A DNA stretch of 58,025 nt from NCBI GenBank assembly GCA_013151055.1, contig JAADIZ010000110.1:1-58025 (forward strand), written 5' to 3'. Shown here one piece after another: positions 1 through 58,025 of this stretch. Below the pieces are notes generated by a model that was not told the DNA's origin, did no database searches, and was given only the letters and a program-made list of their open reading frames with translations. The stretch comes from Campylobacterota bacterium. Lineage in GTDB: Bacteria; Campylobacterota; Campylobacteria; Campylobacterales; Sulfurospirillaceae. The position numbers were made by a program, and so were the translations under genes. Position 1 is the first letter of the stretch; every line of letters begins with the position of its first letter.

Positions 1-1
1 G

Positions 2-730
2 AGATAAAAATAGTTTTAGTCTGTCTGATTGAGGGTTTTCGAAAAATTCTTCAGGTGTATTTTCTTCGATAATTTGACCTGCTTCCATAAAGATAACACG
101 ATCTGCTACTTTTTTAGCAAAACCCATCTCATGAGTTACGCAAACCATTGTTCTATGCTCTTGTGCAAGCTCAATCATAACATCAAGAACTTCTGAAATC
201 ATTTCAGGGTCTAGTGCACTTGTTGGCTCATCAAAAAGCATAATGGATGGATTTTTACAAAGACTTCTAGCAATCGCGACTCTTTGTTGTTGTCCGCCAC
301 TCAATTGGTTTGGATATTTTTTTGCTTGATCAGCAATTCCAACTCTCTCAAGAAAATCCATAGCCGTTTTTATAGCTTCTTTTTTAGGAGTTTTTTTAAC
401 CCATATTGGAGCTAGTGTTAAATTATCAAGTATAGTTAGATGAGGAAAAAGATTAAAGCTTTGAAATACCATAGCCACATCTTCTCTGATCGCTTTTATT
501 TTTTTAACATCATCGCACAACTCTACATCATTTACGATTATTTGACCTTCTTGAAACTGTTCTAGGTAGTTTATACATCTAACAAGTGTTGACTTGCCAC
601 TTCCCGATGGTCCAGCTACAACTATAATTTCACCTTTTTTTACACTTAAGTTGATATTCTTAAGCACTTGAAAATCACCATACCATTTGTTTAAATTTTT
701 TATCTCAATTACATCGTTTTTATTTTCCAT
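2..730 (-). CDS. aapP: Polar amino acid ABC transporter ATP-binding subunit (AapP/GlnQ-like), 3' end runs off window
   Basis: Not in ORF track. Manual translation from ATG at 730: [24 protein letters not shown]..., Walker [34 protein letters not shown]; last gene of the aap-like operon. Confidence 0.88.
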
Positions 731-738
731 TTTTTCCC

Positions 739-1824
739 CTATTTAAGATCTGTATTAAATCTTCGTTCTAATTTATTACTATATACCGACATCACATAAC
801 AAAATACCCAAAAAATAATCGTTACAAATACATAGCCTTCAGTTTCATACCCAAGCCAATGTGAATCACTAGCAGTTAATTGAACCATAGCAAGCAAGTC
901 AAACAAACCAATAATCATTACCAAAGTAGTGTTTTGGAATAGTGATATAAATATACCTACTAAGTTTGGAATTGCAACTTTTAGAGCTTGAGGTAGTATA
1001 ATTAGAAGTGTTTTTTGCCAATAAGATAGTCCCACAGCATCTGCTGCTTCGTATTGCCCATTTGGTATGGCTTGTATTCCACCACGAATTGCTTCGGCTA
1101 TATAAGCTGATTCAAAGATTATCAAACCAACAATAGCACGAAGTAACTTATCAAAAGTTACGCCATCAGGTAAAAATAGTGGTAGTATAACAGCGGACAT
1201 AAATAAAACAGTAATAAGAGGAACGGATCTTATAAGCTCTATGTATGTAACACTTATACTTTTAATAATTGGTAAATCTGATTTTCTTCCAAATGCAAAC
1301 AATACTCCAACTGGAAACGAAAAAACTATACCGACTGCGGAAATTACAATAGTGAGCATCAATCCACCCCACTTATTATAAAAAACTCCCTCAAGTCCGA
1401 ATATTCCACCACGAATCAAAATATATCCAACAATGAAATAAAGACCAGTAATAAGAATCTTTGTCATAGAATGTTTGAGATATTTAAAGCTCAATACAAC
1501 TAGAATAAACAGTCCATATGTCAAGTTTACTCTCCATCTTTCAGCCGCAGGATAAAATCCGTACATGAACATATCCATTTTCATTTTAATAAATACCCAG
1601 CAAGCACCATCTCCTGTACAAGAAGCACTAGTTGTTCCTTTGAAGTTTGCATCAATTATAGACCACTTTATAAAAGGCGGGATTACCCATAGTACAAGTG
1701 CTATACCCAAAACTGTTAAAGCGACATTTAAAGGAGAAGAAAAAAGATTTTCTCTCATCCAGTGCAAAATCCCTATTGAGCTAGAAGGTGCTTTTCTTGG
1801 TTCGATTTGTTTATAAACAGCCAC
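739..1824 (-). CDS. aapM: General L-amino acid ABC transporter permease (AapM-like)
   Basis: Multiple TM segments, EAA-loop [24 protein letters not shown], operon context. Confidence 0.88.
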
Positions 1825-1825
1825 T

Positions 1826-2980
1826 TTATCTTTCCTTAATTTTCATTTTAAAATTTATCCAGTTAAAAAAAGCAGATACTACAAGACTTATTACTAGATA
1901 AACCAACATGGTTATTGCGATAATCTCAATCGCCTGACCGACTTGATTTAGTGTTGTTCCTGCAAATACAGTGACAAGTTCCGGATACCCAATAGCAGTT
2001 GCTAAAGAAGAGTTTTTTAAGATATTTAAATATTGGTTTATGGTTGGAGGGATTGCTATTCTTATGGCTTGAGGTAAAATTACTAATTTCAGTGCTTGAT
2101 AATTTGACAAACCAATTGAGGCTGATGCTTCTTTTTGTCCTTTGCTTACTGCTTCTATACCACTTCTTACTGCTTCTGCTATAAATGTTGCAGTATATAT
2201 AGTAAGTGCAAGTGTAAGTGCTACAAATTCTGGATAAAAATGTTTTCCGCCTATAAAACCAAAGCCAACTAATTTTGGATTTGAAAAATCAAAATTTGCA
2301 CCACCAACAAAATAACCAATAATCGGTGCTATAACTAACAAACCTAATGCTGTAAGTAGCACAGGAAACTCTTCTCCTGTTAACTCATGCCTTTTATTTG
2401 CCCATCTATTTAGAAAAAATACAAAAACAAGAACGATAAAAACAGCTACTGTCATCGTAATTGTTGTAGAATCTAGTGCAGGTTGTGGCACATAAAAACC
2501 ACGATTGTTTAAAAATATCTTTCCAAAAAAATCTACACTATTTTTTGGGGAAGGAAGTAGTCTAAGAACTACATTATACCAAAAAAGTATCTGTAATAAC
2601 ACAGGGATGTTTCTAAATATTTCAATATAAGCTGATGAAATTTTTCTTACAAGCCAGTTTTTTGAAAGTCTTAATACTCCGATAATTAATCCTAATAAAG
2701 TTGCAAGAACTATAGAAACGAAAGTGACTATTAAAGTATTTAACAGCCCAACAAAAAATACTCTAGCATAAGTATTTGATGGAGTATAAGGTATAGGAGA
2801 ATCATCTATACCAAAACCTGCAGTTCCATTGAAAAAACCGAAACCTGTTCGTATGCCTCTTTGTGCTATATTATGCGAAGTATTAGTCCCAATATACCAC
2901 ATAAAAGCTACAACCAGTGTAATTGAAATTAGTTGAAATATATATCCCCTAACTTTTCTATCACGCAAAAATGCTAACAT
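1826..2980 (-). CDS. aapQ: General L-amino acid ABC transporter permease (AapQ-like)
   Basis: TGFGFF...GFGI N-terminal motif, AEAVRSGIEAVSKGQKEA EAA-loop. Confidence 0.88.
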   Translation of the reverse strand: MLAFLRDRKVRGYIFQLISITLVVAFMWYIGTNTSHNIAQRGIRTGFGFFNGTAGFGIDDSPIPYTPSNTYARVFFVGLLNTLIVTFVSIVLATLLGLIIGVLRLSKNWLVRKISSAYIEIFRNIPVLLQILFWYNVVLRLLPSPKNSVDFFGKIFLNNRGFYVPQPALDSTTITMTVAVFIVLVFVFFLNRWANKRHELTGEEFPVLLTALGLLVIAPIIGYFVGGANFDFSNPKLVGFGFIGGKHFYPEFVALTLALTIYTATFIAEAVRSGIEAVSKGQKEASASIGLSNYQALKLVILPQAIRIAIPPTINQYLNILKNSSLATAIGYPELVTVFAGTTLNQVGQAIEIIAITMLVYLVISLVVSAFFNWINFKMKIKER

Positions 2981-3004
2981 TATATTCCTTTTTTTTGTAG
3001 AGTT

Positions 3005-3023
3005 GGGCAGGAAAAACCTGCCC
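3005..3023 (-). terminator. Intercistronic stem-loop after the binding-protein gene (mRNA stabiliser or partial terminator)
   Basis: GGGCAGG-AAAAA-CCTGCCC perfect 7-bp GC-rich stem between aapJ and aapQ; no U-tract on the coding strand. Confidence 0.6.
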
Positions 3024-3038
3024 TAAAATATAAATTTT

Positions 3039-4064
3039 TTATTTAAATGGAGGGGAATACTGAAGACCGCCATCTTTCCATTGTGCATTTAGACCTCTTT
3101 TGATTTTAAGAGGTGAACCCATTCCAACATTTCTATAGTATGACTCACCATAGTTTCCAACTTGCTTAATTATATTGTAAGCCCAGTCTTTTTTTAAGTG
3201 TAAGTTCGCACCAAGTCTTCCTTCTACACCTAAAATTCTTTTAATAGCAGGATCTTTTGTTGTAGCTTTCAAGCTATCAACATTTTTACTTGTAATTCCT
3301 CTTTCTTCAGCTGCAACCATAGCATTGTAAGACCATTTAACGATATTAAACCAAACATCATCTCCTTGTCTAACAACTGGTCCTAAAGGCTCTTTTGAAA
3401 TAATTTGAGGAAGAATTACAGAACCAGCAGGATTTTTTAATGTACTTTGTAGTGCATGTAGTTGAGAAGAATCTGAAGTCATAACATCACATCTTCCACT
3501 TTCATAACCATTTCTTACTTGAGAAGTTGTATCATAAGAAACTGACTTATATTTCATGCCATGTGATGTAAAATAGCTAGCTAAGTTAAGCTCTGTAGTT
3601 GTTCCTGCTTGTACACAAACAGCAGCTCCATTTAAATCAAGAGCACTCTTTATACCAAGAGATTTATGAACCATAAAAGCTTGACCATCGTAAAAGTTAA
3701 TGCCAGCAAAGTTTAAGCCCAAAGAAGCATCTCTTGTTTCAGTCCAAGTTGTATTTCTAGAGAGTATATCAATTTCACCACTTTGAAGTGCTGTAAATCT
3801 CTCTTTTGCAGTTAGTGGTGTATATCTAACTTTAGATGCATCTCCTAAAACAGCCGCAGCGACTGCTCTACAAACATCTACATCAATTCCGCTCCATTCT
3901 CCTTTTGCATTAGCTGATGAAAAACCAGGAAGTCCTGTATTTACACCACACTTTATATAGCCTTGTGCTATAGTATCACTTAGCGTATCCGCTGAAGCAA
4001 CAGAGGCACTTATGCCGACAACAGTTATTGCAGCTACTGCAATTTTAGCAATCTTTGATCTCAT
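3039..4064 (-). CDS. aapJ: General L-amino acid ABC transporter substrate-binding protein (AapJ/BztA-like)
   Basis: Signal peptide; GIDVDVCRAVAAAV, RFTALQSGEIDILSRNTTWT, ISKEPLGPVVRQGD, VGNYGE motifs. Confidence 0.92.
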   Translation of the reverse strand: MRSKIAKIAVAAITVVGISASVASADTLSDTIAQGYIKCGVNTGLPGFSSANAKGEWSGIDVDVCRAVAAAVLGDASKVRYTPLTAKERFTALQSGEIDILSRNTTWTETRDASLGLNFAGINFYDGQAFMVHKSLGIKSALDLNGAAVCVQAGTTTELNLASYFTSHGMKYKSVSYDTTSQVRNGYESGRCDVMTSDSSQLHALQSTLKNPAGSVILPQIISKEPLGPVVRQGDDVWFNIVKWSYNAMVAAEERGITSKNVDSLKATTKDPAIKRILGVEGRLGANLHLKKDWAYNIIKQVGNYGESYYRNVGMGSPLKIKRGLNAQWKDGGLQYSPPFK

Positions 4065-4160
4065 ATTGAGTCCTTTTGAAAGAAATTTATATTTTATTGC
4101 AAAATAATTTCATAAATATTTCATAATACTTACTTTATAAATTACAACACATATCCGAAA

Positions 4161-4189
4161 ATTATACAAATATTTTAATTAATAGTCAA
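4161..4189 (-). promoter_or_regulatory. Sigma70 promoter for the aap operon
   Basis: Minus strand TTGACT-N17-TATAAT about 95 nt upstream of the aapJ ATG. Confidence 0.65.
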
Positions 4190-4215
4190 TTAAAAGGTTA
4201 TGTAAAATATAAATT

Positions 4216-5133
4216 TTAACTACTTTTTGCAGAATTGTTACAATTCTTCCTTACATTCTTCGGATATCTGGAATCAAGTGTGAAAAAAATTAGAGCAACC
4301 CAAATCAAAGAGAAAGTTACAAGTTTTTCTGAGTTAAATGGTTCATGATAAACAAAAACACCTAGTAAAAAGGCTATAGTTGGACCAAAATATTGCAAGA
4401 AACCCAATTTAACCAAAGATACTCTTGTAGCTGCAGCATTAAACCACAATAGAGGTATCACGGTTATAAGTCCAGCACATATCAATAATATAGAGATATA
4501 GTTTAAAGGTAAAACAAAAGCATTTTGCGAAGTATAAACCAAATATATAAAATATATCAATGCGAAAGGAGAGATGATAAGTGTTTCTATATATAATCCT
4601 GCCATTGATGGAAGCGAGATTTTTTTTCTAAGCATCCCATAAAAACCAAAAGAGAGTGCTAGGGTAATTGAAACAAGAGGAATAGAACCAAATGAAATTA
4701 TTTCATTGATGATAGCCAAAGTGGCAAAGAAAATAGCAATCTTTTGAAACTTTGTTGGCTTTTCATTAAAGAAAAACATACCTAAGATAACATTTACTAT
4801 AGGATTTATGTAGTAGCCCAAGCTCGCTTCTGTGATTTTATTGTTTGAAATAGCCCAAATAAAAACTAGCCAATTAGTTGAAATTAGTATAGAAGTTAAA
4901 AAAAGTATCTTTAATTTTTTTCTGTCTCTTAGGATATTTTTAAAAATTGACATTTGTTTTGTGGAAATCATCAATATTGTAAGAAAAATTACTGACCAAA
5001 AAATTCTATGTACGAGAATTTCAGTAGGAGCAACAGATTTGACAGCTTTGAAATATATAGGTACTAATCCCCAAAAAACAAATGCCAAAATAGCGTAAAC
5101 AACACCTTTTTTTTCTTCACTCATATTTTCCAA
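4216..5133 (-). CDS. rarD: EamA-family transporter RarD
   Basis: EILVHRIFWS, EASLGYYINP, LGFLQYFGPT motifs; about 10 TM segments. Confidence 0.9.
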   Translation of the reverse strand: MENMSEEKKGVVYAILAFVFWGLVPIYFKAVKSVAPTEILVHRIFWSVIFLTILMISTKQMSIFKNILRDRKKLKILFLTSILISTNWLVFIWAISNNKITEASLGYYINPIVNVILGMFFFNEKPTKFQKIAIFFATLAIINEIISFGSIPLVSITLALSFGFYGMLRKKISLPSMAGLYIETLIISPFALIYFIYLVYTSQNAFVLPLNYISILLICAGLITVIPLLWFNAAATRVSLVKLGFLQYFGPTIAFLLGVFVYHEPFNSEKLVTFSLIWVALIFFTLDSRYPKNVRKNCNNSAKSS

Positions 5134-5233
5134 AAACGACTCCCAAGATATTAAAAGTTAAGCATTCTACAACTATTTACTTAAATTTAAAGAAAAAAAA
5201 CAGTATAATCCCTAAATTTTATAAAATTAAGGT

Positions 5234-6607
5234 ATGTATACAATGAAATCATGGAATAAATCGTCATGGAGAAATTTTGAAATAAAACAACAACCAAATT
5301 ATCCTGATGTTAATGAATTAAAAAGAGTTGAAGAAGAAATTAGCAAGTTTCCACCACTTGTATTTGCTGGAGAAGTTAGAAAACTAAAGTATGAATTAGC
5401 AAAGGTAGCTGAAGGAAAAGCTTTTTTACTTCAAGGTGGTGATTGTGCAGAGAGTTTTGCAGAATTTAATGCCGACAATATAAGAGATATGTTTAAAGTT
5501 ATGATGCAAATGGCTGTTGTTTTAACATTTGCAGGCGGATGTCCTGTTATAAAAGTTGGAAGACTTGCAGGTCAATTTGCAAAGCCAAGGTCAAGTGACT
5601 TTGAAGAAAAAGATGGCAAAAAATTACCAAGTTATAGAGGCGATATAGTAAATGGCAATGAATTTAGTGAAGAAGCCAGAATTCCTGATCCAAACAGAAT
5701 GATAAAAGCTTATAATCAATCTTCGGCTACGATGAACCTACTTCGTGCATTTGCAAGAGGTGGGTTGGCCGATCTTCATAAAGTAAATAAATGGAATCTA
5801 AGTTTTGTTAAAGAAAATGCTCTTGGAGAAAAATATCAAGAGTTAGCAAATAAAATCACTGAAACATTAGCATTTATGGAAGCATGTGGAATCACTTCAC
5901 AAAATACTCCTATGATAAATGAAACCGTCTTATATACCTCTCATGAAGCTCTTCTTTTGAACAATGAAGAAGCAATGACAAGAGAAGATAGTTTGAGCGG
6001 AAATATGGTTGATTGTTCGGCTCATATGCTTTGGATTGGTGATAGAACACGAGGTGTTGATGAAGCTCATGTTGAGTTTTTGCGAGGAGTTATAAATCCG
6101 ATAGGTATAAAAGCGGGTCCTAGCATGACCGAAAGTGATTTGTTGTCACTAATAGATAAATTAAACCCAGATAATGAAGCGGGTAAAATAAATATAATAG
6201 TAAGAATGGGTGCTGATAAAATTGAAAAAGAATTTCCAAAACTTTTGCGAGCTGTGAAAAATGCTGGTAAAAAAGTTATATGGAGCATAGACCCAATGCA
6301 CGGCAATACAATCAAAGCATCAAATAACTATAAAACAAGAGTATTTGATGAAGTTTTAAGAGAAGTAAAAGGCTTTTTCAAAGTGCATGAGCAAGAAGGA
6401 ACTTTTCCTGGAGGAGTTCATCTTGAAATGACAGGTCAAGATGTCACAGAGTGCGTTGGTGGCTCAAGTGAAGTAACAGAGGAAAATCTTAGTTCAAGAT
6501 ACAATACACATTGTGATCCAAGGCTAAATGCTAGTCAAGCACTAGAGCTTGCATTTTTAATAGCCCAGTCTCTGAAAGATGCGAAAGACAGAATGAAAAA
6601 TAGCTAA
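5234..6607 (+). CDS. Class II 3-deoxy-7-phosphoheptulonate (DAHP) synthase
   Basis: [40 protein letters not shown] motifs; start may be the ATG at 5243. Confidence 0.95.
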
Positions 6608-6612
6608 AAATA

Positions 6613-7188
6613 TTACTCAAGGTGTAGTGATATAACTCTATCACTACACCAAGTCGCCAAAGATTCATCATGAGTTATAAGCAAAATTCCAACTCTATCT
6701 AAGAATTTTAATAATAATTTCATGACTTCAAGTTGGGTAATATTATCAAGTGCACTTGTAGGCTCATCCGCCAAAATCAAATCAGGCTTCATGAGTATTG
6801 CTCGTAGTATCGAGCATCTTTGGAGTTGCCCACCACTTAGCATATGTGGTTTTTTATAGAGTAACTCTTTTTCTAAGTTTAATTCTTCGCATAAAACCTC
6901 ATAATTATCCAATGGCGTCACATCTTTTATCTGATCGATGATGCTATATGTTGGATGAAAAGAAGTGTAGGGGTCTTGGAAAATTTGAGAAATCTTTTCA
7001 ACCCTTACAAACCCACCATTTGGCTTTAAATTTTTAGCGATTAGTTCAAACAGGGTACTTTTTCCTGAGCCACTAGGACCGACGATACATACAACTTCGC
7101 CTTTTTTCATATGTAAAGAAAAGTTTTTATAAATATTTTTTTTTCCATCATAAGAAAAAGTAAGATTGTCTATTTGTAGTATTTTCAC
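6613..7188 (-). CDS. Short ABC ATP-binding protein (no adjacent permease)
   Basis: [36 protein letters not shown]. Confidence 0.85.
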   Translation of the reverse strand: MKILQIDNLTFSYDGKKNIYKNFSLHMKKGEVVCIVGPSGSGKSTLFELIAKNLKPNGGFVRVEKISQIFQDPYTSFHPTYSIIDQIKDVTPLDNYEVLCEELNLEKELLYKKPHMLSGGQLQRCSILRAILMKPDLILADEPTSALDNITQLEVMKLLLKFLDRVGILLITHDESLATWCSDRVISLHLE

Positions 7189-8426
7189 TCCCTTATATTG
7201 CCTTTCCCGTAAATCTTAAACTTGTATGTTGTTAAGTCGTTTATCCCCATAGGACCTCTTGAGTGAAGTTTGCTTGTGCTAATGCCAACTTCTGCACCAA
7301 AGCCAAACTCAGCACCATCTGTAAATCGTGTACTTGAGTTTATATAAACACAAGCTGAATCAACTTCATTTAAAAATCTTTCGCCATTTGTGTAGTTTTG
7401 AGTTAAGATTGATTCTGAATGACCTGAGCTGTGTTTATTGACATGAGATATCGCTTCATCTATGTCTTTTACGATTTTTATAGAGAGGATATTATCTAAG
7501 TACTCAGTATAAAAATCTTCTTCTGAGGCTTTTGATATATTTATATACTTGCGAGTAGCTTCACAGCCTAGTAATTTAGTATTTTGCTTATCAAATTGAA
7601 CTTTTACCTTTGGCAAAAATTCTTTGGCGATATCTTTGTGCACAAGTAAAGTTTCCATAGCATTGCAAACTCCTGGTCTTTGGCATTTAGCATTTATGGA
7701 TATATCGATTGCATTTTGCAAATCAGCACTACTATCAACATATATATGACAAAGCCCTTTATCGTGTTTTATAACAGGCACACTAGAGTTTTTAGATACG
7801 AATTTAATGAGCCCTTCACCGCCTCTTGGAATTATCAAGTCAACATAATCATCCATTTTTATAAGCTTAGCAACACCTTCTCTAGAATCATCTGGTAGCA
7901 AAGATATTATCTCTTTTGGTAAATCGTTTTTTTCTAAAACCTCTTGCAATATAGAAGCTATGATTTGATTGCTATTTGCTGCCTCTTTTCCACCTTTTAA
8001 AACACAAACATTTCCACTTTTAAAACAAAGTGCTGCTGTGTCACTTGTTACATTTGGTCTGCTTTCATATATGATGCCAATTACTCCTATTGGCGTGGTC
8101 ACTTTTTCTATGCGTAAACCACTAGAAACAACCCATCCTTCAATGATTTTTCCAACTGGCTCGTTTAGTGTTGCTATTTCTCTTATGCTTTTTGCCATAG
8201 CTTGAATTCTAGATTTATCTAATTCTAGCCTATCAAGTAAAGCATATGAGAGATTTTCTTTTTTTCCTGCAATGATGTCTTTTTGGTTTTCAAAGATAAT
8301 AATATTTTCGTTTTCAACCAAAGCATCTGCGATTTCATTTAGTACTTTTGTTTTTATTTTTGTGCTAAGTGTAGAAATGACTCTACTAGAGTATTTTGCT
8401 TTTTTTAAAAATTGTTCCAATTTCAT
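7185..8426 (-). CDS. proA: Gamma-glutamyl phosphate reductase
   Basis: GVIGIIYESRPNVT, CNAMETLLVH, STRFTDGAEFGFGAEVGIST. Confidence 0.96.
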   Translation of the reverse strand: MKLEQFLKKAKYSSRVISTLSTKIKTKVLNEIADALVENENIIIFENQKDIIAGKKENLSYALLDRLELDKSRIQAMAKSIREIATLNEPVGKIIEGWVVSSGLRIEKVTTPIGVIGIIYESRPNVTSDTAALCFKSGNVCVLKGGKEAANSNQIIASILQEVLEKNDLPKEIISLLPDDSREGVAKLIKMDDYVDLIIPRGGEGLIKFVSKNSSVPVIKHDKGLCHIYVDSSADLQNAIDISINAKCQRPGVCNAMETLLVHKDIAKEFLPKVKVQFDKQNTKLLGCEATRKYINISKASEEDFYTEYLDNILSIKIVKDIDEAISHVNKHSSGHSESILTQNYTNGERFLNEVDSACVYINSSTRFTDGAEFGFGAEVGISTSKLHSRGPMGINDLTTYKFKIYGKGNIRE

Positions 8427-8537
8427 TCCTTAAGTGTTACTTTATTTATCGATTTAAATATTTTTTTAAAGATTTCAATATAAATTCAATATAAATTTGA
8501 TAAAATTAGAGTAATTATACAATATAAGGGGTGCAAA

Positions 8538-9488
8538 ATGCAACAAATGTACGATATGATAATTATAGGTAGTGGTCCAGGAGGAGTTGGAGCTGCTATA
8601 GAGTCTAAGATTTTGGGTCTTGAAAAAATCTTAGTTATCGAAAAAGCCGATAATCACTCTCAAACAATTAGAAAATTTTATAAAGATAATAAAAGAGTTG
8701 ATAAAGATTACCAAGGTCAAGAAGTAGAGATAAAAGGAAATGTTCAATTTTTAGATGGTACAAAAGAGAGTACGCTAGACTATTTTGATCAACTAATTGA
8801 TAATGAAGAAATTGATGTTGCGTTTAACAGTGAAGTTGAAAAAATTGAGAAAAAAGATGATTTGTTTTTGGTTACAACTGCAAATGCAGGTTTTACTACA
8901 AAAAATGTAATTATTGCAATTGGAAGAATGGGAAGACCAAATAAGCCAAATTACAAAATTCCTCTTTCCATCAAACAAAGAGTGAGTTTTAATCTTGAAA
9001 AATGCTCTCAAGGAGAAAAAATTGTAGTAGTAGGAGGAGGAGACTCAGCAGTTGAGTATGCTGTGTATCTTTCCAATAAAAATAATGTAACTCTAAACTA
9101 TAGAAGAACAGAATTTGCTAGAATAAATGATATAAATAGGCAAGATTTAAAAGATGCAATTGGGTATGAAAAACTAAGACCAAGACTTGGATGCAACATA
9201 CTTTCACTTCAAAACGAAGAAGGCTTGGTAAAAGCAAATTATGATGATGGATATAGCGTAGTTTATGACAGAGCTATATATGCGATTGGAGGAACTACTC
9301 CTGTCGAATTTTTAAAAAAATGTGGTATTGAATTGAATGAAAAAAATCAACCAGTAATAGATGAGAATTATGAAACAAAAACTGATGGGATGTATATAGT
9401 GGGTGATCTAGCAGTGAGTAATGGTGGCAGTATCGCTATAGCACTAAACCATGCATATCATGCTGTTACGCATATATTGTCAAAATAA
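8538..9488 (+). CDS. TrxB-fold NAD(P)/FAD oxidoreductase without redox CxxC (FqrB / ferredoxin-NADP reductase-like)
   Basis: GSGPGG FAD motif, GGGDSA NADPH motif, YIVGD; no CxxC. Confidence 0.75.
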   Translation: MQQMYDMIIIGSGPGGVGAAIESKILGLEKILVIEKADNHSQTIRKFYKDNKRVDKDYQGQEVEIKGNVQFLDGTKESTLDYFDQLIDNEEIDVAFNSEVEKIEKKDDLFLVTTANAGFTTKNVIIAIGRMGRPNKPNYKIPLSIKQRVSFNLEKCSQGEKIVVVGGGDSAVEYAVYLSNKNNVTLNYRRTEFARINDINRQDLKDAIGYEKLRPRLGCNILSLQNEEGLVKANYDDGYSVVYDRAIYAIGGTTPVEFLKKCGIELNEKNQPVIDENYETKTDGMYIVGDLAVSNGGSIAIALNHAYHAVTHILSK

Positions 9489-9496
9489 GAGTCTGT

Positions 9497-11341
9497 ATGA
9501 GATATAGTTCTTTTTCTGTTTTTTTGAATTTTTTATTTGTTTCCATTATTTTAGTGGGCTCAATTGTGGTATATCAAGTAGGCAACTTTGATGGAATCAG
9601 TTTAAAATCTTTGAAAAAAGATTATGTATATAAAAAAAATCTTAAATTTGCTGATTTGTCCCCTAGTGAGCAAAAAAAGTATATAAATAAAAAAGAAATC
9701 AAGAAAGAAAGTGATAATTTAATCAATATTGATGAAATTAACTTTGATGAAAATTCTATAAATTCAGTTGATAAGCTAAAACTAGCAATAAGAAACATAA
9801 AAAATAAATTTTTAATTGTGCAAAATGACAATTTGGTTTTATTTAATGAAAAACAAAAACTTGCTAAATTGTTGAAAAAATCCAAAAATGAACTGATAAA
9901 ACAAAAAAATAAGTTAACACAGAGAAATTTAGAGCAAATCAATGAAACTGAGCAACAACATTATAAAAATATTAGTGAATTAACAGCAAAACTAAATGAT
10001 TTACAAAGAGAAAATATTGAGCTATCTCAAGGCAACAATGCAAAAGTAATAGAGTTAAAAAATAAAATATCATCTCTAAACGAAAAAATAAAAAATACCA
10101 AAGTACAGAGTGATAAAAATGTAGATTTAAGAGTGCTAAATGAAAAAAATAAAAACCAAACTTTAAATGAAACAATAAAATTGCTACAAAAAAGAGTTGG
10201 GCTTTTACAAAAAAACATGCAAGGTGCAAACGAACATCAACAACAATTATTGCTAGATAAAGATTCGCAAATTTCTACTTTAGAAATAAAAAATAAACAA
10301 ATTTTAAAAGATAAAACATTGCTCATAGAGAAAAATACAAAAACTCTACTCAAGGTTGAGCAAAAACAAAATAGAAGATTAAAAGAGATTAATGGAAAAA
10401 TCGCAAAATTACAAGATGAAAATAACGAAATAAAAAATAAAAATAATAAAGAAAAAGAACAAATTAACAAACTTTACGATGAAAAAATAGTATCACTAAA
10501 TAAGCAAATTATTGCTCTAAAATCAAATATAGAAGAATTAAATAAGAACGCTAATGCATCAGAAATTTCACTTAAATTAGTGAAAAAAGATAATAAAAAA
10601 CTCACTATGAAAACAGGTGAATTAGAGACAACGATAACAGAACTTGAGAAAGAAAAGAAGTTCCAAAAAGATAAATTTTCTCTCAAGTTAGAAAAAAATG
10701 AAAAAAAACATAATGAAAATTATAAAATTCTAAATGAACAAGTCTTTAGCTATGAAAAAGCTATTGATAAACTCAAAAAAGATAAAAATGATTTTACAAA
10801 TAAAGAAAATGATAGAATATCACAAATCAGAGATGCATTTAATGAACTCAGAATTGATGCAAAACAAAGAGAAACAAATTATTCAGATAAAATTAAAAAA
10901 TTAAAATATGAACTAAAACAAAGAGAACTATTTTATGCAAAAAAATATAAAAAAATTAAACCTAAAAAACTAGTTTTGATAAGTAAGGTTGATTGTCAAG
11001 ATATGCCATTTGGAAAAGCAAAAGCAACAAAAGCTTGTAAGCTAAAAGTAGATAAATTTTTATCACACTATGACACTTCATACTATTTTGAAGTTGTTCC
11101 AATAGTAGATAATGAAGGTTTTTCTTCTTTAAAAAAACTAAAAAAGCATAAAGGCATGATGCCAAATAGCGAAATTAAAAGATTAACTAAACTAGCAAAT
11201 CTAGGACTAGGAAAGTATAGAGCCGAAGAGGGAGGAAGACTTGTTAAGTTAAAATTTAAAGATTTAGCAAAGATAAGTTATGCTCCAAATAATATCGCAA
11301 TTGGCAAAAAAAGAGGTTTCGTAATAAGAGTTTATAAATAA
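9497..11341 (+). CDS. Membrane-anchored long coiled-coil protein with a C-terminal globular domain, function unknown
   Basis: N-terminal hydrophobic helix, about 400 aa K/E/N/L heptad-rich region, distinct C-terminal ~125 aa domain. Confidence 0.7.
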   Translation: MRYSSFSVFLNFLFVSIILVGSIVVYQVGNFDGISLKSLKKDYVYKKNLKFADLSPSEQKKYINKKEIKKESDNLINIDEINFDENSINSVDKLKLAIRNIKNKFLIVQNDNLVLFNEKQKLAKLLKKSKNELIKQKNKLTQRNLEQINETEQQHYKNISELTAKLNDLQRENIELSQGNNAKVIELKNKISSLNEKIKNTKVQSDKNVDLRVLNEKNKNQTLNETIKLLQKRVGLLQKNMQGANEHQQQLLLDKDSQISTLEIKNKQILKDKTLLIEKNTKTLLKVEQKQNRRLKEINGKIAKLQDENNEIKNKNNKEKEQINKLYDEKIVSLNKQIIALKSNIEELNKNANASEISLKLVKKDNKKLTMKTGELETTITELEKEKKFQKDKFSLKLEKNEKKHNENYKILNEQVFSYEKAIDKLKKDKNDFTNKENDRISQIRDAFNELRIDAKQRETNYSDKIKKLKYELKQRELFYAKKYKKIKPKKLVLISKVDCQDMPFGKAKATKACKLKVDKFLSHYDTSYYFEVVPIVDNEGFSSLKKLKKHKGMMPNSEIKRLTKLANLGLGKYRAEEGGRLVKLKFKDLAKISYAPNNIAIGKKRGFVIRVYK

Positions 11342-12031
11342 ATGGTTTTTTATCAGTATAAAGACGGATATAGATATAATAGTGATACTATTTTTTTATA
11401 TGATTTTATTTCAAAATATAAAATTTCAGGTTCGCTTTTGGATGTTGGTTCAGGATGTGGAATTTTAGGGCTTTTAATTAAAAGAGATTTTCCAAAAGTT
11501 GATTTAACTCAAATCGATATACAGGAAAAAAATGCTAGTTTAAACAAAAAAAATGCTCTAGCTAACAATCAAAAATCAGAAATTATTTGTGATGATTTTT
11601 TGGAGCATACTTTTGAAAAAAAGTTTGATTGTATCATCAGCAATCCACCTTTTTATCATGAGGGGTCTTTAAAAAGCGAAGATGAATCTCTTTTTTTAAG
11701 TCGTCATAGTCTTGCTTTACAAATTGATAAATTTATCAATAAAACATATAAATTACTAAAGCCAAAAGGTTCATTCATGTTTTGTTATGATGCAAAACAA
11801 ATTGATGATTTACTCGTAATTTTAACACAGGCAAAATTTAAAGTCAATGAAATAAAATTTATACATGTAAATTATGAAAAATTAGCGTCTTTAGTGATGA
11901 TTTATGCTAAAAGAGAATCCAAAAGTTTATGCAAGGTGCTACCACCACTGATACTTTATAAACAGAGGGAATATACAGATTTAGTAAAATATATATATAA
12001 AAAGGCAGATGCAAACAGTGAAAATATCTAA
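11342..12031 (+). CDS. tRNA1(Val) A37 N6-methyltransferase (YfiC/TrmN6 family)
   Basis: YQYKDGYRYNSD, LDVGSGCG SAM motif, ISNPPF. Confidence 0.85.
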   Translation: MVFYQYKDGYRYNSDTIFLYDFISKYKISGSLLDVGSGCGILGLLIKRDFPKVDLTQIDIQEKNASLNKKNALANNQKSEIICDDFLEHTFEKKFDCIISNPPFYHEGSLKSEDESLFLSRHSLALQIDKFINKTYKLLKPKGSFMFCYDAKQIDDLLVILTQAKFKVNEIKFIHVNYEKLASLVMIYAKRESKSLCKVLPPLILYKQREYTDLVKYIYKKADANSENI

Positions 12032-12392
12032 AGAAGGATATAAATATGCTTTTGAGACCAATGCTTGTGAAAAGTGTGCAGGAAATTGCTGTATTGGTGA
12101 AAGTGGATACATTTGGGTAACGCCAGTACAAATGCAAAATATTGCAAACTTTTTAAATCTTGAAATAGAAAAATTTTATGAAAAATACATAAAAAAAGTA
12201 AAATATAAATATTCGTTAAAAGAGATAGAGTATAATGGTGGTTTCAAATGTGTATTTTTTGAGGAAAAGAGAAGAAGTTGTGGCATATATCCCGTAAGAC
12301 CAGAACAGTGTAAAACTTTTCCTTTTTGGGAACATTTTAAAACAAATATAAATGAAGTGGAGGATGAATGTCCAGGTATAATTCGGTTATAG
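12009..12392 (+). CDS. YkgJ-family cysteine-cluster protein
   Basis: CxxCxGxCC ... C ... CGIYPVRPEQCKTFPFW. Confidence 0.88.
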   Translation: MQTVKISKEGYKYAFETNACEKCAGNCCIGESGYIWVTPVQMQNIANFLNLEIEKFYEKYIKKVKYKYSLKEIEYNGGFKCVFFEEKRRSCGIYPVRPEQCKTFPFWEHFKTNINEVEDECPGIIRL

Positions 12393-13636
12393 TTCTTTTT
12401 ATTATTCTTATTCTCACAGGTTGTTCGCAAAAAGCACCAGTAGTGAAAATTGGTAAGAAATCTTTTGCAAATGAAGATTTATTGATAATGCAAGCCTTAG
12501 AGGACCAAAGATTAGGAAAATATATAAGTGCGATGAGCACATTCGAGTTGCTGTATGAAAAAAGTAAAAAAATTGATTACTTAGAAAGAGAAGCTATGGT
12601 TTCACTTTTGAGCAAAAATAAAAAAGAGGCATATGATTTATTGAATAAATCTATAGATTTATATCCTAAAAATTTACTATTTAAAAAGCTTTTGACACAA
12701 TATTATCTTCAAAATAAGAATTATAAAAATGCAGAAAAAGTAGCTCTAGAAATCTTAAAAAAAGAAAAAACTGCACAAAATTTATCTCTAATGGGGGATA
12801 TTTATATGGTGCAAAAATCATATAAGCTTGCCTTAAAGTACTATCAAAGCTCATTCAAAATAGATAACTCTCAAAAATCTTTGATAAACATGGTAAGTTT
12901 GATGTATAGATTTTTAGGTAAAAAAGAAGAAGCAATCTCCTATCTTGAAACTTATGTAAGACTTCATGAAGCAAATAAGCGTGTATATTTTGTACTTTTA
13001 CGAATATACGGACAGGAAAAAAATATAAATGGACTTATCTCAACATATAAAAAGCTTTACCAAAAGTTTAAAACAGATGAGTTTGCTAAAAAAATTATAG
13101 AACTTTTAATATATAAAAAAGATAAATATGACGCGATAAAGTTTCTCAAAAAAAGTGGATACAATCCTAAAATGTTGCTTGACATATACTCTTCTAGTGG
13201 AGATTATACTGATGCTTACAAGGTCGCAAAAAAATTATATAAGAAGACAAAAAATGTCGATTTTCTAGGTAAAATGGCTATTTTTCAATATGAAGCTAAT
13301 AGAAAAAAATTAAATAAGAAAATTTTAAAATCAGTATCCGAAAAATTTGAAATAGTTTTGAAAGATTTTCAAGACCCTTTGTATTTGAATTATTATGGGT
13401 ACCTGCTTATAGATCATGATTTAGATGTTAAAAAAGGTGTCCGTCTTGTAAAAAGAGCTTTAGAGATAGAGCCAAAATCACTTTTTTATCTTGATTCGCT
13501 TGCTTGGGGATATTATAAATTAAATAAATGTAAAAAAGCATATGAAATCATCAAAAAATTTGCAAAAGACTCTGATGAACCGGAAGTCTTGTTGCACTAT
13601 AGAAAGATATTAAAGTGCATAAAAGAGGATAAATGA
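12368..13636 (+). CDS. TPR-repeat lipoprotein
   Basis: Lipobox LTGC, TPR-like repeats, LNYYGYLL...[11 protein letters not shown]. Confidence 0.8.
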
Positions 13637-14418
13637 TATTAGATGAAATTATCAAAAAAACAAAAGAAGATTTAAAAGAGAGAAAAAAAAAGTTTTCACT
13701 TGATTGGCTAGGTAGAAGCTTAGCGTATAATCCCTATCAACCAAGAGATGTCAGACCAATACTTGCTTCAAGCGATGATGACCCTTATAGAATTATCGCA
13801 GAAGTTAAAAAAGCAAGTCCAAGCAAAGGTGTGATTAGGAAAGATTTTGATCCATTATTTATAGCAAAAGAGTATGAAAAAGGTGGGGCAAATGCTATTT
13901 CTGTGCTCACTGAGCCTCATTTTTTCCAGGGAAATCTTGAATATATAACTCAAATCAGAAGATATGTCCCGACTCCTCTTTTAAGAAAAGATTTTATAAT
14001 AGATGAATATCAAATTCTCGAGGCACTTGTTTATGGAGCTGATTTTATACTATTAATCGCAAAAGCACTTTGTCAAAAAGAGTTAAAAGCACTGCTGGAG
14101 TATGCTTGGAGGCTAGGATTAAATGCTTTAGTTGAAGTTCATGACAAGGAGGATTTGACAAAAGCTATATTTGCAGGTGCTGATATTATCGGTATAAATC
14201 ATAGAAATCTTGAAACATTTGAGATGGATATGGAACTATGTAAAAAACTTATTCCCCTCATTCCAAATGGTAAAATCATTGTTGCAGAGAGTGGATTGAA
14301 TGATAAAGAGACTTTAGTCGAATTAAACAAAGCAGGTGTTGATGCTTTCTTGATTGGTGAGCATTTTATGCGTCAAGAAAATATATCACAAAGCTTAAAA
14401 GAGTTTAAAAGCATATGA
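13633..14418 (+). CDS. trpC: Indole-3-glycerol phosphate synthase
   Basis: [34 protein letters not shown]. Confidence 0.97.
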
Positions 14419-14912
14419 ATTATCTATATGCTCCATGGCGAAGAGATTATGTGATAAGAGATAAAAAAAGTGCTTGTGTGTTTTGTGACATCGTACAAAA
14501 TCCTAACCTAGATGATGAAAATTTTGTTTTATATAGAGATGAGAAATGTTTTATTGTGATGAATAAATATCCCTATACTGCTGGACATATCATGGTGATA
14601 CCATTGCAACATATTGACAACATAGAAAATTTAGATGAAAAAGTTTGGTTGCATTTGAGCAAAATTGTCAAGAAATGTGTCAAAATGCTTAAAGATGAAT
14701 TTAATGCGGATGGCGTAAATTTAGGTATGAACTTAGGAAGAGGTGCAGGTGCGGGAATAGCCGAACATGTGCATTATCATGTCATGCCAAGATGGATTGG
14801 AGATACAAATTTTATAACAACTATTGCTGACACAAGAGTATTTTCTACTGATTTTAAAAAAACACATAAACAACTTAAAAATGATATAGGTAAATATGTT
14901 AGAAATAATTAA
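14415..14912 (+). CDS. HIT-family hydrolase
   Basis: [24 protein letters not shown] histidine triad. Confidence 0.92.
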
Positions 14913-15894
14913 TACCAAAGATTTTATAGAGCAATATAGTGAGTTTGATCTTATAATTGATGCAAGAAGTCCTAGTGAATATAAGCATTCAAAAATCCCA
15001 AATGCAGTGAATTTTTTTGCTTTAAGTGATAAAGAACACGAAGAAATTGGATTTATATATAAACAAAAATCAAAAAGTGAAGCAAAGGTAAAAGGTGCAA
15101 GCTATATATGCCTAAATGCAGCAAGACATATTTTTGAGCTAAATAAATTATGTAAAATTGGCTCAAAAATTGCGATTTACTGTGCAAGAGGAGGGTTAAG
15201 ATCAGGCTCTTTGGCGACAATATTTTCAAATATAGGTTACAGGGTGTATAAACTAGATTTTGGATACAAAGGTTTTAGAAGTCATGTTGTGCATAATATT
15301 GAAAATTTTCCACATAAAAATTTTATAGTTTTAGGCGGAAATACGGGGTGTGGCAAAAGCGAACTAATACAAAAACTTCCAAATTCTATAGATTTAGAAG
15401 CACTAGCAAACCACCTAGGCTCTACATTTGGCTCTGTTAAAGGCGAGCAACCTTCTCAAAAAGAGTTTCAAAATAAGCTGTTTTTTGAGCTTTTAAAGAT
15501 GAATACAAGTAAACCTATCTTTATAGAAGGAGAGAGTAAAAGGATAGGAAAGATAATTCTTCCTGATTTGTTGTATAAAAGAATGGGCGAGGGCAAAAGA
15601 GTCGAGGTAACAGCGCCAATAGAACAAAGAGTGCAAAGAATCTTAGATGACTATATAGACATAGATGATGAATTTTTTTATTATTGCATGGATAAAATCA
15701 CACCTTATATAAAAAAAACTGCAAAAGAAGAGATAATTCTAGAATATAAAAATAGAAACTTAGCAAAAGTTTCTGAAATTTTACTGCTTGATTACTATGA
15801 CCATGTGTATAAAAAACCAAAAAAAGTGGATTCTTCAATCTCAAATAAAGATGAAAATAAAGCACTAAAGGCTTTGATGGATTTAGTGGTTTAA
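14896..15894 (+). CDS. selU: tRNA 2-selenouridine synthase
   Basis: Rhodanese domain DARSPSEY...YCARGGLRS, P-loop GNTGCGKS, DLEALANHLGSTFG, EGESKRIG. Confidence 0.92.
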   Translation: MLEIINTKDFIEQYSEFDLIIDARSPSEYKHSKIPNAVNFFALSDKEHEEIGFIYKQKSKSEAKVKGASYICLNAARHIFELNKLCKIGSKIAIYCARGGLRSGSLATIFSNIGYRVYKLDFGYKGFRSHVVHNIENFPHKNFIVLGGNTGCGKSELIQKLPNSIDLEALANHLGSTFGSVKGEQPSQKEFQNKLFFELLKMNTSKPIFIEGESKRIGKIILPDLLYKRMGEGKRVEVTAPIEQRVQRILDDYIDIDDEFFYYCMDKITPYIKKTAKEEIILEYKNRNLAKVSEILLLDYYDHVYKKPKKVDSSISNKDENKALKALMDLVV

Positions 15895-16791
15895 GGCTTC
15901 TTTCACAGCATTTATATAACTTTTGAGTGATAAATTTGAATTTTTATATGCTTTATCAAATGCAGTTCCGTGATCAACAGAAGTTCTAACGATACTATCA
16001 TTTAGGGTGACATTTATACTTTCATCAAAATAAAGTGCTTTTAGTGGTATCAACCCTTGATCATGATACATACAAACAAAATACTTAAATTCTTTTCTGT
16101 TCTCTTTACTAAAAGCAGTGTCTGGTACAAGTGGACCTTGAAAAATATCTCGTTTTATCGATTTATTTGCTTTTTTTATAGCTTTTTGTATATCTTTATC
16201 TTCGCTTCCTATAACACCATCATCGCCTGCATGTGGATTCAATCCTAGAACGGCAATTTTATCAGAGTCTATATATTTAGAAATATCAATTAAAAATTTT
16301 GATAATTTTTTCGTGCTTATTTGAGAGCTAACATCTTTGAGTGGTATATGATGAGTAAAAAGTATGACGAACATGTCTTTACAACCTAACATCATAGTTG
16401 TTTCACAACCAAGCAAATCACTAAGAGCGTCTGTGTGACCTTTGTAGTTAATTCCAGCCATTGCCCAAGAGGATTTGTTTATTGGTAGAGTTACTATTGC
16501 TGATACTTTTTTACTTTTTGCAAGAGCAACGGCAGTGATAAATGAATCAAAAGAGGATTCGCCAGCTTCTTTGGTGTTTTCACCTGGTTTTATATCAAAA
16601 ACTTCGCCACATTCTTGAATCTTGAATTCTTTTGGTATATCAATGCCTAGCATGGCACTTCCCCACTCAAGTATAAGTCTGTTTATGCAATAAATTGGCT
16701 TGCAAATTTTGGAAATCTTTTTATGAGCCTTTAATGCAATTTCAAGCCCGATACCATTTAAATCGCCTATGCTAATAGCTATTTTTTTCAT
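15883..16791 (-). CDS. pdxA: 4-hydroxythreonine-4-phosphate dehydrogenase
   Basis: GDLNGIGLE, GHTD, LNPHAGD, YHDQGLIPLK, RTSVDHGTAFD. Confidence 0.95.
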   Translation of the reverse strand: MKKIAISIGDLNGIGLEIALKAHKKISKICKPIYCINRLILEWGSAMLGIDIPKEFKIQECGEVFDIKPGENTKEAGESSFDSFITAVALAKSKKVSAIVTLPINKSSWAMAGINYKGHTDALSDLLGCETTMMLGCKDMFVILFTHHIPLKDVSSQISTKKLSKFLIDISKYIDSDKIAVLGLNPHAGDDGVIGSEDKDIQKAIKKANKSIKRDIFQGPLVPDTAFSKENRKEFKYFVCMYHDQGLIPLKALYFDESINVTLNDSIVRTSVDHGTAFDKAYKNSNLSLKSYINAVKEALNH

Positions 16792-17037
16792 TTTATTGTC
16801 CCCTTTGTTAGGAGCAAAGCTCCTGACAAATTCCTCGCGACTAAAGCTTTGGCTTTGCCAAGAAGAAACTTATTTTATTGTCATCTTGTTTAAGAGCAAA
16901 GCTCTCAAACAATTCACACTCTACTGAAGCACGAAGTAGTAACTTCTGCAGTTTTATATTATTGTCCCCTTTTTACGGAAGTAAATTCCGCAAAAATTCC
17001 TCGCGACTGTTGCTTTGGCTTTGGCGAAAAGTTTCAT
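16788..17037. repeat. Array of three ~82-bp hairpin-containing cassettes between pdxJ and pdxA
   Basis: Boundary motif T(C/T)AT(T/A)TTATTGTC at 16788, 16870, 16954 and an 11/13 match at 17034; 27-nt hairpins at 16804-16830, 16886-16912, 16970-16996; units 1 and 3 align without gaps. Confidence 0.85.
16954..17037 (-). CDS. Possible 27-aa peptide MKLFAKAKATVARNFCGIYFRKKGTII spanning one repeat cassette
   Basis: ATG overlaps the pdxJ TGA (ATGA); frame ends at the TAA in the next boundary motif; may be non-coding. Confidence 0.25.
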   Translation of the reverse strand: MKLFAKAKATVARNFCGIYFRKKGTII

Positions 17038-17813
17038 TGTATTATCTCAAGCATTTCTCGCACCGCATTTTCAAAACCAGTAAAAACAGATCTTGCTATT
17101 ATACATTGACCGATATTGAGTTCTATGATGCCATTTATCTTACATATTTCTTTTACATTTTGATAATTTAATCCATGTCCAGCGGCTACTTTTAAGCCTA
17201 ACGAATTTGCATAAGCAGTATTGTCTATCAGTTCTTTTAATGATAATTGAAGTAATTTTTTTAATTTACTTCTTGGAAGTTCTAGCTCTTTTATGCTGTG
17301 TTTAGTAAATCCTAAATTAGAAAATAACATAGCATAGATATTTGAATACAAACCAGTATGCAGTTCTATCCAATCAACTCCGATATCTTTTGATAATTTG
17401 ATAACTTTCGGATTAGGGTCTATAAATAAAGATACTTCTATTCCATTTGTTTGCAACTCTTTTGTGACATCTTTTAAAGCTTCAAAATTTTTCGACACAT
17501 CAAGCCCACCTTCTGTCGTTACTTCCTCTCTTTTTTCGGGAACAATTGTAACACGATGGGGTTTTAATTCTAAAACTTTTTTTATGATTTTCTCATCTAT
17601 GGCACACTCAAGATTAATGGGCAATTGAGAATTTTCTATAATTCTTTTTGCATCATAATCATTTATATGTCTTCTGTCTTCCCTTAGATGTATAGTAATT
17701 TGATCAGCTCTAGCTCTTTTGACAATTGGTACAGCATCTAGCGGATCTGGGTCATTAATTTTTCTAGCTTCTCTTAAGACTGCGATATGATCAATATTTA
17801 CTCCAAGTAACAT
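17034..17813 (-). CDS. pdxJ: Pyridoxine 5'-phosphate synthase
   Basis: LGVNIDHIAVLREAR, HLREDRRHI, VPEKREEVTTEGGLD, AGHGLNY. Confidence 0.97.
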   Translation of the reverse strand: MLLGVNIDHIAVLREARKINDPDPLDAVPIVKRARADQITIHLREDRRHINDYDAKRIIENSQLPINLECAIDEKIIKKVLELKPHRVTIVPEKREEVTTEGGLDVSKNFEALKDVTKELQTNGIEVSLFIDPNPKVIKLSKDIGVDWIELHTGLYSNIYAMLFSNLGFTKHSIKELELPRSKLKKLLQLSLKELIDNTAYANSLGLKVAAGHGLNYQNVKEICKINGIIELNIGQCIIARSVFTGFENAVREMLEIIQ

Positions 17814-17924
17814 CGTAAACCTCTTTTTTATTTATTTTATCCATACATTGCTTAAGTTCTTTTAATATTTCCTAAATTAGCAGATAATTGGCTATAATAA
17901 AACCATAAAACAAGGATAAGAGAA

Positions 17925-18800
17925 ATGATTGGTTGTGATTTAGGTTCAAATACCATAAGAATAGTCCAAATTGATTGTGCTACAAAAGAAAGAATAAACG
18001 AATTTGAGAGAATTGTAAAGACTGGCAAAAATTTGGAAAAAAGTGGTATCATAAGTGATGAAGCGATAGCAAATATACTAAATGCCTTGCAAGATGCTCA
18101 AAATTTTATAGATTTTAACTGCGATAAGACCAAATGTGTCACAACTCAGGCTTTAAGAGTTGCAAAAAATGCCAACTCTGTTTTAGAAAAGATAAAAGAA
18201 CAATTTGATTTGGATTTTGAGATAATTAGTGGAGAAGAAGAGGCAAAATATACTATATTGGGAGTTAGAAACTCACTTTTAAGACAAAATATAAATGATG
18301 AAAATTTTGCTCTATTTGATTTAGGAGGAGGCTCAACTGAACTTAGTTATATCAAAAATGATGTCATAAATAGTAAAAGTTTTTCTTTTGGGATATTAAA
18401 TGTTTCAGAAAAATATAGAAAAGATTTAGAAAGCGGAATTAAAAAAGAGATAAAACCTTTGATTGATTTTGCTAAAAAAAATAAAAAAGCTGACTTTTTA
18501 GTTGCAACTGCTGGAACACCTACGACTGTATCTGCATTTTTACAAGGAATGGATTACGCTTCTTATGATCATCAAAAAGTGAATGGATCAGTCTTGTATT
18601 TAAATGATTTTGAAAAAGCATATAAAAGGATACTTAAACTGAGTAAAAATGAGCAAGAGAGATATTGTGGTGCAAATAGAAGTGAACTTATAAAAACAGG
18701 AATTTTAATAGTTATAAGTATTATGCAAAATATAGGATTTGAAAAATGTATAGTCATAGATGACGGACTAAGAGAAGGAGTAGCACTCTCTTTGTGCTAA
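17925..18800 (+). CDS. Ppx/GppA-family phosphatase (short form)
   Basis: DLGSNTIR, ISGEEEA, DLGGGSTE, GLREG. Confidence 0.9.
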   Translation: MIGCDLGSNTIRIVQIDCATKERINEFERIVKTGKNLEKSGIISDEAIANILNALQDAQNFIDFNCDKTKCVTTQALRVAKNANSVLEKIKEQFDLDFEIISGEEEAKYTILGVRNSLLRQNINDENFALFDLGGGSTELSYIKNDVINSKSFSFGILNVSEKYRKDLESGIKKEIKPLIDFAKKNKKADFLVATAGTPTTVSAFLQGMDYASYDHQKVNGSVLYLNDFEKAYKRILKLSKNEQERYCGANRSELIKTGILIVISIMQNIGFEKCIVIDDGLREGVALSLC

Positions 18801-18842
18801 ATTAAAGACTTTTTTAGGTACAATATCAAGCTTTACGCGATA

Positions 18843-18919
18843 GATTTCTTTTGTAACTTTAGTTTAAGACTCAGACCAACGGGTGGATTTGCCTCTAAGT
18901 TTGAGTTACAAAAGAAATC
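18843..18919 (+). promoter_or_regulatory. Long stem-loop in the ilvI 5' leader
   Basis: GATTTCTTTTGTAACT ... AGTTACAAAAGAAATC perfect 16-bp inverted repeat, between a TACAAT -10-like box (18819) and the AAAGGAG RBS. Confidence 0.55.
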
Positions 18920-18943
18920 AAATAAAAAATGAAAGGAGATGTC

Positions 18944-20638
18944 ATGGATTTAAACGGTTCCCAGATGGTTATCGAAGCACTGCGAAGGGAGAATGTTAGC
19001 GTTGTCTTTGGCTATCCTGGTGGTGCTATCATGAATGTTTATGACGAAATTTATAAACAAAATTATTTTGAGCATATATTGACAAGGCATGAACAAGCTG
19101 CAATTCATGCAGCCGATGGATATGCAAGAGCTAGTGGAAAAGTGGGAGTTGCTTTTGTTACAAGTGGTCCTGGATTTACAAATGCAGTAACAGGACTTGC
19201 GACCGCTTATATAGACTCTGTTCCTATGGTTGTTATTAGTGGACAAGTTCCTATAAGTATGATTGGTACTGACGCATTTCAAGAGATAGATGCAGTTGGA
19301 ATCAGCAGACCTTGCGTAAAACATAATTATCTCGTAAAAGATGCTAAGGATTTGCCTAGAGTTTTAAAAGAAGCTTTTTATATAGCAAGTAGTGGCAGAC
19401 CAGGACCCGTACATATTGATATACCTAAAGATGTTACGGCTCAAATAGCAAAATTTGATTATCCCCAAAAAATTACAATGCAAACATATAAGCCAACCTA
19501 TAAAGGCAATAGCAGACAAATCAAAAAAGTTGTAGATGCAATTGCCAATTCTAGTAGACCAATTTTATATATTGGTGGAGGTGCGGTAAATTCAGGAGCA
19601 AGCGAACTTGTTCGAGAGTTTGCAAAATTTACTGGCATACCTGCAGTTGAAACTTTGATGGCTAGAGGTGTTATGGGTGACTCAAATCCTTTGCTTATGG
19701 GTATGGTTGGTATGCATGGATGCTATAGTGCAAACATGGCAATGAGTGAAGCGGACCTCATGATAGCTTTAGGCTCTAGATTTGATGATAGGGTGACGGG
19801 AAAATTGAGTGAATTTGCAAAACATGCAAAGGTCGTACATGTAGATATAGATCCAAGTAGCATCGGAAAAATTGTTGATATTGACTATCCAATAGTTGGT
19901 GATTTGAAAAATGTTTTGAGTGATATGATGCCAATCGCAAGAGAAAAAGTTAAAAGAGCAAAATACCAATCATGGAGAGATTTACTAAAAAGATATGATG
20001 AAATTCATCCTCTAGGCTATAGCGATAATAAAAACAATATAAAACCACAATGGGTCATACAAAGAGTAGGAGAAACTCTAGGCGATAAAGCTATCATCTC
20101 TACAGATGTAGGACAGCACCAAATGTGGACGGCACAATTTTATCCATTTAGCAGACCTAGACAGTTTATCACAAGTGGAGGATTGGGTACTATGGGTTTT
20201 GGTTTTCCAGCTGCTATGGGTGTGAAAAAAGCAATCCCTGAGAAAATCTCAATAAATATCTCTGGAGATGGTTCTATTTTAATGAATATTCAAGAGTTAA
20301 TGACAGCTTATGAATCAAATATACCAGTTATTAATATCATTTTAAATAATGGCTTTTTGGGCATGGTTAGGCAATGGCAAACATTTTTTTATGATAAAAG
20401 ATATGCATCTACGGATTTAAGTAGAGCTCAACCTGATTTTGTAAAACTTGCTGAAAGTTTTGGTGGTAGAGGTTTTAGAGTTGAGACTAAAAAAGAGTTT
20501 GATGAAGCATTGAAAGAGGCAATTAAGAGCAATGTCGTATGTATGATTGATGTAAATGTTGATAGGTTGGAAAATGTACTACCAATGGTTCCAGCTGGTG
20601 GAACACTATACAATATGATGTTAGAGTATAAGGAATAG
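18944..20638 (+). CDS. ilvI: Acetolactate synthase large subunit
   Basis: FGYPGGA, RHEQAA, TDVGQHQMW, GDGSILMN ThDP motif; start placed at the ATG after AAAGGAG. Confidence 0.95.
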   Translation: MDLNGSQMVIEALRRENVSVVFGYPGGAIMNVYDEIYKQNYFEHILTRHEQAAIHAADGYARASGKVGVAFVTSGPGFTNAVTGLATAYIDSVPMVVISGQVPISMIGTDAFQEIDAVGISRPCVKHNYLVKDAKDLPRVLKEAFYIASSGRPGPVHIDIPKDVTAQIAKFDYPQKITMQTYKPTYKGNSRQIKKVVDAIANSSRPILYIGGGAVNSGASELVREFAKFTGIPAVETLMARGVMGDSNPLLMGMVGMHGCYSANMAMSEADLMIALGSRFDDRVTGKLSEFAKHAKVVHVDIDPSSIGKIVDIDYPIVGDLKNVLSDMMPIAREKVKRAKYQSWRDLLKRYDEIHPLGYSDNKNNIKPQWVIQRVGETLGDKAIISTDVGQHQMWTAQFYPFSRPRQFITSGGLGTMGFGFPAAMGVKKAIPEKISINISGDGSILMNIQELMTAYESNIPVINIILNNGFLGMVRQWQTFFYDKRYASTDLSRAQPDFVKLAESFGGRGFRVETKKEFDEALKEAIKSNVVCMIDVNVDRLENVLPMVPAGGTLYNMMLEYKE

Positions 20639-20640
20639 AC

Positions 20641-21111
20641 ATGAAAGAAATCAGAAGAGTATTATCTGTTATTGTGACAAATGAAGATGGTGTACTATCA
20701 AGAATTTCAGGGCTATTTGCAGGAAGAGGGTACAATATAGATTCTCTTACGGTGGCTCCCGTTCCTGAAACAAATTTATCTAGACTTACTATAGTAACAT
20801 GCGGAAATGAGAGAGTTTTAGAGCAAATTGTAAAACAATTGCATAAATTAATACCAACTTATAAAGTTATAGAATCTGGTGAATTTGTTGAAAAAGAGAT
20901 GGCATTAGTAAAAATTCCTTTGAATGAAGATTTTAATGGTTTGGATGCAATGCTAAAGGCTTATAACGGTACCATTGCAAATAGTGGAGAGAATTTTATA
21001 GTTATCATGGTGGCAGATAATGCTAAAAGGATAGATAATTTTCTTAAAACTGTAAAAAGATATAACCCTATACAGATAGTTCGTAGTGGCTCAGTCGCCA
21101 TGGATATTTGA
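20641..21111 (+). CDS. ilvH: Acetolactate synthase small (regulatory ACT) subunit
   Basis: [25 protein letters not shown]. Confidence 0.95.
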
Positions 21112-22070
21112 TGAAAATAAGTAAAATAGCAGAAATTTTAGAATTAGAATATAGTGGAAATGACTTTGAAATGGAGTCGTTTTCCACCCTTCTTGATGCT
21201 AGTGAAAAAAATATAGTTTTTTTTGATGATGCTAAGTTGATACAAGATTTAAAAAAAACAAAAGCTAGAGTGATATTGACAACCAAGGAATTTGTTGATT
21301 TTCTACCGAACAATATCATATCTTTGGTATGCGATAATCCTCATCTATCTTTTGCAATTTTAAGTAAGTATTTTGCTAAAAATTCATTTGATTTTACTTC
21401 TCAAGCTAACATAAATAGAGATGCCCACATAGGTGCAAATGTGCAAATTGGTAGCAATTCCAAAATAGAAGCTGGAGTAGTGATTTATCCAAATGTAACC
21501 ATAGGACAAAATGTAAATATAGGCGAGAACAGTGTTGTTTATCCAAACAGTGTTATATATGCAAATACCATTATTGGCAAAAATTGCATACTTCAAGCTG
21601 GAGTTATTCTTGGAAGTGATGGTTTTGGTTATGCTCATACAAAAAAAGGTGAACATATAAAAATCTACCACAATGGCAATGTCATACTTGAAAACGATGT
21701 AGAAATAGGAGCAAATTCAACTGTTGATAGAGCTGTATTTGGAACAACAGTCATAAAAAAAGGTACAAAAATAGACAACTTAGTTCAAATTGGACATAAT
21801 TGTGAATTAGGAGAATACTGCATTATGGTCTCACAATCTGGTCTTGCTGGTTCAACAAAATTAGGAAGAAATGTTATTATGGGAGGACAAAGTGCAGCAG
21901 CAGGGCACTTAAAAATTGGAGATTTTGCTGTAATTGCTGCAAGAGGCGGTGTTACTAAAACGCTAGAAGGTGGAAAAACATATGGTGGCTTTCCATTGAT
22001 GTTGCAAAAAGAGTGGTTAAAACAACAAGTAAAAATAACAAAATTTTTTAAAAATAACAAAAGGATATAA
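21111..22070 (+). CDS. lpxD: UDP-3-O-acylglucosamine N-acyltransferase
   Basis: Hexapeptide repeats, [18 protein letters not shown]. Confidence 0.95.
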
Positions 22071-22071
22071 C

Positions 22072-22311
22072 ATGGGTGGAAAAAATACAGTATTAAAAAC
22101 ATTTGCTTTAGCAGATACTAAAAATGGGGTGATTTCTGTTTCTCATTTGGAAGAACCTTACGGTGATGGCTCATTTCCAGTAGTTAGTATAGGTATTTCA
22201 CTGAAAAAAAATTCAGAAGAACCAGATTGGAAGGCACATGTTCCTTATGAGAATTTGGATCAATTAATAGAAGCTCTTAACGAAGCTAAAGAAAAATTTG
22301 GGAAAAAATAA
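22072..22311 (+). CDS. Small hypothetical protein (79 aa)
   Basis: AAAGGA RBS, directly follows lpxD and precedes a terminator; EPYG...PDWKAHVPY motif. Confidence 0.75.
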   Translation: MGGKNTVLKTFALADTKNGVISVSHLEEPYGDGSFPVVSIGISLKKNSEEPDWKAHVPYENLDQLIEALNEAKEKFGKK

Positions 22312-22317
22312 TCAATA

Positions 22318-22351
22318 ATAAAGTAGAGCTTAGCTCTAAGCTCTACTTTAT
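22318..22351. terminator. Probable bidirectional intrinsic terminator
   Basis: ATAAAGTAGAGCTTAG-CT-CTAAGCTCTACTTTAT 16-bp perfect inverted repeat between convergent operons. Confidence 0.8.
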
Positions 22352-22355
22352 ATAA

Positions 22356-22475
22356 CTGACCTTATACACTATAACGAGCAAAGCCCGATATAGTGGCAGG
22401 GACTTTCAGTCCCTACAACCCCCAGAAAAAGCCACAAAAAGTAGGGTTTTTCGAGAAAAAAATGCGTAAGGTCAG
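22356..22475. mobile_element. MITE-like element, copy 1 (120 bp)
   Basis: TIR CTGACCTTA...TAAGGTCAG; flanks TTATATAA/TTATGTAA (8-bp TSD, 1 mismatch); homologous to 35392-35510 and 44554-44670. Confidence 0.85.
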
Positions 22476-22487
22476 TTATGTAATCTA

Positions 22488-23654
22488 CTAGTAATTTTTT
22501 ACGAAATCGCCAATTCTTTTTATACCTTCTGTTATGCTATTTTCATCAGTTGCAAATGATAATCTAAAGTATCCTTCGCTTCCAAAACCAATGCCTGGAA
22601 CTGTAGCTACTCCTTTTTCTTCTAAAAGTCTCTTGCAAAAATCGAGTGAATCATTTGAAAACTTTTTAATATTTACAAAAAGATAAAAAGCACCATTTGG
22701 ATTAATCACGCTAAGACCTTCTATTTTGTTAAACAATTTCACGGCAAGATTTCTTCGCTTTTCAAATTCAATACGCATAATTTCAATATCTTTATCTGTA
22801 TCGCCTAAAAGTGCTGGAATTGCAGCTTTTTGTGTTATAGAATTTATATTTGAAGTGCTTTGGCTCTGCAGTTTTTTCATGCTAGTTGTTAATTCTTTGA
22901 TTGGGGAAGCTAAATAACCAAATCTCCAGCCTGTCATAGCAACAGATTTGCTTAAGCCATTTATCGTGATAGTTCTTTGATACATGTCTTCACTAATACT
23001 TGCGGTTGAAGTAAATTTCAATCCATCATAGACGAGTTTTTCATACATTTCATCTGAAGCCACCAATACTTTTGTTCCTTTTAAAACTTGAGCCAAATCT
23101 TGTAATTCTTTTTTTGTATAAACAGAACCAGTTGGATTTGATGGAGAATTTAATATCAGTAATTTTGTCTTATTTGTTATGGCATTTTTTAACTGTTCAG
23201 GTGTAATTTTAAAATTTGTAGAATCATCTGTTGAAATTTTTACCATAACTCCACCAGCATATTTTATGATTTCAGGATATGTAACCCAATATGGAGTTGG
23301 CACAATGACTTCGTCCCCTTCATCAATCAATACTTGAGTTAAATTAAAAAGAGACTGCTTTGCACCAACATTTGTGATGATATCGCCAGCATCATATGTG
23401 AGATTATTTTCTCGTTTGAGCTTTGCCTTAATGGCATTTATAACTTCTGGACACCCGGCAACTGCTGTGTATTTTGTAAAGCCATCCATTAAAGCTCGAA
23501 TAGCTTCATTTTTGATGATTTGAGGTGTGTCAAAATCTGGCTCTCCTGCAGAAAAACTTATGACATCTCTACCATCGTTTTTCATCTGTTTTGCTAAGGC
23601 TGTGATTGCTAAAGTCATAGACTCCGATAATGATTGTGTTCGCTTTGATAACAT
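22488..23654 (-). CDS. aspC: Aspartate aminotransferase (class I PLP aminotransferase)
   Basis: AGEPDFDTP, NSPSNPTG, DEMY, GLSKSVAMTGWRFG. Confidence 0.88.
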   Translation of the reverse strand: MLSKRTQSLSESMTLAITALAKQMKNDGRDVISFSAGEPDFDTPQIIKNEAIRALMDGFTKYTAVAGCPEVINAIKAKLKRENNLTYDAGDIITNVGAKQSLFNLTQVLIDEGDEVIVPTPYWVTYPEIIKYAGGVMVKISTDDSTNFKITPEQLKNAITNKTKLLILNSPSNPTGSVYTKKELQDLAQVLKGTKVLVASDEMYEKLVYDGLKFTSTASISEDMYQRTITINGLSKSVAMTGWRFGYLASPIKELTTSMKKLQSQSTSNINSITQKAAIPALLGDTDKDIEIMRIEFEKRRNLAVKLFNKIEGLSVINPNGAFYLFVNIKKFSNDSLDFCKRLLEEKGVATVPGIGFGSEGYFRLSFATDENSITEGIKRIGDFVKNY

Positions 23655-23655
23655 G

Positions 23656-24378
23656 TTATTCCTTTACTGATTTTATAAATTGTTTGTAAATTGCCTCTAA
23701 ATCTTTATCATCTTCAATTAATTTTTTATCCTTATGTTGAAAATTAACAGCAGTTTCAAGCACCTTAATTCTTTTAAATAGATATAAAAATAGTTCTTTA
23801 TTAATATCAGGTATTTTGTTATGAGCCATTGGGTTTTTATCTCTGCCTTTTTTTATAACTCTTGCAGGGATGCCAACTGCAGTTGAGTTATCTGCAACAG
23901 AATTTATAACTACAGAATTAGAACCTATACGGCAATTTTCGCCTATAATTATGTTTCCAAGAACTTTTGCACCTGCACCTATAACTGCTCCACTTTTTAT
24001 AGTTGGATGTCTTTTTTGGTCACGCTTTAAGCTAACACCACCAAGTGTTACCCCTTGATAAATCAAAATATCATTTTCAATTATAGTTGTTGCTCCTATA
24101 ACTACGCCAATTGCATGGTCTAAAAAAACTCTTCTTCCGATAGTTGCACAAGGATGTATGTCTATATTTGTTATGAACTGATTGATACCCATAATAATTC
24201 TTGCAATTCTTTTGAAACCTTTTTTGTATAAAATATTTGCAAATCTATAATTCACAATTGCCCAAACTCCAGGATAATTAAAAAAAAGCTCAACTTTAGA
24301 GTTTATAGCAGGATCATTTTTAAGCGGTTGAGAAAAATCTTCTTTAATTTGTTGCCAAAGATTTATTTTTCCAGTCAT
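23656..24378 (-). CDS. cysE: Serine O-acetyltransferase
   Basis: NDPA, IDIHP, YQGVTLGG, RHPTI, VGIPAR. Confidence 0.94.
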   Translation of the reverse strand: MTGKINLWQQIKEDFSQPLKNDPAINSKVELFFNYPGVWAIVNYRFANILYKKGFKRIARIIMGINQFITNIDIHPCATIGRRVFLDHAIGVVIGATTIIENDILIYQGVTLGGVSLKRDQKRHPTIKSGAVIGAGAKVLGNIIIGENCRIGSNSVVINSVADNSTAVGIPARVIKKGRDKNPMAHNKIPDINKELFLYLFKRIKVLETAVNFQHKDKKLIEDDKDLEAIYKQFIKSVKE

Positions 24379-24392
24379 TTCTTTTTCTTCCT

Positions 24393-26219
24393 TTAATTTA
24401 TAGTTTTCAAATAGCCGTTGTCATTTAAAAAAAGACTAACTTCTTTCTTCATTTGCTTTTTGGCTTTTTCATTTATAAAATTTGAATTTTTAATTTTATC
24501 ATTTAATGTATCTTTTATTTCATCCACATTATAATCTAAATCTTCTATAATGTCCATGATGCTTTGGGCTTCAACACTATTTTGAATTTCAAATCCATTT
24601 TCATTTATAAAAACAGTAGTTTCGCTAGGATGAGTAAAAAGATTGTGTTTCATACCAAGCACTTCTTGATAAGCACCAACTAAAAAAAATCCTAGAAAAT
24701 AATCTTCTTTGGTAACATCTAGTTCATGTAAAAATAGAGGTTGCTCTCTATTGTAGCTTATTTCCCCATCACTATCACAAGTGATGTCCCAAATAGAAGC
24801 AGACCTAGTTGGTTTCTCGTCCAATCTATCTAGTGGCATCACAGGAAAAGTTTGCCCTATGCCCCAAAAATCTGGCAAACTTTGAAAAATAGAAAAATTT
24901 ATAAGATACCTTTCTTGAATCATATCTTGAATTTGAAGCAATTCTTTTGAACCTTTATCTTTTAAAAGTGTTATTGCTTTTTTAATGATTAAATTTACTA
25001 AAATTTCAGTATTACTTCTATCTACCAAATCGATATATCCTAAATCAAATAGTGTCAAAAGTGAGTTCATATGGTCAATGCTATCATGAAGATATTCTTG
25101 AGCATAGGTGCTATCTATTGTCTTGTATAGTTCATATAATTCTTGCACTAAAGGTGGGTTTTTCTCTTTTAACTTTAGTTTCGCTTGAGTATATTCTTGT
25201 GAAAAAAGCTCTAGTACAGGAGCTACTAAAACAGCATGTGAAGCAGCTATATATCTCCCTGATTCTATATAAATATCTGGCTCTTTAACACTGTTTCTTA
25301 CTGAAATATCTTTCAAAAGGTATGTTACATCATTTGCGTATTCTCTTAGTGTGTAGTTTCGTTTTATCTCATCTTTGTATTGTGAATACTCTATCGCCAA
25401 TCCACCACCAAGATTAATCGCATTTAATCGTGGTGCACCCATTTTTTTAAGTTGTGCATAAATATTTCCAGCTTCTCTTAGTGCTTTCTTTAACGGTCCT
25501 ATCTCTGAAATTTGAGAACCTATGTGAAAATGAATCATACTAAATTTATCTATTAAATTTGCATTTTTTAAAAGTTGCATGGCTTCTATAAGTTCCGTAG
25601 AAGTCAAGCCAAACTTAGAATTAATTCCACCGCTTTTTGCCCAAATACCAATTCCTGAGCTATGTAATCTTATACGAAGACCGATATTTGGTGCTATACC
25701 AAACCGCTTTTTATCTGTTTTTATTATATTTTTTAACTCGTTTAGACCCTCAATTATCAAAGTTATATCATGCCCCATCTCGCGAGCGATAAATCCTAAA
25801 GATATCATCTCTTCATCTTTGAAACCATTTACAGTAATTGGTGAATTTTCATTGTTGTATGCCATGGCAAGCAAAAGCTCAGCTTTACTACCAGCCTCTA
25901 GTCCATAATTGTATTTTTTACCAATTTTTACTAAATTTTTTACAAAATTTGGATATTGATTGACTTTAAGGGGAAAGAGGGCATTAAACTTTCCTTGGTA
26001 ATTAAACTCTTCTTTTGCAGCCTTAAAATTTTCATATATCAAATTTATCTGTTTTTCTATCAAATGTGGAAATCTAAGTAAAATTGGACCTCTCGTTCCT
26101 TCTTCTCTTATTTTGTTTATTATCTTTATCAAAGAGGGGCTACTTTTGTATTTAACTTTTACTTTTTTATTGTCAATAAAAAAATTATCATTTGCCCAGA
26201 TATCTATGCCATAATCCAA
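24393..26219 (-). CDS. speA: Biosynthetic arginine decarboxylase
   Basis: FPLKVNQ PLP lysine, EAGSKAE, HFHIGSQI, DITCDSDG; TTG start. Confidence 0.95.
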   Translation of the reverse strand: MDYGIDIWANDNFFIDNKKVKVKYKSSPSLIKIINKIREEGTRGPILLRFPHLIEKQINLIYENFKAAKEEFNYQGKFNALFPLKVNQYPNFVKNLVKIGKKYNYGLEAGSKAELLLAMAYNNENSPITVNGFKDEEMISLGFIAREMGHDITLIIEGLNELKNIIKTDKKRFGIAPNIGLRIRLHSSGIGIWAKSGGINSKFGLTSTELIEAMQLLKNANLIDKFSMIHFHIGSQISEIGPLKKALREAGNIYAQLKKMGAPRLNAINLGGGLAIEYSQYKDEIKRNYTLREYANDVTYLLKDISVRNSVKEPDIYIESGRYIAASHAVLVAPVLELFSQEYTQAKLKLKEKNPPLVQELYELYKTIDSTYAQEYLHDSIDHMNSLLTLFDLGYIDLVDRSNTEILVNLIIKKAITLLKDKGSKELLQIQDMIQERYLINFSIFQSLPDFWGIGQTFPVMPLDRLDEKPTRSASIWDITCDSDGEISYNREQPLFLHELDVTKEDYFLGFFLVGAYQEVLGMKHNLFTHPSETTVFINENGFEIQNSVEAQSIMDIIEDLDYNVDEIKDTLNDKIKNSNFINEKAKKQMKKEVSLFLNDNGYLKTIN

Positions 26220-26223
26220 ATCT

Positions 26224-27438
26224 TTATCCTAGTAACTCGTTTTTTGATATGCTTTTTTCAGCTTTGTTTTCCAAATCTTTAATCCATATTAAGTCTTTAG
26301 CTAATTCATCTTCTCCTACACATAAACAATATCTAGCATTTTGCTTATCTGCATTTTTTAGATGTGTTTTGAGGGATTTTATATCATAGTTGATATTTGT
26401 TTTATCTGTTTTTCTCAGATTTATTGCTAAATCAAAACAAATTTCACTAGCTTCTTCGCAAAGTGCACCAATATAATATCCGCTTCTTTTGTTTTGTGGC
26501 ATAATTAAAAGATACATTAGCCTCTCTATTCCCATAGCAAAACCAATTCCGCAAGTAGGTTTACCATCTAAATATTCAACCAGCTTATCATATCTACCAC
26601 CACCCGCTATCGCACTTTGAGCTCCTATATTATCACTTACAAATTCAAATGCTGTTTTACTATAATAATCAAGCCCACGAACAAGTTTTGGATTAATGAC
26701 ATATGGTATAATAAATTTATCTAGTATCTTTTTTAATTGTTCAAATTCATCACTACAAGTCGAGCAAAGATTATCAATAAGAAAAGGGGCATTTTTGTAT
26801 ATCTCTTGACAGCTTTTATTCTTACAATCAAGAACTCTTATTGGGTTGGTATCTCTTCTTCTTTTGCAATCGGGACAAATACTTTCTTCATTTTGCAAAA
26901 ATTCTACCAATTTTTCTTTGTAAGTTGGCATACAATCAGGACACCCTAAAGAGTTTAGCTCTAGCTTATAACTTATGCCAAAAAAATCCAACATATCTCT
27001 TAGCATCAATATAATACTCGCATCTTCTTTTATATTTGCTTGATTAAAGCTTTCAACTCCAAATTGATGAAATTCTCTAAGCCTGCCTTTTTGAGGTCTT
27101 TCGTATCTAAACATTGGTCCATAATAAAAAAACTTCTTTTGAACTTTTGCTTTATCGTATTTTTGTTGTATAAAAGCTCTTACAACCCCAGCAGTGCCTT
27201 CAGGTCTCAGACAAACATCATTGTTGCCTTTGTCTATAAATTGATACATCTCTTTTCCAACTATATCACTGCTTTCGCCAACACTTCTTTTAAAAAGAGC
27301 GGTCTCTTCAAGTATAGGTGTTTCTATGTATTCATACCCATAATTTTTTGCAATCCTACTACAATTTTCAATAAAATATATATACTTTTCATTTTCAGGC
27401 GAAAATAGATCTTTCATACCTCTTAGTGCTTGTATCAT
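26224..27438 (-). CDS. hisS: Histidine--tRNA ligase
   Basis: LRPEGTAG, FRYERPQKGRLREFHQ, LVRGLDYY, GGGRYD. Confidence 0.97.
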   Translation of the reverse strand: MIQALRGMKDLFSPENEKYIYFIENCSRIAKNYGYEYIETPILEETALFKRSVGESSDIVGKEMYQFIDKGNNDVCLRPEGTAGVVRAFIQQKYDKAKVQKKFFYYGPMFRYERPQKGRLREFHQFGVESFNQANIKEDASIILMLRDMLDFFGISYKLELNSLGCPDCMPTYKEKLVEFLQNEESICPDCKRRRDTNPIRVLDCKNKSCQEIYKNAPFLIDNLCSTCSDEFEQLKKILDKFIIPYVINPKLVRGLDYYSKTAFEFVSDNIGAQSAIAGGGRYDKLVEYLDGKPTCGIGFAMGIERLMYLLIMPQNKRSGYYIGALCEEASEICFDLAINLRKTDKTNINYDIKSLKTHLKNADKQNARYCLCVGEDELAKDLIWIKDLENKAEKSISKNELLG

Positions 27439-28013
27439 AGTATAAATTCCTTTATTTCTTTGTGTATCTCTTCTATAGACTTTGAAGCATCAATTATCAA
27501 AACTTTTATTGGTAGTTTATTTAAAACATCAATCATCAAGTCTTGAACTTTTAAAAGATAATCAATGCCTCTTGACTCTATATTATCATGCTTTTTTTGG
27601 TAAAGTCTTCGTTGTATTAATTCTTTGTTTGTCTTAAATAAAACAACCTTATCGGGCAAATGTCCACTTAATGCAAATTTATTCATTAAAATCAAAAGTT
27701 CTGCATCAATCATGGGATGGTTTGCAAGAGCATAGGATATGCCAGAAATCATACCTCTATCTGATATAAGTATTTTATCACGACTATTTTGTATATTTTC
27801 TTCAAAATTTTGAGCACGATCCGCAAGAAAAAGAAAAAGCTCAGTATTAAAAGCGATTTTATGCTCACTCTTTAAGATAATTTCTCTTAATTTTTCACCA
27901 AGTTTTGTACCTCCTGGCTCTCTTGTGATTGTAACATCCTTTATATTTTTCTCAAAAAGCTCTATTTGAGTGCTTTTTCCTGCGGTATCAATTCCTTCAA
28001 AAATTACATACAT
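27435..28013 (-). CDS. tmk: Thymidylate kinase
   Basis: FEGIDTAGKST, TREPGGT, LFLADRAQ, SDR. Confidence 0.95.
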   Translation of the reverse strand: MYVIFEGIDTAGKSTQIELFEKNIKDVTITREPGGTKLGEKLREIILKSEHKIAFNTELFLFLADRAQNFEENIQNSRDKILISDRGMISGISYALANHPMIDAELLILMNKFALSGHLPDKVVLFKTNKELIQRRLYQKKHDNIESRGIDYLLKVQDLMIDVLNKLPIKVLIIDASKSIEEIHKEIKEFIL

Positions 28014-28487
28014 TTAATTTTCCAAAAATTTTAAAATTTCACGAGGTACCAAGTGGCTAGCATCGCCTTTGTGCCTTACGATGTCTCTCACTACAGTTGA
28101 GCTTATAAAAGCATGTTCAAGACTTGGCATCAGATAAATCGTATCTATATTTTTGTCCATTGATGTATTTGCATAGCCAATTTGGAGTTCATACTCAAAA
28201 TCACTTACAGCTCTTAAGCCTCTTATTATAGTGTTTACCTTTTGTTCTTGACAAAAATTCACCAAAAGCGAGTAAAATGGTAAGACTTTAACATCACCAA
28301 TCTTTTCTAAACTAGATCGTGCCATCAAAACTCTAGTATCTAAATCAAACATAGGTTTTTTAATTCCAGAATCTGCAACACCAACTATAACCTTATCAAA
28401 AATTTTCTTGGCTCTTTTTATAACAGATAAATGACCCAATGTTATAGGGTCAAAAGTACCTGGATAAATGGCAATTTTATGAGACAT
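28014..28487 (-). CDS. coaD: Pantetheine-phosphate adenylyltransferase
   Basis: IYPGTFDPITLGH, RGLRAVSDFEYE; start at the ATG overlapping the ubiX stop (TAATG). Confidence 0.96.
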   Translation of the reverse strand: MSHKIAIYPGTFDPITLGHLSVIKRAKKIFDKVIVGVADSGIKKPMFDLDTRVLMARSSLEKIGDVKVLPFYSLLVNFCQEQKVNTIIRGLRAVSDFEYELQIGYANTSMDKNIDTIYLMPSLEHAFISSTVVRDIVRHKGDASHLVPREILKFLEN

Positions 28488-29008
28488 TATCCTCTCCATC
28501 TTTCATATAAATTATGTTCAATTTTTAGCAAATCAAACCATTTTCCAATCAAAAAATCTTCCATATCTTCCAAAGTTTCACTTTTTGCATAATAACCCAA
28601 AACTGGAGGTGCAATTATAACTCCTAACTTAGAAAGTTTCAACATGTTTTCCAAAGCTATCGTAGAAAATGGCATCTCTCTTGGAGCTAAGATGAGCTTT
28701 TTTTGCTCCTTAAGCATAACGGCTGCACTTCTTGTTATAAGATTATCCCCAATTCCACATGAAATTTTTGCTAAAGAGTTCATGCTGCAAGGAATAATTA
28801 TCATGCTATCACACTTAAAAGAACCTGATGCTGTAGGAGCCGATATGTCACTATTGTCTAAAAAAAATCTATTTTCTTCTTTCTTCAATACTGTTTTGGC
28901 ATTTTGTGAATATATTATATATTTTTCTATTTTGCTAGGAAGTTTTTTTATAAATTTTTCACCTAATCCAACCCCGCTTGCACCACTTATACCTATGATT
29001 AATTTCAC
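28487..29008 (-). CDS. ubiX: Flavin prenyltransferase
   Basis: GISGASG, ASGS, PCSMNSLAKI, LKEQKKLILAPREMP. Confidence 0.93.
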   Translation of the reverse strand: MKLIIGISGASGVGLGEKFIKKLPSKIEKYIIYSQNAKTVLKKEENRFFLDNSDISAPTASGSFKCDSMIIIPCSMNSLAKISCGIGDNLITRSAAVMLKEQKKLILAPREMPFSTIALENMLKLSKLGVIIAPPVLGYYAKSETLEDMEDFLIGKWFDLLKIEHNLYERWRG

Positions 29009-29012
29009 AATT

Positions 29013-29995
<983 letters not shown>

Positions 29996-29999
<4 letters not shown>

Positions 30000-31204
30000 A
30001 AACTTCCTTTGAAAAGAATTATTTCTATCTCTTCATTTTTACAAATTAGACTTTGCTCATTACTTGTGATTAGTATAGCATTGCTTTTAAATATAGGGGT
30101 TATCATACCTGAACCGTATTTATTATTCATGGTTACATTAAATAAACCATCTTTAAAATTACCCAATACTAGATTTGTCCTTTTAGCTTTTAGTTTTAAC
30201 TCTTTTGCTATTTTTGCTTTGATTTTTTTATGTTCAAAGTCGTTATTTCCTTGCAGTTTTTTAAGGAGTGGGATTAGAAATAAAAAAGCATTTACATATG
30301 CAGCTAGTGGATTTCCAGGCATAGAAGCTACGATTGTGTTGTCCATTTTTCCTATCATTGTAGGGCGACCAGGTTTGATATTTATGCCATGAAAAAGTGA
30401 TTTTAGTCCATTGTAAAGCAGGGCATCTTCGACAAAATCAGCTTCACCCATACTTATGCCACCAGTCGTGACTAGAAAATCATAAGATTTCATTTTTTGA
30501 AAATATGCTTTACTTTGTTCTAAGTTATCTGGTATCACACCGCAATAATCAGCTTTAAATCCATACTCTTCAAAAAGAGCTATCAAAGAAGATGAATTTA
30601 CATTGTATATCTCGTCTTCATTTGCACTTTCCCAAGGTTCCCTTAACTCATTGCCAGTTGAAAAAATTGCAATTGAAAGCTTTTTATATACTTCTACTTG
30701 AGAAATTCCTTGAGAAGCGAGAAGTGCTACACAAGAAGAGTTGATAATGGTTCCATCTGAAAAGAGGGTGTCACCATAACTTATCTCTTCGCCTTTTACT
30801 CTAAAAGCATTTCCCTTTTTGATATTTTGTGGAATTTGCACGAAATTATCTTCCAAAATTTCTGCATTTTCAAATGCCACAATTGTATCTGCATCACTTG
30901 GTATCTTAGCTCCTGTCATGATTTTATAACATTCATTTTCTTCTAAAATTCCACTAAAGCTATCGCCTGCAAAAATAGTCTCTTTTATCTTTAATTTTTT
31001 GCCAATATCTTTATAATTTATAGCGTATCCATCTAGTGCAGAGTTATTAAAAGAAGGTAAATCTTTTTTACATGTAACGCCTTTTGCTATCACTCTTTCT
31101 AGTGAATTATATACAGGTATCCACTCACTTAGAAGCTTAGCATTTGCTAAATCAAGTGATAATTTTTGAGCCTCATTGTATGGGCAAGATGTTAATTTTT
31201 GCAT
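29996..31204 (-). CDS. moeA: Molybdopterin molybdotransferase
   Basis: PSFNNSALDGYA, IMTGA, STGNEL, TTGGISMG, KPGRP, MPGNP. Confidence 0.95.
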
Positions 31205-32469
31205 TACTCCTCCAATCTTTCTATATTTGCTCCAAGGGCTGAAAATTTACCCTCTAAGTTTTCATATCCTCTATCTAAATGGTAAATTCTATGAATTTTT
31301 GTAACACCTTTTGCCACAAGAGCTGCAAGTATAAGAGCTGAACTAGCCCTCAAATCTGTTGCCATGACATCTGCTGCTATCAAATCCATATTCCCCTCAA
31401 CTGTTGCACTATGTCCTTTTAATTTGATATTTGCTCCCATTCTAGCGAGTTCACTAACATGCATAAATCTATTTTCAAAAAGTCTTTCATCTATGATGCT
31501 TGTTCCTTCTGCTTGCGTACACAGTGCCATAAATTGTGCTTGAACATCTGTGGGAAAGCCTGGATATTCGCTTGTCTCGATATCGCTTGCTTTTATATTT
31601 TTTGCTGGAATTATTGTGATAGAATTTTCTTGTATATCAAAACCAAAACCCATTTGTTCTAATTTTAGAGTAATTGATTGCATATGTTTTGGAATTACGC
31701 CAGTTATGGTAATTTTTGAGTTTGTGATAGCCCCTGCACAGAGATATGTGCCAGCTTCTATTCTGTCTGGTATAACTTTGACATCTTTCATATCAAGTAA
31801 TTCTCCATAACTTCCGACTATCGTCAAATTTGAAGTTCCAATTCCTTCTATGTTCACTCCTGCATCTCTTAAAACTTCACATAATTGCACAACTTCAGGC
31901 TCTTTTGCAACATTTACTAGCCTTGTGACTCCATGAGCTAGTGCTGCTGCCATGAGGATATTTTCACTGCCTGTAACAGTCACTTTATCAAAGATGATAG
32001 TAGTGCCTTTGAGTCCGTTTGGTGCTTTTGCTACTACATAACCTTGTTTTAATTCAATAACTGCACCCATTTGTTCCAATGCTTTTAAATGCAAATCAAT
32101 TGGTCTTTGCCCTATGGCACAACCTCCAGGCATAGAAACTTCGCAATGTCCAAATCTAGCTAACAAAGGCCCAAGAGTCAGTATAGAAGCTCTCATTTTT
32201 CGTACAATATCATAATTTGCACAAGCTGATTTTACTTGTGTGGTGTCTATTTTGACAATATTGTCTTTAAATGATGTGTTGGCACCTAGATTTTCTAGTA
32301 ATATTAGTAAGGTTTTTACATCAACAACATTTGGCATATTTGATAAAATAATTTTATGTTTAGATAGTAAAGAAGCAGCAAGAAGAGGTAAAGCTGAGTT
32401 TTTAGCTCCAGAAATGCTAATAGAGCCTTTTAGCTTTTGTTTGCCTTTTATTGATAAATAGTATAGCAA
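31204..32469 (-). CDS. murA: UDP-N-acetylglucosamine 1-carboxyvinyltransferase
   Basis: [43 protein letters not shown]. Confidence 0.97.
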
Positions 32470-32512
32470 AATATATCCTTTTATGATTATAAGTTATATT
32501 ATATGATATATT

Positions 32513-34696
32513 TTATAACACAATGGTAAATCTCACTCCATTTTTCTTTGTATTTTTTGCAAAAATTTTACCTTGCATTTTATTCTCTATGATAATTTGA
32601 GACATATATAGCCCTATGCCAGTACCATAGTTGTATTTTGTTGTAAAATATGGTTCAAAAATTCTATCTAAAATTTTCTCTTCTATGCCACCACAATTAT
32701 CCTCGATATGCAAAAATATTTTATTTTTTTTCTTTTGCGTAAATATTTCAATTTTCGGTTTTTTAATATCTCTTATCAGTGCAGTTTCTTTAGAATTTGA
32801 TAGTATATTTAGTAAAACCTGTGAAAATTCATTTGAATATCCATCTATGCAGATATTTTGATCTATATCTAAGTGAACTTTTATATTATGATATTTAAAA
32901 GATGAATGAATTATTTTCAAAGTTCTTTGTATGTTTTTTGCTAAATAAAATTTTTCTTTTTTGCTATTTGGATTATAAAACTCTCTGAAATCATCTATAG
33001 TTTTAGACATATATTCAACCAAATCATTAGCTTCATCTATCCTTTTAGATAGGTATTTTTTATCTAGTTCACCATAATCATATGCTGATTCTATATCAAA
33101 GAAAAGACCTGAAAGCTCTGATATCGGTTGCCTCCATTGGTGAGCGATATTTCCTATCATTTCTCCCATAGAAGCCATTTTTGATTTTTGTATTAAGAGT
33201 TTTTCCTGCTCTTCTTTTTCTATTTTCAATTGTATTCTCTCGCTAATATCTCTAAGAGATGAAAAAAGCAATGTCTCTTCCTCATGCTTGTACAGCACAC
33301 AGCTTAATTCAATATGTTTTCGAAGCTTGCCTTTTGTGATTAACAGAACTTTATCTAAGATTTCGTTTGTTTCAAAAAGAGTTTTTTTATTGATTTTTTC
33401 AAATAATTCAAAAAAATCCCTACCTATCAAATCTACTCCATATCCACTTAATTTTTTGGCGAGTGTATTTGTGCTGATTATAAAGGCTTTTTTATCCTTT
33501 GTTACTTTTGATATGATAAAGCCATCATTGCTATGATTAAAAAGTAATTGGTACTTTCTTTCGTTGCTTATAACTTTCAATTTATAATTTTTGAAGATTT
33601 TTTCTATTTTTTGGGCTACAGCATATGACAATAAAAAGAAAACAAGTGTAACAAAAGAAATAATTAAAATTAAAGAAACTATTTTCTCTTGTAAGTTTTT
33701 ATTTGAATTTTTTGTTTCTTGTTTGATGATGCTATTTATTCTCTTCAAGTCAACACCAAAAGAAATAAATAGTCTTTGATTTTTAAGAAAAGTCGAGTAT
33801 AAAAGTTTGTTTTTTTCCTTAAAAAAGATATTGCCTGCATACTGACTTTTTATCAATATTTTTTCCATGAAATCAACTGTTTGTTCTGAAGTTTTGATAT
33901 TTTTTGCAAGTATTGGTATCGAATACTTTTTTATATTGCTTAGACTATTGATTTTGTATATAAATACAAAATCATCATTGCTAAGCCTTCTTTTTTTTAG
34001 CTTGTCTTTTAGATATTTAATTACTAGGTTATTGTTTTCAGCGTATCTGCTTGAGCCTATAACTATATCGAGACCAAAAATATATTTTGAGTATGTTATC
34101 TTCTTTTTGATTTTACTGCTACCCGGCATGTACCATAAAAAATCTACAAACGAATTACTATCTTTTGATTTGTTTATAATTTCTTGAATAAATTTTTTGT
34201 TATTTATATCTATAAAATCTATAAAATTTTCCCCTTCATAACTCTTATATTTTGTATTAAGTAGATAAGTTCCATCTTTATCAAATATAAAATAATCTAT
34301 ATTTTCTTCATTGATAGATATATTTTGTATTGCGTTTTTTATATTTTTTATTATCGAGTTTCTATCATTCTTTTTATTTTTAAGATATATTAAATTGGCG
34401 ATTTTTTGAGCAATTTTGGTTTGTTTTTTTATGTTTTGTTTTATTCTGTGTTGTTGTGCCTTTTGCTCATACAGTATATCATCTCTTAAATTTTCTATAG
34501 CAGTTTTTATAGTAATTTTTTCTCTTTGAATGAGAGTTTTTTGAAAGGTGTCTAGGTGAATTTTAAATTCTTTGATTTGTAGATTGATAAGAACAAAACC
34601 TAATGTTAAGGAAATTAAAATAATAGCAAAAGTAGAGCCTAGTAGCACTATTTTTTTGATATTTTTTTCTTCTTTGGTTTTGTTTTTAATTGTCAA
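32513..34696 (-). CDS. Cache-domain/PAS sensor histidine kinase
   Basis: Two TM helices around a Cache-like domain (YFIFD...FVDFLWYMPG...KKITY), H-box IAHQWRQP, EDNCGG, FEPYFTTK, GTGIGL. Confidence 0.9.
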   Translation of the reverse strand: MTIKNKTKEEKNIKKIVLLGSTFAIILISLTLGFVLINLQIKEFKIHLDTFQKTLIQREKITIKTAIENLRDDILYEQKAQQHRIKQNIKKQTKIAQKIANLIYLKNKKNDRNSIIKNIKNAIQNISINEENIDYFIFDKDGTYLLNTKYKSYEGENFIDFIDINNKKFIQEIINKSKDSNSFVDFLWYMPGSSKIKKKITYSKYIFGLDIVIGSSRYAENNNLVIKYLKDKLKKRRLSNDDFVFIYKINSLSNIKKYSIPILAKNIKTSEQTVDFMEKILIKSQYAGNIFFKEKNKLLYSTFLKNQRLFISFGVDLKRINSIIKQETKNSNKNLQEKIVSLILIISFVTLVFFLLSYAVAQKIEKIFKNYKLKVISNERKYQLLFNHSNDGFIISKVTKDKKAFIISTNTLAKKLSGYGVDLIGRDFFELFEKINKKTLFETNEILDKVLLITKGKLRKHIELSCVLYKHEEETLLFSSLRDISERIQLKIEKEEQEKLLIQKSKMASMGEMIGNIAHQWRQPISELSGLFFDIESAYDYGELDKKYLSKRIDEANDLVEYMSKTIDDFREFYNPNSKKEKFYLAKNIQRTLKIIHSSFKYHNIKVHLDIDQNICIDGYSNEFSQVLLNILSNSKETALIRDIKKPKIEIFTQKKKNKIFLHIEDNCGGIEEKILDRIFEPYFTTKYNYGTGIGLYMSQIIIENKMQGKIFAKNTKKNGVRFTIVL

Positions 34697-35360
34697 TTTT
34701 TAATTTATATCCCATATTTGATATGTTCTTTATGATATTTTTTGGTAATTTTTTTCTCAAAAATCCTATGGTTGTTCTTAATGAATTTATACTCATATAT
34801 TCATCCTCCCAAACTTCTTGCTCAATCATATTATATGTAACGATTATATTCTTATTTTTTATCAAAAGCCTTAAAAAGTAGAGTTCTTTTTTTGTCATTT
34901 CCAACACATTATCATTTTGATAAAAAAGTTCACTTGAGAAATTATAATAAAAATTATCATCAAAAAATAGTTTTTTTTCTTTGGATATATTTGAAATTGC
35001 CTTTTGCAATGCTGGAATTAGATTTCTTTTTGTAAGTGGTTTTACAAGATACCGCTCAAGTCCGAGTTCTACAGCAGCTAACAGATACTTTTCATCGCTA
35101 AATGCTGTAGAAATTATTATTTTTACTTTTTCATCTTTTTCTCTTATTTTTTTTGCAAGTTCAATTCCATCCATCTTAGGCATTTTTATATCAGTCAAAA
35201 CAATATCGGGTTTTTTTTCTAAATATATATTGTAACCTTCCAAGCCATCACTTGCCTCAAAAACATCTTTGAACATTCGTTTTAGAATTCTTAGATTGAC
35301 AGCTCTTATGCCCTCATCATCTTCTATATAAAGAATAGTAAAATCATTAAATTCATCCAT
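34686..35360 (-). CDS. OmpR-family response regulator
   Basis: EDD, TDIKMPKMDG, YLVKP, winged helix ending NMGYK. Confidence 0.92.
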   Translation of the reverse strand: MDEFNDFTILYIEDDEGIRAVNLRILKRMFKDVFEASDGLEGYNIYLEKKPDIVLTDIKMPKMDGIELAKKIREKDEKVKIIISTAFSDEKYLLAAVELGLERYLVKPLTKRNLIPALQKAISNISKEKKLFFDDNFYYNFSSELFYQNDNVLEMTKKELYFLRLLIKNKNIIVTYNMIEQEVWEDEYMSINSLRTTIGFLRKKLPKNIIKNISNMGYKLKIDN

Positions 35361-35391
35361 GCATCCATCCTAAGACAATCTTTATTACTTA

Positions 35392-35510
35392 CTGCCTTAC
35401 GCACTATAATGAGCAAAGCCCATTATAGTGGCAGGGACTTTCACTCCCTACAACTCCCAGAAAAAGCCACAAAAAGTAGGATTTTTCGAGAAAAAAGTGC
35501 GTAAGGTCAA
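35392..35510. mobile_element. MITE-like element, copy 2 (119 bp)
   Basis: TIR core CCTTACGCACT/AGTGCGTAAGG; perfect 7-bp TSD TTACTTA (35385-35391, 35511-35517) that includes the tctA stop codon. Confidence 0.85.
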
Positions 35511-37031
35511 TTACTTATCTTCACTTGCTGCTATTTTAGCGAAAAACAATTGACTTATCAATGGCCATACAAGCATAACAATGGTTATAGCCAAAATACT
35601 TGCTGTCATTGTTCTCTCCCACAAAAAACTAAGTGAACCATCGCTGATAGTTAAAGCTCTTCTTAAATTGTTTTCCATCATACCACCAAGTATAAAACCG
35701 AGTATCATGGGTGCCATAGGGTAATCCACAATCCTCAAAAATACTGCTACAACTGAAAATAGAACCATCATATATATATCAAATGTATTAAATGTAACCA
35801 AATACACACCGATAAGAGAGAAAAATATAACTAAAGGCAAAAGTATCTGTCTTGGGGTTTCTAAAAGTTTTGCAATGTACGGAATTAGTGGTAAATTTAA
35901 AACTAAAAGTATAATATTTCCAATATACATGGATATTATAACCGACCAAAAAAGAGCAGGGTGATCAGAATACAAGGTAGGTCCAGGTTGAATTCCATAA
36001 GATATCAAGGCACCCAAAATAACAGCCGTTGTTCCACTTCCCGGAATTCCAAGCGTTAAAAGAGGAACAAATGAACCAGAACATGCTGCATTATTTGCAC
36101 TCTCGGGTGCTGCCAAACCTCTCAAACTTCCTTTTCCAAATTTTAATTTTTCTTTTGTACTTGCTATACTTCTCTCCATGCCATATGCTAAAAATGAAGC
36201 TATAGTGGCTCCTGCTCCTGGTAAAACTCCAACAAAAAATCCTAAAACTGAAGAGCGACCAATCACAGGTATAATTGTTTTCACTTCTGCTCTAGTAAGT
36301 TTTAAACTCCCTATCTCTTTTTTTAAAGCTGCTTTTTCTTCTTTTGTAATTTTTTTATTCTCAATTATGTTTATAAGAGCTTCAGAAAGCGCAAAAGATG
36401 CCATAGCTAAAAGTAAAAAACTTATTCCATCTATTAAATTCATATCTCCAAATGTATATCTTGATACTCCACTATCTGCATCTGTTCCAACAGTTGCCAG
36501 CATTAAACCAAAAAGAGTCATGATGGCTGCCTTTAAAAACTTGCCTTTACCTGCAAATGCAGCTACTGCCGTTAGCCCTAAAACCATCAAAGCAAAATAA
36601 TCAGATGATTGAAAACTTAATGAAACTTTTGCCAATACAGGTGCTGCGACTAGTAAAAATATAGCAGCAATAGTTCCCCCTGAAAATGATGAATAAGCAG
36701 CAATTGCCAAAGCTTTCCCTGCGTGTCCTTGCCTAGCCATTGGATATCCATCAAATGATGTTGCAACAGTTCCTGCAACTCCTGGAGCGTTTATAAGTAT
36801 AGAAGAGGTAGAACCACCAAAAATAGCACCATAATAAACCCCTGCTATCAAAATCAAAGCAGAAGAGGGGTCCATGCCATAAGTAATTGGAATCATCAAA
36901 GCTATAGCAGAAATGGGTCCAAGTCCAGGAAGCATGCCTATAAAAGTACCTGCAAAAGCACCAATGGCAACCATAAAAATATTGTAACCTGATAGTGCAG
37001 TTGTAATTCCTAGCCAAATACCATCCATCAT
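35511..37031 (-). CDS. tctA: Tripartite tricarboxylate transporter large permease
   Basis: GMLPGLG, FGGSTSSILINAPG, APESANNA, LTLGIPGS. Confidence 0.95.
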   Translation of the reverse strand: MMDGIWLGITTALSGYNIFMVAIGAFAGTFIGMLPGLGPISAIALMIPITYGMDPSSALILIAGVYYGAIFGGSTSSILINAPGVAGTVATSFDGYPMARQGHAGKALAIAAYSSFSGGTIAAIFLLVAAPVLAKVSLSFQSSDYFALMVLGLTAVAAFAGKGKFLKAAIMTLFGLMLATVGTDADSGVSRYTFGDMNLIDGISFLLLAMASFALSEALINIIENKKITKEEKAALKKEIGSLKLTRAEVKTIIPVIGRSSVLGFFVGVLPGAGATIASFLAYGMERSIASTKEKLKFGKGSLRGLAAPESANNAACSGSFVPLLTLGIPGSGTTAVILGALISYGIQPGPTLYSDHPALFWSVIISMYIGNIILLVLNLPLIPYIAKLLETPRQILLPLVIFFSLIGVYLVTFNTFDIYMMVLFSVVAVFLRIVDYPMAPMILGFILGGMMENNLRRALTISDGSLSFLWERTMTASILAITIVMLVWPLISQLFFAKIAASEDK

Positions 37032-37516
37032 GACTGTACTCCTAAGAAATATTCAAATATAACACCATTTTCAACATATATGCCTAATAATTGTGTCAAA
37101 AGTAACCAGAAAACGATGCTTACACCAAAAGAAGTCAATAGTATAATTTTCCAATTTTTTTCTTCTAATATCCTAAATCCAAATATCAAAAAAATTATTG
37201 TCGATATTACAAAACCCAGACTTCTTATGGTATAACCATAAAAAATCATTGCTAAGACAAGATATAAACCTTTTTTGAAATCATATGTTCTTAATTTTTT
37301 CATATCCATAAAATCATCTTTATCAATCTTGATAAATGAAAAAATTAAAATCAAAACAGAAACTAGAATTCCCAAAATTCCCAAATAATAAGGAAAAGTT
37401 TGTGCAGTCATAGTCTCATAATATGTACCTTTTAGTAAATGTATATCAAATGATTTATAAAAATAAAATGCTGAAAATATCAAAAAAAATGTTGCGCCTA
37501 TGCGACTTTTTACCAT
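37028..37516 (-). CDS. tctB: Tripartite tricarboxylate transporter small permease
   Basis: Small multi-TM protein between tctC and tctA; FP motif. Confidence 0.85.
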   Translation of the reverse strand: MVKSRIGATFFLIFSAFYFYKSFDIHLLKGTYYETMTAQTFPYYLGILGILVSVLILIFSFIKIDKDDFMDMKKLRTYDFKKGLYLVLAMIFYGYTIRSLGFVISTIIFLIFGFRILEEKNWKIILLTSFGVSIVFWLLLTQLLGIYVENGVIFEYFLGVQS

Positions 37517-37535
37517 TTTCTACTCCTAAAAATAG

Positions 37536-37561
37536 ATGAGAGGAATTTTCATTCCTCTCAT
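37536..37561 (-). terminator. Intercistronic stem-loop after tctC
   Basis: ATGAGAGGAAT-TTTC-ATTCCTCTCAT 11-bp perfect stem, followed by CTATTTTT on the coding strand. Confidence 0.65.
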
Positions 37562-37568
37562 GAAAATT

Positions 37569-38540
37569 TTATAAAAAACCCATCTCTTTCATCAAAGATC
37601 CGATAGTTTTTTCTTGATTTTCTAGAAAAACTCTAAATTTTTCACCTGGTTGGTATAAGTTTGTCCAGCCATTTCTAGCTCTTACAACTTCCCATGCTGG
37701 AGTCGAGTACATTTTCTTTAAAACTGATTGCAAGGCTGCAACTCTTTTTTTACTTAAATTTGGAGCACCAAAAAATCCTCTCCAATTTGCAAAGTATGCA
37801 TTTGTACCCATGCTTATAAATGATGGAATTCCCTCAAAAGGTTTTTTTGAAGTAACACCAATTATGCGAACTTGACCTTTTTTATCTTTATCTAAAACTT
37901 CTCCAAGTCCAGTTGAGAGTACATCTACTTCACCAGTCAAAAGTCCAGCCAATGCTTTTCCACCTGCGTCATACGGAACATATCTTACAGATTTTGGATC
38001 TCCTCCTGCTGCTTGAAAGATTTGAGCAGCTACAAGATGGTCCATGCTTCCACGAGAACTTCCACCTGCAATTTTTACATTTTTAGGATTGGCTTTAAAT
38101 GCTTTTAAAACATCTGCCCAATTTTTGTATTTTGAATCTGGACGAACAGCCAATACTTGATAATCCGCGATAACAGAAGCGATGAGTGTTAAATCACGAA
38201 ATGATTGAGGAAAGACGCCTTGAAGTGATCTGATAACAATTGGAGTTGAGTTAACCATCATTGTATTTTTTTGTTTTGCAGCAGTTTTAATTAGATAAGC
38301 AATTGCTTTTCCGCCACCACCGCCTGACATGTTTTCATAAGAGGCTTTTTTTACCAGACCAGATTTAGTAAGTGCTTCCCCGACACCTCTAGCTGTTCCA
38401 TCCCAGCCACCACCAGCACCTCCAGGAATTAGAAAGTGAATATAATCCAAACTGCTTGCCAATGAACTTGTGGCAAACCCCGTTACTAAACAAGCTGCAA
38501 GTGCAACATTTTTACAAATCTTACCAACATTAAATTTCAT
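37569..38540 (-). CDS. tctC: Tripartite tricarboxylate transporter substrate-binding protein (Bug/TctC)
   Basis: PGGAGGGWDGTAR, ENMSGGGG, NWRG; start at ATG 38540 behind AAAAGGAG with a signal peptide. Confidence 0.93.
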   Translation of the reverse strand: MKFNVGKICKNVALAACLVTGFATSSLASSLDYIHFLIPGGAGGGWDGTARGVGEALTKSGLVKKASYENMSGGGGGKAIAYLIKTAAKQKNTMMVNSTPIVIRSLQGVFPQSFRDLTLIASVIADYQVLAVRPDSKYKNWADVLKAFKANPKNVKIAGGSSRGSMDHLVAAQIFQAAGGDPKSVRYVPYDAGGKALAGLLTGEVDVLSTGLGEVLDKDKKGQVRIIGVTSKKPFEGIPSFISMGTNAYFANWRGFFGAPNLSKKRVAALQSVLKKMYSTPAWEVVRARNGWTNLYQPGEKFRVFLENQEKTIGSLMKEMGFL

Positions 38541-38661
38541 TTTTTCTCCTTTTTGTTGATTTGAGAAAATAGTAATGAAAAAAAGTGTAAAAAAAATCAA
38601 ATCCAAAAAAGAAATAATTAAGAATTTAAAATTTATGACTTATATGTAACAATTAGTAGCA

Positions 38662-40161
38662 TTATATGAGTTTTTTTATATCATCGGTTGATTTGATTTG
38701 CTGATCTCTCGTGTTAAATTTTTTTATTTCTAATTGCACAATATCGCCAGATTTTACTAAAAAATCCTTTATTTCTAAAAAATTAGTTTTCAAATTTTTG
38801 TTAGAAAGAATAAGAAAATCATCTCCTTCTAGTCTAAAAACAGAACAATCACCAAATTTATTTTGAAGTATTTTTGTAACTCTTTTTAACAATAAATTCC
38901 CACTATCCCAACCATATTTTTTATTATACGAACTAAAATTGTGAAGCAAGAGTACAATCAAGTACTTAGTTAAACTGGCATTTATATTTTGAATAAGGGT
39001 TAATTCAAGTTGAGCTTTATTGTGAGCTCCAGTTAGTTGGTCTTCAAAAAAGAAAGCAAATTTTTTCTCTTCCATGTATGTTGATGGCAACTGGGTTATG
39101 CCTTCATCAACCTCAATATCTTTAAAAACTTCCACAGCATGTTTAGCAACAGTGGGGTTAAATTGCGTTCCAGAAAAAGTTGATAACTCTTTTAAAGCCT
39201 TTATTTTACTCATTCTAAGCTTATATATGCGATTTGTGGTCATAGCATCAAAGGCATCAGCTACTATCATTATTCGTGCTAGAGGTAAAATTTCATTATC
39301 TTTAATTTTTGCGGGATATCCTTGCCCGTCGTGTCTTTCATGATGCTGAGCTATAATTTTGGATAACTCTTTGTACATTGGAATTTTTTGAAGCATATTT
39401 GCTCCTGTTGTGACATGCTCTTGAATTAGTGAAAACTCAAGCTTATTAAGCTTCCCTGGATTTAAAAGTACTGCATCAGGGGTTTCAATTTTGCCTATAT
39501 CATGTAAAATTCCAGCCTTATACACAAGTTCACATTCTTGTTGTGAAAAATTCATCTGTTGTGCTATCATTTTAGAATATGTTGCTACTCTTTGAGAATG
39601 TCCACCCGTATAAGTATCTCTTTTTTCAACTAACTCCACCAAAGACAAAAGAGTTTGTTCATAATTATCTATTTGTTCCTTTTGAAGCAAAAGATTTTGT
39701 GCTGTTTTTTCTTCAACCATCTCTTCAAGCTTTGTTTTATATCTTATATTCTCTTTTTGCATATTGATTGTACTGACAACTTTATAGAGTGTTGCGTTGA
39801 TTTTATCAAAATTTATTGGTTTGACTATATACCCGTTTACATCAAGTTCAATCGCTTTAAGAAGATAGTGAACTTCTGAAAATGCTGTTGTTATAAGAAT
39901 TTCTTGGTTAAGATTTTGTTTTCGTATAGTTTTTATCATCTCTATACCATTGATTTTTGGCATTTGAATATCAGTGATTACAATATCATAACTATTTTTA
40001 CTATATTTTTCCAATCCCTCTTCACCGTCTTGGGCAGTATCAACTCTAGCAAATACTAGCTTTAGATAGTTTGTCATTCCTTGGAGCAAATCTTTATCAT
40101 CTTCAACATATAAAATTGAGATATTTTGACCAAGTTTTTTTAACTCTTTTAAAAGAGGCAT
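38662..40161 (-). CDS. Response regulator with REC + HD-GYP phosphodiesterase + degenerate GGDEF domain
   Basis: EDD...TDIQMP...KP; RDTYTGGHSQRV, LHDIGK, HHERHDGQGYP, VADAFDAMT; C-terminal DQLTG...RLEGDDF; start at the ATG overlapping the upstream stop. Confidence 0.88.
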   Translation of the reverse strand: MPLLKELKKLGQNISILYVEDDKDLLQGMTNYLKLVFARVDTAQDGEEGLEKYSKNSYDIVITDIQMPKINGIEMIKTIRKQNLNQEILITTAFSEVHYLLKAIELDVNGYIVKPINFDKINATLYKVVSTINMQKENIRYKTKLEEMVEEKTAQNLLLQKEQIDNYEQTLLSLVELVEKRDTYTGGHSQRVATYSKMIAQQMNFSQQECELVYKAGILHDIGKIETPDAVLLNPGKLNKLEFSLIQEHVTTGANMLQKIPMYKELSKIIAQHHERHDGQGYPAKIKDNEILPLARIMIVADAFDAMTTNRIYKLRMSKIKALKELSTFSGTQFNPTVAKHAVEVFKDIEVDEGITQLPSTYMEEKKFAFFFEDQLTGAHNKAQLELTLIQNINASLTKYLIVLLLHNFSSYNKKYGWDSGNLLLKRVTKILQNKFGDCSVFRLEGDDFLILSNKNLKTNFLEIKDFLVKSGDIVQLEIKKFNTRDQQIKSTDDIKKLI

Positions 40162-43100
40162 TATGAAACCTTCTTTGGAAGCTCTATATAAAAACAAGTA
40201 TTACCGTCGTTGCTATCCCAATATAGCCTTCCACCAAGATGTTTTGATACTATTATCATCGACATATATATCCCTAGTCCTGTTCCATTTTTAGATTTTG
40301 TACTTACATATGGCTGACCTAGTTTATCTTTCACGGATGGATCTATTCCTCCACCATTATCACAGATTTTAAGCACTACATTTTGCTTGTTTTCATCGAT
40401 AGAAACGGTTATAACTCCGTGTTCATTATTCTTTTCTTTTATAGCATCTTTTGAGTTATTTATGATATTTATTATCACTTGAATAAGCTGATTTGGATAA
40501 GTAAATATTTTTATATCACCATTTTTTGGAAGAATAAGTGGGATATCATTATTTTGTAATGATTTTTGCAAAAGCGTAAGAATTTTTTCAAATATAGAGT
40601 TAAACGATATTGTCTCTTTTACAATGTCTGGCTTAAAAAAGTTTCTAAAATCATCAATGGTATCTGATAGATAAGATGATTGCTCATCAAGAGTTTTTAT
40701 ATACTCTTTAATATCTTTTGCTTTAATTTTGCCTTGTAACTCTAATTGTGCATGGATATTATTTGAAACCATAGATATGATAGACAGTGGTTGTCTCCAT
40801 TGATGTGCGATCATGGTAAGCATATCTCCCATAGCTGCTTGACGAGATTGTGCTAACATTATATCCTCTTTGTTTTGTAGTTCTGTTATATCAACCATTA
40901 CGCTTATCACAACTTTTTTATTGTTTTCATGAGGATTTTTTAGTAAAATCGAATTAAAGATGCCAACTCTTCTTTTTCCTGCCTTACTATATACCGTTTG
41001 TCTTTTTTGTTCCACTTTATTTGTTTTAAAAGGTTTTGCAAAAAAAGCTCTTAGAGATTTTCTCTCTTCTTCTTTACAAATATTTTCTACCAAAAAATCA
41101 GTATCGAGTATCTCCTCTTTTGTATAGCCTATACTCTCTTTTAAAATTTTATTTGCTATTAAAACTTTCCCATCTTCATCATATAACAAAATCGGTGTTG
41201 GTATAAACTCTATGATATTTTTGAGTTTATTTTTTTCATTTTCTAACTGATAGACAAGCAACTTAAGTTCTGTCACATCTCTTATGATTTTTAAAAAATA
41301 AAGAGGTTTCCCCATCTCATTTTTAAGAATAACTACTGCAATGTTTACCCAAACAATACCACCATTTTTACGAATGTAGCGCTTCTCTATATGGTAATTT
41401 TCTCTCTTGCCACACAAAAGTTCTTTTATCATTTTTTTATCATTTTGTATATCATCTAAATGCGTGATTTCAGCCACACTTAAATGTTTAAACTCCTCCT
41501 TGGTATATCCAAGAAGGTTGCAAAGATACTCATTTGCATCAATCCATTTTCTATCTAGTGAGGCATGAGCAATTCCGATATCAGCTTCTTCAAAAGTCAA
41601 TTTGTATAAATTTTCCTCTTGGGCTAGTTTTTTTAAGAGCTCCTCTTCACTTGTAATATCGATTCCAGAAGTGATAAGTCCCGTTATTTTTCCGCTTTCA
41701 TCTTTTGTGTAATTATTTGTCCAAGAAATTAGATGAGTTTTGCCTGATGCATCTACAATCGCATTTTTATAGTGTGATACAATCTGCATATCTTCATTTA
41801 CAACTTTATTAAATACATTTTTCACCTCATCTTGTATCTCTTTTGGTATGAAATTGCCTATAAAGCTCTTGCCTATCACCCAATCGTGTTCAACACCTAG
41901 CAATCTACACCCTTCTTCATTTAGCATTGTGATATTCCCACTCAAGTCAAGTGTCATAATTATAGTGCCATCAATGTTCATAAACAAATCTGCTAACTGA
42001 TGTTCATGTTGAGCTATTTTTTTAAGTCTATTTTTTTCTGTTATATCATGAAAGACTAAAACTGCACCTGTAATTTTTTTATTTTCAATGATAGGATTTT
42101 GTGATACTTCTACCTCAAAAGAAGTACCATTTTTTCTCCAATACAAATCCTCTTTTCTTTGAGAAATACCATTTATAAGGGCAGTATGCTGTGGACACTC
42201 TTTTAAGTGCTCGTGTTTTCCTTCAAATTTTGTTTGGTGCAAAAGCTGATGTACATCTTTGCCTAAAACATCCTCTCGTAAAAAACCCAGCATTTTAGCT
42301 GCTACATCATTTACGAATACAAGATTACCTTCAATATCCAAACCTATCATGCCATCAAATGTAGAGTTTAGTATCAACGAGAGATGTTGTTCTAGTTTTC
42401 TTGTGGCAAACATAGACCTCTGCAACTCTTCATTTGAGCTTTGTAGCTCTTCGTTTGATGTCTCTAGCTCTTCGTTTGAACTTTGTAGCTCTTCGTTTGA
42501 GCTTTGCAACTCCTCATTTAAAAGTTGCATATTTTCTCTGCTTATATACATTTTATCTAGCAGTTGACTATTTTGTTTTTTTATCTCTTGGAGCTGAGTT
42601 GTGAGAGTTTGAATCATGAATGATTCATCAGGTAAAAGCACATTATTTGAGTTAAACTCTAACTCTGCTGCACTTAATTTTTGAAAATATAGCAGTAAAA
42701 GAGTATTTTGACTTATATCTTTAAATGGATGTGCAACTATTCTAACGAAAGCAACATCAGTTTGACTGTTTATCTCTATAAATTTTGTTTTTTCTATTTT
42801 GCCTGAATTAAATGCTTTGGTGAGCAAAATCATTATATCATACCTAAGAATTTCATCTATATTGTCCAAGATATTTAGCGTTACAAATCCACTAGAGAGA
42901 TGGATAAAAGGGAGCTCCCCTTTTTTATATATAATAGAATAATCTTTATCAATCAATACGCATTCAGGAGCAAAAAAATCAAAAATCTTTTTAGATATCT
43001 GCTCTTCTATATTTACAGTTTGAGTTTTATCAAGTTTTATTGGTTTAGCTCTATCATTTAATTCGAGATGTTTTGAAAAATAGTGATTGGATATCTTTGG

Positions 43101-44498
43101 TGGATTTTTTAGCTTCTCTTTTATATATATTTTATATTCATTATCAAGTGCCAGTAGATACCTGATGTTAATCAAAGTTGACTCGGATGAGCCCAAAAAT
43201 AGTATCCCGTGCTCTTTTAATGAATAATGAAAAAGTGAAAATATCTCCTCTTGGGCTTGAGGTTTTATATAAATTAAAAGATTTCTACAACTAATGATAT
43301 CTTGATTTATAAACGGAGGTTCGCTGAGCAAATTATGATGTGTAAATACAATTTGCTCTCTTAATGAGTGTATCACCCTATATCCATCTTTTGTTTTTGT
43401 AAAATATTCATCAATCAAATTTTTATCTAAATTAGATATCGCACTTTTTGAGTAGTTTGCTGACCTAGCAACCTCTAAAGCTTCATCATCAATATCTGTT
43501 GCAAATATATGGACAATAAACTTTTTGTTAAGTTTTTTGCAGATTTCAGATATCAGTATAGCCAAAGAGTATGCCTCTTCACCGCTCGAACATGCTATCG
43601 ACCAAACTCTTAATTTATAATTTTCTGGCTTATCTTTTAAGAATGCTATTAGTTGTTTTTCAAGTGCTTTAAAAGAGTCTTCATCTCTAAAAAACGAAGT
43701 AACACCTATCAAAATATCTTGGTGTAAGAGATGGACTTCTTGCTGATTTGTCTTAATAAAATCGAGATATTTTTCTTGAGTATCTTTTCCTGTCAAGAGC
43801 ATTCTTTTATTTATACGACGCATAATCGTGTCGCTTTTATATTTATTTATATCTAAATTTTCTCGTTTTTTTAGAATCTTTTTAATTGCATCTAATATAT
43901 GAGGTAAAATCATCACTCTTAAATGTTTTTTCTTTAAAATATGTGTTGATAGGTATTTGGCAATCTCTTTTATATTCAAAATTTCGTCAACATCGCCAGT
44001 GGCAATAGCACTTTTTGGCATACTAGGATATTGTGCCTCTTTTGGATTTTGTACTATAATCAAGCCACCATTTTCTTTTATTTTTCTTATGCCAGTTGTA
44101 CCGTCCTTTCCAGAGCCAGTCAAAACTATACCTATACAATTCTTTTTTTTATATGTTGCTAAAGATTCAAATGCAGTATCAATAGATGGTATGGGAATAG
44201 ACGAGGTTAAGGACATTTTCTCTAGTCTTAGATGATGATTATCTAAAACAAGATTATGGTTAGAAGGAATAACATAAATACTGTTTGGCAAAAACTTTGT
44301 ATTTGAGTCTATCTCAATAACTGGGGATACAAAATTGCGAGATAGAATAGTTGCTAAAGAACTTTTCTTATTAGGACTAAGATGTTGAGCAATGATATAT
44401 ATGTAATTCATATCATTAGGAAGTTTATCAACAAGCTCTTCCAAAGCTTTTAGTCCACCAGCACTAGCTCCAATACCAACATAAATCAAATCTTGCAT
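40161..44498 (-). CDS. CheB-CheR fusion with coiled coil, multiple PAS domains and histidine kinase
   Basis: GASAGG/QH/GSGKDG CheB triad, IGVTSFFRD, ACSSGEEAYS, ISCRNLLIY, NEELQSS repeats, PAS domains, IAHQWRQPL, DNGGG, GTGLG. Confidence 0.93.
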   Translation of the reverse strand: MQDLIYVGIGASAGGLKALEELVDKLPNDMNYIYIIAQHLSPNKKSSLATILSRNFVSPVIEIDSNTKFLPNSIYVIPSNHNLVLDNHHLRLEKMSLTSSIPIPSIDTAFESLATYKKKNCIGIVLTGSGKDGTTGIRKIKENGGLIIVQNPKEAQYPSMPKSAIATGDVDEILNIKEIAKYLSTHILKKKHLRVMILPHILDAIKKILKKRENLDINKYKSDTIMRRINKRMLLTGKDTQEKYLDFIKTNQQEVHLLHQDILIGVTSFFRDEDSFKALEKQLIAFLKDKPENYKLRVWSIACSSGEEAYSLAILISEICKKLNKKFIVHIFATDIDDEALEVARSANYSKSAISNLDKNLIDEYFTKTKDGYRVIHSLREQIVFTHHNLLSEPPFINQDIISCRNLLIYIKPQAQEEIFSLFHYSLKEHGILFLGSSESTLINIRYLLALDNEYKIYIKEKLKNPPKISNHYFSKHLELNDRAKPIKLDKTQTVNIEEQISKKIFDFFAPECVLIDKDYSIIYKKGELPFIHLSSGFVTLNILDNIDEILRYDIMILLTKAFNSGKIEKTKFIEINSQTDVAFVRIVAHPFKDISQNTLLLLYFQKLSAAELEFNSNNVLLPDESFMIQTLTTQLQEIKKQNSQLLDKMYISRENMQLLNEELQSSNEELQSSNEELETSNEELQSSNEELQRSMFATRKLEQHLSLILNSTFDGMIGLDIEGNLVFVNDVAAKMLGFLREDVLGKDVHQLLHQTKFEGKHEHLKECPQHTALINGISQRKEDLYWRKNGTSFEVEVSQNPIIENKKITGAVLVFHDITEKNRLKKIAQHEHQLADLFMNIDGTIIMTLDLSGNITMLNEEGCRLLGVEHDWVIGKSFIGNFIPKEIQDEVKNVFNKVVNEDMQIVSHYKNAIVDASGKTHLISWTNNYTKDESGKITGLITSGIDITSEEELLKKLAQEENLYKLTFEEADIGIAHASLDRKWIDANEYLCNLLGYTKEEFKHLSVAEITHLDDIQNDKKMIKELLCGKRENYHIEKRYIRKNGGIVWVNIAVVILKNEMGKPLYFLKIIRDVTELKLLVYQLENEKNKLKNIIEFIPTPILLYDEDGKVLIANKILKESIGYTKEEILDTDFLVENICKEEERKSLRAFFAKPFKTNKVEQKRQTVYSKAGKRRVGIFNSILLKNPHENNKKVVISVMVDITELQNKEDIMLAQSRQAAMGDMLTMIAHQWRQPLSIISMVSNNIHAQLELQGKIKAKDIKEYIKTLDEQSSYLSDTIDDFRNFFKPDIVKETISFNSIFEKILTLLQKSLQNNDIPLILPKNGDIKIFTYPNQLIQVIINIINNSKDAIKEKNNEHGVITVSIDENKQNVVLKICDNGGGIDPSVKDKLGQPYVSTKSKNGTGLGIYMSMIIVSKHLGGRLYWDSNDGNTCFYIELPKKVS
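42421..42519 (-). repeat. 21-bp coding tandem repeat (NEELQSS heptads)
   Basis: NEELQSS-NEELQSS-NEELETS-NEELQSS-NEELQ inside the CheBR coiled coil. Confidence 0.85.
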
Positions 44499-44553
44499 AT
44501 AATGTCCTTATGTAAAACAAGAACATTATACACTATTTTATATTTATTATCAC

Positions 44554-44670
44554 CTAGCCTTACTCACTATATGGGCAAAGCCCATATAGTGGCAGGGACA
44601 AGGAAGTCCCTACAACCCCCTGAAGCTACGAAAAGCAGGACTTTTCGAGAAAAAAAGTTTGTAAGGTCAG
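44554..44670. mobile_element. MITE-like element, copy 3 (117 bp, most diverged)
   Basis: CTAGCCTTAC...GTAAGGTCAG ends; flanks TTATCAC/TTATTAC (7-bp TSD, 1 mismatch); perfect 12-bp hairpin CACTATATGGGC-AAA-GCCCATATAGTG. Confidence 0.82.
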
Positions 44671-44680
44671 TTATTACTTC

Positions 44681-46861
44681 TTAGATTTCTAATTTAGCAA
44701 ATTTTAATCTTAATGAATTTAGAACAACACTAACAGAGCTAAAACTCATAGCAATTCCTGCATAAACAGGAGTTAGCATAATTCCAAATACAGGGTACAA
44801 AACACCAGCAGCTATCGGAATGCCAATTGAGTTATAGAAAAATGCCCAAAAAAGATTTTGTTTTATCGTATTCATGGCTCTTTTGGATAAATTTATACTT
44901 TTTAAAACAGAAATTATTTCATTGTTCATGAGTATAATATCTCCTGCATCTTTTGTTATGTCTGAACCAGAATTTAATGCAATACCGATGTCTGCTTGTT
45001 TGATAGAGACTGAATCATTTATACCATCTCCAACAAAAAGAACTTTCGCCTTTTTTTGCAAATCAAGTATAACCTTGTATTTTTCATCTGGCAAAACTCC
45101 AGCATAAACAAGTTCAATCCCAACTTCACTCGCAATTTTTTTAGCAGTTATTTCATTATCACCAGTCAAAAGGATAGGCACAATATCCTTCTTTTTGAGG
45201 CTTTGTATAAGTTGTGCTGCACCATCTTTTAGACTATCCTCAAGTGCAATAACTCCTATACATCTATCTCCTACACTTGCAAAAACAGCACCATTTCCCG
45301 CATTTACAGTTTTTTCAAAAAAGTCCATATACCTTTTTGTTATGCCCACTTTGTTGTTTTCTAAAAGAGTTAAATTTCCTATAAGAATTTGCTCATTATT
45401 GTTTTTTGCACTTACGCCAAATCCAGGTAGTATCTGTATATCTTCAATTTTTTGAGCACAAGCAACCCCTCTTTCTTTTATATATTGGGTTATAGCTTTT
45501 GATATAGGATGCTCACTATAACTCTCAACTGAACCTAAAACCTCTAAATAATCATCTTCAATCAACATCTCTTTAACAGAAATTTCACCCTTTGTTATAG
45601 TGCCTGTTTTATCAAATACAGCATACTTTATATCTTTTATAATCTCCAAAACTTCAGGGTTTTTTATCAAAATTCCCTCTTTAGCACCTTTACCAACCGC
45701 ACTAACTATTGCTATGGGAGTTGCAAGTCCAAGGGCACAAGGACATGAAATGATAAGAACTGAGATAGAAGCCAATATAGCACTAAGTGCATCACCTACA
45801 AAAAAGTACCATACAAAAAATGTTAAAATTGAGATAAGTATGACGATTGGCACAAATACATTTGCAACCTTATCAGCAAATCTAGCTATTGGCATACTTT
45901 TACTTTGAGCTTCATTTAGTAGAGCTATTATTTTTGAAAGCGTAGTGTCATTTGCTAACTTTGTTACTTTTACCTTTATAAGTCCCGCTGTATTTATAGT
46001 TCCAGCTATCACATCATCGCCTACGGTTTTATATGAAGGAAGAGATTCACCTGTTATCATAGATGTATCAATCTCTGCTCCGCCTTCAAAAATCACACCA
46101 TCTGCTGAAATTTTCTCTCCTTGTTTTACAAGAACAGTATCATCTATATTTAACTCTTTTGCAAGTATCTGAGTAATAGTTCCATCTTTTTGGATTTTTT
46201 GGGCATTTAAGGGGGCTAAGTTCATCAAATTTTTTAAAAAATCAGTAGCTTTTGCTTTGCTTCTCTCCTCGAGTAAACGACCCAAAAGTATAAATGTTAT
46301 AATTACACTAGCACCATCAAAATATATAAACCTCAAATGCTGTGGAAATAGGGCAGGAAAAAGAACAACAAAAGCAGAGTAAAAATAAGCCGCACTAGTT
46401 CCAAGTGCCACCAAAACATTCATATCAAAGTTTTTATGACTTATAGCTTTAAATGCAAGTGAATAAAATCTTCCACCAGGGTAAAATTGAACTATTGTTC
46501 CAAGGGCGAACATTATGTATAAATTTCTATTTTCTACAGGAAAAAATAGAAAATAGAAAATACTTACACTAAGAGTTAAAGCAATTACAAAAAGTCTTCT
46601 TAGCTTATAATATGCTTTTTTCTTCGCAATTTCAAGTGCCTTTATATCTTCTTCTACACCATATCCTAGTGTTTTAATTTTTTTAATAAGTCTATTTTTA
46701 TCTAGTTTGTCCAAATCTATAACAAAATCTCCACTATTGGAGGCAAAATTTACTTTTGAACTCTCCAATCCATCTAGTTTATTTACGACTTTTTGTATAC
46801 CGTTTGAGCAATTTACACAAGTCATGCCTGAAATATTCAAGCTTATTTTTTCTTTTGACAT
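44681..46861 (-). CDS. copA: Heavy-metal P1B-type ATPase with Cu(I) signature
   Basis: GMTCVNC HMA domain, TGES, CPCALGLATP, DKTGT, HP, GDGIND, YN and MSFSS transmembrane ligands. Confidence 0.9.
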   Translation of the reverse strand: MSKEKISLNISGMTCVNCSNGIQKVVNKLDGLESSKVNFASNSGDFVIDLDKLDKNRLIKKIKTLGYGVEEDIKALEIAKKKAYYKLRRLFVIALTLSVSIFYFLFFPVENRNLYIMFALGTIVQFYPGGRFYSLAFKAISHKNFDMNVLVALGTSAAYFYSAFVVLFPALFPQHLRFIYFDGASVIITFILLGRLLEERSKAKATDFLKNLMNLAPLNAQKIQKDGTITQILAKELNIDDTVLVKQGEKISADGVIFEGGAEIDTSMITGESLPSYKTVGDDVIAGTINTAGLIKVKVTKLANDTTLSKIIALLNEAQSKSMPIARFADKVANVFVPIVILISILTFFVWYFFVGDALSAILASISVLIISCPCALGLATPIAIVSAVGKGAKEGILIKNPEVLEIIKDIKYAVFDKTGTITKGEISVKEMLIEDDYLEVLGSVESYSEHPISKAITQYIKERGVACAQKIEDIQILPGFGVSAKNNNEQILIGNLTLLENNKVGITKRYMDFFEKTVNAGNGAVFASVGDRCIGVIALEDSLKDGAAQLIQSLKKKDIVPILLTGDNEITAKKIASEVGIELVYAGVLPDEKYKVILDLQKKAKVLFVGDGINDSVSIKQADIGIALNSGSDITKDAGDIILMNNEIISVLKSINLSKRAMNTIKQNLFWAFFYNSIGIPIAAGVLYPVFGIMLTPVYAGIAMSFSSVSVVLNSLRLKFAKLEI

Positions 46862-46862
46862 T

Positions 46863-47255
46863 TTAATCTTCTTTTATTTTTTGAAGAGTTGCTTGCAATA
46901 TCTGCTTAACTTCTTCGTTAACAATCCTATAAAAGGACATCTTTTTATCTTTAGTAAAATCTACTATCTCATATCGTCTTAAAATTCTAAACTGGTGTGA
47001 AACATGTGATTGAGAGATACCAAGTAAATTTGACATCTCTCCGACACATATCTCATAATCAAGTAGAGCAAATAACATTTTTACCCTAATTGGGTCACTG
47101 AGTGCCTTGCAAATGGAAGTTAGTTTTATGATTTTATCGGCTTTAGGCAAAGATTGATTGATAGTATCTATATAACTAACTCCTTCACAACATGAGCGAG
47201 TTAATCTATTTTTATTGCTTAGATTACTATTCGACGACACTGTATCCAAGCTCAT
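46863..47255 (-). CDS. ArsR/SmtB-family metal-sensing repressor
   Basis: KALSDPIRVKML, EICVGEM, SQSHVSHQFRILR; N-terminal CC; exact start uncertain. Confidence 0.88.
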   Translation of the reverse strand: MSLDTVSSNSNLSNKNRLTRSCCEGVSYIDTINQSLPKADKIIKLTSICKALSDPIRVKMLFALLDYEICVGEMSNLLGISQSHVSHQFRILRRYEIVDFTKDKKMSFYRIVNEEVKQILQATLQKIKED

Positions 47256-47430
47256 TCATCTCTTCTTTAAATTTTTTCTCTGATGATTCATCGGCAATCT
47301 CAACTGTAACCTCTCTTGGTTTTACATCAAGATTTACAACAATTTCACCAAAATCATCCTCAAGAGATCCCTTGATAAGGTTGGCACAATTCATGCAACT
47401 AATATTGTTTGCTTTAAATATTTTTTTCAT
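47227..47430 (-). CDS. copZ: HMA-domain metal chaperone (CopZ-like)
   Basis: 67 aa, ISCMNC, ELGY. Confidence 0.85.
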   Translation of the reverse strand: MKKIFKANNISCMNCANLIKGSLEDDFGEIVVNLDVKPREVTVEIADESSEKKFKEEMNELGYSVVE

Positions 47431-47442
47431 TTTACATATCCT

Positions 47443-47466
47443 TCATATGATAATTTATTCATATGA
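47443..47466. promoter_or_regulatory. ArsR/SmtB-type operator
   Basis: TCATATGA-N8-TCATATGA giving a TGA-N8-TCA inverted core, over the predicted transcription start of copZ-arsR-copA. Confidence 0.75.
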
Positions 47467-47468
47467 GA

Positions 47469-47497
47469 ATTCTATCATATATAAATTAACTTGTCAA
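47469..47497 (-). promoter_or_regulatory. Sigma70 promoter of copZ-arsR-copA
   Basis: Minus strand TTGACA-N17-TAGAAT with extended TGn. Confidence 0.78.
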
Positions 47498-47557
47498 GTT
47501 ATTTAATATATAGTACAATAAAAGCTAATACGTGTTCTTGGATCAAAGGAAAATGAT

Positions 47558-48952
47558 ATGGTAAAAACTAGAATCGAAAAAGACACAATGGGTGAGGTTG
47601 AAGTTCCAATTAATGCATACTGGGGAGCACAGACACAGCGTTCATTGCAAAATTTTAAAATTGGTGAAGAGAAAATGCCTCATGAAATCATTTGTGCATT
47701 TTTTTATCTAAAAAAAGCTGTCGCGTTAGTAAATAAAGATTTAGGTGAGCTAGACGAAAAAAGAGCGAATGCGATAGTTTTGGCTGCTGATGACGCACTA
47801 GCTGGCAGGTTGGATAGGAATTATCCACTTTCTGTATGGCAAACAGGCTCAGGAACACAAACAAACATGAATATCAATGAAGTACTTGCAAATCGTGCAA
47901 CCAAGCTTCTTGGCGGAGATTTTAGAGTAGAAAAACTGGTTCACCCTAATGATGATGTAAATAAATCTCAATCTTCAAATGATACTTATCCAACCGCTCT
48001 ACATGTAGCGGCAATAATAGCACTTGAAGACAAGCTATTGCCAGCCATCGCTAAGCTAAGAGATACTTTGCACGAAAAAAGTATAGCATTTAAAGATATA
48101 GTAAAAATTGGTCGCACACACTTGCAAGATGCTACACCTCTAACACTATGTCAAGAGATAAGCGGATGGGTCGAGATGTTAGACAAGTCTTATAAAATGG
48201 TTAAAATTTCGCTTAACCCTATAAGAGAGTTAGCCCTTGGAGGAACAGCAGTTGGAACAGGGCTTAATGCTCCTGCACAATTAGGTGAAATGGTTGCAAA
48301 AAAATTAAGTGAGCTTACTAGGCATAAATTTATAACTGCTCCAAATAAATTTTATGCTTTGACTTCGCATGATGGACTTGTTTTTGTTCATGGTGCACTC
48401 AAGGCACTATCAGCTGATATGATGAAAATAGCAAATGATGTAAGATGGTTAGCAAGCGGACCTCGTTGTGGATTGGGTGAAATAGAAATCCCTGCAAATG
48501 AACCAGGTAGTTCCATAATGCCGGGTAAAGTAAATCCAACTCAATGTGAAGCAGTTACTATGGTAACTTGTCAAATTATGGGTAATGACACAACTATAGG
48601 CATAGCTGCGAGTCAAGGCAATTTTGAATTAAATGTATTTAAGCCAGTGATCGCGTATAATTTTTTACAATCGGTCAGACTTTTAAGCGACTCTATAGTC
48701 TCGTTCAATGACAATGCAGCAGTTGGCATAGAGCCTGTAAAATCCAAGATAGATTACTACCTGCACAACTCTTTGATGTTAGTAACTGCCTTAAATCCAC
48801 ACATTGGATATGAAAATTCTGCCAAAATTGCAAAAATGGCATATAAAAACAACCTTACTCTCAAAGAAGCAGCTATGAAACTAAATCTTTTAACGACTGA
48901 AGAGTTTGATAAGTATGTCAAACCAGAAGACATGGTGCACCCTCAAAAATAA
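47558..48952 (+). CDS. fumC: Class II fumarate hydratase
   Basis: [44 protein letters not shown]. Confidence 0.96.
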
Positions 48953-48961
48953 TTAACTTTT

Positions 48962-48993
48962 TTCATATTCAATTCATTTTCACCTATTATAAT
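48962..48993 (+). promoter_or_regulatory. Putative response-regulator direct repeat plus -10 box
   Basis: TTCATATTCAA/TTCATTTTCAC tandem 11-bp repeat just upstream of TATAAT (48988). Confidence 0.45.
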
Positions 48994-49022
48994 TCTCTAA
49001 ATTTTTAGAGGATTATAATAGG

Positions 49023-49580
49023 ATGAACAGAGAAATTTTCTTGTGGATAAATTCATTTGCTGCCCGAAACAGTATCTTAGATTTTTTCGGTTTTGCCATG
49101 GCTCAAGATATGGTTTATGTTTTTATTTTGATAGAATTTTATATATATTTTGTCTCAAAAAAAAGGGATGAAGCTATCTTTGCATTTGAGAGTATGGTTT
49201 TGGGAGTTGTACTAAATCAAATCATCTCTTTATTTTACTTTCATAACCGTCCATTTATGGATGGTTTGGGGCATACGATTTTACATCACAATCCTGATAA
49301 CTCCTTTCCATCAGACCATACTACTTTCATGATGGCTATCGCCATCAGTCTGTTTTTGCAAAAAGATACAAAAACATGGGGTGTTTGGCTCTTTGTTTTA
49401 GCTTTTATCGGAGGATTTTCTCGTGTTTTTGTTGGAGTTCACTATCCATTTGATATAATAGGCTCTATCTTCACAGGAGCTCTTGGAGCTTTTTTAGTTT
49501 TTACCCAGCAAAAAAGACTACAGAAGATAAATAATTTGATTTATAAAATCGAAAATAGGATTTTTAAAAGGCAAACTTAA
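49023..49580 (+). CDS. PAP2-family undecaprenyl-diphosphatase (BcrC-like)
   Basis: RPF, SFPSDH, SRVFVGVHYPFDI. Confidence 0.88.
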   Translation: MNREIFLWINSFAARNSILDFFGFAMAQDMVYVFILIEFYIYFVSKKRDEAIFAFESMVLGVVLNQIISLFYFHNRPFMDGLGHTILHHNPDNSFPSDHTTFMMAIAISLFLQKDTKTWGVWLFVLAFIGGFSRVFVGVHYPFDIIGSIFTGALGAFLVFTQQKRLQKINNLIYKIENRIFKRQT

Positions 49581-49582
49581 AC

Positions 49583-50239
49583 ATGAAAATTTTAATCATA
49601 GAAGACGATGAAAATATCTTATCTCTTTTAAAAAGAGGTTTTGGTGAATACGACTACATTGTAGAGACTGCGGACAACGGAGAAGATGGAAAATATTTAG
49701 CTACTCTAAACAGCTACGATGTTATCCTTTTAGACTGGATGTTACCTGAATGTAGCGGTATAGACATACTAAAGGACTTGAGAGAAAAAGAGATAAAAAC
49801 ACCTATCATCATGCTAACAGCAAAAGGCGAAATTAACGATAAAGTTTTGGGGCTGAGCAGTGGTGCTGATGATTATCTCTCTAAACCATTTAGCTTCAAA
49901 GAGTTAAAAGCAAGGGTTGAGGCTCTGTATAGAAGATCTGTAGCGAGTGGTGGGAACAGCATAAAGATACGAGATGTAACCATAGATATAGATGCTAAAA
50001 CCATCAAAAAAGACAAAGAAGAGATAGAATTAAGCCTAAAAGAGTATGAACTTCTGTTGTTTTTAATAAAACACAAAAACTTTTTAGTCTCAAATGCTAT
50101 GATAGAAGAGCAACTCTGGGGAGAAGAGGAGTATATAAATAGCAATGTCATAGCGGTAACTATCTATCACCTCAGGAAGAAAATCGGAAAAGATTTTATA
50201 AAAAGTTTTAGAGGGTTAGGATATAAGGTTGAAATTTAA
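49583..50239 (+). CDS. OmpR-family response regulator
   Basis: EDD, LDWMLP, MLTAKG, GADDYLSKPF, RGLGY. Confidence 0.93.
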   Translation: MKILIIEDDENILSLLKRGFGEYDYIVETADNGEDGKYLATLNSYDVILLDWMLPECSGIDILKDLREKEIKTPIIMLTAKGEINDKVLGLSSGADDYLSKPFSFKELKARVEALYRRSVASGGNSIKIRDVTIDIDAKTIKKDKEEIELSLKEYELLLFLIKHKNFLVSNAMIEEQLWGEEEYINSNVIAVTIYHLRKKIGKDFIKSFRGLGYKVEI

Positions 50240-51542
50240 AAGCATAAAAACAAAGATTTTGATTTGGTTTGGAGCGGTAACATTTACGATACTTTTTGTT
50301 TTCAGCGGTGCTTTTTATTATTTTTTTAACAAAAGTGTAAACACGTCCATAGAGTCTAGACTCTACAAACAAGCTGCTTTTGTAAAAAACAGGCTGTCTT
50401 CTGGCGCTAACATAAACAAAATAGCAAGGGAACATCTTATATCAACTTTTGATTTAGCTATCATTAAAGATGGTAAAGTTTTAAATAAAACAAAAAACTT
50501 TGATTTAAATGTACTGAAAAACAAAAAAACATTCTTTATCGTAGATTATGGAGAGTATCTAAGTGCGATATACAGGTTAGATTTTAAGACTCCTTTTGCA
50601 GGTCAGGTTGTATTGATACAACAAAATATTGATGACAAAGTGGAAGATTTGGCTGATACGATGCTATGGCTTGATCCGATACTGCTGATACTGCTCATAT
50701 TTATCGCCAATAAACTGATAGATAAAATTTTATTTCCGATAAAAAGCATAACCAAAATCGCAAACGAGATTACAATAAACAGTCTTTTTTCAACCATATA
50801 TGAACCAAAAGAGAATGATGAATTAAGGGAGTTGGTAGCCTCTTTCAATGCTATGATAAAGAGGCTGGAAAACGGAGTAAAAAAGATAGAGAGATTTAAT
50901 AACGATGTTTCTCACGAACTAAAAACTCCACTTACCGTCATAAGAGGCGAAGCAGAGATAACCCTCCATAAACCAAGAGAACCAAAAGAGTATATAAGCT
51001 GTATAAAAACCATAGAAAAAGAGGCTACTCAAATCCAAAAAATTGTAGATGGATTGCTGCTTCTTGCAAGATACTCAAAAACAAATATAAAAGACTCTTT
51101 TGAATTTTGCAATATAGACACTATTCTTTTGAATATAGTAAAAAAGTACAATCACTCTCTAACAATAAAAAATCTATCTTTGAAAATCAAAAAAATTGAG
51201 GTGATATCCACAAAAGCAAATCCTCTTTTGATAGAGACTATATTTTCAAACCTCATAGACAATGCCATAAAATACACCCCAAAAGAAAAAAACATATACA
51301 TATCTCTCTACAAAAATAATAAAATCCATTTTCTCATAGAGGATGAAGGTATAGGGATTTCAAAAGATAAACTACCATTTATAACAGACAGGTTTTACAG
51401 AGCAGATGAATCAAGAAACAGAAAGATAAAAGGTTTTGGGCTAGGGCTTAGTATCGTCAAAAACTCAGTTGAACTCCATAATGGAAAACTGTTCATAGAG
51501 TCGGAAGATGGTGTAGGAACAAAAATTGAGGTGATTTTATAA
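50229..51542 (+). CDS. HAMP-containing sensor histidine kinase (CusS/ArlS-like)
   Basis: Two TM helices, HAMP (DELRELVASFNAMI), VSHELKTPL, NLIDNAIKY, DEGIG, GFGLGLS. Confidence 0.92.
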   Translation: MKFKSIKTKILIWFGAVTFTILFVFSGAFYYFFNKSVNTSIESRLYKQAAFVKNRLSSGANINKIAREHLISTFDLAIIKDGKVLNKTKNFDLNVLKNKKTFFIVDYGEYLSAIYRLDFKTPFAGQVVLIQQNIDDKVEDLADTMLWLDPILLILLIFIANKLIDKILFPIKSITKIANEITINSLFSTIYEPKENDELRELVASFNAMIKRLENGVKKIERFNNDVSHELKTPLTVIRGEAEITLHKPREPKEYISCIKTIEKEATQIQKIVDGLLLLARYSKTNIKDSFEFCNIDTILLNIVKKYNHSLTIKNLSLKIKKIEVISTKANPLLIETIFSNLIDNAIKYTPKEKNIYISLYKNNKIHFLIEDEGIGISKDKLPFITDRFYRADESRNRKIKGFGLGLSIVKNSVELHNGKLFIESEDGVGTKIEVIL

Positions 51543-51582
51543 TTAAAAGAAACATTATATGTACCTCAGCGAAAGAGTTTAA

Positions 51583-52299
51583 TTACTTAAAAAATTCTAA
51601 TGCTCTTTGTAAATCATCTTTAGTGTCTATACCGAAGCTTTTACTTTCTACTTTAATCATGGCTACTTTTTTACTGTGATATATGGCTCGTAATTGTTCT
51701 AATTTTTCTATATTTTCCAAGGGTGCAGTTGGGAGGGAACAAAAATCTTTAAGTGATTTTTTAGTGAAGCCATATAAGCCTAAATGCCCAAAATATCCAT
51801 AAAATTCTTCTCTGTCATAAGGGATTTTACTTCTTGAAAAATATATCGCATAACCATTTGCATCTATGATGACTTTTACGCAATTTGGATCAATTGCTTC
51901 GCTGTTTTGTATCGTTTTATAGCAACTTGCCATCATTAAATCTTCATTTTTTTCAATGCCTTGTTTTACTCGATTTATCAATGCTTCAACGACTTTTGGC
52001 TCTATAAAAGGCTCGTCTGCTTGGACATTTACTATGATTTCATCATCGTTTAAATCCAACTTTGATACAGCTTCATTTATTCTGTCGGTTCCGCTTTTAT
52101 GTTTGTCACTTGTCATGATAGCTTTGTAGCCATAATCATTTGCGATATTTATAATTTCTTGCGAATCTGTGGCGATTATGACATCATCCAAAGACGAGAC
52201 TGCTTTAGCGGTTGCTATAACCATCGGGAAGCCATTTATATTTGCCAATACTTTATTTGGAAATCTGTTTGATGCAATTCTAGCAGGTATAAGTATCAC
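51583..52299 (-). CDS. kdsB: 3-deoxy-manno-octulosonate cytidylyltransferase
   Basis: IPARIASNRFPNK, SGTDRI, NVQADEP, YFSR, EKLEQLRA. Confidence 0.95.
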   Translation of the reverse strand: MILIPARIASNRFPNKVLANINGFPMVIATAKAVSSLDDVIIATDSQEIINIANDYGYKAIMTSDKHKSGTDRINEAVSKLDLNDDEIIVNVQADEPFIEPKVVEALINRVKQGIEKNEDLMMASCYKTIQNSEAIDPNCVKVIIDANGYAIYFSRSKIPYDREEFYGYFGHLGLYGFTKKSLKDFCSLPTAPLENIEKLEQLRAIYHSKKVAMIKVESKSFGIDTKDDLQRALEFFK

Positions 52300-52303
52300 T
52301 AAT

Positions 52304-53773
52304 TTATCCTCTTATAAAAGTCAAAATTTCTTCTTCGATATCTTTTTTATTTACAATTTTTTCATGTAAAACTTTCTTGTCGAAAAGTTCACTTATGTTT
52401 TTTGGAATATGCAGGTTTAGAGTTTTGCTAAATTCGCTAAGAGCTTCTTCGTCACTATATGAAACATTGTCATTTTTGATAGCGTTTAGCATAGTTGGTG
52501 CAAATTTTGTCCACTCAGCAGTAGAGCAAGCAACACACGGAAGTTTTTCTTTTTTCAAACTTTCATATGCACTAAGAGTTGTCGCAGTGTGCGGATCCAT
52601 CGTATAGCCCCTGTTTGCATATTTTTTGATTGTTTTTTTTGCAAAATCATCATCGCAATATACAGCATCAAAATCTTCTCTTAATTTTTCTAACTCATCT
52701 TTACTTAACTTATAAAATTTATTTTGTTTTAGATTTTCAATGAGTTCTTTGCATCTTGAGGCTCCAAATTTATCAAACAGTACTCTCTCAACATTTGATG
52801 AAATCAGTATATCCATAGCAGGAGAAGTGGTTTTAAGCAACACTCTGCCTCGCAAATCATAAACTCCACTGTTTATAAAATCAGTCAAAATGTTATTTAT
52901 GTTTGATGCTATAAGAATTTTTTTGATAGGAAGTCCCATCTTTTTTGCATAATACGCACCAAGTGCATTTCCAAAATTTCCACTCGGAATTATTTCGTAA
53001 AATTCATCAGTTTTTTGCTCTTTTGATAAAGATATATATCCATATATGTGATAAATAATTTGAAATATAATTCTACCAAAATTGACAGAATTTGCAGCAC
53101 TTACTTTTGTATTTTGTTTTTGTAATTCTTCTTTGAAAGTTGGAGATGCAAGCAAACTTTTTAGTGTATTTTGTGCATCATCAAAATTACCTACAATTCC
53201 TAAAACTTGTAAATTTTTGCCACTTTGTGTAACCATTTGCAATCTTTGAACATCGCTAGTTCCACCATCTGGATACATGCAAGCTACTTTGATATTATCT
53301 TTGTTTGAAAATGTATCTAGCACAGCAGGTCCTGTATCGCCACTTGTTGCTGCTAGTATCAGATAATTTTGCTTCTGTTTTTTTGCTAAATCTGAGAGTA
53401 TATGCCCAAAAGGCTGAAGTGCCATATCTTTAAAAGCCCTTGTTGGACCGTGGTAGAGTTCATTTATATATAAATCTTCTTCTATCTTTCTAAGAGGTAC
53501 TGGGTTTTTGCCATCATCAAATTTGTCATATAAAGATATAGCTTCATCTATAGTTTTTTCATCTATATCAATTTTAAATTTTTGCAAAATCTCTTTTGTG
53601 ATCTCTTTATAACTTTTATTTTTCGCTTTTTGAAAAAAATCTGCTTCTAGTTTTGGTAAAAATTTGGGCACAAAAAGACCGCCAAAGCTTGCTATTGGGT
53701 TAAGTAGAGCATATGAAAATTCAACTTCTTTTGGTTTTATACCGTCATTTCCTCTTGTTTCTATAAATTTCAT
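52304..53773 (-). CDS. thrC: Threonine synthase
   Basis: ELYHGPTRAFKD, ATSGDTG, NSVNFGRI, PSGNFGN, SPAMDILISSNVER. Confidence 0.95.
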   Translation of the reverse strand: MKFIETRGNDGIKPKEVEFSYALLNPIASFGGLFVPKFLPKLEADFFQKAKNKSYKEITKEILQKFKIDIDEKTIDEAISLYDKFDDGKNPVPLRKIEEDLYINELYHGPTRAFKDMALQPFGHILSDLAKKQKQNYLILAATSGDTGPAVLDTFSNKDNIKVACMYPDGGTSDVQRLQMVTQSGKNLQVLGIVGNFDDAQNTLKSLLASPTFKEELQKQNTKVSAANSVNFGRIIFQIIYHIYGYISLSKEQKTDEFYEIIPSGNFGNALGAYYAKKMGLPIKKILIASNINNILTDFINSGVYDLRGRVLLKTTSPAMDILISSNVERVLFDKFGASRCKELIENLKQNKFYKLSKDELEKLREDFDAVYCDDDFAKKTIKKYANRGYTMDPHTATTLSAYESLKKEKLPCVACSTAEWTKFAPTMLNAIKNDNVSYSDEEALSEFSKTLNLHIPKNISELFDKKVLHEKIVNKKDIEEEILTFIRG

Positions 53774-54615
53774 TTTATTTTTGTTCCTATTCCATCTTTT
53801 GTAAATACTTCAAGTAAAATTGAATGTTCAGTTCTACCATCTATGATATGTGCACTTTTTACACCGTTTTCCAAAGCATTGAGACAAGCGTCTGTTTTTG
53901 GAATCATTCCCCCGTTTATAACTCCATTTTCTTTTAAACCTACAATTTCCTTTTTATCCAAAATTGATATTAATTCTTTGTTGTTATCTAAAATACCAGG
54001 GGTATCGGTTAAAAATATAATTTTTTCTGCCTTTAAGGCAACCGCAATTTTACTAGCTGCTAAGTCTGCGTTTATGTTAAAACCTGGATGATTTGTGCCA
54101 CCACTTGCTATTGGAGCGATAACAGGTATAAAATTTTCATTAATCAAATCTTGCAAAACTTTATGGTTTATATTGGTTATTTCTCCCACTAGTCCATATT
54201 TTCCATTATTTAGCACTTTTGCTTCGATAAAATTAGCATCTTTACCAGTAATTCCTATGGCTTTTGCTCCGTTATGATTCAAAAGATTTGTTATCTCTTT
54301 GTTTATGTTACCGCCAAGAACCATCTCTACAACTTCCATGACACTTTCGCTTGTAACTCTCAATCCATCAACAAACTCACTTTTTATTTTTAGTTTGTCT
54401 AATAGGGCATTTATCTTTTTTCCGCCACCGTGGACGATAACAGGTTTTATCCCCACAAGATACAGCAAAACTACATCTTGAATGAATTTTTCTTTAAGGT
54501 TTAAATCTGCCTGTGCTGAGCCACCGTATTTTATGACAACTGTTTTTTTATTAAAATATTTGATATACGGCAGAGCATCCATGAGAGTTCTGGCTTGTTG
54601 TATCTTTTTTTTGAT
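53770..54615 (-). CDS. argB: Acetylglutamate kinase (apparent ATC start; first ATG at 54582)
   Basis: ALPYI, VIKYGG, VHGGG, DGLRVT, NINAD, LTDTPG, GGMIPK; GAGGAG RBS 6 nt before ATC at 54615. Confidence 0.93.
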   Translation of the reverse strand: MKKKIQQARTLMDALPYIKYFNKKTVVIKYGGSAQADLNLKEKFIQDVVLLYLVGIKPVIVHGGGKKINALLDKLKIKSEFVDGLRVTSESVMEVVEMVLGGNINKEITNLLNHNGAKAIGITGKDANFIEAKVLNNGKYGLVGEITNINHKVLQDLINENFIPVIAPIASGGTNHPGFNINADLAASKIAVALKAEKIIFLTDTPGILDNNKELISILDKKEIVGLKENGVINGGMIPKTDACLNALENGVKSAHIIDGRTEHSILLEVFTKDGIGTKIK

Positions 54616-54655
54616 TTTTTACTCCTCAGGTTTGCAATCTTTACAAGGTTAGATT

Positions 54656-55588
54656 TTATCTAAAATTGGCTAAAAATGTGTTTATTTGATTTTTTATATG
54701 TGGTTTTACTTCTAAATTTAATTCTAATATTGAAAGTTTCAATCCAAAATCTTCTATCTTTACAGCATCTTTTTGAGTCGTTAAAATTGAAGTCGATTTG
54801 TATTTTGATATTAATTCTTCTAACTCTTTCTTTTTATATGCATGATGGTCTTCAAAATAAATTTTTTTAATTATACCTTTTGGTAGATATTTATCTAATC
54901 TTTTTGGTTTCGAAATGCCTGTTATTAAAATCATCTTTTTGGTTGGATTTATCACATTTACCACTCTGTTAAAATCTTCATCCTCGCTCACAAGTAAATC
55001 CGCAGTTTTATATAAGTATTTTGGCTCTCTATATGCTCCACTTGGTAAGCAAAATGGCAAAGTTGGTTCATTTTTTGGTTTTATCAAAATATCAAATTTT
55101 TTGATGTAGGATTTACTAAAACCATCATCTAAAAATATAATTTTGCAATTTAATAACTCTGCTTGTTTGATAGCTTTTATCCTGTCTTCACTAACTATCA
55201 CAGTTGCATCTAGCAAGGATTGCGCATATAACATAGCTTCATCTCCACTTATGGAAACATCGCACAATATCTTTTGATTATGTGAAACCACCACCATTCC
55301 TCTACTTTGTCTCCCGTAACCTCTTAGGATGATGGCACAATTTTTATGTTCTTTTGCTAACTCTATTGTTAAGGGAGTTTTTCCGCTTCCTCCAATTGTT
55401 AAATTTCCTATACTTATGATTGGAACTTCAAATTCTTTTGGTTGTGAGAAAATTCTTTTTGATATAACTATGAAACAGTAAACAAAAGCAAAAGGAAGTA
55501 ATGAAAATGAGAGAAAAAATTGTAAAAAAGTTTTTGGGTAGAAAAGATACTCTTCTACCCAAGCAGTAATTTTATTTTTATCAAACAC
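54656..55588 (-). CDS. lpxK: Tetraacyldisaccharide 4'-kinase
   Basis: IGNLTIGGSGKTP, RGYGR, GDEA, LDDGF, EDHH, TTQKDAVK. Confidence 0.93.
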   Translation of the reverse strand: MFDKNKITAWVEEYLFYPKTFLQFFLSFSLLPFAFVYCFIVISKRIFSQPKEFEVPIISIGNLTIGGSGKTPLTIELAKEHKNCAIILRGYGRQSRGMVVVSHNQKILCDVSISGDEAMLYAQSLLDATVIVSEDRIKAIKQAELLNCKIIFLDDGFSKSYIKKFDILIKPKNEPTLPFCLPSGAYREPKYLYKTADLLVSEDEDFNRVVNVINPTKKMILITGISKPKRLDKYLPKGIIKKIYFEDHHAYKKKELEELISKYKSTSILTTQKDAVKIEDFGLKLSILELNLEVKPHIKNQINTFLANFR

Positions 55589-56714
55589 GAGTTTTGGCGA
55601 TCTTTTTTATCTGTTCGCAAATATAATACACATCTTTATTTTTTAAGCTGTGATAAATAGGCAAAGAGAGTATCTTTTGATAATTATTTAGTGCATGTGG
55701 AAAGTCATTTACTCTGATATTGTACTTATGTTTGTAGTAAGTAAGCAGGTGGATTGGTATATAGTGTAAAGCTGTGTTGATGCCATTTTCTTTTAATTCT
55801 CTTGCAAAACTATCTCTGTTTTTATCTACTTTTATGATGTATTGGCTAAAGATATGCTCTCTTTTTTCAACAGGCGTGCGAACATGAGGACAGTCTTTTA
55901 ACTCTTCGTCATAAATTTTTGCGATTAGTTGTCGTCTTTTTATAAAATCTCTGTTTTTTTCAAGTTGACCTAGTGCATAAGCTGCGTTTAGTTCATTCAT
56001 GTCATATTTCAAACCAATATCAACTACATCATATACATAACCTAAATTTCCATAAGCATCCCATCTTTCATTGACGATAGCATGATTTCTTAAAAGTTTT
56101 GCTCTATCTCTCAAAGCTTCATCATTTGTAGTCATAATTCCACCACTAGCAACTGCATGTTTCATTTGTGGAGAAAATCTAAATGTGGTGATATCGGCTT
56201 TTAAGCCACCAATTCTTGCACCATTATATGTAGCACCCATAGCTTCTGAAGCATCTTCTATGACTTTTATATCATATAATTTTGCGATTTTATACAATCT
56301 TTCTAAGTCGGTTGGTTGACCTGCTATGTGATTGAGATAAACACCTTTTAGTTTTTTGCTTCTATTTTTTTCCAATAAAATTTCTAATTCATCAAGATTT
56401 ATATTAAAATCATCTTCATCAATATCTATAAAAATAGGTTCCGCATCAAAGTGTCTTATGACTTCAGCTACAGAAGGAAAAGAGTTGACCGAACAAAGAA
56501 TTTTATCGCCTCTTTTAAGGTCAAGTGCGCACATGGCAAGGTGCATAGCAGAAGTACCGTTGTTTGTAGAAATAGCATATTTGGTATTGATGTATTTTGA
56601 AAAACTATCTTCTAGTGTTTTTACTTTATTTGGAGAGTCTAGCTCTAATACCTCATTTACATACTGCTTCTCTTTTTTGTCAATATATGGCTTGTAAAAC
56701 GGTATTTCTTTCAT
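55581..56714 (-). CDS. DegT/DnrJ/EryC1/StrS-family aminotransferase-like protein
   Basis: NNGTSAMHLA, IEDA, GGIMTTND, LRNH, LSLPIY; atypical PLP-lysine region. Confidence 0.82.
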   Translation of the reverse strand: MKEIPFYKPYIDKKEKQYVNEVLELDSPNKVKTLEDSFSKYINTKYAISTNNGTSAMHLAMCALDLKRGDKILCSVNSFPSVAEVIRHFDAEPIFIDIDEDDFNINLDELEILLEKNRSKKLKGVYLNHIAGQPTDLERLYKIAKLYDIKVIEDASEAMGATYNGARIGGLKADITTFRFSPQMKHAVASGGIMTTNDEALRDRAKLLRNHAIVNERWDAYGNLGYVYDVVDIGLKYDMNELNAAYALGQLEKNRDFIKRRQLIAKIYDEELKDCPHVRTPVEKREHIFSQYIIKVDKNRDSFARELKENGINTALHYIPIHLLTYYKHKYNIRVNDFPHALNNYQKILSLPIYHSLKNKDVYYICEQIKKIAKTRV

Positions 56715-56730
56715 ATTCTTCCTTTGTTTT

Positions 56731-57534
56731 TTATAATTTTATGTCTCTTGAATATAGAAAATCATGTCCTATTGATCTGTCATTTATCTTTGCGATTATA
56801 GGTGGTTTTCTTTTGAATTGATTTTTATATATCTTATTTTTGATTAAATCTACTAATTTTTTTTGATGTCCTGCATTTAGCATTTCATCTTCGTTCATTC
56901 TCTTGTCGACAAAATCTTCTAATGCTTTATCAATTGTTGCATATGAAAAGCCAAGGTCGTCTTCGTCGCTTTGACCTTCCCAAAGATCAGCTGATGGCGG
57001 TTTGGAAATAATTGCTTCTGGTACACCTAGATGTCTTGCAAATTCAAAAATTTCTGTTTTATAAAGGTCGCCTATAGGATTTAATGCAGATGCAAGATCA
57101 CCGAAAAGTGTTCCATATCCAAGAAGCAGTTCGCTTTTATTGCTCGTGCCCATCACTAACGCATTATGTTTTGCTGATAAATCATAAAGTATGCACATCC
57201 TAGCTCGTGCACTAAAATTTCCAATTCTAAGATTACTTGCTTCTATGCCTATAAAGTAAGCTTTAAGTAAAGGTTCTATAGATATTTTTTCATATTTTAT
57301 ATCAAATTTTTCACACAGCAACAAAGCATCATCTAAACTATTTTGGCTTGAATTTGATGAGGGCATCATGATGCCTAGTATTTCTTTTCCAAATGCTTTT
57401 TTAGCAAGCACTGCAACTACAGCTGAGTCGATGCCTCCGCTGATACCTAAAACTACTTTTTTTAATCCAGTTTTAAATACTTCATTTTGTAGAAATTTGA
57501 TAAGGTAAGATTCAATTAGCTGGTATTTATCCAA
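56731..57534 (-). CDS. nadE: NH3-dependent NAD+ synthetase
   Basis: GISGGIDSA, ARARM, GTSNKSE, NPIGDLYKTE, KPPSADL. Confidence 0.96.
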   Translation of the reverse strand: MDKYQLIESYLIKFLQNEVFKTGLKKVVLGISGGIDSAVVAVLAKKAFGKEILGIMMPSSNSSQNSLDDALLLCEKFDIKYEKISIEPLLKAYFIGIEASNLRIGNFSARARMCILYDLSAKHNALVMGTSNKSELLLGYGTLFGDLASALNPIGDLYKTEIFEFARHLGVPEAIISKPPSADLWEGQSDEDDLGFSYATIDKALEDFVDKRMNEDEMLNAGHQKKLVDLIKNKIYKNQFKRKPPIIAKINDRSIGHDFLYSRDIKL

Positions 57535-57660
57535 AATATTCCCTATAGTATTTGTTAAGTTAGCATTATACTAAAGAAAATATTAATTATCTCTTTTAGT
57601 ATTAATATCTTTATTTAAGTCTCAAATAATTTTGTTATAATTAGCGATATAAGGAAGAAA

Positions 57661-58025
57661 ATGATAAATATAAAACAAAAAGCTTGTGGTTTATATATGA
57701 CAAATTGTTATATAGTGCAAATTGACGGAAAAGAGTTGATAATTGACCCAGGCATTGATGCTGATATTTGGGTAAAACAAAATGTTGAAAAGCCTATTGC
57801 TATTTTAAATACTCATGGGCATTTTGATCATGTGTGGAGCAATAGCGTGTTAAAAGATTATTATAATATTCCAATTTATACGCCAAAAGATGATGTTTTT
57901 ATGCTAGAGGGTGATCCATTTAATCAAGGAACCCCACCGAGTAGTGCTGATGTAGAAGTTATAGGAGATGAAGAATTTGAGCTTGATGACATAAAATTTA
58001 AGTATCTATTTTACCCAGGACATAC
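57661..58025 (+). CDS. MBL-fold metallo-hydrolase (glyoxalase II-like), 3' truncated by window
   Basis: AAGGAAG RBS, ATG at 57661, MTNCYIV...IIDPG...THGHFDH...PGH; not in ORF track. Confidence 0.88.
   Translation, partial: MINIKQKACGLYMTNCYIVQIDGKELIIDPGIDADIWVKQNVEKPIAILNTHGHFDHVWSNSVLKDYYNIPIYTPKDDVFMLEGDPFNQGTPPSSADVEVIGDEEFELDDIKFKYLFYPGH

Follow-up and report, generated by a model that had tools for sequence, protein, structure and literature searches.

A dispersed two-hairpin repeat that ends in a ribosome-binding site and start codon, apparently undescribed, in free-living Campylobacterales

The junction between pdxJ and pdxA in a genome of the Sulfurospirillaceae (Campylobacterota) is occupied by three units of a short two-hairpin repeat which recurs throughout this genome and, patchily, across free-living Campylobacterales. 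We regard it as highly probable that this is a mobile repeat which seeks start codons and repairs the start it invades. The repeat family is real, mobile and of a known functional kind, and it is apparently undescribed, as no published description was found in a search that covered few subscription papers. An earlier sequence-only reading of this DNA had proposed a new small mobile element here; the family does appear to be new, whereas its functional kind is already represented by MIRU, REP2 and the Borrelia IR repeats.

Both genes lie on the minus strand of the window, that is, the whole stretch of 58,025 nt analysed (contig JAADIZ010000110.1 of assembly GCA_013151055.1), and the features of the junction are collected in Table 1. 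The 13-nt motif reported at 16788, 16870, 16954 and 17034, with spacings of 82, 84 and 80, is found exactly as quoted, and the three 27-nt hairpins (P2 in Table 1) are confirmed; the copy at 17034 belongs to pdxJ itself, whose native end is similar to the tail of the repeat. The sequence-only reading had missed a smaller second hairpin (P1), listing it merely as shared sequence or a different tail; the tail of unit 2 does differ, this unit representing another subclass of the same family. The TGA of pdxJ overlaps the old pdxA start (ATGA), and the displaced ATG, overlapping the pdxJ stop, opens a mini-ORF that reaches its TAA at the junction of units 3 and 2, where the tail of unit 3 terminates in ATA, not ATG. 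The dimer of units 2 and 1 was found again at other loci, often carrying a single ORF of 54-56 codons, and this ORF is broken in the array of the window. Given the ATA at the unit 3/2 junction and the broken dimer ORF, pdxA would rely on the Shine-Dalgarno sequence (SD) of unit 1; that the last unit provides both SD and start of pdxA, as had been proposed, is read from the sequence.

Table 1. Features of the pdxJ-pdxA junction (positions of the window)
Feature	Positions	Strand	Description
pdxJ	17034..17813	-	Above NCBIfam cut-off; upstream gene
Mini-ORF in unit 3	16954..17037	-	27 codons, putative translation
Unit 3	16954..17033	-	SD-on class; transcribed first
Parts of unit 3			P1 degenerate; linker 17013-17006; J 17005-16997; P2 16996-16970; tail 16969-16954
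Unit 2	16870..16953	-	SD-off class (T at J-4, A at tail+2)
Parts of unit 2			P1 ~16950-16931; linker 16930-16923; J 16922-16913; P2 16912-16886; tail 16885-16870
Unit 1	16788..16869	-	SD-on class; transcribed last
Parts of unit 1			P1 16862-16847; linker 16847-16840; J 16839-16831; P2 16830-16804; SD 16803-16799; pdxA ATG 16791-16789
P2 hairpin of unit 1	16804..16830	-	12 bp and 3-nt loop
Shine-Dalgarno-like GGGGA of unit 1	16799..16803	-	Directly 3' of P2; read from the sequence
pdxA	15883..16791	-	Above NCBIfam cut-off; downstream gene, SD inside unit 1

On the gene-sense strand, each unit comprises, in this order, a small hairpin of variable sequence (P1), a conserved linker, a joining segment (J), the hairpin P2 and a tail made up of SD, spacer and ATG. 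Units measure 80-140 nt, typically about 80 bases. Among 262 distinct units from the genome of the window and the fetched relatives, the linker follows the consensus GC-WWYA-GT (GCTTTAGT in 166 units, GCTTCAGT in 75), J ends in GAA in 258 and P2 is 27 nt long in 233; the tail reads G-R-N-R-A-C-A, followed by 4-5 mostly A/T bases and then ATG. The 27-nt stem length, the GAA-TT/AA-G bases and the linker are conserved across at least 10 families, and this combination of a fixed stem length, invariant bases and a conserved linker suggests a binding protein. The absence of terminal inverted repeats, already remarked upon in the three units, extends to 268 units, in which the longest reverse-complement match between 5' and 3' ends does not exceed that of shuffled pairs. 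Consensus scans of the units for promoters returned one weak site against 1.1 expected, and TATAAT in 0 of 271 units; the sole match to the curated Rfam models was at chance level (E 9.5) and outside the array.

The stem is maintained by compensation, as the differing but paired stems at pdxJ-pdxA had intimated: two-sided changes number 215 in 76 units of the genome of the window, against 69 in shuffled and at most 87 in slid controls. In the same units 93.8% of the modelled cells are paired, a figure inflated by their pre-selection for pairing. On the gene-sense strand, 186 distinct stems contain 115 G-U versus 32 A-C combinations; this (minus) strand is the one that folds preferentially, and the G-U bias fits RNA as well as single-stranded DNA. 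Covariation between a 5' pyrimidine tract and J is weak (p 0.06 and 0.02). Beside P2, positions J-4 and tail+2 change together (G-G in 171 units, T-A in 81, G-A in 8, T-G in 2), and both the G-G and the T-A states occur on at least three sequence backgrounds each. The G-G units carry an SD and hold 47 of 59 last positions, and the T-A units, without SD, hold 29 of 40 inner ones. The SD (tail positions 1-5) is predicted to be mostly unpaired beside P2 (mean 0.73), and 42 of the 47 last units of the SD class terminate precisely at the start codon of a long ORF. Units are co-oriented with transcription, with the exception of two antisense tRNA copies.

An iterated profile recovers 125 copies in 65 arrays (25 single, 24 double, 12 triple and 4 quadruple) from this 2.13-Mb genome of 32% GC, and none from a locally shuffled copy of it; the proposal of a dispersed family is thus borne out, and the 65 arrays rule out a local, decayed tandem duplication. 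Model matches are present in at least 49 of 61 genomes of the family and at least 42 of 151 genomes of the order Campylobacterales, and in none of the 60 and 53 genomes of the two largest families of the phylum sample. The carriers known by name (Sulfurimonas sp. CS5, Sulfurovum sp. CS9 and Ca. Sulfurovum kebritense) come from a contig scan with a strict pattern, which gave 5 loci; assignments to families of Campylobacterales beyond the genomes of these carriers are our own assumption. In G090, a genome of another family, some 30 near-identical units of 129-131 nt with an extra 5' hairpin are joined at the same point after the ATG, at unrelated genes. The genes flanking the arrays are likewise unrelated housekeeping genes: 106 of 118 flanking ORFs were scanned against Pfam (E 1e-8), 12 spurious or antisense frames being excluded; 19 of those scanned had no match, and no mobile gene was found among the 106. 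We take genes at array sites to include argF, mnmA and cmoA. Plasmids and phages gave no blastn match to the unit; in viral contigs, 10 matches to a short pattern were obtained, none with P2, and 0 to a fuller pattern. The loci listed for the genome and the fetched relatives include no half-elements enclosing a gene, only hairpin inserts of 40-60 nt.

Comparison of orthologous junctions, which the sequence-only reading had advised, reveals both states of the site. Among 11 congeners, pdxJ-pdxA is an empty ATGA overlap in 5 (G004, G007, G008, G012, G013) and is filled with 1-3 units of differing sequence in 6 (G000, G001, G003, G005, G009, G010), and at the tRNA-Arg/Leu spacer 5 have a full unit, 2 a partial one and 4 none. 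Of the 74 arrays of relatives, 47 were mapped to a syntenic junction here, some sites being counted more than once, and these junctions are empty in at least 29 cases and filled in at least 18. Two of the G090 sites were tested, and each is empty in 5/5 congeners; the burst at sites empty in congeners therefore reflects insertion at new sites, a part of the earlier serial-insertion model that stands. A purely serial growth does not: 14 of 54 pairs of units from one array have the same P2, as do 61 of 4797 pairs from different arrays, which shows that local duplication contributes to the arrays. Furthermore, unlinked loci share five identical cores of 67-68 nt, and P1 and P2 types occur in all combinations. 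A tail-like remnant (GACA-N4-5-start) is found at the 5' flank of 15 of the 45 arrays with an upstream SD and start, versus 12 of 1582 other starts. Some units have been retained for long at orthologous sites, such as the presumed argF in g3 and helix P12 of the RNase P RNA. In the one DNA sequencing run, 0.12 of the words were recovered; the joints seen there probably stem from other organisms and are hence uninformative on excision.

The proposed tie to stop/start ATGA overlaps had to be abandoned: the target is a loose DNA motif, an A/T-rich stretch plus ATG, neither specific to pdxJ nor a gene overlap. Full units occupy helix P12 of the RNase P RNA in 13 of the 48 readable genes of the family (the genome of the window has the short form), and in G043 and G137 (2 of 31 leaders, from two families, one of the two recognised by eye) they immediately precede the start of the mature 16S rRNA. 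Antisense copies lie behind tRNA CCA ends, and the copies at RNase P, 16S and tRNA sites all end at RTG. An origin of the repeat from the 16S leader is unlikely, with a full unit in merely 2 of 31 leaders. The apparent duplication of ATGA is seen on both sides at pdxJ-pdxA, as had been noticed; at another site the two sides read ATGA and ATGG, none is present at the tRNA site, and there is no fixed target duplication but a common core of roughly ATG. The empty tRNA spacer is already tail-like over ~11 nt, and from this and the RTG ends the most fitting account of the duplication is a crossover inside a short stretch common to both. A GTG at one internal junction points to a start borne by the element, and the tRNA site, with a downstream ATG and none upstream, points to one derived from the host.

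In family f1, the old start is often kept in phase with the new one. Of 61 distinct cases, the ORF running from the old SD and NTG stops at -4 on the ATG of the next tail in 37, and its stop falls within -4..+3 in 52; permuted 5' parts give expectations of 21.0 and 34.2, respectively (p ~0.0002, overstated because the copies are related), and shifted frames give 2-4 and 7-13. These mini-ORFs measure 26-29 codons per unit, and it is their phase that is kept and not their product, as the mini-ORFs make use of every frame, all three of them, and encode differing peptides. Nor does the relay hold throughout: a second lineage does not bear it out, and in the array of the window it is interrupted. 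Coupling at -4 concerns 3 of 12 units in G090 and 1 of 2 in G150, and 127 of 271 units have no upstream start.

Among known systems, the closest are other repeats at start codons. According to published accounts, MIRU elements (mycobacterial interspersed repetitive units; Supply et al. 1997) insert at start codons and carry an ORF of their own whose stop is coupled at -4 with the gene that follows, and how MIRU, REP2 and similar repeats move has been open since their description (PMC12548453, PMC3184786). The unit shares with MIRU, so far as these accounts go, a size class of 40-100 bp, dispersal, co-orientation with transcription and a location at start codons with empty and filled sites; an internal ORF coupled at -4 is seen in part of the f1 units, and a short direct repeat at some filled sites. 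It differs in belonging to another phylum (the comparison being one of descriptions, not sequences), in having its own SD, two conserved hairpins, a stem of fixed length and no terminal inverted repeats, in holding its ORF in a subset only and in any of three frames, and in invading also RNase P RNA, 16S leaders and tRNA spacers. With Neisseria REP2 and Borrelia IR-A/IR-B, as described in PMC3184786, it has in common the lack of terminal inverted repeats, two internal stem-loops and a ribosome-binding site plus ATG at the 3' end upstream of genes; however, it is shorter (80-140 nt versus 120-180), has no promoter signal, and forms head-to-tail arrays inside operons, before genes without a common function. 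It can be said that the unit works like the MIRU and REP2 repeats and is a member of neither.

Repeats moved by single-strand enzymes offer a second comparison. Like the REP/BIME sequences associated with RAYT/TIRYT proteins, as described in PMC3733652 and PMC6006769, the units are small imperfect hairpins, clustered and in high, lineage-specific copy number, with Y1 genes in the same genomes, and one tail class partly matches the GGGGWSAS TIR motif. On the other hand, the GTAG (or CGTC) tag of REPs is missing from the hairpin foot (GTAG occurs in 0 of 271 units; GACA or GACG lies within 8 nt of the foot in 190 of 271, not at the foot), the units are always in direct orientation, there is no REPtron and the end is fixed at RTG. 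The ends of IS200/IS605 elements and their non-autonomous derivatives, taking IS608 as presented in PMC3201880, resemble the unit in lacking terminal inverted repeats and target duplication, in their subterminal imperfect hairpins, in a single active strand and in purines conserved to either side of the hairpin foot, and the TTTA/TTCA apex is shared with local IS ends. They differ from it in that pairing of guide and cleavage site fits only one subclass (T-A), in the distance of the 3' end from the hairpin foot (14-15 nt in the unit, 10 nt in IS608) and in that no autonomous element with the unit's ends was found.

Taking these observations together, the unit has likely been spread by a single-strand DNA enzyme. 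That this is a Y1-type mobiliser (a host HUH/Y1 protein, TnpA- or RAYT-like) moving the unit in trans as single-stranded DNA is our leading proposal, held tentatively and a little short of an even chance; the identity of the enzyme is the weak step of the best explanation. Y1 genes are present in 14/14 genomes of the genus and in 4 of 5 other high-copy genomes; G153, with 9 copies, gave no Y1 match. The TIRYT type co-occurs weakly with the repeat (23 of 42 carriers versus 33 of 109 non-carriers, hand count), and none of 30 + 17 Y1 loci is flanked by a unit (0/47). One Y1 locus has a unit at a distance of ~800 nt; a tRNA lies in between, and the unit precedes a gene in the usual way. Hairpins flanking IS200/IS605 genes share 11-13 nt and the TTTA/TTCA apex with the linker, a likeness counted without a chance control. 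The IS608 guide rule also comprises a fourth-position pair. In IS608, the two bases 3' of the hairpin foot at the right end form triplets with the first two guide bases, and the covariation of J-4 and tail+2 falls on these positions (PMC3201880). The guide rule from the same source, applied by hand to the unit classes, predicts a cleavage tetranucleotide opening with CC or CA, of which CA fits in the SD-off class only, and a T·A partner does not figure among the described triplets. A further step, possible though doubtful, would make the unit a self-homing mini-element, its 3' tail being at once a donated ribosome-binding site and a guide to SD-ATG-like sites, and in which a domesticated HUH enzyme would recognise the non-canonical G-G/T-A network at the base of the fixed 27-nt hairpin; equally doubtful is the corollary that one base switch turns the SD off and lets the module occupy RNase P RNA, rRNA leaders and tRNA operons.

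Under the mobile, start-seeking reading, a non-coding two-hairpin repeat would insert into A/T-rich-plus-ATG sites that resemble its own tail. Integration within the short stretch common to tail and target would leave the old SD and ATG upstream and place a working SD and start downstream, and the crossover in that stretch would mimic a duplication of ATG(A) although the target itself is not duplicated. Insertions would be tolerated when the tail restores initiation for the downstream gene and, in f1, when the old start drives, in each unit, an ORF of 26-29 codons whose stop falls on the new start, thereby relaying translation in the manner proposed for MIRU. Arrays may gain units both through renewed insertion at the regenerated site and through local duplication, P1 and P2 modules may be swapped through the conserved linker, and loss of a unit may leave its tail behind; the SD-off subclass would serve inner positions and non-coding RNA sites.

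Several other explanations deserve consideration. A DDE-type MITE is excluded by the absence of terminal inverted repeats and of a fixed target duplication. Spread without any enzyme is unlikely in our judgement: here microhomology recombination or template switching between the SD-ATG tail and similar native starts, aided by natural transformation, slippage and gene conversion, would distribute the units, and selection on the mRNA would keep hairpins and phase. It would agree with the failure to find a dedicated enzyme among flanking ORFs or at Y1 and IS110 loci, with the P2 identity inside arrays and the free recombination of P1 and P2 types, with the tail-type starts enriched at array flanks and with the tail-like empty sites. 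However, the near-identical units of G090, with one join point, would be hard to obtain from 6-11-nt homology without a catalyst, and the fixed 27-nt stem and the bases invariant across families suggest a protein that binds them. We consider rather improbable a reading in which the unit acts mainly at the RNA level, as a structured leader to which a host protein or the ribosome binds and which insulates or tunes initiation, mRNA processing or stability. As part of that rather improbable reading, spread would be secondary, owing to the usefulness of the leader. The gene-sense G-U bias, the unpaired SD next to P2, the G-G to T-A switch on several backgrounds (as in a non-canonical internal loop), the preference of SD-on units for last and of SD-off units for inner positions, and the long retention at some orthologous sites all speak for it; against it stand the lack of a common function downstream, the turnover of sites between congeners and the antisense copies in tRNA operons, and it leaves the origin of new copies unexplained.

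A different site-specific recombinase, either IS110 of the bridge-RNA type or a tyrosine enzyme such as an integron integrase, with the tail as core site, is distinctly improbable. The short core apparently common to tail and target would suit it; IS110 is present in 20 of 61 genomes of the family, including that of the window, and a partial integron integrase is found here (260 bits, cut-off 265, the gene being truncated by the contig start). IS900 reportedly targets translation initiation signals, which would be a precedent. Nevertheless, IS110 was not found in many high-copy genomes, including the complete G013, and the flanks of 30 IS110 loci gave no match to the unit better than E 1.4. 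The attC signature is missing as well: GTTRRRY occurs in 54 of 271 tails, RYYYAAC in 1 and both in 0, and an attC scan of the genome, possibly too strict, returned zero sites. No integrase (IntI) gene flanked by the unit was found, and the search for a recombinase gene bordered by the motif, which the sequence-only reading had advised, found none among the Y1, IS110 and integrase genes checked.

The question of how such repeats move becomes testable in this family, which offers hundreds of copies, a clearly compensatory structure, orthologous sites in both states, bursts of recent date and carriers in culture (Sulfurimonas sp. CS5 and Sulfurovum sp. CS9). In the meantime, the repeat has rewritten the translation-initiation regions of dozens of housekeeping genes per genome, creates ORFs of 26-84 codons which small-protein surveys would call genes, and accounts for a large part of the differences in length that helix P12 of the RNase P RNA shows in the family; its copy number at single loci may serve strain typing. 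If the self-homing reading were true, this would be the first among the start-codon-seeking repeats of the type of MIRU and REP2 whose mobilisation is tractable, and would represent a natural system for programmable insertion at any start codon without polarity.

In some units the 27-nt covarying hairpin P2 gives way to a hairpin of a second family (arms CTGCCCATA...TATGGGCAG), a 9-mer of which has 12 copies in the source genome (G000). The same family stands in place of helix P12 of the RNase P RNA in 5 of the 48 genes, and P12 forms of intermediate length, seen in other RNase P genes, may be what is left of the unit after reduction or rearrangement. In the inner units of G090, a genome of another family, a third hairpin (3' end GGGGACCCC) sits as an insert in the loop of the linker, the conserved segment between the two hairpins of the unit.

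Turning to Y1-type (HUH) transposase-like genes, the TIRYT-type genes of the source genome carry GGGGTCAG inverted repeats, a sequence occurring 17 times in that genome, and the copy on contig C91 is split by a frameshift. In genus g3 each of six genomes (G015, G020, G023, G044, G048, G055) has one TAA inside the aligned part of its TIRYT match, which may be just the natural gene end or a break common to the six. In G141 and G090, RAYT-like genes have classical REP clusters on their flanks; the loops of these repeats read TTTA/TTCA, and one of the repeat families is GTAG-tagged.

The source genome also contains a partial integron integrase followed by a housekeeping gene, with no cassette array seen at this locus, and a 13-tRNA array which differs from host operons, has spacers of 1-3 nt and is possibly phage- or island-derived.

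Loci of the hairpin, transposase-like and other features (G, genomes; C, contigs of G000; L, individual loci)
Feature	Locus	Location
Second hairpin family inside P2	L004, L005, L114	
Third hairpin in linker loop	L401, L411, L418	G090
TIRYT-type Y1 genes, inverted repeat GGGGTCAG	L001:809-1576 (-), L002	G000 C77, C91
RAYT-like genes beside REP clusters	L452; L457, L462	G141; G090
Integron integrase, 3' part	L515	G000 C168:1-564, contig start
13-tRNA array		G000 C50:2946-4364; C205
IS110/IS1111-type elements	L330-L338, L342, L345, L346, L350	
Second hairpin family replacing P12	L305, L308, L310, L315, L302	RNase P genes
P12 forms of intermediate length	L278, L285, L286, L296, L311	RNase P genes

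The ends of IS110/IS1111-type elements in the bacterial family of the source genome mostly adjoin TGACCC or TGTCCCC, which suggests that TIRYT-type repeats are their target.
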